This document shows positions 1 to 64,000 of a stretch of 64,000 bases of DNA, piece after piece (positions within the stretch are counted from its first letter, which is position 1; every line of letters starts with the position of its first letter). The stretch is taken from the NCBI GenBank assembly GCA_024679065.1, contig JAGIQG010000030.1:10726001-10790000 (forward strand), read 5' to 3'. A program made the position numbers and the translations under genes. Source of the stretch: Sphyrna mokarran. Its lineage: Eukaryota. The notes under the pieces were generated by a model. The model had not been told where the DNA came from. It was given only the letters and a program-made list of their open reading frames with translations, and did not search any database.

Positions 1-428
1 CAGGTCTTATGAAGAGAGGCTGAGGGATTTGAGGTTGTTTTCGTTAGAAAGAAGGCGGCTAAGAGGAGACCTTATTGAAACATATAAGAGGATTAGAGGT
101 TTAGATAGGGTGGACAGTGATAGCCTTTTTCCTAGGATGGAGAAAGCTAGCACGAGGGGACACAGCTTTAAATTAAGGGGTGATAGTTATAGGACGGATA
201 TCAGAGGTAGGTTCTTTACCCAAAGTGTGGTTCGGGAGTGGAATGCCCTGCCTGCAGCAGTTGTAGATGCGCCAAGTTTGGTGGCGTTGAAGAGGTTAGT
301 TGATAAGTATATGGAAGAGAAGGGAATGGTTTAGTTTGGAGGGGCATTGCTTTTTATATTGGTCGGCGCAACATTGAAGGCCGAAGGGCCTGTTCTGTGC
401 TGTAATGTTCTATGTTCTATGTTCTATG
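1..428 (+). mobile_element. CR1/HER1-like LINE 3' end
   Basis: ORF2 C-terminus LFSLERRRLRGDLIETYK...TRGHSFKL...FFTQSVVREWNALP, ending in a (TTCTATG)n tail. Confidence 0.92.
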
Positions 429-523
429 TGGTTGAAATCTTACACGGTGGGTAATAAATGATGGCCTTGTCAATAACTTGCACATCTTATCAATGAATAT
501 AAAAATATTGACTAATCTAATTT

Positions 524-777
524 AGGGTGGCACAGTGGTTAGCACTGCTACCTCGCGGTTCAATTCCAGCCTCAGATAACAGTCTGTGCAGAGTTTGCAC
601 ATTCTCCCTGTGTCTGCATGGGTTTCCTCCGGGTGTTCCAGTTTCCTCCCACAGTCCAAAGATGTGCAGATTAGATGGATTAGCAGGGTAAATATGTGGG
701 ATTACAGGTTTAGGACCTAGGTGCATACTCGATAGGCCAAACGGCCTCCTTCTGCACTGTTGGGATTGTATGATTCT
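524..777 (+). mobile_element. HE1-like tRNA-derived V-SINE, CR1-type tail (tail A)
   Basis: A-box GTGGCACAGTGGTTAGCAC, B-box GGTTCAATTCC, V-domain GGGTTTCCTCCGGGTG..TTTCCTCCCACAGTCCAAAGATG, tail ...GGATTGTATGATTCTA. Confidence 0.88.
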
Positions 778-1477
778 AAATGATGTGGTTAAGGTGAAAT
801 AAAAGTTAAGATTTGCTTCTTTGATCAAGGTCCCTGTTTCTTGATGTGCATTCTGACCTGGATTTTCTAACAAGTCAGTGCAATTTCAAATGGGTTAAAT
901 TCAAATGTAATTTTAAAAGGTTTTGCCCTCCTACAACATGCCATTCTGGTGATATCAACATTTCCCTCTTGAGTCTTCTTGCTTCCAAGCCAATCTCAGA
1001 CAAGTTTTTGCAGTGTTGCTGAGTGCGAAGATTTCACATTAAGGATCTGCCTGTTTCCAAGTGTTTATCCTGATACGCTGCATTCAATTAAACTCAACTG
1101 AATTTGCAATGGTTTGGCTCCACAGCCTATTCTGTCTGGGAACATTCTCATAATATTTACCAGACTTGGAACTGACTTATATCATGCTTCCCCTGAGGCA
1201 AATATCACCTATATTTCATGTTAATGTGGTCACAGCATTAGTGTCTAGCCTATATGATGGTGTTTATTATTACCTTTTTTACTATAATTTAATGCAATTT
1301 AACGTATTCTACATTCTGCCAAGACAAACTGACCAAATTCATATGTAATTAACTATTACAGCTATCACTGAATATCATGTCTGATTGGCTGAATTCCTTT
1401 ATCAGGTTAAATAAAGAATTCCATGCTTGTTTCTTCCTAATTCTTCTCCCCTGGAGACACTAGTTCTTCATACAATT

Positions 1478-1732
1478 GTACAACCTTAGGGAAAAGATAC
1501 AAAAGAATCCAGAGGGACAATTTTTTCACACCAAGGGTGGTGAGTGTCTTGATCAAACTGCCAGAGGTAATAATAGAGGTGGGTGCAATATTGTTTTTTA
1601 AAAAGTGTTTAGACAGTAAGATGAGTATAAAGGGATATGGGCCAAATGCAGACAACTGGGACTAGTTTAAGGATTAAAAAAAGGGACAGCATGGACAAGC
1701 TGGGCTGAAGGGCCTATTTCCATGCTGTAAAC
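1478..1732 (+). mobile_element. CR1 LINE 3' fragment
   Basis: Similar to the CR1 3' ends at 44550-45022 and 50163-50438. Confidence 0.8.
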
Positions 1733-2659
1733 ATCTTAATATTTAATCAGTTTCTGTTCAATCTGTATTCACCGCCCTTTCAAAATTGTATCCCGGTTAA
1801 CATCAACGCTCTGAAAAAAGAGGTCTGCCTCATGTTGCCTCTGGTGCTTTTGTCCGTCATCCTGCTTGCTGGCAAAACCAAACTCCTCAAGACTGTTACA
1901 CCCCTTTTTTCTCCAGCTGGTGCAAAAGCAGTTTTCAAATCTTTGAATGTCCCATAATTTCCTAGTCTTGCTTGGTCAATGTTTTCTTTAACATGCCCTA
2001 TTTCTGTGCAAATACATCATCTCAATTATCTTCTAAACAGGTAGGTGAGCAATTCTTTGTTGTAATTTTTCTTGATACTTTGAAGCAAGTCCTGCTTTTG
2101 ATCAGTCTGACTGGTTTCTAGAAAACTGTTAGTAAATGTTCCCTAATCCTACAGATATCCTGGGGAGAGAGAATCCCGAATGGTTTTCCTTCCTTCTAAA
2201 GGACTGCCTGCACTGTACTTCCAGCCTATCGTGTTTTTAATAATGATTTAAAGACAACAATCACTGATAATGGATTATGTAAACACGTTGTGCGTTCATT
2301 TATTTAAACTTGGTGAGTAAGAACTGATGTGCATGGATAGAAAGCTTGAAAATAGCAGCAGCAAAGTTACGGGTGCTGTGTTCTGCTCTACGCCAAAGTA
2401 AAACTGAGCTGGATCACATTACACACTGTCCTTCTATTGATGGCATGCTGTTATCCCTTAAAAATATTTTACAACATCCCACTTTCGTTTTTAAGTTACG
2501 CCCTCCTCCGTCTAAAGAACTAGAGCTATTTACAATACTTGTTCATGGTTAGTTACCATTACATAAGCGTATAGAACTGATGAATCAATAAGTCTCCAAA
2601 GTGTGCGAGATAATTTGTTTGATGTTCCGATCATGCAATGGTAACCTTGTCTGAAGGTT

Positions 2660-2903
2660 TAAAGTAAAGTTTATTTATTAGTCACAAGTAATGAAGTTAT
2701 GGTGAAATTTCCCTAGTCACCACACTCTGGCACCTGTTCAGGTCAATGCACCTAACCAGCATGCCTTTCAGATTGTGGAAGAAAACCAGAGCATCCAGAG
2801 GAAACCCACACTGACGTGGGGAGAACACGCAAACTGCATACAACAGTGACCTAAGCCAGGAATTGAACCCAGGCCCTGGCAGCGCTTATCACTGTGCTAC
2901 CAT
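2660..2903 (-). mobile_element. HE1-like SINE, alternative tail (tail B)
   Basis: V-domain plus reverse-complemented tail ...CTTCATT..CTTGTGACTAATAAATAAACT. Confidence 0.82.
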
Positions 2904-4882
2904 TTCTTTAATTGTTCACAATGATTTGGGTGTTGTTTCTGGTTCCATTTGAGCTCTTGTCCCTGATACAACTGGATTGCAGGTTGGTTGGGGAGATAGA
3001 ACAAGAACAAAGAACAAAGAGCAACACAGCACGGGAAACAGGCCCTTCGGCCCAACGAGCCCACGTCGCCGTCCTAACGTCTTAATGACATATCCTTGAC
3101 TTTAGGCTATGCCTATTGTTGAAGATTCCCATATAGGGACCAATATAGGGACAATTTGTTACCCAATCAGCCCAAGAGCACATTTTTGGGATGTGGGAGG
3201 AAACAGGAGCACCCAGAGGAAACCCACACAATCACGGGGAGAACGCGCAAACTCCCTTGGGATGGGATGGTTCTGATTTGTTTTCAGCTATATCTCACCC
3301 TTGTACCTTTGTGCGTAATGATTTAATTGAATCTCGGTTTCAAGTAATTTCTGACCACCTGAGCTGGTTGTCATGTATCTTCTAGGGGATCCCATAAATG
3401 AACTTGTCCCAACTGTAAACTTGGCAGTTCTTAGCTGGCATATGCTGCTGGCATGCCTTGTACTTCTTGACAATGATTTCAATTGTCCTTCATTTCTGGC
3501 GATTGTGACCTTGCTGCTCTCTGATTTTCACTCTGTTGCTCAATTGAAATCAAAGCCCTTCTCTTTCTCCTTGCTCTGCTTTTCCAACCAGACAACATCA
3601 GATCGATTGATGTCTGATCCAAGCCTTTTCTTTCCATTAAGGATCTGTTAATATTTCTGTCTGTGATGACTGCGTTTCATCTGTTTACTTTGGTAAGTTT
3701 CCTCTCTACCTTTTACTTTCTCACAGTCTGCATCTTTGACCCGATGCATCGATGTGTTTGGAAGCCTGAAAATCTGTATTCTCACCCTTCTTCCCACCAG
3801 TGATTCACGTTAAACCAATCCACTCCGAATTATAATTCAAGAAAACTTGTTGAAATTTCTCATTCTTTTTCATTAGTACCTTCATAATTCTGACATCTCT
3901 CACTGAACTTGCTCTCATAGAATCTCTACAAAACAGAAGTGACCATTCAGCCCATCAAATCTGCACCAACTCTATGACAGGGTACCTTAGCCCTGTCCTC
4001 ATCCCCACGCTATCCCAATACACATTTCCCTATACATTTTGGTAGGCTAAGGGACAATTTACCATGGTCAATACACCTACCTCACCTTTGGACTGTGGAA
4101 GGAAACAGGAGCACCCGGAAGAAACCCAGGCAGAGGCAAGGACAAGGTACAAATTCCACAAAAGCCGGAATCGAACTCAAGTCTCTGGACCTGTGAGGCA
4201 GCAATGCTAACCACTGTGCCACCGTGCCATCCTTATTTTTGTGAACAAATAATCCGGTAAACTCTTGAAATGTATTTGCAGACTGTGGACTGTTATCTGA
4301 TATCATAACATCAGGAGTCTGATGGATTGTGAAAATTTCTCTCAATAATGTTATCACTGCCTCTTACCAAGTGAACATATAACTGTTTCACTTCAATTCA
4401 CCTTGGGGAGTAATCTATTACTCTTCAGAATTTATGCTGAAATAAATCCATTCCTACACTTTCCCACGACCTTGTCAGAAGAAAAGACAACATTAGTGGT
4501 TCTTTTGATTTCTGTCAGTAAATCTGGATATCATTATTTCCACTGACTTTGAGAGCTACATGGGTCACCAAACTGAATATGCTCTGGTTCTGCACTTGTA
4601 AGAACCAAATGACCTTGATGTACGTGTTGTGAGATCTCAAGTCTCAATGCTCTTAGGATTCCTATTACTGTATACCAGTAAATCCTCAGTCACTGTCAGA
4701 TATATTCCTTGCATGCTGTATGCCCGCACAATAGAATTATCACAGAAAATAGAACTCTGCAGTGCAGAAGGAGACCATTTAGCCCATTGAGTCTGCACTG
4801 ACTGCAAACCCACTCAGGCCCTATCCCCACAATATCATGCATTTACCCCAACTAGTCTCCCTGGCACTAAGGGGCAATTTTG

Positions 4883-4925
4883 CTATCTATCTATCTATCT
4901 ATCTATCAATTTTCCTATCTATCTA
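4883..4925. repeat. (TATC)n microsatellite inside a minus-strand SINE (4750-5075)
   Basis: CTATCTATCTATCTATCTATCTATC, interrupted, then CTATCTATCTA. Confidence 0.85.
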
Positions 4926-6498
4926 ACCCTCATATGTTTGGACTGTGGGAGGAAACCCACACAGACATGGGAAGAGTATCAAACTCCACACAGACGGTGA
5001 CCCAAGCTGGGAATTGAACCTGGGTTCCTGGTGCAGAGAAGCAGTGGTGCTAACCACTGTGCCACCGTGCCGCCCCAGTGGTATATGTGTTGGCCATTCT
5101 TTAATGCAAAATGTTCTATTTTCTGACATTCCTCATCTAATTTTGGAGCCTCTTTGATTTCACTCAATCTTTGTGTGGTTCTCAATATAGCAGGCTCCCC
5201 AGCTCCTTCCACAAATTCAACGTCACGCTCAGAATTTTACATAACTTGGGCAGCGTGCACCTGACCCAGGGGCATGAAATCACAGGAAAAAAATCACGAG
5301 CATCTTCTGATATGGTCGTGCACTCACACGATAGTCAGATCAGCATGTGTGCATGAGATTCGGAGATGCACCCACCAATAATCAAGCAGACAATTTAGTT
5401 CAGTGTGATGGGCCAATTGAACACAATTTGACATGGCCTATCTGCTATCTGATTGGCCAGTGGCCTTTGCATTTTGGCTTCAACCTTGATCCAGAGTGGA
5501 ATGAACTGATAGAGTTAAATAAAAGTAAAGCGGTTGTCTGGAGACTGAAGTTTGTGTTTAAATGTGCCGCCCTGACATTCTTTTTCTTCTGTTATTTCTT
5601 GTTCACAGATCTGCAGCTCCCTTAGAAAGGTGTGCAGCCACTGTCCCCCTGCGGGAGCACATCAGCATTGCCAGTCCACACTCTCCCTTTCCTCAGCGCC
5701 TGCCCTCTACCCACCCTCCCTCCCTGGCAACAATGAGCCTTTCTCAGTGAGTGTTACACACTGGCAGCCTGATAATTGATTGGGCAATGTGAAACCCCAT
5801 CCCAGGCCTAATTCTGGTGGGAAGCACATTACATACCCGCTTGTGGGCCTGCTGAGTGCACACGCCCAGTGCACAAAAGAATTCAGGCCCATGATTTTTT
5901 GGAGTCAGTGTGTGAGAGTGCAGCTGCTGTGCTCTGAAATGTTCCTTGAACAAATACAGATGAGTATCAAACCTCATCAATCTTAATTTAAACCTTTGAA
6001 CTTTTCATAGCATTGCTTCAAGTTCTTTTGAATTCAGTAATGTGACTAATGGTCTATGATCTGCTTTTATTGTGATGTGAGGACCTAAGATGTAGCCAGC
6101 AAATTTCTGGCATGCCCACAGAGCTGCTAATGCTTTCCTTTGATTTCTGCACATCTCTTCTCTCGATCTGTTACTGAAAGTCATGCACCATAGACTGGTT
6201 TTCCATCTCTTTGTACATGAACAATGCAGCTCCCAATCCTGTAGAGGATGCGTCTGCTGTGATAATTTTAGGTACGTCCAAATCGTAATCTGTGAATATA
6301 TCAGATCACATCAACCTCTCCTCAATTTCTTTCTGACGTGCTTCTTCCCAACATTATTTAGTGTCTTGCCGTAACAATTAATGCAGTGGCTTGTTGAACT
6401 CCTGGGATGTTTTTTTAAAAATATTACCACTGATTCACCGTTCCTTTGGAATTCTGCAACTCCACGATGTTCCGTGGAGCTGAAAGCTGAAAAACTCT

Positions 6499-6690
6499 CG
6501 GCGGGGTTCTCCAGCCTCCCTGCCACATGTTTCTCGGCGACGGAAGGCAGCATTACTATTCGTGGGCGGTGAGATTATCTGGTCCAGTGGGGAATCCCAC
6601 TGAAACCATCCCATGCTGCCAGGAAACCCATGGGCTCTGCTGGCTGGACCAGAGAATCCCACTGGCGTGAACAACCAGAGAATTCCACCC
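6499..6690. mobile_element. Small TIR (MITE-like) element, same family as 13017-13207
   Basis: Ends GGCGGGGTTCTCC ... AGAGAATTCCACCC; internal similarity to the reverse complement of 13017-13207. Confidence 0.55.
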
Positions 6691-7014
6691 TTCTTGATTA
6701 ACCCAGGGTTCAGCATCTGAAGCAACAGGTATTGTTGCTCCTGTATCTAATTTAAGGTGTGTCCAGTGACATTCTGAAGTTTTAAAGTTTATTTATTAGT
6801 GTCACATAAGGCTTACATTAACACTGCAATGAAGTTATTATGAAAATCCCCTAGGTGTCACACTCCAGTGCCTATTAGTCTACATTGAGGGAGAATTTAG
6901 CATGGCCAATGCACCTAACCAGTCATTTAGGCTATCACATGCCAGGGCGAAAGGGAATTCCTGAGCAAGGTTGTGCAGAAATCCGTCCCACCAAATCCTA
7001 AAATATCAATCTGT

Positions 7015-7300
7015 CCTCATGGTGGTTAGCACTGCTTCCTTTACAGGGCCAGGGACCCAGGTTTGATTCTCGGCTAGGGTCCCTGCCTATGTGGAGTTTG
7101 CATGGTCTCCCCGTGTATTGGATTACTCTGCTTTCCTCCTACTCTGAAAGATGTGCTGGTTAGGTGCATTGGCCGTGCTAAACTCTTCCTCAGTGTACCT
7201 GAACAGGCATCGGAGTGTGGCAACAAGGGGATTTTCACAGTATCTTCAATGCAGTGTTTACGTAAGCCTACTTGTGACATCAGTAAATAAGTCTTAAACT
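7015..7300 (+). mobile_element. HE1-like SINE, tail B
   Basis: tRNA head, V-domain and CAGTGTACCTGAACAGGC...TTTTCACAGTA...CTACTTGTGACA tail. Confidence 0.85.
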
Positions 7301-8179
7301 TTTAAAGCCTCCATTGTCACACCTCCATCGGCATGTGATGAAGCAGTTCTTTGCTTCTGTCCTGGTCTAGGTTTGCAGCCTTTAGGAATGTTATCATTAC
7401 AGCACAGATAAACCTCTGCTTTGGTGTCACAACTCATAATCAAATGCGACAGCAAGATATTTGTAGTTAAACATGAAAGATTCGCCTTTGGCACATTGCT
7501 GTAACCCAGCACTGCCTTATTTCCCTCTTCTAATTATTGAGATTGAATAATTTACAACCCCTCTTTAAAAGGAAATGCAGAATATTATTACAATTATAAT
7601 TCTACAGTACTACATTCTAATTAGGAAGTCAAGATAAAATGGGAATTATAATTTTTTTCCTCTCACTAATGAAGGCTGCAGGCACACAAGATGTCTTTCA
7701 TTCAGGATTTTGTTCCAGCATTTAGAAAAATAATTAGGGGGCAATTTTTGCCAATATTTTCTGCTCCTTCACTGAAGACTGTGAGTTTGGTCTAAGCATG
7801 CTTCATTATCCCCAAACCATCCAAATGACTATGCAGGGGGTCGAGAATGTTGGAAAGGAATGGTCGGCTAGGCATTTTGTTCCTGGACTGAAGGAGTTCC
7901 AAAACTGATATTCTCCAGTTTCATTGTAAAAGGGAAAAATAAAGAAACAAAATTTGGCTCCCAAATCCTTGCTAAATCCTTGGATGCAACTACAGGCCTC
8001 AGTGTCACTGTGCAGGTGTGAACTCTGACACCCTGGGTAGCTGTCTCACCTCACTGGGGTTTAACTCCACTCCAGGACCCACTTACAAAAATCAAAAGCT
8101 GACAACCACATGCAGTACTGTGGGAGTGCAGGATGAAATATTAAACTGAAGCATCATCTATCCTAAGAGAGGGCACAAA

Positions 8180-9830
8180 AGGGCGGCAGAGTAATACAAT
8201 GGTTAGCACTGCTGCCTCACTGTGCCAAAGACACGGGTTCAATTCCGGCCTTGAGGTACTGTCCGAGTGGAGTTTGCACATTCTCCTATTTTGTTGTGAT
8301 ATCGATTGAGGGATAAATATTCTTAGAATCTATAGGATCCCTTCAGTGCAGAAGGAGGCCATTTGGCCCCTCAAATCTGCACTGACAACAATCCCATCTA
8401 AGACCCACCCTCGTAATCCCAGATGTGTTCAGTCCACTAATCCCTCTAACCTGCACATCCCAGGATACTAAGGGGCAATTTAGCATGGCCAATGCACCTA
8501 ACCTGTATTCTTTTCAGATGTTATGCAGGCAACATCTGGAATCCATTGTTGGTGTTCAACCACAACAGTGTATTATAGAAGAAATGTTACCTTCGCTTTC
8601 ACTAGGCTAAATATATCTGGGATTACAGGGATGAGGCCTGGGTGGGATTGTTGTCGGTACAGGCTTGATGGGCCAAATGGCCTCCTTCTGTACTATAGGG
8701 ATTCTATGGATCTTGTGACTATTTATCGGTCAATCAACAGCATAATAAAATGTGCAAACTCCACTCAGACAGTCACCTAAGGCCAGAATCGAACCCAAAT
8801 CCCTGGCGCTGTGAGGCAGCAGTGCTAAATACTGTGCCACTCTGCTGCCTTTTTTTTCCTTCTGAGAGGTAGAAAATGCTTTAGTTTAATATCTCAGCCA
8901 GCACTCCCGCAGTATTGCATGAGATTGTCAGCTTTTTGTTTTTGCAACTGAGTCCTGGAGTTGGACTTAAACCCCATCGAGGCAAGACAGTTACACAGGG
9001 ACTTAACACCTGCGTGGGTTTCCTCTGGGTGCTCTGGTTTCCTCCCATACTCCAAAGATGTGCAGGTTAGTTGGGTTGGCCATGTGAAATTGCCCCTTAC
9101 TGTCCCAGGATGTTAGGTTAGGTGGATTAGCCATGGTAAATGCATAAGATGATGGAGATAGGACAGAGGGGAGAGGTAGGTTGGGGTGCTATTTTGAAGA
9201 CTCAGTACAGATTCAATAGGTCAGATGGCCTCCTTTTTCAGGGATTCTATAATTGATCCCATGCCACTATTTCAAAGTAGAGCAGAAACTAGTGTCCTGG
9301 ACAATATGGAAGTAGTGGTGGCACAGTGGTTAGCGCTGCTGCCTCACAGCTCCAAGGACTTGGGTTCAATTCCCGGCTGAGGTCACTGTCTGTGTAGAGT
9401 TGCATGTCCTCCCCATGTCTGCAAGGGTTTACTCCAGGTGCTCCAATTTCCTCCCAGAGTCCAAAGGTACGCAGTTTAGGTGCATTGACCATGTTAAATT
9501 ACCTCTTAGTGTTCCAGAATGCATAGGTTAGAGGGATTAGCCGGCTAAACATATCTGGGATTATGGGGCCTGGGTGGGATTGTTGTCAGTGCAGGCTTAA
9601 TGGGCCAAATGGTCTCTTTCTGCACTGCAGGGATTCTATGAATATTTATCCCTCAATCAACATCATAATAAAATGGATTATCTGGTCATTATTGCACTGC
9701 TGTTTGTGAGAACTTGCTCTGTGCAAATTGACTGCCCTATTTCCTACACCATGACAGTGCCACCACCATGAAAGTGTAAACATCTTGGGCCATTTAGTGG
9801 TTATGCAAAGTGCTACATAAATGCAAATCT
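8180..9830. mobile_element. Nested cluster of HE1-like SINE pieces on both strands with DeuSINE fragments
   Basis: SINE head 8180-8290(+); 8325-8520 and 8750-8850(-); 8600-8710(+); 9010-9252(+); full copy 9316-9640(+) that splits a DeuSINE between GTGTCCTGGACAATAT and AATATTTATCCCTCAATC. Confidence 0.75.
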
Positions 9831-10926
9831 TCCCTTTGTCTTACACGGGGCATGCTAGCAGCAGATGGGAGTGCAAAGTAAAAGCGAAGGTAACGTTTCT
9901 TCTACAATACACTGTTGTGTTTGAACACCAACAATGGATTCCAGATGTTGCCTGCACAATACTGGAGAAGCAACATTAAAGTCTCTTCAATACACGACCG
10001 GACTGGAAAAGCTGAATGTCCTCTTCGTGTTTCTGTGACTCTGTCATCCCAGTTTAGTAAAATCCACTCCATGAAGACTCAAGACTGTAAAAATATTTAT
10101 TTTTCTCAAGGGAGGCATTGATTTAGCTATTTGAATTTCTGCCTTCACCACTTCAGTTAAAGCTTGGCTGAAGAGTTTGTTCGAATAATAGAAAGAAGCT
10201 GACACCGCTTAAGTATAATTATCCAGTTGGTGCTTCTCTCCTGAAGGCCTTTGGTCCCGCTAGAGTAAGTTCCACAGACTCCGCTTACCATGTTTCAAGA
10301 TCTAAGCCCAAGCAGTGGGCGTCAACAGGCTGGTCCAGTCATACATTAAATTGATCTTTCTCTTCACCCGACCTGTAGCTATTCACTATGGACACAATCT
10401 TAGCAGCTGTTCACGCCACACTCCTGCTAGAGTGAAATTGGCAGCCAGCCAAATCTCCATTCACTGCAGCGGGATGGGAAAATCCTGCCGGTGTGAATAG
10501 TGATAAGATTCCGGCCTGTGATCTGTGTTCTATTCTTTTCCTTTTCCCCCATGCACTTCGTGAACGGTATGTCTTTTCAGTATTGTGCGCAAGAAACAAT
10601 ACTTTTCACTATATCCCAATACACGTGACAGCAATAAATCAAATCAAATCAACAGACTATTCAACTATGGTGGGAACTATGACCCCAGTGTCTTCAGAGT
10701 CAATCATTAAGACCTTGAAAGCAGTATCTAATTATTACCCCCCCACCACCACCCATTGAACACAGCTAATTCAATCCAGAAGGGGGAAAAGAAACTAAGT
10801 TTATATAGCACATTTCATAACTTCAGGAGGTCCCAAAGCAGTACTGAGGGAGCATTACACTGCAAGAGGTCCAATCTTTCAGATAACATCTTAAACCGGG
10901 GTACTATCTCCCTCTCAGGTGGATTA

Positions 10927-11256
10927 TAGATCATAGAATCCCTACAGTGCAAAAGAAGGCAATTTGGCCCATCAAGTCTGCACCAACAACAATCCCACCC
11001 AGGCCCTATCCCCATCACCCACATATTTACCCCGCTAATCCCTCAAACCTACGCATCCTGGGACACTAAGGGGCAATTTAGCATGACCAATCAACCTAAC
11101 CCGCACATCTTTGGACTGTTGGAGGAAACTGGAGGACGCAGAGGAAACCCATGCAGACATGGGGAGAATGTGCAAACTCCACACTGACAGTGACCCAAGC
11201 TGGGAACCGAACTTAGGTTCCTGGCGCTGAGAGGCAGCAGTGCTAACTGCTGTGCC
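10927..11256 (-). mobile_element. HE1-like SINE, full length, tail A
   Basis: Complete head, V-domain and tail; splits a DeuSINE (10835-10925, 11260-11287, 11870-12040). Confidence 0.9.
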
Positions 11257-11289
11257 AGAAGATTCCATAACATCATTTTGAAGAAGTGC

Positions 11290-11850
11290 ACATGATGGCT
11301 AGGATGAGGGGTGGGGTTCACTTACATGGAATGATTGGACAGGTTGAGCCTGTACCCATTGGGGTTTAGAAGAATGAGAGATAATTTTATTGAAACACGT
11401 AAGATCCCAAGGGGATTGACTATTGAGGGTGGAGTCTGAAAGGATGGGGGAATGCCAACCATCTCCAACAATCAAGATGAACCTGAATTTGTGGATGTCT
11501 CTGTATTGAGAAAATTTCTGAATGAGACTATTGATCTTTCAGTGGAAGAAAAATCCAGACTACTGTTTGAAAATAAAGGATCTCCCATTTAAGGTGAAGA
11601 TGAGAAGATTTTTTTTCTCTCTCAGACAGTCATGAATCTTTGAAGCTCTCTTCCGTGGAGCCTGATAAAGGCAATTAGTGGTCACTGAATAATTTTACGG
11701 CAGAGGGAGATAGGTTCTGGGCATTAAAGGGAGTCAAAGGTTATCGGGATGAGAGGAAAGTGGAGTTGAGGTCAGAATCAGATCAGCCATGATCTTACTG
11801 AATGTCGGAGCAGGCTTGTGGGGTCAAGTAACTTACTCCTGCTCCCAAGT
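11290..11850 (+). mobile_element. Decayed CR1 3' fragment
   Basis: TTTAGAAGAATGAGAGATAATTTTATTGAAAC (FRRMRDNFIET-like) and a CR1-type 3' UTR GATCAGCCATGATCTTACTGAATG. Confidence 0.75.
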
Positions 11851-12519
11851 GTTGTTTGTGTGTATTCTCCCTGTGCCCTTAACAATATTTATCCCTCAAC
11901 CAATAAAAATTAGATTATCTGGTCCTTTATTTCATCGCTGTTTGTGGGATTTTGCTGTGTGCAAATATGGCAGCTGTGTTACAATACTTTGGAAGTACAC
12001 AGAGATGCTGATTCAGGTGTGATATAAATGCAAGTCCAAATTTTTCTTTTCAAAGTCAGTCGGTGACATGTCGCTCCCGTCGTAGCAATTACCAAACCCT
12101 GCATCTCTTTTATGACTCACTTCCGCGTTCCGCGGTGCCTGTAGCCACTGGGACTGTCTCAGATGACCACTTCAAATGCACCATCCTTAATCCAGCGGGA
12201 GCCTGTTAATTGAATGGTGCGCTGTACTACAGAACTCAAACTAGTAAATCTTCCTGATGCTAAGCAGTTCCATCTGGTGTGAGCTGCTTTTTGCTATCGT
12301 GGAGGCCAGCTACTTGAAGCAGCCTTTGGTGAAATAATGTCCACCTCCAGAATAACATGGCACCTAGTAAATAAACAGAACAAGGCCGCTTCGTATCAAA
12401 CACACAACATCAGAGAGACAGCAGTTTTCAGGGGAAAAATAACCACCTTCTAATTCAACTATTCATTGTGGATCTGTCAACTGTGATCATTTTTACTCTT
12501 TATTAACTTCATTTAAATA

Positions 12520-12878
12520 AACTTTATTTATTTATTAGAGTCACACGAAATCTCACATTAACATGAAATTACTGTGAAAATCCCCTAGGTGCCGTACCCT
12601 GGGTACAATGACGAAGAACAGATGTAGTCTAAGTGAATGGCAGAGCAGATCAGATGGGCTGAATGGTCCACTATACCCTGCTCCTGAAGTTCTTCCTTCA
12701 CTACATATGGGGTAACAAGCACATCTTTCAGACTGTGGGAGGAAACCGGAGGAAACCCACGCAGACACAGGGAGAATGTAGAGATTCTGCACAATTAGTG
12801 GAACCTAAGCTGGAATCCTTACCCAGATCCCTGGTGCTATGAGGCAGCAGTGCTAACCACTGTGTCACTGTGCTGCCC
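12520..12878 (-). mobile_element. HE1-like SINE (tail B) carrying an 87-bp foreign inverted insert at 12625-12711
   Basis: SINE head at 12830-12878 and tail at 12520-12600; the insert equals the reverse complement of 13206-13292. Confidence 0.85.
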
Positions 12879-13016
12879 ACTGTTAAGTCAGAAAGTGAAG
12901 CATAAAAGACTGCTCTCATTGGCAGCAAACATTGTTTGAAATAAACTTAAAAATTCAAAGACTCAAAGAGCTTCTGGCCATCTCTCGATCAGGAAGGATT
13001 TTCCTCTGTATGCCAT

Positions 13017-13207
13017 GGCCAGAATTCTATAGCCATTCACATTTTCTGGCCGGCAGCACACCCCCATCTGCGGGATTCCCGCTGGAATGGGATAACATTA
13101 ATCAGAATTCCCATTGATAGTGGCGGGACCAGGGAATCCTACTGCTCGCAAGCAACCTGCTCCCACCAACAGGAAACATGCGGCTGGGAGATGGGAGAAT
13201 TCAGGCC
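13017..13207. mobile_element. MITE-like element, 12-bp TIR and 3-bp TSD (PIF/Harbinger-like)
   Basis: CAT|GGCCAGAATTCT ... AGAATTCAGGCC|CAT; TIRs match at 11/12 positions. Confidence 0.65.
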
Positions 13208-13384
13208 CATATGTAGTGAAGGAAGAACTTTAGGAACAGGGTACCGTGGACCATTCAGCCCATCTGATCTGCTCTGCCATTCACTTAGACTATGACTGAT
13301 CTGCACCCTAACTCCAATTACCCATTGCTGTTCCACTCCTTTCTTCACCCGCTCCTAAAGAAACCTGTCTTCATATTGTTAGAA

Positions 13385-13810
13385 CACTAAGACAATAAGA
13401 TGTAGGAACAGAAATGAGTCATTCAGCTCTTTGTATCTGCTCTGCCATTCAATGAGGTCATGACTGATCTGATATGATCATCTTTAACTCCACTTCCTGC
13501 CTTATCCCCATAACCTTTAATTCCTTCACTCATTAAAAGTCTGCCTGTCTCAGCCTCAAACATAATGATCCAACCTTTACAGCTCTTTGTGGGAAAGAAT
13601 TCCACAGATTTTCTCCATCTGAGAGAAGAAATTCCTCCTCATCTTGACATTAAAGGGGCAATGCCTTACTCTGAGATTATGTCCTCAAGTCCTACCTCCC
13701 CCAAAAGGAGAAACAACCTCTTGGCATCTACCCTGAAAATCCTACCTATCTCAATAATATCGCCTCTCACCAATAAATACAGGCCCAACCTACTCAACCT
13801 GTCTTCTGAG
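13385..13810 (-). mobile_element. CR1 3' fragment (resumes ~15635-15705 after the Rex1 insertion)
   Basis: Minus-strand SEDRLSRLGLYLLVRGDIIEIGRIFRVDAKRLFLLLGE and a CR1 3' UTR. Confidence 0.8.
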
Positions 13811-13811
13811 G

Positions 13812-15615
13812 AGGAAACTATGGGTGAACATCTACAGCTGACTAATGTCAGACCTGAGGCATTCAAGTTGGGTGACCCTGACCTATACAAGAAATCCTGA
13901 TACGATCTAAGGAGAACCATCAAAGAAGCCAAGACACAGTACTGGAGAAAGCTAGGATCTCTGGCTAGCCACACAAACAACCTCCAATTATGGCAAGGTC
14001 TACATGACATAAGAGACTAGAAGGTGAAGATGTGTACCATTGGCAGCTACATCGCACACCTCCACAACGAGTTCTATGCCTTTTTTGAGCATGAGATCAG
14101 CAAGAGGACGTCATCCAACTCAGAAACCTTCATCTGACACCACCTTCAGAGATATCAGATGGGCTTTCTTGAAAATTAACCCATTGGAAAGCGATGGATG
14201 CCTGGACGGATCAGCTGGCGGGAGTATTCATAGACATCTGTAAGCTCTCCTTACAACAATCTGAGGTGCCTATCTGCTTGAAGAAGATGACAATTATTCC
14301 TGTATCAAAAAACAGGCAGACAACATGTTTTAGTGACTATTGTCTAGTGGATCTGACACCCATAATTATGAAGTGTTGTGAAAGGTTAGTCGTGGCATGG
14401 ATCAATTTTATCTCTCAGACTGCCTGGATTCACTACACTTCACCTATCACTGCAACAGGTCCACAGCAGACTCCATCTCTCTGGCCTTACACTCAACTCT
14501 GGAACACCTGGGTAACAAGGACACCCTTGTCAGGTTTCTATTTATTGACTACACCTCAGCCTTCAACACAACTATTCCTCCAAAACTCATCCCCAAACTC
14601 CATGGCCTGGGGTTCTGCACATCCCTCTGTAACTGGATCCTGAACTTCCTAACTCACTGGCCATAAGCAATAAGGATAAGTAACAACACCTCCTCTACAA
14701 TTATCCTCAACAGCCATTCCCACAAGGCTGTGTCCTCTGCCCTGTAGGATTCTCCTTATACACCTATGATTGTGTGGCCAAATTCTGCTCCAACTTCATT
14801 TTCGAGTTTGCTCATGACAGCACTGTAGTGGGTCAGATCGCAAACAATGAAGAGATAGAATATAGAAAAGAAGGAGAGAATTTGATGAACTGGTGTGACA
14901 ACAATAATCTCTCCCTTAATGTCAGTAAAACAAAGGAGATAGTCATTGACTGCAGGAAGGATAATAGAGGACATGCCCCTTTCTACATTAATAGTGATAA
15001 AATGAAAACAGTCGAGAGCTTCAAGTTTCTAGGGATCCAGATCACCACCAACATGTCCTGGCCCCGCCACACAGATGCTATCGTGAAGAAAGCCCACATA
15101 TTCCTTTACTTTCTCTGAGGGCTAAGGAAATTTGGCATGTTTGCTACAACTCTTATCAATTTTTACAGATGCACCATAGAAAGCATTCTTTCCAGTTATA
15201 TTACAGCTTGGGTATGGCTCCTGCTCTGCCCAAGACTGCAAGGAAATACAAAGGGTAGCCCAGGCCATCACTCAAACCAGTCTCCCATCTATTGACGCCA
15301 TTTACACTTCCAGCTGCCTTGGAAAAGGAACCAGCATAATCAAGGACCCCATGCATTCTGGACATTCTCTCTTCCACCTTCTTCAAGAAAGTGATATAAA
15401 AATCTGAGATCATATACCAACTGACTCAAGAACAGTTTCTTCCCTGCTGGACCTACCATTTATTAAGCTGTCCTTTCTCTATACAGCATTATATTTTACA
15501 TGCTCTCTTTTCCTTCTCCCATGTGTACTCTATGAATGGTATGTTTTGCCTGCAAAGTGCACAAGAAACAATACTTTTCACTGTATCTCAACACATGTGG
15601 CAATAATAAATCAAA
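13812..15615 (+). mobile_element. Rex1/Babar-type LINE, 5'-truncated and decayed
   Basis: RT motifs [45 protein letters not shown]...[45 protein letters not shown]; 3' end TTTTCACTGTATCTCAACACATGTGGCAATAATAAATC. Confidence 0.88.
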
Positions 15616-17559
15616 AAGAAAATCGCTACATTTCAGGGATAACTTGGCGAAACTTCTCTGGACTCCCTCCAATCCCAGTATGTCTTTAAGGGGAGCAAAA
15701 CTATTTTCAGGTGTTTTCCTTACAGGAGTCCATTTGGTCCATTGAGTTACCCAGATCCTGTTTCCAAAACCTCACATATTTACCCTGCTAATCCCCTGAC
15801 ACAAGGAACAATTTAGCATGGCTAATCAACCCAACCCGCACATCTTTGGTTTGTGGGAGAACACCAAGCACCCAGAGGAAACCCACACAGACATGGAGAG
15901 AATGTGTGAACTCCATACAGACAGTGAACATGAGGCCAGAATTTAACCTGGATCCCTGGTGCTGTTACCACATTTATATTCAAAAAACTCGTACTTACTT
16001 GGCACTTTCCCTACCTTTGTATCTCCCAAAGAGCTTTACAACCGGCAGTTCATCTTTGAGGAGCCGTCATCGTTGCCAGGCTTGGCAGTCAATCTTTACG
16101 CATCATGATCCCACATACAGAATGTGAATGGATGTCCAAATGAGCTTTTTTATTTGGTGGAGTTGGCTGAGGAAAGGTTAATGATCAGGCCATTGGGAGA
16201 ACATTGAATAGAGTCAAGAGATCCATCTGGATATGCAAACAGTCTCAGGTTAACATATCAGCTGAAAGCTGGCACCTCCAAAGTTCTCTCCACGCCACAC
16301 AGAGATGTCAGCCTAGATTAGATGCTTAAGGTTGCTGACACAGCCTGCTGACTCAAAGGCGAATTTGCCAAGATAACAAAGACTACACCATTGCACAAAG
16401 TGAACAAACCTCTTTTTTTCCACTGGTTTTCTCCCCTCTAGACCTATGGACAACAACTCATTCCCAGTATTATTTCAGTCCCTCGGCAAAGTGGTCACAG
16501 TGTGGCCTGTGATTCTCAACGTTGATAGTGTCTCAGGGACGAGGAACATGTAGAGTGTCGCTCCAAGCCAGTTAGCTCAGCATTGCTGAGGCCAATTCCA
16601 ACATCCCAATCTCCAACTGGGCCGTGACCCTGAGATGTGGCACAAGATTGGGAATCAAACCTGGGACCCACCAGGAATGGGGGAAACGGTGGGGAGAGCT
16701 GCAGCCTTTGTTAGCAAACAATTTCTGCAGAAAAGGCTTGGCTCTTTCTCAAATTCTTGAGGAAACATTATCACAAAGTGTGCAGAAAGACGTTTTAATA
16801 ACCTCATACGCTGCCCAAGTGTGCTACCAGGTCCAGTAGCATCTTGTCAGAACCCGAACCCATTAAAAGGTGTTGTCACCGAGAACCCTCAGAAATTAGA
16901 AGTGTTCAGTTAACGCCGATGTTAAAGTGAGCTACATACTTGGCATTTCTCTTTCTCTCAGGCCCGTGTAACAAACTCTTGGCGTTTTTCCAAAACCTCC
17001 ACAGAATGCTGGTTCCACATCTGCATGTATTTATTTTAAATGTGAAAATGTTACAGTTCTGAAAGTGTCCCCTGATGATTCGGTGAGCGGCTAAGGAATG
17101 GTTCAGTCACAAGGCTCTAGTGAATTAGGTGGGTCTAAGACGGGGGGGGCAGTGTTAGGAAAACAAGCATTTACACCACGTCAGAGAGTAGGGAAAAAAA
17201 ATCAAGCATGTCTTCCATTGTTTTTTGTTGTTCTCTGTTTCTTATTCCCTCTTTCGCTCCCTGTCTGTTTTTCTCTCCCTCTTTTTCACAATGTCCTCAC
17301 CATAGTCACTCTCTCTCTCTTTTCCATCTCATTCTGACACCAAACACATGGCTCAGCCCCATTTCCTCTGCTCCATAGAACACGGACAGGATGAGGCCAA
17401 GTTTAGGGCAGTCCCGATGGAGATATTCCAGGCAACGCAGACCTGATAGAGACCTTGTAAAGACAGTGGGCCAGAGATTCCTATTGCCTGGTCCTGTCTA
17501 AGCTGGCTTTATTGGGTGCGGTGAGGGAGTTGCAGTGGACATGTGATTTCGAGCAATAC

Positions 17560-17812
17560 TTCATAGTGCCAGGGACCCTGGTTCAATTCCAGGCTTGGGT
17601 CACTGTCTGTGTGGAGTTTGCATGTTCTCCCTGTGTCTATATGGGTTTCCTCCCACAATCTGAAAGACGTGCTAGTTAGATGCATTGGCCATTCTAAATT
17701 CTCCTTCAGTGTACCCAAATAGGTGCCGAAGTGTGGCGACTAGGAGATTTTTCACAGTAACTTCATTGCAGTGTTAATGGAAGACTATTTGTAACACTAA
17801 TAAATAACTTTA
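17560..17812 (+). mobile_element. HE1-like SINE, tail B
   Basis: B-box, V-domain and tail ending ACTAATAAATAACTT. Confidence 0.85.
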
Positions 17813-18688
17813 AAAAAATGTTGTCCTTGACCAAATCTCAAGGTCAGGGTAATTTGCATGGGTGGGGAGTGGCAAATGGGCATATTTATCTTTACTGGTG
17901 TTACTGGAAAGTCCACACTGGGGTGAGAGAGTCAGCATTTCAGAGCCACAGGAGCACTATTCCAGTGCATCATGACTGGCATATTTAGCACAGGGGCAGA
18001 GGTGAGGAAAACAGAGTCACTTCCGAGAGGATGGCAGGCAGCTTGTTTCAACAACTCGGAACATGGCTATGGGGAGGGGGCGGGGGGGCCAATGCAAAAG
18101 GCAGCTAGCACCACGTGGCAGAATTAAACGCTGTTGTAAATGGAATAGTGACCAATGACTCTGCCACTAACTGCTGCCCCTCACCCACCAGGTCAGCTCG
18201 ATCACTCCCACTATCGCCCACTGCTTCTCAGCTCACAGACCAAGGAAGGTCCCTACAAGCCAGTCACAGTTGGCTCGATCCATCACACTTCTCTATTTAT
18301 GGAACAGTTTATGCAACAATGATTTAACATAACATTAGGCCATTGTATTGCTGCCAATTTTTCCTTTAATCTCTTACTGTTTACACTTTGAAAGACTAAC
18401 TTCCACAAAAGCCAAGATGATCTCCTCACTTAACTAAATACATAAATCATAGAAAAAAAATAACATTTCATTTTGGTGTTTCCAATTTTGAAAACGAACG
18501 TTACAGATCTTATTGTAAAATTAGTTCCCAGCTCCAGTTTCCTCATAAACAGGAATATTCTTTCCTTGCATTCTTCACTTGAATCAGAATTTCCAACCCT
18601 TGTAATTTGATTCTATCCATTTCAGATGTATTTAAAATACAGAAGGTGTCAGCACTTCATGAAGGGTGCGGAGGAGATTTACCAGAAT

Positions 18689-19315
18689 GGGCGGCACACT
18701 GGCACAGTGGTTAGCACAGCTGCCTCACAGCACCAGGGACCTGGGTTTGATTCCTGGCTCAAGTCACTGTCTGTGCAGAGCCTGTACCTTCTCCCCATGT
18801 CTGAATCATAGAATCCCCTACGGTACAGAAGTAACTGTTCAGCCCTTTGAGTCTGCACCAATCACAACCCCACACAAGCCCTATTCTAAAACTCACACAT
18901 TTAACCTGCTAATTCCCCTGACACCAGGGTCAATTTAGTATGGCCAATCAACCTAACCAGCATGCCTTCCAGACTGTGGGAGAAAACCCAAGTACCCAGA
19001 GGAAACCCATGCAGGCAAGGGAAGAAAATGCAAACACCACACAGACAGTGACCCGAGGCTGAATTTGAACCCAGGGGTTACTGGAACAGCAGTGACCACT
19101 GAGTCACTGCACCACCCCGACTGCATGGGTTTCCTCTGGGTGCTCAAGTTTCTTCTCACAGTCTGAAAGACGTGCTGGTTAGGCGCATTGGCCGTGCCAA
19201 ATTCTCCCACAGTGTACCCAAACAGGCGCCAGAGTGTAGTGACTAGAGGATTTTCATGGTAACTTCATTGCAGTGTTAATGTAAGTCTTACTTGTGACAC
19301 TAATAAATAAACTTT
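18689..19315. mobile_element. Tail-A SINE (18804-19118, minus) nested in a tail-B SINE (18689-18803 plus 19120-19315, plus)
   Basis: The host breaks at CCCCATGTCTG and resumes CTGCATGGGTTTCCTCTGGG. Confidence 0.85.
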
Positions 19316-21074
19316 ATGCTAGGCTGTAAGGTGCAAAGCAGATTGAGTCGAGCAGGCAAGATAGAAATTGCGTCTGTGCTGTTGCAGCTCGGTTTTTAGT
19401 CATTGCCCATACACTGTAACTCAATCAGACTCAGCATGTGGCTCAGCGTAACGGCAGCTATCCCACTCCAGAGAGCTGGTCAGAGGTTAAATATCTTCAC
19501 AATGCTGATTCCGTTTCAGAATGAACTTTAACCCTGGTTTGTGGTGTAAACTGTGGATCAATGTCACTAACTGATTGTAGGGTGGGATTGTGGATGGGAG
19601 GGGGTGGTGAAGAAAAGGCAGGTAGAGGTTGTTGTTGAAAGAGAAAACATCTGAGGCAGGGAGATTCGAAAAATATAGAAAATATACGCTAGCGTGGGGG
19701 AATCAGAGGGAGTGAGAGGCAGAGGAGGGGGGGGGGGGGGGAGCGAAATGATGGAAAGTGAAAACGTCTCCCAGAAAGACATGATTTGCGAGAGAAAGAG
19801 TGTGTACAAGAAAGTATGTGATAGAAACAGGTCGAGAGTTGTATATGTGTGAATTTTAAATGGTCCCAGGGAAACTGTGAGCGAGTGTGATAGGAAGAGA
19901 GAAAGTGCGTAGGACAGAAACCCAGGGAGCCTCAAATAGTGTATTGATGGAAGGAGAGAAAAATATCCGTGAGAGAGAGAGATATAGCCTGCTTCCTGAA
20001 GTCACTGCTGTTGACACTGAGAAGATGGTTTCTAATCGGAGCCAATGTGGCAGGTTTACTTTGGCCAAATGAGCTTAAATGCTGGAAGCATTCAGCATAT
20101 CAGGGGGGCAGGAGTGGGGAGAACAGACAAGGGGCGATGGTTCAGGCATGGGCCCTTGAGAAAGGTTAATGAAGGGCGGGATTCAGCAGCTCAAACACAG
20201 GATGTAAACCAGCATAAAAGCAGCCTAAATGCCAGAGATTCGCTGGCCCCTGGTCGCTTGGACTGGGCAGGTCTGCATCAAACTGGCTGAAACCAGTTTG
20301 TTGTAAGCTTCAGGGACAATGGGAGCTGGGCAACACCCTGTGACTTAGCAAATCTTCAGGGACATTGGTTAACCCTTCCCCTCCTGCAGATCTGCAAACC
20401 ATCATAATGACAGAAATGAAATATGGAGCTGGAGTTAGTGGGAAATGGATTAGGATTTAATCGGCCCAGTTCCCTGCCAAAGGGCAGATCCACTCCACAT
20501 TTTTCCACATCTCCGGTATTGTACTTCCCTCTTCAGTTGCTGGAGCATTGGAGGATTCAATGAGCACTGGAGGAAAGGAATTCAGGCGGTTTCCCGCGTC
20601 GCCTCCTTCATGTCCCACTTATTGAGTAATCAATAATCATAAAAATCCTACAGCACAGAAGGAGGCCATACAGCCCATCGAGTCTGTACTGATCACAATC
20701 CCATCCAGGTTCTATTCCCATAACCGCTTGCATTTATATTTGCTAATCCCCCGACACCAAGGAGCAATTCAACAATTTCACTTGAAGGAAACGTAAGTCC
20801 ATCAGTAACAATTGTGGTCCCTCAAGTTTAGATCTCTTCTACCATCGCTGACTGCCATTGGCCATGGCTCTTAACACTGGGCATCAGACCCTCATCTGGG
20901 CTGAGGGGGGAAGGGGGTGATGGGGTGACTCGCAAAAGGGCAGGGCGAGCACAATTTGAGGTCTTAAAACACACTGTCTCAAACTCAGCCTCAAAACTGA
21001 GTTAGACATAAAGAATGTAACCCCATTAAACCTGTCAGTGGAGGTAAAATTGGTCATGGGTGGAAGTCAATAAT

Positions 21075-21360
21075 TACAGAATTCTACAGTGCAGAAACAG
21101 GCCATTCAGCCCATTTGCACAATCCCTCCCAACCCTATACCTGCATTTTCCCTCCTTGACACTAAGGGTTAATTTAGCATGGCCAATCCACTTAACTAGC
21201 ACATCTTTGGACTTTGGGAGGAAACCAGAGTACCCAGAGGAAACCCATGCAGACATGGGGAGAATGTGCACTCCCTACAGTGATAGTCACCCAAGGTTGG
21301 AATTGAACCCGGATTCCTGGCGCTATGAGGCAGCAGTGCTAACCACTGTACCATTGTGCC
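21075..21360 (-). mobile_element. HE1-like SINE, tail A
   Basis: Head, V-domain and tail all recognisable. Confidence 0.85.
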
Positions 21361-21804
21361 AGATGTGGTGATTTTGGATCAGCCACCTGTTTAACACATT
21401 GAAGCCAATGGAGAGAAAAGAAGGGTTGTGACTTGTGTGGAACGGACGTGGGTGAGGGGCGGGAGGTAAAAATTGGGCCTCAATTCCCTTTATTTATTTT
21501 GGGCTGTCATCAATTTCAATCTCCCTTATCCTCACAACAAGTCACTCATTCAGATCCTATGCTATCTGTATCCTACTCCACACTGTGTCTCATTCACACC
21601 TCACCCCTTCCCTCTCATTCTCACAGATCTCCGTTATTCCCAGACTCTCTGCGCTGCCAGCTTCTAATTCTTATTCCTTCTTTACAAGGCCCTAACTGCT
21701 TCCACCTATCTCTTCCCTCTTTTCTAGGCTGTCCCACAGTCTTTGGAGTCTGTCTGCCTCTGCCTCCTCTCTCTGTTCATCCTTTACTATTAGGGTTTCC
21801 ACCT

Positions 21805-22120
21805 AGAATCAGAATCCTACAGTGCAGAAGGAGGCCACTTGGCCTACTGAGTCTGCACTGACCACAATCCCACCCAGGCCCTATCCCCATAGCCCCATAT
21901 ATTTACCCTAACCAGTCCTCCTGACACTAAGGGGCAATTTAATACGGCCAATCCACCCAACCCGCACATTTTTGGACTGTGGGAAGAGCACCCAGAGGAA
22001 ATGCATGTAGACATGGGGAGAATGTGCAAACTCCACAACAGAGTGACCAAGCCAGGAATCAAACACAGGTCCTTAGCACTGTGAGGCAGCAGTGCTAACC
22101 ATTGTGTCATCATGCTGCCT
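21805..22120 (-). mobile_element. HE1-like SINE, tail A
   Basis: Full-length copy. Confidence 0.88.
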
Positions 22121-22379
22121 AAACTCAAACTCCACCATCTACCGTGATGGGATTCGAACTCAGGTCCTCAGAGCATTAGTTGAGTTTTCTCGATAACAAC
22201 CTATTGATAATACCACTAAGCCATCGCCTCCCTTACCTATCTTTCCCATACTCTCTGAAATTCTCTCTCCATGTTTGAATGTCTTTTCAAAACACACATT
22301 TTCAATCTCTATTCCTCTCTCTGCAGACTTGACTTTGGGAATTCCTGCACCAATAGCCTCTCAACTTGCTCTTCTTCCC

Positions 22380-22735
22380 CTTGTATTTAACACTGTCTTT
22401 ATCCAGCCTGTGGAAATCACCCTGCGTTCTTCCACCGTCCCTCTCTATCTCTCTAACCTCTTCCATCCCTACAACCCCAAGAGAACTCTGACCTTTCCTA
22501 TTCTGGCCTCTTGTGCATTCCCATTTCTCATCACATTCCAGTCACACAATCAACTGCAGCTCCAGAAGTGCCCCGCTAAATCTCTCCAATTCATCACTGC
22601 TCTCACCCCTTTTAAAATACTCCTGAAAACCCAGCTTTGTGAACACGCTGTGAATGTCCTGATTTCTCCTTATGTAGGTCAGCATTTGATAATACTCTAT
22701 GAAGTATCTAAGGATGCTTTATTATGGATAAGATG
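22380..22735 (+). mobile_element. Old L2-like LINE 3' fragment
   Basis: CCCTCTATCTCTCTAACCTCTTCCATCCCTACAACCCC..AGAACTCTG and TTTAAAATACTCCTGAAAACCCAGCT (YLSNLF.PY.P.RTL / FKILLKTQL). Confidence 0.55.
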
Positions 22736-23248
22736 TAACCCTGGTGGTAGAGGGGTGGGGGGCTATGGAGGAAGGGCAGGGAGGGTCTGTTGCCATTCTG
22801 CAGGCGATTGGTGGAGGGGAAGGGGACAGAGGGTCACAACTGATCTGCTAGCAGGGGGAGGGGGGGGTGCGGGTGGATAAGGAGGACAGTGAGATGGGGG
22901 CCATCTCTCGTGCTTTTCGCCACTTCCTCTGCTTTCTGCAGTCCGAGAGCGATCTGACACGGGCGCGCTTTTTCAAATTTTTTTCCTCATTATGAACACA
23001 CAGCTCAGAGCTCTGATCGTTTCGGCTGCACTGCGCCCTGCCCACAGCGCGATTCGGACCCGTGAATTTTTTTCCAGGCTAAGTGCAAATGGGAGCGCCT
23101 GAGAACAGTTCTTACAAGTCAGATCTGAATTGTGCCCAGATTCAGCACTTAGAATGAAAATGATAAAATCAGGCCTATTGTCTTTCCCAATAATGACAGC
23201 AACAATAATAAACATAAAGCAGTCTTGCCACTGTGTCTGCAATGCTAC

Positions 23249-24432
23249 TGGTGCAGGCAGTGTAAGCAGCAATCCAGTCTTGAGGCCCTGGGGGTATTTA
23301 TTCCATTAATATGTGACAGACCATTACAGTGTCAGCCTGTAATAGAACTGGGGCACCATCTAGTGGGTGTTTTGGGGAGTGCCTTCCCAACTCCTCCAGG
23401 AATCAACAGCAAAACCTGGCCTGCGTTGTTTCCAGATCCTTTAAACAAATCATTGATACAAGTTCCCCACATGCTGCTCATTGCTACATTTTCTTTTGTT
23501 TCCTCATGCTATCTTTCTCTTCCTCTCTCTCACCCGCCCTCCCCCTCCATTCTTACTCTCTCTAACCCCTTCTTTCTCATCGCTTTCTCACAGTCCCCTT
23601 CCTCACACCCACCTCTTCTTCACATTCCCCTTTCTCACTCCCATTCCTCACTCCTTCTCTTTCTCATCCCCTCTCTCTCTCATCATGGCACATTGCTTAG
23701 CACTGTTGCCTCATGGTGCCAGGGACTCAGGTTCAATTCTTGTCTTGGGTCACTCTCATTGTGGAGTCTGCATGTTCTCCCTGTGTCTGCATGGGTTTCC
23801 TCCAAGTGCTCTAGTTTCCTCCCACAGTCTGAAAGATGTGCTGATTACGTGCATTGACCATGCTAAATTCTCCCTCCGTGTACCCGAAGAGGCATCAGAA
23901 TGTGGCAATTAGGGTATTTTCACAGTAATTTCATTGCAGTGTTAATGTAAGCCTACTGTGACAATAACAAATAAACTTAAGCTTAAAAATGTCTCACTCC
24001 CCTCCTTCACACAGCCTCCCTCTCCCTCATGCCACCCCTCTCTGTCAGTCTCTCTTATTGACCCAGACATTGTAAAGATTATTAACTTACTCAGTAACAT
24101 TGCCCCCAAACAAGGGTTTGGTAAAACGTTACTGTTTTCAATGTTATTCAGACGTTCAGACTATAAGTCCCAGCTGCACTGCTGGATTGCAAAGTTACCT
24201 TCTCACACTTGCAGCTCAATCACCTCAAACCAGAGAAAGGAAAGGAAAATCAAACTCATGGCAAAAGATTTAAAATAAAACACCTGCTGCTATTGGGTAC
24301 TAATTTTAATGACTCGACTTCAAGTAGCTGAGGACACGAGAGTCTGACTGTGACTTTACTGTGGATGGCATTTTCCCATCCCACATGCCAGGATAATTGT
24401 AATGGAGAGACTTGAACCATGCAAAGATCATT
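23249..24432 (+). repeat. Copy 1 of a diverged local duplication (tail-B SINE inserted at 23685-23982)
   Basis: Shares blocks with 27026-28305, e.g. CCCTGGGGGTATTTATTCCATTAATATG, TTGATACAAGTTCCC, TTATTAACTTACTCA, CTCAAACCAGAGAAAGGAAAG and AACACCTGCTGCTATTGG. Confidence 0.92.
23351..23369 (-). promoter_or_regulatory. CTCF-like motif (CACCCACTAGATGGTGCCC)
   Basis: By-eye match to the CTCF core CCACYAGRKGGYGC. Confidence 0.55.
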
Positions 24433-24757
24433 GAATCATAGAACCCTACAGTGCAGAAAGAGGTCATTCAGCCCATCAGGTCTGCACCAACCACAATTCC
24501 ACTCACACCTTTTCCCCATAACCCCATGCATTTATATTAGCTAATCCACCTAACACTAAGGAGCAATTTAGCATAGCCAATCCTCCTAACCTGCACATCT
24601 TTGGACTGTGGGAGGAAACTGGAGCACGTGAAGGAAATCCATGCAAACATGGGGAGAATATACAAACTCTACACAGATGGTGACCAAAGCTGGGAATTGA
24701 ACCTGAATCCCTGGCGCAGTGAGGTAGCATTGCTAACCGCTGTGCCACTGTGACACC
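24433..24757 (-). mobile_element. HE1-like SINE (tail A) inserted in a MITE-like element (24365-24822)
   Basis: Flanked by AGATCATTGA / AGATCCGTTGA, which looks like a degenerate TSD. Confidence 0.85.
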
Positions 24758-27025
24758 CCAACAGATCCGTTGACCCCGGGTGAGATTTTCCATTCTTGGG
24801 GGGAGCGTGGCTGGAAAATCCCTCCCTTTGTCTCCGAGTGCATTAAGATGATAAATCAGAGCTCCCATTGGAAGAGGCATTAGCTATCAGCGAGACTTCC
24901 TACTTTTGATGAAGGTGGTCTGGCACTCTCACCTCTGAATCAGAAATTGTTCAGGTCCCATTCCTGGGTCTTGAGCACAAAATCTAAGCTAAATCTCCAA
25001 TGCAGTACTGAAGGAGTGCAGTACTGTCAATGGATGACATGTAAAGCTAAGACCCTGGTCGCCTTTTCAGATGAGTGAAAACAATCTTATGGTGCTACTC
25101 GGAGCAGAACTGATGAGTTCCCACCAGCACGCTGACCAATACTTAAATCTGACGGCAAAGGAGCATTCAGCGAAATGTCGGCACAGTCACCTAGTCGATA
25201 GCAGAAGAACTGAGGTCAAGGAACAGGACAGGAAGAGAAACAAAAAGGGTGCTGGGAGTTGCATTGCTGATTGGGGAGCACATCACAGTTGTGTTAAGGG
25301 AGGAGACATTGGAGATCTTGCACTGAGGCATTATCGTTGGAGCTCAGGACTAGGAAAACCGAAATCACGATATTAGGAGTGTACTATAGACCTCCCAACA
25401 GCCTACAGGAGACAGAGCAGCAGATGTGTAGTCAGATACTGGAAGGGTGTGAAAAAGCAAAATAGTTGTGGTGAGTAACTTTAACTTCCCCAATATTGAC
25501 TGGGCCTCTCTTAGACCCATGGGCTCGGATGGAGAGCAATTTGTTAGATGAGCTCAGGAGGGCTTTTTGTTACAGTATGTTGACAATCTAACCAGGGAGG
25601 AGCCCATACTAGACTTGATATTAAGGAGTGAGACAGGCCAAGTGATCAACATTTTGGGGGGTGACGGGTGCTTTTTAGGCTTAGTGATCTTAATTCTGTA
25701 AGATTTCCAGTGCTTGTGACTCAAGACAAGAGTGGCTCTCGTGTGAGGGTGCTGAATTGGGCAAGGACCAAATTAGACAGGAACAAGGGAATATAGTTTG
25801 GGAGCAACTATTTGAGAGCAAATCCACGTCTGACGTGTGGGAAGATTTTAAAGGTGAATCAATTGAAGTGCAGCACAGGCATGTCCCTGTAAAAATGGAT
25901 AAAAATAGCAAGATCCAGGGACCATGGAAGACAAGGGAAATTATAGACTTAGTCAGAAGGAAAAAGAAAGCATGCAATAAATAGGCATAGGACAATAAAT
26001 AGGCCTAGGCAACTAAAAGTTGACAAAACTCTTGAGGAACATAGTGAACGTATGAAGGAACTTAAACATAGAATTTAGAGACTAAAAGGGGCCACAAAAT
26101 GTCTTTAGCAAATAGGAGCAAGCACAATCCCAAAGCTTTTTATGCATTTATTAGGAGCAAGAAGGTAGCAAGAGAAAGAGTAGGCCCATTCAAGGACAAT
26201 GGAGGGAAGTTACATGTGGAGCCACAGGAAGTGGATGAAATCTTTAATGAATACATTGTATCAGTACCCACCAAAGAGAAGGACATGATGGATGTTGAGG
26301 TCAGGGATAGATGTGTGAATGCTCTAGAGAATGTAAGCATATTGAAAGGGCAAATGTTGAGTATCCTAAATTACGTTAAGGTGGACCAGTCCCAGGGATC
26401 AGATAAGATCTACTCCAGGTTACTGTGGGAGACAAGGGAAGAAATAGCTGGGGTTTAACAGATATCTTCATATCCTCTTTGTCCATAGGTAAGATTCCAG
26501 AGGACTGGAAATTGCCTGTGCTCCCTTGTTTTAGAAAGGAAGCAGGGATAATCCAAGAAATTATAAGCCGGTGAGCTTTTGGAGAAGGTACTTAGGGAGA
26601 AGATATATGAACATTTGGAGGAAAATGGACTAGTCAGTGATGAACAGCGTGGTTTTGGGAAGGTATTGTCTCACCAACTTGATTTTTGAAGTGGTGACAA
26701 AATTAATTGATGAAGGAAGGTCTGCGGATGTACTTTAAATGGACTTTAGTGAAGCATTTGACAAGGTCCCACATGGCAAGGTAGTACAAAAACTGAAATC
26801 ACATGAGATTCAGGGTGGGCTGGCAAGATGGATACAGAACTGGTTTGGTCATAGAAGATAGAGAGAAAAGGTGAAAGAGTGTTTTTCAGAATGGAAATCT
26901 GTAGCCAGTGGTATTCTTCAGGGACCAGTGCTGGAACCTCTGTTGTTCGTAGTATATATAAGTGATCTGGATAAAAATGTAGATGGTGTGATAAGTAAAT
27001 CTGTGAATGACACAAATTTTGTGTT

Positions 27026-28305
27026 TGGTGTGGGCAGTGTAAGCAGCAACCCAGTCTCGAGACCCTGGGGGTATTTATTCCATTAATATGAAATTTTGTA
27101 TTGACCATCACAGTTTCAGCCTATAAAGGGATTGGGGCACCACCTAGTGGGTGTGTGTGGGGGTGCCCCCAACTCCTCCAGGAATCTCAGCAGCAATCCC
27201 GGTCTGTACTCACAGAATCATAGAATCCCTACAGTGCACGTGGAGAACATTTGGTCTATGAACCTGCATCAACAACATTCCCACTCAGGCCCTATCCCCA
27301 TAACCCTGATAGTCTCCCTGACAGTAAGGAGCAATTTAAATATGATGTGGAGATGCATCTCTACATCATGGCTACAAACTGCCAGCTCCAAGTGGAGAGG
27401 ATCTCCAAGAAGATTGTGCATAGCGACACAGACAAGTGCTCACCCCAACTTAGAATAGCCAATCAATAGCCAGTGAATCTGCACATCTTTGGACTGTGGG
27501 AGGAAACCGGAACACCCAGGGGAAACCCACGCAGACTTGGGGAGAACATGCAAACTCTCCACAGACAATGATCCGAGGCCAGAATTGAACCCAGGTCTCT
27601 GGTGCTTTGAGGCAGTAGTGCTAACCACCGTGTTACGGTGCCACCCCAACTAATTGCAGACCCTCTTAAAGAAATAATTGATACAAGTTCCCCAGATGCT
27701 GCTATTATTAAATTTTCTTTTTTGTTTCCTCAATTTCTTTCTTTCCCTCTCTCTCATCTGCCCTCTTTCTTAACCCCTCTCTCTAACATCCTCTTTCTCA
27801 TCCCCCTCTTTCTCGCTCCTCTTGTTCACACCCTCCCTCTTTCTGACTCTCCTTTTATTCCCCCCCTCTTTCTCACAATTCCCTCTCCTTCACACTATGC
27901 CTCTCTGTCAGTCTCTCTCTCTCATTGAGCCACACATTGTAAAGTTTATTAACTTACTCAATAACATTGCTCCCCCAACAAGGGTTTGGTAAAATGTCAC
28001 AGTTTTCAGACATACAGACCAGAAGGTCCCAGCTGCATTGCCAGATTGCAAAGTTAACCCATCACAATTGCAGCTGAGAGGCTTCAATCATCTCAAACCA
28101 GAGAAAGGAAAGAAAAGTCAAACTAACTGGGAAAGATTTAAAGAAAAACACCTGCTGCTATTGGACTAATTTTAATAACTCAACTTGAAGGAGCTGAGGA
28201 CACTAGTGTTTTGAGTGTGACTTTGAGGTGGGTGGCATTTTCCTGTCCCTCCTGCCACGGGAATTGTAGTGGGTGGAACACAAACCATGCAAAAGTCCGT
28301 TGACC
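27026..28305 (+). repeat. Copy 2 of the local duplication, lying inside the CR1 RT domain (SINE inserted at 27214-27645)
   Basis: Colinear with 23249-24432 once each copy's private SINE is removed. Confidence 0.92.
27135..27153 (-). promoter_or_regulatory. CTCF-like motif (CACCCACTAGGTGGTGCCC)
   Basis: By-eye match to the CTCF core; paralogous to 23351-23369. Confidence 0.55.
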
Positions 28306-28626
28306 TCAGTACTGCACTCCCACCCACAGCCCACACGAAGATTGGCAGAGTTGCTGAAAGTGTCGCGGATTGTCAGGGGTTACAACAAGATGTGGGTAGA
28401 TTGGAGACTTGGGCACTGAACTGGCAGATGGCAAAACCCTTAGGAACATTAACATATGGAGGGATCTGGACATGCAGATCCAAGTTCCCTAAAAATGGCA
28501 ACACAGCCAAGGTGATTACAAGGACACATGGCATACTTGCCTTTATTGGATGGGGCATTGAGCGTAACAAATCATGTTGCACCTATATAAAACCTTGGTT
28601 AGGTTGCATTTGGAGTATTGCTTGCA

Positions 28627-28922
28627 GGGCGGCATAGAGGCACAATGGTTGGCACTGCTGCTTCAGGGACCTGGGTACAATTCCCAGCTTGGGTCACTGT
28701 TTGCGTGGAGTCTGCACATTCTCCCAGTGTCTGTGTGAATTTCTCCAAGTGCTCCGATTTCCTCCCACAGTCTGAAAGATGTGCTGGTTAGATTTATTGG
28801 CCATGCTAAATTCTCCCTCAGTGTACCGGACAGGCACCAGAGAGTGGCGAGTAGGGGATTTTCACAGTAACTTCATTGCATTGTCAATGTAAGCCCACTT
28901 ATGATTAATAAATAAACTTTAC
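28627..28922 (+). mobile_element. HE1-like SINE, tail B, nested in CR1
   Basis: Full head, V-domain and tail. Confidence 0.87.
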
Positions 28923-29889
28923 TTCTCTCATCACCACAAAACCAGAAAGACGTGGAAGGTTTGACGAGAGCGCAAAATTGGTTCACCAGGTCTTGAAGGT
29001 GTTGACTACGAGGAGAGGTTGAATGAACTAGGACTGTTTTCACTGGGAAGACGAAAGCTGAGGGGAGACTGATCGAGGTGTACAAAATTATGAGAGGCAT
29101 AGACAGGGTGAATAGTCAGAGACTTTTTCCCAGGGCGGAAGTGTCAATTAAAGGGAGCACGGGTTCAAGATGAGAGGAGAAAAGTTTAATGTGCGGAGGA
29201 TGCTTTTCGCACAGAGTGGTGGGTTTTCACACAGATGACCTGGCCGTTATAATACTGCTGTTTGTAGGAACTTGCCTGGGATGCTGGATCTCAGGGGCAA
29301 AGGGACAGAAGGGTATGCTGAGATGAGATAAGTTGAAAGGGGGCTCATGCAGAAGATAAACAGTGGGATAGGCCAGTTGGACCAAATGGCCTGTTTCTGT
29401 GCTGCAAATTCTTGAAAGCAGACTGTGTGATATCTCGAACTTCAGCAGTGAGACACAAAAGTCTATAATATTAATTCAAAGCAGCAAGAGTAATTCCAAT
29501 TCAATGTGTAATTCTTGAGTATTTTAAAACTAATATACAAATTGTTCATTTTAATGACTTATGAATCTTATTCAACATAATTAAAGTTATGGATTGCTTT
29601 CAATAAGTGAGCAATCAGTTACTGAGAATTACAGACACCAACAACAGGGATCAGGAGTAGGTCGTTCAATTGCCTGAGCTTATTTAATTATATTATCTTT
29701 AAACTGCACCTCAACATCATATTACACTCCATCACTTCAAAATACTTCATTGGCGCTGAAGTAATTTGAGATGTGTCAAGGTTGTGGAAGATGCTATGTA
29801 AATGCAAGTCTTTTTTTTAAGATTAAAAAACAACTGTGACTGTAACTCTCAGAAACCAACTACTCATGTTAAGCTATCATGTTTGTGGA

Positions 29890-30125
29890 GGTGGTGGCAA
29901 AGTGGTATTGTCGTAATCCAGAGACCCAGAGTAATGATCTGGGAACCAGGGTTCAAAGCCCATCACAGGAGGTGAGGAAATTTGAATTCAATAAAAATCT
30001 GGAATAAGAAGTCTAATGATGACCGTGAAACCATTGTTGATTGTCATACAAAGCTATCTTGTTAACTAATGCCCTTTAGGGAAGGAAATCTGCCATGTTC
30101 ACCAGGCCTTCATGTGACTCTAGAC
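29890..30125 (+). mobile_element. Second tRNA-derived SINE family (other copies ~33897-34025, 34975-35300, 48675-48920)
   Basis: A-box GTGGCAAAGTGG, B-box GGGTTCAAAGCCC, shared body AATTTGAATTCAATAAAAATCTGGAAT...TTTAGGGAAGGAAATCTG. Confidence 0.75.
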
Positions 30126-31099
30126 CTTGCCAGCAATGCCTACATCTGGCTGGCATAGCAGTTGACACTGCTGCCTCGCAGCACCAAGGACTTGGGTATC
30201 CATCTGTGTTCTTCCTATTCCTCTGGTTTACTCTCACAGTCCAAAGAGGTGCAAGTTAGTTAGATGGGCCATGCTAAATTATCAAAAGATGATAAAATAG
30301 TTAGATTAGTCATAGTAAATGCATGTGTTTACAGGAATGAGGAGTTTAGGAGAAAGACCTTTGCCCAGAGATTGTGAGAATGTAGAACTCACTACCACAG
30401 GGAATGATTGAGATGAGTGGGATGAATGCACTTAAAGATGGAAGCTAAATACTGTAAGTAAATGAGGGAGAAAGGAATAAAGGTTATGTTGATAGGATGA
30501 GACAAAACAGTTTGGGAGGAGGTTTATATCGAGCATAAACTCCAGCACTGACCAGTAGGGCCTGTTTCTCTGTGTTACACTCTATATAATTGTTTGTAAC
30601 ACACATAACACTTGAGCTATTATAGGATCATAGATTTATGGAATTATATTTATATGTTCAGTATATTGCTTTTTGTCCCTCACTTCCACTAGGATGCCTT
30701 GTGGCACATTGGAAGCATCCCCACTGCTGGGCCGAAAACACTTGGTTTGACTTGGCCATGGGGAAGTTTTCAAGGCAGATCAACAGGCTCAAGTTCAGCT
30801 TAGGAATCCTTCCACCCCCTTCCTCTGTATTCCCCAAAAGGGGGAAAAGATTGGATGTGAAAGGATGCTAAAGAAAGCACCTCATTTCCAACCCATAATA
30901 AGCTACAATGAATCTTTCTCGGCAGAAGAGATTTTATTGCCTGCGTTGACTGCAAGATCCACAAGTTAAACTAAAAATGGTAGAGTTTGTCCATATTAAA
31001 TTAATTAATTCTGTCACCAATCACTTTGATCCTTAAGGTCACCTACAAAATAGTCTTATCAGTTCTTGATGTTGGGCTCAAGGATAGCACATTGTTACC

Positions 31100-31118
31100 T
31101 CTCCACTAGATGGTAGTA
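31100..31118 (+). promoter_or_regulatory. CTCF-like motif (TCTCCACTAGATGGTAGTA)
   Basis: By-eye match to the CTCF core in non-repeat sequence. Confidence 0.45.
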
Positions 31119-31367
31119 TTGGATTAGAACATGATCCTACATAATTCTTCCAAAATGATCATCATATTCCAAAACCTTGGCTTTAATTCCCAATAATGCA
31201 TATCTCCTAACTTCGCCACTGAGCCATCAAAATACTTGTTTATGTTATTTTTCCCAGTGTGAAACCACCAAATGCTGCCATCAGACTTGTGAATGGATCT
31301 ATCTTGTATTATGTTGATCTTTCTCTGGTTATAACTGTTAAATATATTCTGCACCCTCTCCTTTCCT

Positions 31368-32288
31368 TAGAATCATAGAATCATAGGAGTCCGACAGTGC
31401 AGAAGGAAGCCTTTTGGTCCATTGAGCCTGCATCAACAAGGATCCCCCCTATCCCCTTAACTCCATATATTTACTCTTCTAATCTCCCTGACACTGAGCA
31501 GCAATTTCAGCATGGCCAATCCACCTAACCTGCTTGTCTTTGAAATGTGGGAGGAAACCGGAGCACCCAAAGGAAACCAGGCAGACACAGGGAGGACATG
31601 CAAACTCCACACAGATGGTTCCAAGCCAGGAATTGAACCTAGGTCCCTGGCAGTGTGAGGCAGCAGTGCTATGTACAGTATGTCTTGTCAGTATAATGAG
31701 CAAGATAGAATACTTTTCACTGTATACTAACACATGTAACAATAAAGCTAATCAATCAAATCAAAATGGGTCAACTGCTATTTCCCAGTTTTGGAAACAT
31801 TAGCATGAAGAATTTGCATTAATGAGGCACATCTTTAACGTAGTCCAACTTTTCAAGGGGATTCTATGAACTTCACTCACTGAATCCTAAGAAGGAACAA
31901 TAACTGAACAAGTAGTGAGAAAGAAATTTTTTATAATTTCTTATGAGGATTTCACTGCTCACTTATGAGGATTTCTACTGCTAATATTGGAATCATAGAA
32001 TTCCTACAGTGCTGAAGGAGATCATTTGGTCCTTTGAACCAGCATCAACAATAATTCCTCTCAGGTTTTGTCCCTGTAACCCCATGTATTTACCCTGCCT
32101 CCTGACACTGAGGGACAATTTAGCATGGCCAATGCATCTAAGCCACACATCCTTGGAATGTGGGAGGAAATCCACGCAGACACAGGGAGAACGTGAAAAC
32201 TCCACAAGTCAGTCACCCAAGGCCAGAATTGAACCCGGGTCTCTGGCACTGTGAGGCAGCAGTGCTAACCACTGTGCCACCCTGCCAC
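31368..32288 (-). mobile_element. Two HE1-like SINEs (31368-31672 and 31990-32288) with a plus-strand Rex1-type 3' tail fragment (31675-31765)
   Basis: SINE motifs; tail fragment TACTTTTCACTGTATACTAACACATGTAACAATAAA...AATCAAATCAAA. Confidence 0.82.
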
Positions 32289-35200
32289 CTATCATTCCAA
32301 TGCCTAGATAAAGGGTTTGGACATGCCAAGATGATACTGGGTTTGGCAGTGTTTGAAATCTTGGTGCATTGCTGAGTTGTACACAGACCATTCTTGGGGA
32401 ATGAGTTGCCTGATCAGATACGTGGACGTGGATGGGGAATTATTCACTTTTTTAGATTCTAGTCTGCTCCTCTCCAAAGAACCAAATTCATGTTGAGGTT
32501 TTGTGGCTGTGGGTTATGGTCTCCACAGTTTGGTATTTTGCCTGAATCACTATTCACCAGCTACTGGTGGGGGAAGCCAAAAAGAGGGTTAGTTGACACC
32601 ACAGTGAGGTTCACCTGTAGGCCACGCTTCATTGCAGAGTTCACTGAGTACAGGTCAAGAGCAGGAGCAAGGTTTACACTCTCCAACCCAATGACTCTGA
32701 GGAGAATATTCAAATTCCACACAGTCACCCGAGATTCGAATTGAGTCCACGTCCCTGGCACTGTGAAAGGTAGCAATGCTAACTGGTGTGCCACCCGGAT
32801 GTTGGCATCAATGACAAGTCTAGCATTTATTGCCCATTGCAAATCGCCCCAGCGATTGGAGCGGCCTTCAGAGAGCAGTTAAGCACCAACCACAAATATG
32901 GGACCAGAATCCATCTGTGCTCAGAACTGATAAGGACAGCAAGTTTCCTTCTCAGAAAGACACCAGTGGGCACGTGGTGCGGTTTTTACACAACAAAGGT
33001 ATGGTCACTTTTACTGATACCAGTTTTCTTTTTGCCTCACAGTTCAAGCATGGATCTGGAATTTGAACTTTCTGAGTGATTAGTTTAGGCCTCTGGATTA
33101 ATGCGTAAACATATCCATATCACAAACATCACTCAGCCTGTTTTCTAGTTTATGTCAAACATATTACTATAGTGTTTATTATATCTGTACCCCTTGGATT
33201 TCCAAGACCTCCCCAGAACCTAATCCCCAGTGTAAACATTGCCAAATATATCATAATGCAGTGCATTGACAGACATTATTATTACATAGTAATTGAGTTT
33301 AAGGTTTATTTATTTCATTGATCTGTTTACTTAAGCTGCTGGAATTGAAATTCAGAAAAGACATTCCATCTGCACTGGGTAGCTGAGTTGTGCATGGAAA
33401 CATCCGATCCACTGAATTGTTTATGCAATTAAATAAATATTAGGTACTTTTCACTAATTTTTTCTAGAAATTGTTTATGGACGTGGGATTTAAAATTACA
33501 CTCTTTTAGTCACCCGTTTAGTTAGAAATGTTCTGAAATTAATGATGGGAAAACTACACCAAAAGTTAAAAGCGACGGCTCCTTAAGGAAGTACATCCTT
33601 ATTCAACTCCTAATAATCTGCAAAATCTCGGACATTGCTTTAGGATTATGACATGAAAATTGGTCATGGCCCGTTTCTAGAATCCGCCAATGAGAGGCCC
33701 AAATAAGAGGGCCCCAAGTCATGAGGTTGAAACAAGGAGGCCCAAATTGAGAGGCCCAAATCAGCAGGCTTGAGAGGAACGACAACTAACAATGGCTCTT
33801 TAAGGCAGCATGTTTTTCTCCAGCCTTCAGCACTCCGCTAAAACTCCATTAAAAAAAATGGACTTGCAAGTGCCAAATACATTAAATGACGGAAAGGGGA
33901 GTTGATGGCCTAGTGATATTATTGTTTAATCCAGAAAATCAGCTAATGTTCTGGGGACCCGAGTTTGAATTCCACCACAGCAGATGGTGAAATTTGAATT
34001 CAATAAAAAAATGTCTGGAATTAAGGATTGTTATGGCTCAGGGCAGAAACTGCAAAGTATTTTGTGGAGCCTGTCTGGATCATGAGCTTTGCATCTTGAA
34101 TTTTGCTAGGATAAGTATGATATGCTTCTCTTCAGGTATGATTCAAATGACCCACTAGGGAACATTTATCAAACAAAATTTATTTAAGAATATAATTAAC
34201 AGGTATAGTAAGAAAATTAGCAAGAACTGTTATCAATTACAAACAAGAGACAAACAATCATGATAATGTATAACCCTCAATAAGAATATCTACAATGTTC
34301 CAATCAAACCAACCTCAGAGACAAAAGTCCCTTTTCACAAGTTTAGCATAGCACAGACTAATGCTGAAATTGAGTCCCTTTTGTTGAAGTCTGCAGTTCT
34401 CTGAATTCACTCCATACAGCTTGTAGGCAGCTTCCTAAAACACCAACCCCCAACAACAGCAGATTTTTACCTTTCAGGAAAACAAGACCTTGTTTTCAGC
34501 TAACTAATAACCCAAGCAACAGGGAGAGAAGGAAAATACTTCTTTTTGGCTTGCTGTCCCTTCTAAAACTGTCCAAAAACACATAACCATCTCCTCATAG
34601 CTGCAATTTTCAAGACCTGACAGAACTTTTGTAAATCTCATCTGCACTGTCGCCAGAACAATTGTGTCCTTCCTGTAATGTGGAGATCAGAACTGTACAG
34701 AGTATGCAGTTATGGCCTGGCCAGAGTTTTGTATAGTTCCATCATTATACCCTGACTTTTGTATTCAGTCGTTCACCCAATGCAATGCTTTTCATGACCA
34801 CCTTGTCCACCTGTCTTGCCATCTTTAAGGACATGTGGACATGCAAGGCAAGATCTCAAACTTCCTCAAATCCTCTCGATATCTTTCTGCTTATTGAGTA
34901 TTCGCTTGCTCTGTTTATTTAGTGAATTTTGATTTTATTCAGAAAAAGATTACAAATAGAGGGCAAGAGAAGGAGTGACATAGTGGAATTGTTACAGGAC
35001 CCAGCCTAATGCTGTGGGGTTCAAATCCCAACATGGCAGCTGGTGAAACTTAAACTTTTTAAAATTCTGGAATTGAAAACTAGTCTCAGTAATGATGACC
35101 ACAGAACTAATATTAATTGTTATAAAACCCAACTAATTCATTAATGTCCTTCATGGAAGGAAATCTGTCATTCTTACCTGGTCTGGCCTACACCTGACTC

Positions 35201-35577
35201 CAGACTTACAGCAATGGGTTGACTCTTAACTGCTCTCTAAAATGATCTAGAAAGCCAAGGGCAATTAGGTCTGGGCAAAAATGCCAGAGGCACCCATATA
35301 CGTTTTTAAGAAACTTGTCCACTGATGCTAGGAATACGATTTACTGTTGAATTATGAGATGAATTATACATAAATAGGGGAAAGTTGGAACACTGGGAGC
35401 TGTAAGAATAAACAAAGTCAGCAAACACTATCAGTAAAGGAAAGCTCTGTGTCTTGGTTTTGACTTTACCAATTGTCTTGAATTCTATGAGCCTGACCGA
35501 ATACTGGTTAGGACAACTTTGCAGCCACCTGGAACTTGCATTAAATCCCTTACATATCCCATAATGTTTGAATAAAA

Positions 35578-38500
35578 GCAGCACAGTAGCACAGTGCTTA
35601 GCACCGCTGCCTCACAGCACCAGAGACTTGGGTTCAATTCCTGCCTTGGGTCACTGTCTGTGTGGAGTTTGCACATTCTTCCCATGTCAACGTGGGTTTC
35701 CTCCAGGGGCTCCTGGTTTCCTCCCACAGTCGGAAAGACGTGCTGGTTAATTGCATTGACCTGAACAGACAAGGGGGTGTGGTGACCAGGGGAATTTCAC
35801 AGTAACTTCACTGCAGTGAAAATGTAAGAGTAGCTAAGGGGGGAGCGACTGCTCCCCCAAGCACATTTTGCTGAAGTGGCACCTTTTTAACAAGGCATTC
35901 CCCACAGGCCCCTACAGAGGTGCAAAGGAGAAAAGCAATTATCACGATGCAGTTGACACCAAGCATCCCTCGCCAATGCACCAGCTGAGAATGGGTGAGT
36001 ACGTTAAATTTTAAGTACATTGCAAAGATCAACTTCGTTTAATTAATCAAATTAGTGAATGGTTTAGTGAATGGTTTAGTGAAAATATTTGATGCGTAAT
36101 TTATAGTTTTAGTCACCATTAATTCAATATTGTGCAACTCAGTATTGAATGAACGGTGACCAAAAATATAAATTACACGCCTGTGTATTATTAGAAATAA
36201 CTACTCCAAAGGTGAACTAGAATCTGGCATCTTGTATCTCTCAATTTGAACGAACATTTGATTGATTTGTCCATTTTTAACACTGGTTATTTCGAGCTAG
36301 CTGTTTCTTGAGCATAGCCAATGAATTAATGAGTTTAGAGAAGTGACATGATTGCTATTATTGCCATGATTTCTAGTTTCTGCAGGATACAATGACACAC
36401 ACCCTGCATACCTGCTCAGTGGGTACAGGTGCACATGTCCTGCCATGCATGCTCAATGGGTACAAGTGCACATGCCCTGCTATGTGAGATCAAAGTGAGA
36501 AAGGCAATGTGGATTACAGGGTTGCTCAATTTAATATACGGCAATATGTATTGAAAGGCAATTTTGAGTTGCTTTTTCATTTCATTATGAAGGTGTTTTG
36601 TGTCTATTGTAAGATTGCCTAGAAAGACTATCATTTTTTCTGATAAGGAAATCCATGGAGATAAAAAAGAAGAAACTGTCTGCGTGGGACAAAAAGAAGA
36701 TGAAAGAAGTTGCAAATTGAGAAAAAGAATTGTCAGAATGTCAGAGATTGGAGGCCTACTTTTCATTCAGCAAGCACGCAATGTCCACTGCACCAGAGGT
36801 GGAACACTCTAAAGACCTGCTAGTATTTACTTCCTTCCTAGAAGCTGGTGACAGCACCCTTGCCACTGCAGAAATGGAAATGGAGCCCCTAGAAGACATG
36901 ACCATTTCAGCAGACTATCATCCAGGAGGTGAAGATGATACAATAAGACTATGTGCGATCACTGACACACATACGGAATCCCCAACAGACTCATACCCGT
37001 TTTGTGAAACACCTGTAACCTGTACGTGCTCTTCTTGAGTTAGGCCCTTGTCAGCCAGGTCTTAGAGATAATTTTGACAGTTTTCCAAAAGATGAAGCTG
37101 GACATCATTTCAGTGCAATTTGGTACAAGAAACAAGTCAAAACTTGTTATGAAATGGATAGACACTGGCTGGTTTATTCACCAAGAGCAAACACTATGCT
37201 TTGTTTTGCTTGTTGGCTTTTTGCAAATCAGTCAGATAGTTGGAGTGATCCAAAAACTGGTTGCAAGAATTTTGTTAAAGGTACACACAAAATTGAAAAA
37301 TATGAACAAAGTGGAAGTCACAAAAAAGCAAAGAAATTATTTTTCCTTTCCAAATTTCGTTTGTTTGATGACAGAACTGTCTTGGTTGGCCTTGTAACAG
37401 TGAGAAGGAAAGAGAGAAAAATAGGATGATTCTAACCTGTGTTATAGATGCAGTCCTTTATTTGGGAAAAACAGGGATTGGCGTTCCGTAGTCATTTCGA
37501 GTATCAAGGTTTAGATTCCCCAAGTATAAATGAAGGCAATTGTTTGGAACTCATTAATGTGTTTGCCAAAAATAATACATTACAGGAACAACATTTATTA
37601 CTGAATGATTGAAATGCAACATATCTCAGCCCTGACATACAAAATAATCTGATACAGTCCTTATCAGCCCAGATTCTATCAAAGTTAATAGCTGAAATCA
37701 AAGTTTGCAATAATTGTTGACTCTACTATTGATATTGGCAGAACTGATCAATTTTCTTCATCGTTACAATATGTAACAGTAAATAGTGATGCAATGGAAC
37801 GATTTATACAATTCAGCGAATTACCTGGAGCAAGAGCTGAAGATTTTTTCAATGTTCTTTTTCCAGCAATCAAAAACTTCGGGCTGTCAATGATTATGTG
37901 TTACAGTCAGTCTTACGATGGTGCAAGCATCATGTCGGGTGAAATATCTGACCTCCAAACAAAGATTATGGAAGTTGCTCCAAGTGCACTTTTTACACAC
38001 TGCTGCGCACATAATTTAAATTTGGTTCTAATTGATGCAGTAAGTTCCAATATTCAATCCATGTTGTTTTTTGGAAGTTCACAAAGTGTCTATATCTTTT
38101 TTTTAATATAAAATACAAGCTGCATAGAGAACATAAAAGAAAACGATTCCATGAAGAAATTGCAGAGGCTGAAGGAATATTTGATGTCCAAAAGAATTTC
38201 ATAGTTGAATCCTACTTAGTGTCCTTAGATTCTGTTATAAATAGCATGAGTAAAAGAGTTGAGCATTTTAAAAATGTGGCTTCCAAATTTAGTGGTTTAG
38301 ATTCAAAGCATTTTGACAACGCAGATAATGTGAACAAATTAGAATTTTTAGCAGACACGTACTCAGACATCATCGATGGTCAAAGTGAAATCGTACAAGA
38401 GTTTCTTTGATTCAAAGACATGTACAAAGAGATAATGAACACTAGCAGTAAGGTAAATTCAAAGTGTCAAGAAACTGGCCATCAACAATGAAATAAAATT

Positions 38501-39012
38501 CATGACAGCCATGACATGTGTTCCATTTATCCTAATCTGTCTACATTGTATCAGGTTTTTCTGATCTTACCAATAATTAGTGCAGTTGCAGAACGATCCT
38601 TTAACCAGCTCAAACACATGAAGTCCTACTTTGTTCTACAATAGGCAAGGATAGATTATCTGGATTATCTTTGATCTCTATTGAAAGACAGTTGGCTACC
38701 GAGGCAGATTATAAAAAAGTAATAGATAACTTTGCTAGAATGAAGCCTAGATAAAAGAGGCTGTTGTAGTTGCTTCATACCTTTTCCATATTGCTTCATT
38801 TTGTTTGCATTTTATGTTTAAAATGTAAAATAATTAAATAAAACATGTTTTTATGTTTTGATTTTCAATACAAAGTAAAAATGGGTAATTAATTTAAAAT
38901 TATTTGGTATGCGTCATGGTGGCTGTGCCTTTTTTATGTGTTCGCTCCTCCTAACTTTCAAACCTGGCTATGTGTCTGAATGTAAGCCTTACGTGTGATT
39001 AATAAATAAACG
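35578..39012 (+). mobile_element. Tail-B SINE split by the hAT element (35578-35828 plus 38979-39012)
   Basis: The tail reads CAGTAACTTCACTGCAGTGAAAATGTAAG, then the hAT, then AATGTAAGCCTTACGTGTGATTAATAAATAAAC. Flanking 27-bp direct repeat at 35541-35567 and 39018-39044. Confidence 0.88.
35829..38978 (+). mobile_element. hAT DNA transposon (Tip100/ZMYM1-like transposase pseudogene)
   Basis: 8-bp TSD AATGTAAG (35821-35828, 38979-38986). TTF-type Zn finger RHWLVYSPRANTMLCFACWLF; QSYDGASIMSG; THCCAHNLNLVL; C-terminal dimerisation region YPNLSTLYQVFLILPIISAVAERSFNQLKHMKSY..RLSGLSLISIER. Frameshifts and stops throughout. Confidence 0.92.
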
Positions 39013-39626
39013 TTAAATTAAATCCCTTACATATCCCACAATGTCTTGGGGTTTAGTTCACTGATCTGAGTTGGAAACACAGCAACCAATTTACACGCAG
39101 CAAACTCCCACAAACAGCGACGTGATAAAGACCAGGTAATCAGTTTGAGTGGGGAACATTTTCACCAAAACACTGGCAGAACTCCCCTGCTTTTCTTCAA
39201 GCCAGTGGTTGTGGTATCTTTCATATCCATCTGAGAAAGGGCATATGAGGCCTTGCTTTAACATCGCATCCAAAAGAAGGCATCCCCATAGGATCTATTC
39301 CAAGATCGTTCCCTCAACAAACATCACCAAAAATAAAATTTCTGTCATTTAATTACTGTCACTGGGTGCAGAATGAGTACTGGGTTTGCCTGAGAGTAAT
39401 TATTTGCTCAAAAAGTATTTTGAGATGTTTCAGAGAGATATGATAAGCCTCCAAGTAAATACTAGATATTTAAAAGGCGAGCTGTCTAATCATCAGCTCC
39501 GAGGTTTACTTGCTTCCCGTTACTTCTTCGTTAAACTTTGCTGCTGTTCCACACAATGGATTTTGCTCTCTCCAGGTAAGGTTACCCCCAGTGGAATAAA
39601 ATCAGCTGCTTAATGAGTTCTGAGGC

Positions 39627-39645
39627 CAGCCACCAGATGGAGCAT
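39627..39645 (+). promoter_or_regulatory. CTCF-like motif (CAGCCACCAGATGGAGCAT)
   Basis: By-eye match to the CTCF core inside a repeat-free block (~39430-39760). Confidence 0.5.
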
Positions 39646-39864
39646 GTCACAACAATTGCTCCGTCATCCTGTGAGGCAAAGTGTATCAGTGATGACTTCT
39701 TCTCCCACTTCTACTTCAGCAAAAACAGAGATTTATCAGATCTTGTTAAATATAATATTCTACGTAGAAGCAAAATCCCACTCAGTCACAAGTGTAGCCT
39801 TTTGGAAATGAGTGTGTCTGATGGGATCCCTCTGGATTTTCACAGCTCCAGAACTGAACTATCT

Positions 39865-40045
39865 TAGAATCATAGAGTGCAGAAGAGGCCCTTTGGCCCA
39901 TCGAGTCTGCACCAGCACATGAGAAATACCTGACTTCCCATATAACTCCATTTACCAACATGTTACGACGTGTCAAGGGCTCATCCAGGTGCTTTTTAAA
40001 GGATGTGAGGCAACTCGCCTCTATCCCCCTCCCAGGCAGCACATT
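39865..40045 (-). mobile_element. CR1 3' end fragment
   Basis: Minus-strand NVLPGRGIEASCLTSFKKHLD and tail CTCTATGATTCT. Confidence 0.8.
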
Positions 40046-41177
40046 CCGGATCATCAATTTTTTTTTCTCACATCCTCCCCTAAACCTCCTGCCCCTCACC
40101 TTGAATCTAATAGAATGCTGAGTTCCGGTTTTTTGATTTTGTAGATTTTTTCCTGCTGTTTCAAAGTGTCTGTTTGTTTAGCTCACACTCAGTTAGACTG
40201 TTAACGTTTGCCTTCTTTAAAAAGTGTTTTTGGGGTCCCTTAGATAGAGAAAAAAAACAGGCAGATTGAGACAATGAAACAGACAAATACAGATAAAAAG
40301 AGAGAGAGAGAGGTAGAAACTCACGCTTAGAGACACAAGCAGAAACATATAGACAGCAAGAAAATAGACAACACAATTATACACAGCGCGTGTATGAGAG
40401 AGAATAAGAGAGAGAGAAGAACATCAACATCCTGTTCCTCTTTGGCCTGTGTTCCAACTCAGAATCAATCTGTTTGCTGAAATACCCCAGCTGGCACAAG
40501 GAAGTTGACCTTCCACCCTTGGGACCTGGGTTTCAATGTAGTCCACACAGATGCGATAAAAGTCTCCATTCACTGATTGCTTTGAGGGGTCTTGGGTGAA
40601 ATGAGCTTGGGGATATTGCAATCTAGGTCCAGGTGACACTATATAACAAGGCAAATAAAAAACTCGCCCTCCCTTTTCACAACTTCGACCTATAAAAAGA
40701 AAAATGGCTAAAACATTATTTTTTATATTGAAGAAAATGATACCATGTCCAAACATTAAGCTGCTCCAAGTGCCTTTCTCTCAGGGCCATGGGTGTTTCA
40801 GATTCATGGGATATTGTTTATTCTTCCTGTGGAATATCTACTTCGGAGCCAATATTTAAATTCCTATTGCAATGTGGCAAATGAAGAATATCTTTTACTG
40901 TACTTGGGTTTTATTGAATGATGCCTGTTATTTGTGATGGAGACATAAGGTACGCTAAGGAAATATTGTCCGCTGCTTAAAGATTTTCCCAGGCCAATGC
41001 AGTATTGAACATATAAACCAGAAGATTCCATATTCTTGCTCTCTTACAGGGAGGCGAGAGGGGTTGATCGCAGCAACAATAAAATTGCTGTGACTGGCTT
41101 TAGCATTCCTAGATCAGGAGAGAAAATTAAATGTCGCAAATATAAGATAGTCATTGATCCAATAAACACAACAATCA

Positions 41178-41545
41178 GGACTGATATTCCAGTGTAGTCA
41201 GTACTGAGGGAGCTCTGCACTGTCAGAAGTGGAGACTTTGTTGACTCACTAAACCAAGACCACAAATATAAACAAATTCCATGGCATTATTTTAAAAAAG
41301 AACTGGGAGATATCCCCAGTGTCTTGACCAATATTTATCTCTCAACACAAGCAACACAACAAAAATAGTTTATCCTGTCATTGTCAAATTTCTTTGTATA
41401 GGAGCTTGCTGTGAACTACTTGGCTGTTGCGATTCCTACAGCACAACTGTGACTACACTTCAAGAAGTAATTCATTGACTGTAAAGCACTTTCAGGTGTA
41501 CGGCGATTGTGAAAAGGGTTATATAAAATGCAACTACTTTTCCTT
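41178..41545 (+). mobile_element. DeuSINE (SacSINE1/AmnSINE1-like); other copies ~8030-8180, 16020-16340(-), 24900-25150, 39070-39275(-)
   Basis: Deu-domain-like CAGTACTGAGGGAGCTCTGCACTGTCAGAAGTG...CCATGGCATTATTTT...GTGTCTTGACCAATATTTATC, with an L2-type tail AAAGCACTTT...TATATAAAATGCAA. Family name is from memory. Confidence 0.72.
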
Positions 41546-41759
41546 TTTAAGAAATCCATGAGTAATATTTTTTGTAGAGAGTGATGAGCATCTGCAACTT
41601 GTAATCGCGAGGAATGTCTGAGGTAAATGGCATTAATACAACAGCAGCATAATGCATTTATACACTAGCTTTAAAATAGTACAGACAGTAGAGAAACAAA
41701 TTTTGACACCAATCATTTCTCAAGGGACAGCACATACTGTGGTACTGGAGTTACTTGTA

Positions 41760-43607
41760 AGATTTTGATTTGATTTGATTTATTATTGTCAGATGTGTAC
41801 AGTGAAATGTTATTGTTTTTTGCACGCTATACAGACAAAGCATACTGTTCATAGGGAAGGAAATGAGAACGTGTAGAATGTAGCATTAGAATCATAGCTA
41901 GGGTTTAGAGAAAGATCAAGTTAATGCAAGGTAGGTCCATTCAAAAGCCTGAGAGCAGCAGGAAAGAAGCTGTTCTTGACTCAGTTGGTTTGTGAGCTCA
42001 GAATTTTGTAACTTTTTCCTCATGGAAGAAGGTGGAAAACAGTATACCCAGGGTGCGCAAAGTCCTTAATTATGCTGGCTGCTTTGCCGAGGCAGCAGGA
42101 AGTGTAGACAGAGTCAATAGATGGGAGGATGGTTTGCATGATGTATTGGGTGCATTCGTGACCTTTTGTAGTTTCTTATTATCTTTAGGCAGAGCAGGAG
42201 CCATACAATAGAACCATTGAACATTACAGCTCAGAAACAGGCCCTTTGGCCCTTCCTGGCTGTGCTGAACCATTTTTCTGCCTAGTCTCATTGACCTGCA
42301 CTTGGACCATATCCCCCTCATCCATGTACCTGTCTAAGTTTTTTTTAAATGTTAAAAGTGAGCCCACATTTACCATTTCATCTGGCAGCTCATTCCACAC
42401 TCCCACCACTCTCTGTGTGAAGAAGCACCCCCCTATATTTCCTTTAAACATTTCCCCCTTCACCCTTAACACATGTCCTCTCGTTTTTTTTTCTCCCCTA
42501 GCCTCAGTGGAAAAAACGTGTTGCATTCATTCTATCTATACCCATCATAATTTTATACACCTCTATCAAATCCCCCCTCATTCTTCTACACTCCAGGGAA
42601 TAAATCTATTCAATGTTTCTCTGTAACTGAATTTCTCAAGTCCCATCCTTGTAAACCTTCTTTGCAGTCTTTCAACCTTATTAATATCCTTCCTGTAATT
42701 AGGTGACCAAAACTGCACACAATACTCTAAATTCGGTGTCACCGATGTCTTATACAACCTCACCATAACATTCAACTCTTACACTCAATATTTGATTTAT
42801 AAAGGCCAATGTGCCAAAAGCATTCTTTATGACCCTGTCTACCTGTGACATGACTTTTAGAGAATTATTTATCTGTATTCCCAGATATTTTCTTGGGAGC
42901 GTAGAAGGCTGAGGGATGATATTATAGAGGACTATAAAATAATGAAGGGCATAAATCAGCTAGATTGTCAATATCTTTTCCCACTCTTCAGTATTCTACC
43001 ATTTACTTTGTATGTTCTACCTCTGTTTGTCCTTCCAAAGTGCAATACTTCATACCTGTCTGCATTAAACTTCATCTGCTATCTTTTTAGCTGGTCCAAA
43101 ACCTTCTGCAAGCTTTGAAAACCCTCCTGACTGTACACTATATCTCCAATCTTTGCATCATCAGCAATTTACCACATTATCATCCAGCTCATTGATATAG
43201 ATGACAAACAATAATGGACCCAGCACTGATCCCTGTGGCACACAACTAGTCACAGGCCTCCACTCAGAGAAGCAATCCTCCACTACCATTCTCTGGTTTC
43301 TTCCATTGAGGCAATTTTTAATCCAATTTACTATCTTTCCATGTATACCTAGCAACTGAACCTTCCTAACTAACCTCCCATGCGAGACCTTGTCAAACAT
43401 TGGATACCCAGGTATGATAAACCAGAAAGCATGCTTTCTATGGTGCATTTGTAAAAGTTGGTGAGAGTTATCGCTGACAGGCCAAATTTCCTTTATCTTC
43501 TGAGAAAGTAGAGGCATTGTTGGGCTTTTTTAACTATAGTGTCTGCATGGAAAGGAATAGGATAGGTTGTTGGTAATCTGGACACCTAAAAACTTAAATT
43601 CTCAACC
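41760..43607 (-). mobile_element. Rex1/Babar LINE 3' fragment (41760-42208, 43400-43607) split by a CR1 insertion (42210-43398, minus)
   Basis: (AAATC)n tail at 41760-41785 and similarity to 15000-15610. The CR1 part has [41 protein letters not shown] and FFTQRVVGVWNELP. Confidence 0.87.
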
Positions 43608-43889
43608 TAGAGCTAGAATAGATTTAGATAATATGAGAGTGAAGCTATACAATTCACAATTACTGCATTTATTCTATTCAGTTGTTACATTGGGAGCATC
43701 AACACCCAACAGTGGCTCAGGAAGGCAGCTCACCATCATTTCCCAAAGGGCAAATAGGAATGGGCAATTAATGCTAGCCTTATTAGAAATGGATCCCATG
43801 AATGAGTTTTTAAAAAAACTCCTCATTGTTGATAGCACACTATTATGTTAATTGCTATGAAGTTTATTAGACTAACATACTCTCTCACT

Positions 43890-44110
43890 AAAATAAAAAT
43901 AAAATACCAAGGAAGCTGGAAATCTGAAATAAAAAGTGAAAACACAGAAAAATTCAGTAGGTGTGGCAGCACCTGTGAAGAAAGAGACAGAGTTAATGTT
44001 TCAAGTCTGTAAGACTTCTTTAGAGCCTCACAGAAGTGTACAAAAATATTATGTTGTTTCTCCACATCTCTCCACATGGATACCGCCAGACCTGCTGAGT
44101 CTTTTCACTT
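43890..44110. mobile_element. Palindromic Penelope-like terminal-repeat remnant (related pieces at 45930-46000 and 48921-49050)
   Basis: TCAGTAGGTGTGGCAGCACCTGTG ... TCTCCACATGGATACCGCCAGACCTGCTGAGT form imperfect inverted arms. Family assignment is from memory of shark repeats. Confidence 0.5.
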
Positions 44111-44549
44111 CCTCCTTCACTTCCGAGCGACCAGCCCATGATATTAGCCAGTTGCAGAAAATTTAATAAATGCACATGAAATGCCTGTCAATGAAGGGCA
44201 TTTTTTTAACACCTTTATTAAAAATAGGTTAACTACTAAAGTGGCAGACAGAAGATATTCAGAGAAATTGATTAGTACCCACATTGTCAAGGGCAAACTG
44301 GGGCAGGCAGTAAGTTCTGCCCCTGCCAACAATGCCCACATCTCATCAATGAATTTTTTAAAAAGCACCCATGATTACCTACAGTTTCATTACAGTTCAT
44401 AATTATCATTTTCCGTGTTAATTACTTTCATCTCATTTCATGATAACATTACAACTGAGTAACAATGGGGGAGATTTGCAGTTTGCAATTTCTGCATCAC
44501 TGTACTTTGTATAAATATTCATGTCTAACTTATTATTTCAATGTTTTAC

Positions 44550-45022
44550 TAGTATGCTATCAGGACTTGATGGTTTGAGTTATAAGGAGAGGCTGGATAG
44601 ACTGGGACTTTTTTCTTTGGAGCATAGAAGGCTAAGGGGTGATCTTATAGGGGTCTATAAAATAATGAAGGGCATAAATCAGCTAGACTGTCAATATCTT
44701 TTCCCAAAAGTAGGGGAGTCTAAAACTAGAGGGCATAGGTTTAAGGTGAGAGGGGAGAGATGCAAAAGTGTCCAGAAGGGCAATTTTTTCACACAGAGGG
44801 TAGTGAGTGTCTGGAACAAGCTGCCAGAGGTAGTAGTAGAGACAGGTACAATTTTGTCTTTTAAAAACCATTTAGACAGTTATATAGGGAAGATGGGTAT
44901 AATGGGATATGGGCCAAGTGTAGGCAATTGGAGTTAGCTTAGGGGTTTAAAAAAAAGGGCAGCATGGACAAGTTGGGCCAAAGAGCCTGTTTCCATGCTG
45001 TAAACCTTTATGACTTTATGAC
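44550..45022 (+). mobile_element. CR1 LINE 3' end with open ORF2 C-terminus
   Basis: LSYKERLDRLGLFSLEHRRLRGDLIGVYKIMKG...TRGHRFKV...FFTQRVVSVWNKLP; (TTTATGAC)n tail. Confidence 0.92.
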
Positions 45023-45773
45023 TACATACAGAGGAATTGTTGAGGAACACTGAGATATCTGGGCATTGCTAGCAATAATTGTCCATTGCTTGTTGCCCTC
45101 AGAAGTGATGGTGACTCTTCCTAAACCAATTTTGAGTGGTTTAATTGGCCATTTAAGAAATTAATTACATTGGATATATGACAGAGTAACAGACCATTCA
45201 GCCCATGTCAACATCTATGACCCACTGGTATATCCTGCCATCTTTTCTCATCTGAATCTCTTTTTGCAATCCAGTCAATTCCCTTCTCCTTCATTTCTTG
45301 TATAGTTTCTCCCTAAATGTATCTATCCTACTCATGTTAACCACTCCCTGAGGTAGCGGTGTTCCACATTCTCACCACTCTTTGGGTAAAGATGTTTCAT
45401 CTGAATTCCCCATTGATTTTCTTGGTGGCCATTTATATTGACAGTCTTTGTTCTTCTCCACTACCCAATCAAAACATTATATATTATTAAACATCTCTAT
45501 CAAGTCACCTCCCAGCTTCCTTTTCTCAAGAGAAATGAGAGTAAGCTATGACTCTATGACTCTACATACAGAGGAATTGTTGAGGAACACTGAGATATCT
45601 GGGCATTGCTAGCAATAATTGTCCATTGCTTGTTGCCCTCAGAAGTGATGGTGACTCTTCCTGAACCAATTTTGAGTAGTTTGATTGGCCATTTAAGAAA
45701 TTAATTACACTGGATATATGACAGAGTAACAGACCATTCAGCCCATGTCAACATCTGGTATATCCTGCCATCT
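45009..45773 (+). repeat. ~230-bp near-identical direct repeat (45009-45243 and 45547-45773)
   Basis: Direct comparison: 4 transitions in the body, a 10-bp deletion in copy 2, and small differences in the tail repeat. Confidence 0.96.
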
Positions 45774-45999
45774 GTCGATCATTTCCTGAGATGTACTCAT
45801 GCATTTCTTGTATCATTCCTACAAACGTTCTCCATACCTTAACTAGAGCCTCTATATCCCCTCTATAATATAGTGACCAGAGCTGAAGCCTAATCAAGCT
45901 TCATACACAGGTTCAGCATCAATTCAATACCAAAATAAAAAAAATCTGGAAATGCTCAGGCCAGGCAACACTTGTGGAGAGAAACACAGTTAATGTTTT

Positions 46000-46938
46000 T
46001 TAAGTTTATTTATTAGTGTTACAAATTGGCTTACATTAACATGAAGTTACTGTGAAAATCCAATAGTTGCCACTCTCTGGCGCCTGTTTGGATACACTGA
46101 GGAAGCTGCTAATGCACCCAGCCAGCATGTCTTTCAGACTGTGGACAGAAACCAGAGAACCTGAAGGAAACCCACACAGACAAGAGGAGATTGTGCAGAC
46201 TCTGCATAAGCAATAACCCAAGCCAGGAATCAAACCCAAGTCCCTGGCACAATGAGGCAGCAGTACTAACCACTGTGCCACTCTCGATTAGAGGTCGAGA
46301 TCACCTGCAATATAATTTCCCTACTTTTCAATTCCAACTCTCTAGAAATTAAACCTCGAACCTGGTTTACTTTTTTTTGAAATGGCCAATTAAGGATGGC
46401 CACATTGTTATGGGGATCGGGGTCACAGATAGGCCAGATTGAGTCAATAATGACAGATTCCTGCTCTGAAAGGATATCAGTGAATTGGATAGGTTGCTTG
46501 GATAGTCAATTCCTTTGTCACTCTCCCCAATACCAGATTTTACCTTGAGATTTATTGGCAGTTTCCCTATCACCATTCCTTCACTGTCACTGGATCAAAA
46601 TCCTGCAACTCCCTCTCTAAAAGCACTATGTTCATAGAATCCCTACAGAACAGAAGGAGGCCATTTGGCCCATTGAGTATGTACCAACCCCATCCCACCC
46701 AGACCCTAATCCCCTAACTCCATACATTTACCCTGCTAATCCCCCTGACACTAGGGTCAATTTATTATGGCTAATCAACCTAACCCGCACATCATTGAAC
46801 AAGTGGGAGGAAAGCAGAGCACCAGGAGGAAACCCACACAGACATGGGGAGAATGTGCAGTCTCCACACAGACAGTAACCCGAGGCTGGAATTGAACCTC
46901 TGTGAATGTGAGGCAGCAGTGCTAACTACTGTGCCAAC
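46000..46938 (-). mobile_element. Two HE1-like SINEs (46000-46281 tail B; 46633-46938 tail A)
   Basis: Standard motifs. The second copy splits a LINE 3' fragment (46570-46630 and 46940-47070). Confidence 0.85.
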
Positions 46939-48329
46939 ATGGGTTGTACCTACATCTCAGGGACTGCAGCAGTTCAAGAAGGTAACTCACCATCCCCTTA
47001 AGGGCAATTAGAGATGGGCAGTAAAAATGCTGACCTTGTCAGTGACACCCACATCCCATGAGTGAATTTTAAAATAAATAGCAATGAACTGCCAAGGTGC
47101 AATCCCTGGTCCAGTAACATAACCGCTAGACAGCCCATTAATGAAAGCTCACTTTGGTACATAGTCGTTTCCCTCCGTGTCTAGCTATTATGTAGATATC
47201 AGTTTGAGATCAGTGCTTTACTGAGAGCGATGTGGCCATCAGACTTCAGTTACACATTGGCACATTTCCCCAGTGCTGCCTGTTATCGAGTCCTGGAAAC
47301 ACACAGCTCGCCAAAGCGTTCAGAGGGTGGCGACAAAGCGCCACGGATCCCTGTGTCAAACACTTGCTCCAGGTTCCGTAAGGTCAATTTGCTGTCAGAT
47401 TACGGGGTGACAGGAGGCTGTTTGATGCACTGATCCAATTCCATTTAAAACAAAAAAAACCGTAAAGACACTGGGGAATAGAGGAATTGACCCATTCGCC
47501 TTGTGCCCTGACTCCACTATCCCGAAATGTTGCAAGTACTCAACATCTTTGGGGACAAAATTGACATTTCAGACCACTTTATTCCAATGAAACTCCCCCC
47601 AGCTAACACACACACACACACACACATTCGCTGTTCCTAAACAAGAAAGGAGAAGGTCGACAGGACATCTCCTGGAAAAATGCGCACGGTGTGAACCCCT
47701 GGAAGTTCCAGCCCAGAGGCAGACAATCTTTACTTGACCAGTGCTGCTCTGGTTTCCAACAATCAATCCAATATTAACAGAAACGGAAAATAAAGGTCTA
47801 ACCCTGGTGAAGAAGTTCGCCGGCAATCCAAATTTCTCTCCATGCCGCTGGAATGCGAGTTTGGTGCTTTCCCGGGTTCTGTCAGAGTTCCCTGATTCCA
47901 CCAAAACATTCGCCAAAGTCTGGGGCAGATTTGCACGAATTTCTTCTGTCTGCTCGTCCAACAGTGGGGATCAATAAGAAAAGGGTTTTGCGAGAGATTT
48001 ATGTCAGCCTGCCCCGCAGACTGGAGTTATACTGTCCCTCCATTCGGATGTGTTATTTTTCAATGAGAAAAAGCTGTTTTCTTTTGGGAGGGAAGATGAA
48101 TCCATCATTGTCCTGGTCCACATTGGGGCGAATGGGAACAAAGGTTATGGGGAGAAAGCAGGATTAGGCTATTGAGTTGGAAGGTCTGCCCTGATGGTAA
48201 TGAATGGAGGAGCAGGGTTTGGAGGGCTGAATGCATCATCCTGATCCTCATTTCTATGTGAAGAATGACTTCTGCATTCAGATAGCACCATTCTGGCCTC
48301 AGGACATCCTGTTACATTCTATAGTCAGT

Positions 48330-48670
48330 TAGACAGGGCACCAGTGCGATCACATCTGCAATACTGTGTACAGTATTGCTTGCCTTTTTAAGGGAGGATG
48401 TAAGTGTGTTGGAAGTAGTTCAGAGAAGATTTACCAGAGTAATACCTGGAATGGGAGTGTTGTCTTATGAGGAAAGGTTAGGCAGACTAGGCTTGAATCC
48501 ACTGGAGTTTAAGAGAATAAGAAGCAATTTGATTGAGACATATAAAACCCTGAGTATTGACAGGGTGCATGTGGAGAGAATGTTTCCTCTTGTGGGAGAA
48601 TCCAGAACTAGGGGCTGCTGTTTAGAGATAAGGGGTCTCCAATTTAAAACAGAGAAATGTTTTTACTTGG
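48330..48670 (+). mobile_element. CR1 fragment
   Basis: LEVVQRRFTRVIPGMGVLSYEERLGRLGLNPLEFKRIRSNLIETYK. Confidence 0.87.
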
Positions 48671-50162
48671 GGAGGCAGTGGAATAATAGCATTGTTATTG
48701 GAATAGAAATCCACAGACCCAAAGTAATACTCTGGGAATTCAAGTTTGAATCCCACCACAAAGATGAAATTTGATTTCAATAAAAAAAATCTGGAATTAA
48801 AAGTCTAATGATGACCATGCACCCATTACTGTTGTGGTAAAAACCCACCTGGTTCAATAATGCCCTTTAGAGAAGGAAATCTGCTGTCCTTACCCAGTCT
48901 GGCCTATATGTGACTCCAGAGGTGACAAAGGGTCATTTAGACTGGAAACATGGGCTCTATTCTCTGTCCCCACAGATGCTGTCAGACCTGCTGAGATTTT
49001 CCAGCACTTCCTGTTTTTGTTTTTGATTCCAGAACCCAACATATTTTGCGCTTATCACAACTGGATAATGTTTGACTGTTAACCAAACAGCCTCCTCTCC
49101 ACCTCACTGCCCCACACCATTCCTCAATAATTTGTAATTGGCCCAGGGAAATGTCCAAAGAAAATGACCAGATAAAAATATTTTTTGATGTCCAGGTTTG
49201 CACAAATAGCAGTGTTCTGGAGTTTGATCTTCAATTCCTGGAAACTCCAGACCAATCCTAGAGAGTTGGCAATCCCCATGCCTTACTATTGCCACTGCTG
49301 GTAACATTTTCACAGCTCAGTGCAGATCACTAACTGGGCCATTCATTTACTATGCAGTGTTGGATGAAAATCAATATGGAGGCATGGGTATGATTCATGC
49401 CAGGTCAGGAGCCTGACTCTCAAGAGCACTGAAGTCAAGTTTCCTGCACTAGGTGCAATATAACTCCAGCCCAATGAGGACCCAATCAGTTAGAATGGAA
49501 TGTGACCATCCTAATGATTATTTTTTGCTGTTTTCAATCTTCTCCCATCCTCTCATGCTTTCCCAAAAGTTTGAAACTAAGCCAAAGTTTTGGGAAAGGT
49601 GGTCACAACTCTGTCAAAGAAGTAGGATTTCTTTAAAAAGAAGAGATATATTGAAAGATTTAGGAAGAGGATCCAAAGATTAAGACCTAGATGGCTGAAG
49701 GTCTGTGGGAGGAAGGAAATAAGGAACATACATCATACACATCAAATCTCCACAAGGATACTAAAGGCACTGGTACATGTAAATGTTTTCATTTGGCAAA
49801 CATTTCTCAGTTGTTTATAAATGTATAGTGAAGGCTTGTGTCACTTTTCTTCAACTCCTCATGGTGACAAAATCCTTGTGATGTTTGATTTTCCTGTCTC
49901 AACAAACTTGCAACATATTATTTCATGAAGATTGTGCCCAACTTAATGCCAAAAAAGACATCTAACTCTTTAGTTTAAATTTCCCAAATCCTTATTAATT
50001 GTATATCATTCATAGAGGCCACAAAAGTGAATACAAGCAGTGGCGGCTAGCCAGTCCACCCAGCTCACCCCGACATGGAAGCCAACAACCCACTCAAACC
50101 CAACATAGCAGCTATCACCCTATTGAGTAATTGCCTCAATTATTGTAGCTGATTGTCCTTTC

Positions 50163-50438
50163 CAGGTGAGAGAGGAGAGATACAAAAATGTCCAGAGGGG
50201 CAATTTTTTTCACACAGAGGGTGATGAGTGTCTAGAATGAGCTGCCAGAAGTAGTAGTAGAAGTGGGTACAATTTTGTCTTTTGAAAAGCATTTAGACAG
50301 TTACATGGGTAAGATGGGCAAAGAGGGATACGGGTCAAATGCGGACAATTGGGACTAGCTTAGGGATTTTTTAAAAAAGGGCAGAATGGACACATTGGGC
50401 CATAGTGCCTGTATCCATGCTGTAAACTTCTGATTCTA
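50163..50438 (+). mobile_element. CR1 3' end fragment
   Basis: Closely similar to 44745-45005. Confidence 0.85.
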
Positions 50439-50964
50439 AGTATAATATTAACCCTCATGTGTGAGATATATCCTGCCATCAGTTGCAGCTGTTGACTACA
50501 TTTATCTTTGTTTTCCCCATTTATTGATTAAAATAATCTCACTACCTAAGGTTCTTACTTAGTTTGCACAGGCAATGCTGTCTATACAGTAGCATTCACC
50601 TATATAACTGCCCTGTGTAACTCACAGCGTGAGACACATTAAGTGGCTACAATGCACTGACACACTTATAAATGTAAATAATTATTTCATCATTTTCTGC
50701 TGCTTATGCCTGGTATTAAACTATGAATTCCACCAGGCTGTGTTGATTTGGTTGATATTAGTTGAGGGAGCAGTTCAGGAGTGCACAGCTGTCTTCAGTG
50801 CTCTAAGCTGATTCAGCAAAGCCATTAATCAGGGATTCAGCCCTATCACCCTGCTGGAAAGACTGTGTATGTGGGGAAGTTGTTTGAGCTCTTTCCTGGT
50901 GCTGCCCAGAGTGAAATAGCCCGAAGACAAGGTATCAGGAGCTATAGTCATTTATGAAACTAAC

Positions 50965-51350
50965 AACAACAGTTTCCATGTATTTGGTACCCTTAACATA
51001 GCAAACCATTCTAAATAGTTTGAGGCGTGCTATCAAATAAAATTTGACATCGAGCCACATAAAGAGATATCAGTGCACAAAAGCTTGGTCACAGAAAGTG
51101 AGTTTTAAGGATTGGCTTAATGAAGGTGAGACAGGAAGCAAAGCAGAGAGTTTTAGGAAGGGAATTCCAGAGCTTAGGGCCTTGGCAGCTGAATGCATGG
51201 CTGCCCATGTTGGAATGATTAAAACCAGTAATGAGCAATTGGCCAGAGTGTAGCAATCGCAAAGTGTTGTGGAATGGGAGGAGATTACAGGGATGGGGAT
51301 AGGTGACGATGGCTGGAATTTGAAAATAATTTGAAAATTTTAAAATTGAG
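50965..51350 (-). mobile_element. Old L2-like LINE 3' fragment
   Basis: AAAAGCTTGGTCACAGAAAGTGAGTTTTAAGGA...GGGAATTCCAGAGCTTAGGGCC; on the minus strand LWNSLP...LKTHFL-like. Confidence 0.6.
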
Positions 51351-51449
51351 GCAATTAAGAATCCATGTAATACAAGGAGCGCAGGCTGGTGGGTGATTGG
51401 GCCATGGAGTGAAAGACACAGGAATTTGACCTCAAGGTTTTGGTGGATA

Positions 51450-51755
51450 GAATCATCATAGAATCATAGGATTCTAACAGTGCAGAAGGAGGCCATTCAG
51501 CCCATCGAGCCTGCACTGACAACAATGCTTGTCCAGACCCTATCTCCAAAACCTCACATATTTATCCCCGATATTAAGGGATTATTAATCATCTAACTTG
51601 GACTGTGGGAGGGAACTGGAGCATCCAGAGGAAACCCCCACAGATACAAGGAGAATGTGCAGACTTTACACAGACAATGACCCAAGGCTGGAATTGAACC
51701 TGAGTCTCTGGCACTGTGAGACAGCAGCGCTAACCACTGTGCCACCATGCTGCCC
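51450..51755 (-). mobile_element. HE1-like SINE, tail A; last full copy before SKOR1
   Basis: Standard motifs. Confidence 0.85.
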
Positions 51756-53264
51756 ATAAATAGATAGCTCTCAGCAGATGAGAGAAAAAAAAATGAACAC
51801 AAAAATAAAACAAAATTAACTTTTTCTAACCAAGCAGATGTGCTAATTAGTTACATTTGATTATCCCTGGACCAGCAGCCAGTACTGTACCTTTGGGTCA
51901 CATTGAAAGCTCAGGGTGAATATAGGCTGTTACAGAGAATATGTGACTGTAGCATAGTAATTGCATCGTGTGCAAATGCTTAACATTTCTCATTGTGAGC
52001 AGCATTGTATATTTGCTTGTTGGCAACTGTGGGATTTGAACCGATGAACCAGAGCAGCAGAAAACTGAATCCAAATAATTAATCTTGGCCATACCACCAC
52101 TAACCAGTTGATTGTAAATGGGTTAACTTAAATACCAAAGTTTTTTATACCGAGTTGTGAAGATTTAGCCAATATCCCCATAGTGGAATTTCGCAAGTTA
52201 CAAGCTTTCAGTGTAAATTTCCCCAGCGTTATTTCTCTTAAATACAGAAAGACTTGCATTTGTATAGCACCATCACATTCCCAAAAAATGGCTCACAACC
52301 AATGAATTGGATATAAAATGCAGCCACTCAGTCAAGTTAGACACAGAAAGGTTCCACTCAAAATATAGTGGCGCGCGTCCAAGGAAGATTCAGAAGGACT
52401 CAGTGCTCTTTATTCCAATAGTGACACGGAATCGCTTATTTTCAATTGAACAGACAAAGAGGCATACGTTGACTTTGGAATTCCAATGACCCAAGAGAGG
52501 AAATGTTAAACATGGCGTGTAATTCTCCAAAACACTGGATATTCTCAATTCGTGCAGTTATTTACTGAAGACCAACGTTGCGCCTTTGAATGTGGTGTAA
52601 GATATTGGAAAAGTGCTCAGAGGTGGTAGCGGAAGAAAGAAATGGGGAAATATTAATTAATGTTCGACTAATAACTAATGTTCATTACTTTCCATTTCAA
52701 GCTGTTGGGGAATTGAAAAGCTGATCCCGCTTTAAGGTTTCGAATCAATGCAAAAATAAATAAACTCACGAACCGAGTGCATTATAAATCTGCTTTTCCA
52801 ATTCCCTTGTACCTTGATATGTTTTTTCTGCGATGGTGAATCGGGCTGCCCAGTTCAGAAAGCCCATTACCCCAGTCACACACCGAGGCTGAGGGCATGA
52901 GGAAGACGTGACTTCCTTTCTGGAATCTCTCCCTCCAAGAGAAACCTCTGAGGATGCCAGTTTGGCGTCACTCGCCTCCTTCGCTGATATCCGTCCACTG
53001 ATCCAATTGCTGTTAGTCTCTGAAGCATCCCCTCTCCCACCCCACCCCCTCCATTAACTGTGAATTATAAACCCACAATGACATTCAGCAACGTTTAAAA
53101 AATGGAAAATGGCAAAATATTCAGCACATTTGTCTAAGTCCAGGCTTTATAAGCTTAATTATATTTATGTTGTCTTTCCGTCATCAATCTATACCAGATA
53201 ATTATGATTTTACTTATTTATGAACGACTTATGTTTGTCAGTATCCATAAAACTGCATTTATCA

Positions 53265-53855
53265 TCATGTATATGTATTAGATATATCCGGTTTATATAC
53301 AGCATATCACTGTATGCAGTCTAGAGTGTATCAGTATATTCACATACAGTAGATAAAGTGCATATATACAGTATATTACTGTATATATACATAGAGCATA
53401 GAGTGTGTCAGTGTATTCACATAGTGTATGCAGTGTATATACAGTATAAATGTAATATATATAGTGTGTACAGTGTATATCTGCAGTATATGTATAGAGT
53501 ATACATGCAGGTATATGCTTACAGTATACACAGTATATCGCACTATAAACATACAGTATATACAGTTTTTCAGTGCATTATACACGTCATATACACTGTG
53601 CATATACATAATTTAGCGAATATACATGTAGTGTTTATGCATACAATATATACTGTATATCACACTATCTGTACAGTACAGACAATATACCAATGTATAT
53701 ATATATGTGTGGTAAATACAGTATATTACAGTGCATTCACTTGCAGTATATTCCGTATATCACTTAGTCATACAGAATATACAATATATCAATGCTTATA
53801 TATGCAGTATACATAGTATATCACAGTGTATATGCATGCAATATATTTCTGTATG
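53265..53855. repeat. Degenerate AT-rich low-complexity repeat (TATACAG/CAGTATA-like units)
   Basis: Repeated TATATACAG, CAGTATA and AGTGTAT; produces spurious Y/I/C-rich ORFs. Confidence 0.85.
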
Positions 53856-54931
53856 TTAAGAGTCAGATAACTAGTTATACACGAAAGAATGCTCCTCAAC
53901 TTCCTATGGACAAGTGAGACTTTTTCATAACCAAAAACCACCTATCGCATTAAAGCATTTCTCGGAACTCAAAATCTCTCCCTCAAAACTGAAGTTAGAA
54001 TTGGAAATGTTGAAAATGTATTTGTGGTAATTGTGTGTGGAACTATTTGCAGATTGGATTCCCATCTATTTAGACTTCATTCTGCGGGCCAATTCTCCTA
54101 TTTTTCACACTTGGGTTTGAGTAAATCTGCCAGGGCAGTTATTTATTCCTTTCCAGAAGCCTTTATCTGTTGGCTCCACATTAATCACTTTGCTACTTAA
54201 TGACTAGTCCAGCATATTTCGATGTTGTGAAAGTGAAGGGTTTTTTTAAAGCGGGGTAGCCTGCTCTGCTATGTGTCGCAAATTGGTTCCTTTAAGCACT
54301 GCTAACGAAATTGTTAACGCTTTTAGTTTTCTGTTGCTATGAAGATAAACACCTAACGGAGAAAACTTTCACGACCTTAGTGACCATATCACTCCACGGG
54401 GTAATGATGATCCCACAATAACCTGACACAGCTTATTCTCCTCATTGTATAACTCCAATCAAAGCCGCACGAAAATATCCTAGTTTTTTTTTCTCTTTTG
54501 GCCAGGCTAATTTTAACTCAACAATGATCTTATAATGTCTAACATACTAAATCTCAGTCTCCAGTGACAGCGAGAGGGAGCACAGGAAAGGGGGAGTGAG
54601 TGACAAGTCCATGTAGCAGTGAGTGTAGGCACCGTGAGTGGGAGAATCTATCCTGGGAGAATGTGGCAAAGACTTTGCAAAATGTTACTTTGATTGATGG
54701 CTAAGATCTGAAAATTCCAAATAATCCGCTCTCATCCCTGCCTTCGCCCAAAACTCGACTCGGAATCTCAACTCATTTCGCCCAGAATTAAAATAAAGAA
54801 ATTCCCAGGGGAGGTCGAGGAATGTTTGGGGTGTGAAAAAAAAGGAAAGTCCAATCCCGAAGATGCCCAGGAATCTCTCAACCCAACAGCACCAGAATAA
54901 ATCCAAATCGCCGAAACGGTTTAAGGCCGAC

Positions 54932-54937
54932 TTTATT
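54932..54937 (-). terminator. Candidate SKOR1 poly(A) signal AATAAA (distal)
   Basis: TTTATT on the + strand ~530 nt past the stop, followed on the - strand by a GT-rich tract. A proximal AATAAA is at 55370-55375. Confidence 0.5.
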
Positions 54938-55467
54938 TTATGAAGAAATCACTGAACAAATGGAATTCTTTACACATTGGATTACCCCTTAAAGTGCTCT
55001 TTGAATAACATCGATAATATACAAAGGTAATTCTGTTTTTTTTCTCCTTCAGATTTCGGGCTGCGAAAGGCAAATAAATAATAGATAACTAATAAATGAC
55101 AACCATTAAATACTGTACGAACGAAATCACATTACATAAAGATAAATTGCACATAACCACTTATTTCTTTTGAACAATATTTTTCTTAAATAAGTGGACA
55201 TTAAACAGGTAGGTCTGTAACAATGACCCTGAGGTCAATCTCTTCATATAGAAAATCTCGTGCTTCTTAGTCCTTGAATTTATATTCACAATCTCCATGG
55301 ACTGTTACAGGTGCACTGGCCTCGCCTGGCTCTCAGTGGCTTGGGTTCCCCCTCCCGGCTTTGCATCTTTTTATTAAAAACTTTCTTTTTCTCTTTCTCT
55401 CTTAAATTATTATTTACAGTACTAAGGATAAATTTATAGCGTCGCTCGTGTAAAACGGCTGGTTTTG

Positions 55468-55565
55468 TCACTGCGGGAGCAGAGGAGGTTTGAAGGAACA
55501 GTTCCCGGTGCAATGTCGAGGGGTCAGCATCTTACAGGAGAAATGATGGAGGGCGTCGTGTGCTT
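55468..55565 (-). CDS. skor1: SKOR1 last coding exon (EAHDALHHFSCKMLTPRHCTGNCSFKPPLLPQ*)
   Basis: Acceptor TCTCTCTGCACCAG; TGA at 55468-55470; conserved SKOR1 C-terminus. Confidence 0.96.
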
Positions 55566-56251
55566 CTGGTGCAGAGAGACGGGAATGTAACACACAGATG
55601 ATTAGAAAATGGCGACCTGTATCTCTAACTCCCTTTTCCAACAGCATGCGTGGACTTCCATCAATATTACTCCCAACTTTGTTAAATCACCTCTTTTGCA
55701 TAAACAAATCATAGAGCATTACAGAACAGGAGGCCACTCGGCCCGTCAGTGCTGGTGTTGCCTCTTTGAAAGTAAGATCTAATTAGCCTCCCTCTTTTGC
55801 CAGACTCCCACTTCTTTGCAGGTATTTATTCCTTCTTCGAGTAATTATTGAATCTGCTTCCACCGCCCTTCCAGCGCATTCGAGATCACGACAACTCTTC
55901 TTTTTAATTCTCCAAATTTCCCCTAATAAATATGATTTCATTCTATCTCCCTTTTACTTTCAATGTCTTTTCCACCTAAAACTGATCAGATCTTTGCCCT
56001 CCACTCAGTATTTTAACTCATTTCACCGTATTCACGTTTCCTGTAACTTTTTTTTATTCCCATCTGCCTCCTTATGTTACCTATTCTTCCTTTAATATCA
56101 TTTATTCCTCTATTCTTTCTTGGAGCTCCTCATTCATTCGTCCACCTGAGTCCCTTTTCCTTCAGACTAGGGATTGTGCTCTTGCCTATTGTCATCCCTC
56201 TGTGTGTCTATAAGGACCATGTCATTCAGAATATTGGGATGAAGTCATTAC

Positions 56252-56317
56252 CTTTCAGCTTTTGTTGAATCGCGTAGCGTGCTTTCCTCTCTTGATCTAG
56301 TTCATTGCAGAGTGTAT
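56252..56317 (-). CDS. skor1: SKOR1 coding exon 7 (DTLCNELDQERKARYAIQQKLK)
   Basis: Acceptor GGTTTTGACAG, donor AAG|GTAATG; 66 nt. Confidence 0.96.
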
Positions 56318-56951
56318 CTGTCAAAACCAAATGAGTCCATCACTGAGAAAAGCAGCAGAGACGCTTGAACTTCAGCAAGTCTCAACAAAACAACCCCAGC
56401 CTCCCTCTGCTCCCCCTCACCCAACCCGTCCTCACCCCCACCACCACATCCGCTGCCTGCCACTCGCTCGCCAAAATTCTCTCATTCAGCAGCTCACAGA
56501 ACTCTGACGAGTTCTAGACGGTCAGATAAAAATCACACACACAAAAATCAGCCACACAGCCAAAATGTTCAGTGCCCACGGAGGTGAAATGTGCTGGAAG
56601 GCAAGTTGAAAACCAGTTGAAAATTAAACCAAAGTTAAGCACTACTTCACAGGTAATTTTACGCCTCGATTTTTAATTTAGACAGCATGAAAATTGCAGT
56701 GAGAGAAAAAATTCAATCATTTATTTGTAATGATGCCTTCCAGCCGTTTGTACACAGGATCCAGAATGCGAAGGCTAATCAGTCTGCACTGAAAAGGTAA
56801 AGGCGCGTTTCGCGGCAGCACGGGAAAAGGTCAGTGCTATTACAACTGGAATTATTGAAAAATAATTTAACTATAAAAGGCGCTGGATGAAATGCTTACT
56901 GGAGAACGTTCAGATCATTCCTATAAACACCGACACGTGATTGCGTTTTAC

Positions 56952-57026
56952 CTCTAACGATTTGGAGTTGTTGAACCATTTCCTCTCTGTAGGCCAATTC
57001 CCTCTTCATTTGATCCTGAAAACTAT
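56952..57026 (-). CDS. skor1: SKOR1 coding exon 6 (DSFQDQMKRELAYREEMVQQLQIVR)
   Basis: Acceptor CTTTCCTACAG, donor GAG|GTAAAA; 75 nt. Confidence 0.96.
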
Positions 57027-57489
57027 CTGTAGGAAAGTAGGGCAGATTTCAAGTGAATATTTATTGACACACTTTTTTGTTCCATCTATTTCAGAAAAGA
57101 TCCTCCTCGCACTGTCTATTGGGTTTAATCCCAATTAATGAATATTTTTTTTTCTCTCTCTCATGTAGTTGAAATTCTCACCAATTCCCTTCTCTTGCCT
57201 CACCTGCATCCTGCCCTATTTTGCTCTCTGTATAAACTTAATAGGGTGACATTCTGAAAGGTGAAGGAACGGGTTTAATCTATGTTTGTAGCCCAGCTGT
57301 GTTCAGATTTATTTCCCCGTAAGATGGTTATTAAATATATTAGAATCCAGGACCAGAAATATGCTCACAAATGAAAATCACAACAGATTGATCGGTGGGA
57401 GCGGTATTTGCGTCTGCTCAACTGAAGCAGTTTCCGTTCACGTGTTGTCCCGTGTTAATCCCCCCCACAACAGCTCCGGTATGACATAC

Positions 57490-57564
57490 CTTTTAAACTC
57501 TGAAATTCCCGTTCTAACTTCTTCCTAAGTTCCATCTGTTCCAAAAGCAGTTTTTGTAATTCTT
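57490..57564 (-). CDS. skor1: SKOR1 coding exon 5, coiled coil (EELQKLLLEQMELRKKLEREFQSLK)
   Basis: Acceptor ATTTCAG, donor AAG|GTATGT; 75 nt. Essentially identical to vertebrate SKOR1. Confidence 0.96.
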
Positions 57565-58619
57565 CTGAAATATGAATACAGAGAGTTGAGGGGTCTTAAC
57601 TCACTTCCTGCTTTGTACATAAACCTTCTGTGAGGATGGTGTCAGGAGCCATTAAAAAGGAGAGACATTTCCCAATCTGGTCGAGAAATTCAGTAAGTTA
57701 TATGTGTGTGAGTGGTGTGAGGGACGTGTGCTCCAACCATATGGCTGGCAGTTTTACTTCTGAACATTAAAATGTCACTTCAACTGAACATGCATGTTAA
57801 AACTGTCTTTTCGAATCCATTCGGCCACACTACAGGCTGCTGTTCTTGTTAACCAGCTTACTCATTAACCAGCACGGTTTTCCCGCGATTGCCACATATA
57901 CTGATAATGTTATTCACTGTAAATGCCCTTCACTTTAATTCAAACTTTGCCAAGTTACAGTAGAGATAACAGCCCTTCGTCCATTCAGGATATGCACAGT
58001 CCTATTAATAATGCTTTAATTAAACTTCAGCCTGCTTGAGACTCTACCAGATGCAAGCACCACTAGCTCCAGAGGAATTTAAACTGAAATAGTGGCTGCA
58101 GCGATTTACAAAACTCAACCTGGATTTCTTACATATTAATTCACAGGAGACTGGGTTATGTCCGTATAAGATTCAGATTTAAAATAAAAAAAACCCTTCC
58201 TGCTTTCCGAATTGTAATTGGGAAATCAATTGGCAGCAAAAGAAAAGACACAAAAGGTTGGGAGACGAGTCAGAGACACTCATTAATTCGAAGCTTCATG
58301 ACAAACAAAATGTCTTGTGAAACTAATATTTGTGCAGGTATCATTAAAACCTTTGAAGGTCTTAATTAATCCCCTTAAAGTTAGTCTTTAAACTTCAGCC
58401 CCAATGTTAGATGCAGAGACATTCGAATAGTTCAACAGTAAAAGGTGACAAATGATTAAAAGGAGTGACAAAATCATTCTTTTTTAATCCTGATTCTCAG
58501 TTATTTACATGTTGCTGCAGCGGAGGTTAACATATCCTTCTTCCCGAATGAAAGGTGAGGCTGATGGAATTGTTCATAATCAAGAATGTAATTTAGCGAT
58601 AGGAAGTCAAAATTCACAC

Positions 58620-58691
58620 CTTTCCCCATATTTTCAATATCTTTTTCCACCAATTGTGTTCTCGGGGTCTCCAGTCTAATCGTCTCTTCGC
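58620..58691 (-). CDS. skor1: SKOR1 coding exon 4 (GEETIRLETPRTQLVEKDIENMGK)
   Basis: Acceptor TTTGTGTCCCAG, donor AAG|GTGTGA; 72 nt. LVEKDIEN motif conserved. Confidence 0.92.
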
Positions 58692-59275
58692 CTGGGACAC
58701 AAACACAAAATTAAACAATGTCAGTGTTAGGAAGCGAGGATAAATATTTGTTTTTTCAAACTTGTTTCGACATTTTTTATTCCAACTTGACATAAAAACA
58801 TCGACATTTGTGGGGGTGGGATTTTTTTAAAAAATCGAGGCTGCTTGTATACCTTAAGACGACAGATTGAGGGGGTGGGGAGGAGAATCTGAGTCAGGCA
58901 GTTCCCCTGAACAAGCAGATTTGTCTGGGAAACACCTCTGGAGAGCTCGGGAAACGAGAGCCATCCAAACACAAGAAAACAACAATATTTAAATACTGCC
59001 AAAAACAGTGTATAAAGGGCCAACATGTGGGAGCTTACACTGAAGGTGTCTGCCATGTAAAACATGGCTGATGAGTTCACTGCTTTCGTTCAATGTGCAT
59101 TGTTTGGCCTGTTCCACAGTAATTGTGACACGATAGCTATCTCTACATTTTAACATACAATAGCCCAAAGCAAACTTTCGTCACATTGGGAATATCCAAT
59201 TTGCTTTGACTCCAGATAACCTTTCCACACTGATCCCAGTCCTGTAAAAGGTGGCCACGTACAGAAAGCGCTTAC

Positions 59276-59383
59276 CTCTCTCAGTGTTCGCGGAGGTGTC
59301 CTGACTGACTGCGCCCTGCTCCTGGTATGACTTCCTGGGCTCGGGGGCCTCCGCCGTGAGTTGATTGTCTTCCTTGTCGTGTT
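59276..59383 (-). CDS. skor1: SKOR1 coding exon 3 (EHDKEDNQLTAEAPEPRKSYQEQGAVSQDTSANTER)
   Basis: Acceptor TGCCTTTCAAG, donor AG|GTAAGC; 108 nt, phase 1 to 1. Matches mammalian EPDKEDN...RKSY...PANTDR. Confidence 0.9.
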
Positions 59384-59891
59384 CTTGAAAGGCAACAGGC
59401 CAATTTTCAGTGGAAGAAAGGGACCTCTGACTCTAGTTGCCAGACTCACAGCCCAGAGAATCGGCCTCTGTAATTGCTGGGAGTTAGGAAAGAACCTTCC
59501 TCGCCCAATTTCACGCAGTGAAGACACTGCCAGCCTAGTGCTGTAGCAGAACGGATTCCTTGCCACCGATAGAATTGGCCCTTTACCCCCATGTTATTCA
59601 ATTTTTCATTAAAGATTTAAAATGTGAATAGTTGCATTAGGATACTGGAAAATTAATACCCATAGATCATTACAGAGCGGAGGGAAACTATTCGGCCCAC
59701 AGTGTCTGTACTGGCTCTTTGATAGAGTTATGTAATTAGTCCCGATCCCGTGCTCTCTCCCATAACACTGCAATTATCTATCCAATTCCCCATTGAAAGT
59801 ACAGTTCAAACTATTCCCATCACCCTTCCAGCAAACACACAACTATCAAACTTAGAGAATTTGCTCAACAAATAATTGCCCTCGAACCGAT

Positions 59892-60005
59892 TGTGCATTG
59901 ACCAGTGTTACCCGAACAGGCGCCGGAGTGTGGCAACTAGCGGATTTTCACAGTAACTTCATTGCAATATTAATGTAAGCCTACTTGTGGCACTAATAAA
60001 TAAAC
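59892..60005 (+). mobile_element. 5'-truncated tail-B SINE fragment in a SKOR1 intron
   Basis: ACCCGAACAGGCGCCGGAGTGTGGCAACTAG..TTTTCACAGTAACTTC...ACTAATAAATAAAC. Confidence 0.85.
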
Positions 60006-60159
60006 GTGCAACTTATGTTAGCATTCATTTCATTCTTGCCGCTTTTCACGCGTTTATAGATGGCAATAACGTGTAATTAAAGTTCAGGAAAGTTTCGCTC
60101 TTTTGTGGAGACTGGAACAGTAAGTGAAATGAAGCGGGTTGGGGCGGGGGGTTGGTTAC

Positions 60160-60256
60160 CAGCTGTGTCTGTGTTGCAGATGTAAGTTGGTGCAGGAACC
60201 GCCGTGGAAGGGTTTTTCACACTGTGCAGGTGACTGTCCCGTTCATGTGTAAACAC
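60160..60256 (-). CDS. skor1: SKOR1 coding exon 2 (VFTHERDSHLHSVKNPSTAVPAPTYICNTDTA)
   Basis: Acceptor TTTCTCTGTTTGGCAG, donor G|GTAACC; 97 nt, phase 0 to 1. Resembles mammalian VYTPERDEH...YVCTPEA. Confidence 0.88.
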
Positions 60257-60821
60257 CTGCCAAACAGAGAAAGAAATAATGTAAGAAGCGACAGGACCAT
60301 GTCTTAAACACCCTAATGCCCACCTGAGCCGCCAGTATAAAAGGAGATATTCGGGATCTGTTTTTATGTGTGTGGCTCTTTTGAATGGGGGCCCCTCCTC
60401 CACAATGTCCCCGGGACTTGTGGAATCCCCGACCCCTCTGGCTGATATTAATCTCTATTCGTGTGCGTTAGTTTCAATAAATGCAATTATGGACACTTGA
60501 AAACAAATGAAACGCAGCCGAACACAAGAAGCGTTTCCAATCTCACTCACAATCCCCGCGACTGCAGCTGGAGAAACAGATCATTTGCTAAATAGATCTT
60601 ATTTCAATCTGGCTGCATGCTAATATTCAGGTGTGTGAGACCACGCCAAGATTATATTTCGGTATTTGTTGTTTAAAAATGCTCAGTATTCCAAACATAT
60701 AGTTTTATTTAACCCTCTTTCAGCAAATTGTCTACTGTTCCCTACTAAACAGAGTGATGACAACATCTCCGCCAGGCTTTTAATAAACCCGAGAATGAAT
60801 GTTTTAAACAATAAAAGTTAC

Positions 60822-62558
60822 CTCCAGTTCTTTCTCTTCCTCAATGTGTTCTCCTGGTCTCACTTCCTCTGACCCCTGCTCTCTGTAAGGTGTTCCCAGG
60901 CTCTGTTTGTTGGGGATTTCTGCTGTGGGTTCAGGATTAGCCACAGTTTCTTGGGGCAACGGGTTCTCTGTCTCTGGGACATTTTCTACCAGCGGTGGGG
61001 AAGATTCGTCCTCCGGACATCTGTTGGACTCCACGTCCACCTCCGGCTCCTCGCCATCACTGTCCACGTCGGGAGACACTGACCTGTAACTCGAGCTTTC
61101 GCTCATAAAGTCGGGGGATAGGTAGCCGGGCCTTGCGCTGTTGTACACCTCCCTGTTACCATAGAGCTTGGCGATGCTCTCCGCGTCTTTGACCACCGGC
61201 CTGAAGGCCGAGATATAGTTGAGTTTTCGGGGCGTGAGGGACATCCCTTCGATAGAGCGGCTCTCATCCCCTGATCTGTCCTCCTCGTTGCGAGAGTGAG
61301 TGCTGGAACATCTCTCGCTGTCCACCAAACTGTCCTTGGGAGTGTTACTGCTCCGGTCACTCTGCTCCGACACGTCGATGTCATTTTGCCTGGCACTGGG
61401 GTTCTCGGTGACCTTCGCCTGTGCCTGGGGGTAGGGGGGCACGGGCAAGGTACCAGCCGCCGGCCAGAACATTGGGAAGGATGGGTAGACGGTGTCTTTG
61501 CTGCCCGACCAGAACATACTGGGCAAAGCTCCCTGAGCCTTGTCCCCCACCACGTTACTTTCGTCCTTCTTCTGACAAAGTCCGAAGGTGGGGAATCCGT
61601 AGGGGTGCGGGAACATGGGGGGAGGGATCTTCTGCAGCATCCCGAAGCTCTTGCTGGGCACCGGGATTACCGGGTAACTCCTCACGTTGTTGCCCAGACT
61701 CAAGCCGCGTCCGTCCTCCTCGCACCGCATGGTTTTGTGGGCGATCTCGGTGCTCCTGGGGGGCATGGAGCTGGGACCCTGAGCTTTGAGGGTTGACGAC
61801 CCCCCGCTCCCCTGGCTGGGGAGGGTCCTCTTGCGGCTGCCTCCATTGAACATCGCCTTGACATCTTCCCAGGCGTGAGCTAAATAGTCAGACGGACTTT
61901 TGTCAGAAAGTTTGAGGTGTCTCCGCCAGGAGTTGAAGTTTGCAGCGTCTGGTTGGGTGTACTTAGTGTCCGGGACTCTGTGAGAATGGAAGATGAATTT
62001 ATTTGGAGAAAAGTACATGTTACAATAGCTGCATTTGATGCACTTGGCCCGAGAGCTGTTATACCTGGCTGGGATGAAGTTCCCGCGACAGCCCCAGGCA
62101 CACTCGTGGGAGACATCGAAGGCAAAGTTCTCGGGTAGTTTGGGAGGCGTGTGCTCGCCCAAGAAAGACTTGCAGAGCCTCTCCGCCTCCCTCTTGGTGA
62201 TCATGCCGCATCTCCTGGAGGAGATGGGCATCGCCCCGGCCCTGCGTAAGATCTCCAGCTGAACCGGGGTGCACTGGACACAAGTGATGCCGAGGGCTAC
62301 CCTCCTGTTGTGGATCTCGTTGTAGCTGTAATTTTTCAGCAGGGTGTTGGAGATCTGGGCCAGACACAGCCTCTCCTGACCGTCAATCACCAGGGAGACA
62401 ATAGGCAGGCCGTACAGAACAGCTTCCCCGATGGTGTTGGTTTTCAGGTTACTGGAGCCGGGATGTTCTCGCTGGCTGTAAGGCTGGAGTTCTTGCTTCG
62501 AACTGGGAGAACTGGAAGCGTCATTCACAACTCCTAGCTGACTAGAAATCTTCTCCAT
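60822..62558 (-). CDS. skor1: SKOR1 first coding exon (SKI/SNO/DAC domain and SAND-like SMAD-binding domain), 579 codons
   Basis: ORF 60804..62558 contains LYGLPIVSLVIDGQERLCLAQISNTLLKNYSYNEIHNRRVALGITCVQCTPVQLEILRRAGAMPISSRRCGMITKREAERLCKSF. SSSPSSKQELQPYS, KNYSYNE and GEHxPPKLPENF match SKOR1 rather than SKOR2 as I recall them. Acceptor TTTTCTTCACAG lies 10 nt upstream of the ATG. Phase-0 donor GAG|GTAACT at 60822; alternative donor GAA|GTGAGA at 60864. Confidence 0.97.
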
Positions 62559-63822
62559 TCCGCAGTTTCTGTGAAGAAAACAGAAATACGATGCGCCAAG
62601 AATTCCAGATAAAAAATGTCTTTTTTAAGAAAAGAGGGCAGAGAATTTGGAAAGCAAGGGCAAAACGCGCATCATCTGAAGAACAAAAGCTCCTTTTAAC
62701 GCATTAACTGCGCAAACAATTTAGGAGCAATAATTAAAATAATTCATCATCCTCTGGGGTAATTGAGAAAAATATTTCCGATCTAAATAACGGAATTCTC
62801 ATTTATAAATATTTAGGGCCGTCTCCGTATCAATACCTAATTATTTTAGGCAAAATTCTGATCAGGATTTTTTAAAAAAGAAAATGCAATTTATTCCAAT
62901 TCATTCGACGAAATTCTCTCCAAACTTAGGACGTTTTAATTACAGGAAATTTTTTTTGGGGGGGGGGGGTTGTAGGTTATGGAGGATTTTCGACTGATTT
63001 ACTCGGGCACAAGTTCCCTTTAATAGTAGAAACCAGCGGTGTGCCTGCCTTTGAGATAATATTCAAACACTTTACCCACTTATTAATACCAGCGGCACAC
63101 GGGTTATAATATCTCATTAGATTAAAAAGACTTCACACGTACAATAACGAATCGTTCACCAAAGCAAACACAACCGCAGCTGTTAGCTCAGTTTCTGCTC
63201 AATGCCTACCTGATCTGTGTCACTTCAGGATTCGAGAAGGTTCCTGTTCAGATTTATTCTACAATGCAGATAAAAAGAAATCGTATTTTTTTAGCAGCGG
63301 AGGCAATCGCAATCTTTAAACCCAGAATCCCTTTTTTTTAAAAAAAATACACGCTCTTTAAATAAACTTAGTTTAGTCCCGCCGAGCTGTAATCCTTACG
63401 AGGAATCATCCCGCTAAATGTATTTAATCCAAAAACAGAGAGAGAGAGAGAGACAGGATGAGCGACTGGGTTTAAGTACTCCAGCGATTTTACAATAACC
63501 ATTGATACGGTCAATTAGTATTTACATCACATCACTAGCCCGGATCAGATAAGTGAATGGGCTTAAATCAGAAGTACTTCCTACAATATAGATCACCACT
63601 GACAACCATTCTTGACTTAAGACTTTTTTTTGGAAAAATACGCGGGGAGATGACTAACAATCCTCAGCACTGCCCAAGAGCCGGAAAGGGGATAGGCTAA
63701 AAGATAACTTTAAACCCGAATCGGTAAAACGGGCTCGTTTAACCGATCGCTACATTGAAGTGTAATTATACAGAGTGCACCTCCATAAGATAGCAAAGGC
63801 CCGTCATCAAAAGTGTGCATTC

Positions 63823-64000
63823 CCACACTCACCCACGCTCACTCTCATTGTCACACATTCACAGACTCACTCACTAAAACACACTCAGTCACACGGGCAC
63901 TAATTCTAACTCATTCACACATAAACTCACTCAGACTCACACACTCAAACTCTCACACGCACTCAGTTACACACACAAACTCACATTCATACATACACTA
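63823..64000. repeat. Degenerate (CA)/(CACT)n simple repeat
   Basis: CACACTCAC-type units run to the window end. Confidence 0.85.

What the first reader, a model, noticed from the sequence alone, without database searches (positions are those of the whole stretch)
23249..28331. Unique ~0.9-kb segment carrying a CTCF-like motif duplicated into the RT motif region of a neighbouring CR1
Seen: 23249-24432 and 27026-28305 are colinear, diverged copies (roughly 75-80% identical by eye). Each gained its own SINE at a different position, so the event is old. Copy 2 interrupts the CR1 exactly at the degenerate FADDTK codons (GACACAAA ... CACACGAAGATTGG), with a ~7-nt overlap and short filler. The 19-bp CTCF-like motif differs by one base between copies, at a position degenerate in the consensus (AGA/AGG), while the flanks have many changes. 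Inference: a local copy-paste event created a second insulator site that has been retained. It could instead be an unclassified non-autonomous element.
Basis: partly seen in the sequence, partly recalled or inferred. Interest (0 to 1): 0.7.

Follow-up and report, generated by a model that had tools for sequence, protein, structure and literature searches.

The report
Repair-copied DNA patch inside old retrotransposon
About 0.85 kb of nearby DNA was copied into an old, dead retrotransposon, likely while a broken chromosome was being repaired; this is a known kind of event, and the CTCF-like motif it carried along has changed as fast as its flanks, so there is no sign yet that a second insulator was kept by selection.

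Summary
The duplication is real. The unique parts hit only these two places in the genome (a CR1 control gave 7472 candidates). Copy 1 is the donor: it holds a whole ~130-nt MITE, copy 2 only the left half. Copy 2 splits a CR1 whose halves join in other copies with a 7-nt overlap (17 of 29); the overlap is a perfect duplication in two related organisms that carry copy 2 at the same junction. Both junctions hold filler; 14 nt of the 3' filler match the opposite strand 235 nt past the donor's end. The CR1 is roughly 1.4-1.9 times older than the duplication. This fits the repair-mediated duplications of Pace et al. 2009 (PMC2671141). The CTCF-like motif is present but not specially conserved: 1 of 19 sites differ between copies against 86 of 601 outside (P 0.22), and 2 of 14 variable sites across organisms fall in it (1.1-1.5 expected). 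Binding is untested. Verdict: new member of a known kind; the insulator claim is open.

The parts
23249..24777 (+). Copy 1, the donor (about 0.89 kb without its two later SINEs)
   Evidence: holds the complete MITE, flanks do not join into a repeat
23353..23366 (-). CTCF-like core motif, copy 1 (1 mismatch to a recalled IUPAC consensus); partial upstream-motif-like stretch at the expected spacing
   Evidence: core resembles the one given in PMC12885311; binding untested
23676..23990 (.). SINE-type repeat inserted in copy 1 only
   Evidence: many hits in the window; absent from copy 2; class name recalled
24361..24826 (+). Complete ~130-nt MITE in copy 1, split by a later SINE
   Evidence: aligns end to end with dispersed copies; inverted ends
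24430..24762 (.). Second SINE-type repeat, inserted in copy 1's MITE, flanked by a 5-nt direct repeat
25013..25026 (-). Likely second template: 14-nt exact reverse-complement match to the start of the 3' filler, inside an old repeat
   Evidence: only 14-nt match in 64 kb; 200 genome matches reported, most of those listed in one tandem array
25223..27016 (+). CR1-type LINE, left part, degenerate (stops, frameshifts)
27010..27016 (+). Left copy of the 7-nt target duplication
   Evidence: identical to the right copy in organisms C and E (27014 A>G)
27017..27025 (+). 5' filler, 9 nt, resembling an inverted copy of the target site
   Evidence: differs at 3 of 9 places in organisms C and E, so the resemblance is imperfect
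27026..28309 (+). Copy 2, the acceptor (about 0.84 kb without its SINE)
   Evidence: present at the same 5' junction in organisms C and E
27137..27150 (-). CTCF-like core motif, copy 2
   Evidence: one change in organism E at a degenerate position, one in organism C at a conserved G (depth 2)
27205..27653 (.). SINE-type repeat inserted in copy 2 only, with an internal stretch of unknown origin
28230..28309 (+). Left half of the MITE, cut mid-element at the end of the copied tract
28310..28332 (+). 3' filler, 23 nt; first 11 nt continue the 14-nt match to 25013-25026, the last 12 have no assigned source
28333..28339 (+). Right copy of the 7-nt target duplication
28333..29225 (+). CR1-type LINE, right part, with its own later SINE (28628-28925) and a ~70-nt deletion near 28430

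Best explanation
This is a local duplication of about 0.85 kb into an older, dead CR1, likely made by templated repair of a germ-line double-strand break (a repair-mediated duplication), and its CTCF-like motif is likely a passenger. Shown: two local copies, donor and acceptor, a 7-nt target duplication, fillers, presence in two relatives. Inferred: a staggered break opened in the CR1; the left end made a short filler, invaded the sister chromatid or the same chromosome about 3.8 kb upstream and copied forward in the same orientation, came off in the middle of a MITE, switched briefly to the opposite strand about 235 nt further on, and was joined to the right end; fill-in left the 7-nt duplication. 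Afterwards both copies drifted at about the neutral rate and took up three SINEs.
For: Unique parts hit two places only, 5(5), 3(3) and 2(2) candidates, against 7472 for the CR1 and 964 for the MITE-containing query. Direction: full MITE in copy 1, half in copy 2; copy 2's flanks join in other CR1 copies (25 joined hits, 8 of the 12 gaps printed are -7), copy 1's flanks do not. 7-nt overlap in 17 of 29 CR1 copies by my arithmetic on the hit ends; perfect in organisms C and E. 14-nt inverted match of the filler near the donor, rough chance 0.003. No poly-A tail or terminal inverted repeats. Age: copies differ by K2P 0.157 (95% 0.124-0.192), about 0.078 each; the CR1 lies 0.10-0.17 from its family majority (weighted 0.146), other copies 0.11-0.14. 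Pace et al. define the class by just this pattern: a TE interrupted by a two-copy sequence whose donor lies within 5 kb, with filler, TSD in some, chimeric donors in 20 cases. Similar local pairs recur nearby. Motif not more conserved than flanks.
Against: No clear microhomology at the 5' junction (1 nt), although Pace et al. saw 2-9 nt in 31 of 39 proximal cases. The tract is longer than their largest proximal human case (619 bp). No empty orthologous site was seen. CR1 age rests on a majority of 18-29 copies chosen for likeness, and its closest pairwise distances (0.15-0.20) overlap the copy-copy interval. The genome search skips very common words and scores only the best candidates. The conservation tests are weak: they cannot exclude tolerant constraint, and 2 of the 3 motif changes seen fall on degenerate positions. 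Sequence cannot tell SDSA from a replication template switch.
Confidence: 0.8

Rival explanations
1. Same duplication, but copy 2's motif binds CTCF and has been kept, adding a second left-facing site to a divergent CTCF cluster between a SKOR-like gene and a PIAS-like gene.
For: 4 one-mismatch matches in the window against 0.61 expected, arranged minus, minus, plus, plus over 16 kb; only 4 more in the other 400 kb. Divergent CTCF sites mark insulation minima in skate (passages). Two of three motif changes are at degenerate positions; organisms C and E keep copy 1's state at 27163 in the upstream-motif-like stretch. SKI-family exon at 60804-62624, PINIT-domain gene about 190 kb to the left.
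Against: No excess conservation (P 0.22 between copies; 2 observed vs 1.1-1.5 expected across organisms). A conserved G is changed in organism C (depth 2, may be an error). 4.4 of the 7 independent matches in 464 kb are expected by chance; three within 16.3 kb has P 0.10. Motif scanning alone predicted binding poorly in PMC5504073.
Confidence: 0.2
2. The segment was captured during the CR1's own insertion, by a template switch of the reverse transcriptase to neighbouring DNA or RNA and back.
For: The insert sits inside the CR1 with a 7-nt re-copied overlap; closest CR1 pairwise distances (0.15-0.20) are not far above 0.157.
Against: The CR1 is about 1.4-1.9 times more diverged from its family than each copy from their ancestor; needs two precise switches; fillers look DNA-templated.
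Confidence: 0.08
3. The segment is a retrocopy of a local transcript, inserted by LINE machinery.
For: 7-nt target duplication; on the minus strand the 5' filler reads A-rich in this genome.
Against: The A-rich look is lost in organisms C and E; no tail on the plus strand; landing within 4 kb of the donor is not expected; none of 39 proximal cases had tails in PMC2671141.
Confidence: 0.04
4. An unclassified non-autonomous element with dispersed copies.
For: Target duplication; the search tool warns that no match does not prove rarity.
Against: Four queries give only the two local copies for the unique parts, while the same search finds 60-80-nt MITE copies at 80-90%; no terminal repeats; copy 1 has no matching target duplication or filler; one end bisects a MITE.
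Confidence: 0.03

Closest known systems
Repair-mediated duplications (RDs), Pace, Sen, Batzer, Feschotte 2009, PMC2671141 (parts 1-3 of 8 read, plus passages)
   Same: TE interrupted by a sequence found at one other place; donor within 5 kb; filler; TSD (4-21 nt there); no poly-A; two-donor chimera with the second donor near the first; predicted TF sites duplicated (21 of 824); found in chicken, zebrafish and mammals.
   Different: About 0.85 kb against a proximal maximum of 619 bp in human; no clear 5' microhomology; a cartilaginous fish by inference, a group not among the genomes they list; CTCF is not mentioned in their main text (0 occurrences).
Templated sequence insertion polymorphisms, PMC5110952 (start of abstract in a search listing only)
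   Same: A templated copy of genomic sequence inserted elsewhere, classed by junction features.
   Different: Described for distant templates and as human polymorphisms; this one is local and old.
Synthesis-dependent MMEJ / polymerase theta templated insertions, PMC2943611, PMC5728401 (search listing and start of abstract only)
   Same: Short fillers copied from sequence next to the break, including inverted copies.
   Different: Accounts for the 9- and 23-nt fillers at most; a tract of 0.85 kb is beyond the usual size (my own knowledge).
TE-driven spread of CTCF sites (passages of PMC5504073, PMC13399162)
   Same: A CTCF-like motif now lies inside a transposon.
   Different: The motif is host DNA copied into the TE, not part of the TE family; one extra copy, not an expansion; binding not shown.

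Membership tests
Repair-mediated duplication (Pace 2009) | Insert of 50 bp or more interrupts a TE whose halves join within 30 nt | tested here: met
   7-nt overlap in 17 of 29 CR1 copies; 25 joined hits
Repair-mediated duplication (Pace 2009) | Insert found at only one other place | tested here: met
   for the non-repeat parts; the low-complexity middle was not searched; tool sensitivity limited
Repair-mediated duplication (Pace 2009) | Donor more than 50 bp and less than 5 kb away | tested here: met
   donor ends 2.2 kb before the insertion point; starts 3.8 kb apart
Repair-mediated duplication (Pace 2009) | Repair marks at the junctions (filler, deletion, TSD or microhomology), no poly-A/T tail | tested here: met
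   fillers of 9 and 23 nt, 7-nt TSD, no tail
Repair-mediated duplication (Pace 2009) | Microhomology between donor and acceptor flanks (most, not all, cases) | tested here: inconclusive
   1 nt at the 5' side; up to 3 nt at the switch to the second template; junctions are old
Repair-mediated duplication (Pace 2009) | Empty orthologous site in an outgroup | tested here: inconclusive
   2 of 4 organisms laid carry the insert; 2 of 4 gave no cover, and paralogous CR1 contigs cannot be told from an empty ortholog
Non-autonomous transposable element | Dispersed copies | tested here: not met
Non-autonomous transposable element | Terminal inverted repeats or tail at the insert's ends | tested here: not met
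   junctions read; the 3' end cuts a MITE in its middle
Functional CTCF site / insulator | Core motif match | tested here: met
   1 mismatch to a recalled 14-letter IUPAC consensus; no weight matrix was available
Functional CTCF site / insulator | Upstream motif at the usual spacing (a subset of sites) | tested here: inconclusive
   copy 1 matches 5 of 10 letters of the consensus in PMC12885311, by eye
Functional CTCF site / insulator | Motif conserved above its flanks | tested here: not met
   P 0.22 between copies; 2 vs 1.1-1.5 expected across organisms for copy 2; low power; copy 1 orthologues not tested
Functional CTCF site / insulator | CTCF binding and insulation in vivo | not testable with these tools
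   no ChIP, ATAC or Hi-C data reached

The most novel reading that the evidence does not exclude
Break repair copied a working CTCF boundary site into a neighbouring LINE and so thickened a divergent CTCF cluster downstream of a SKOR-family developmental gene: a transposon-independent route by which clustered boundary sites are born, kept across several shark lineages.
Probability: 0.2. Interest if true: 0.5.

Novelty: new member of a known kind. Interest (0 to 1): 0.22.

Why it matters
As it stands, a clean and rather long example of a known repair by-product, in a group (cartilaginous fish, inferred) not among the genomes Pace et al. list; it matters little alone. If copy 2 proved bound and constrained, it would be a worked case of how tandem CTCF sites at boundaries can arise without a transposon carrying the motif. 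One search for 'repair-mediated duplication' with 'CTCF' found 0 papers, which is a single narrow search of an open-access library, not proof that the idea is not in print.

Tried and rejected
Dispersed element: four genome searches, rejected; the three extra hits are MITE copies. MITE-driven transposition: rejected, the break is mid-element, not at an end. Coding role: the two long frames over copy 1 (234 and 110 aa) have no Pfam match; 19 of 208 ORFs were scanned. A perfect 7-bp hairpin between target and 5' filler, seen in this genome, was downgraded: 4 of the 16 letters differ in both relatives. A loose inverted likeness between the insert's two ends and an 8-nt match of the filler to the MITE's end were judged chance by eye. 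Landing on the FADDTK codons: no meaning seen, the CR1 was already degenerate. Two-mismatch motif scan: 13 matches vs 9.35 expected, uninformative. No RNA holder listed. Organisms B and D gave no cover over copy 2; a hole proves nothing. Copy 1's motif could not be compared across organisms. Earlier findings nearby: none. A search for the SKOR1-PIAS1 interval and CTCF gave nothing relevant in the 10 listed. No supplements were opened.
Full report
Observation. A self-BLAST of 22000-30500 against the window finds three colinear direct blocks at 82%, 76% and 79% identity. Piecewise alignment gives 87 differences in 620 ungapped columns outside the low-complexity block, K2P 0.157 with a bootstrap interval of 0.124-0.192.

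Copy number. Queries from the unique parts return only the two local copies: 5 candidates for 24040-24430, three of them MITE hits at its end; 3 for 23240-23500; 2 for 27017-27213 at E up to 1. The same search gives 7472 candidates for the CR1 and 964 for a query that includes the MITE half, and it finds matches of 60-80 nt at 80-90%, so it is not blind to diverged repeats. The tool warns that it skips very common words; the low-complexity middle was not searched.

Direction. The last 80 nt of copy 2 (28230-28309) are the left half of a ~130-nt element with inverted ends. Most of the 18 dispersed copies aligned run on to the right end; copy 2 does not; copy 1 does, once the SINE at 24430-24762 is skipped. 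Copy 1 and copy 2 share one departure from the family majority in this part. Copy 2's flanks join in other CR1 copies, copy 1's do not. Copy 1 is therefore the donor.

Junctions. In 17 of 29 CR1 copies fetched the left and right halves overlap by 7 nt (my arithmetic on the hit ends); the other 12 lack a hit at the junction or have indels of their own. The two 7-mers differ at one CpG position in this genome and are identical in organisms C and E (27014 A>G). The 5' filler is 9 nt. In this genome it forms a perfect hairpin with the target, but both relatives differ at 27018, 27024 and 27025, so I keep only the weaker claim that it resembles an inverted copy of the target. The 3' filler is 23 nt; 28307-28320 match 25013-25026 on the opposite strand, the only 14-nt match in the window. 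The genome count for this 14-mer is 200 (31 plus 169, a round number that may be a cap); of the first 100 listed most lie in one tandem array. With about 60 dispersed places, my rough chance for one within 5 kb, allowing for a dozen possible 14-mers, is 0.003. The last 12 filler bases have no assigned source.

Age. Each copy is about 0.078 from the common ancestor. Five CR1 blocks lie 0.143, 0.174, 0.158, 0.165 and 0.104 from the majority of 18-29 related copies; the other copies lie 0.11-0.14 from it. The CR1 is thus about 1.4-1.9 times older. The closest pairwise distances, 0.15-0.20, leave some room for a smaller gap. Organisms C and E each have one contig that runs from the CR1 into copy 2 with 24 differences in about 273 nt, so the duplication is older than their split from this lineage. 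B and D gave no cover.

The motif. Both copies match a recalled 14-letter CTCF consensus with one mismatch, on the minus strand; the core given in PMC12885311 is similar (passages). Between copies 1 of 19 sites differ, against 86 of 601 outside: P 0.22; for the 14-nt core P 0.39; 9 separate stretches of the alignment are as well conserved. Across this genome, C and E, 14 sites vary in 27026-27200, 2 of them in the core, with 1.1-1.5 expected. One (27147, organism E, depth 15) is a permitted change at a degenerate position; the other (27140, organism C, depth 2) hits a conserved G and may be an error. So there is no deficit of change, though two of three known changes are tolerated and power is low. 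Copy 1's orthologues were not compared.

Context. A SKI-family exon lies at 60804-62624 on the minus strand and a PINIT-domain gene about 190 kb to the left on the same strand; by the recalled human order this is likely the SKOR1-PIAS1 interval. Four motif matches lie at 23353 and 27137 (minus) and 31103 and 39630 (plus), against 0.61 expected in the window: a divergent layout like that at skate insulation minima (PMC10115646, passages). But only 7 independent matches lie in 464 kb, 4.4 expected by chance, and three within 16.3 kb has P 0.10. This is a lead, not evidence of a boundary.

Base rate. In 464 kb, 11 other pairs of locally two-copy sequence lie within 10 kb of each other; uniqueness was judged only against the fetched DNA. 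Of the 10 put to the flank test, 2 interrupt a repeat (12625-12711 with 11 joined hits, 8521-8603 with 1), and 45009-45243 / 45547-45773 has just two full-length genome hits. Such pairs are not rare here.

Comparison. Pace et al. 2009 (PMC2671141; parts 1-3 of 8 and passages) found 824 human cases by looking for exactly this: a TE interrupted by a two-copy sequence with the donor within 5 kb, filler, sometimes a TSD, sometimes two donors, no tail. They report duplicated predicted TF sites in 21 cases and 80 cases in zebrafish. This case meets the defining features that could be tested; it is longer than their largest proximal case and lacks clear 5' microhomology. SDSA and a replication template switch cannot be told apart here.

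Verdict. A repair-mediated duplication, confidence 0.8; new member of a known kind; interest 0.22. The retained-insulator reading stays possible at about 0.2.

Noticed in passing
window 60804-62624 (-): 606-codon open frame with SKI/SNO and SMAD4-binding domains, a SKOR-like gene with a CpG-island-like stretch; a PINIT-domain (PIAS-like) gene lies at G000:C883:10557381, about 190 kb left of the finding.
   Followed up: partly
window 31103-31116 (+) and 39630-39643 (+): Two more CTCF-like motifs facing away from the two in the finding; a divergent layout over 16 kb, P 0.10 as a cluster.
   Followed up: partly
window 45009-45243 and 45547-45773: A younger direct local pair, 93% identical, 304 nt apart, with only two full-length hits in the genome; flanks did not join into a repeat.
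   Followed up: partly
window 12625-12711 and 13206-13292: 87-nt inverted local pair, 95% identical; the first copy interrupts a repeat (11 joined hits), a likely second repair-mediated duplication.
   Followed up: partly
window 8521-8603 and 9877-9959: 83-nt inverted local pair, 94% identical; one joined-flank hit.
   Followed up: partly
window 24361-24428 vs 28230-28293: Copy 1's MITE half is far more diverged from the family majority (18 of 77) than copy 2's (4 of 80); partly a bias, since the copies were fetched with copy 2, but not fully explained.
   Followed up: partly
L014 near 1860-2024: Another CR1 copy carries an unrelated ~170-nt insert at nearly the same codons; 1 of 29, not beyond chance by a rough estimate.
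   Followed up: no
G000:C882:136863940-136873660: A tandem array with a period of about 16 nt that contains the filler 14-mer many times, perhaps derived from the same old repeat.
   Followed up: no
window 14684-15115 (+): Reverse-transcriptase fragment of another LINE.
   Followed up: no
window 37692-38108 (+): Weak DUF4371 match below cut-off, likely a DNA-transposon remnant (the family link is recalled).
   Followed up: no
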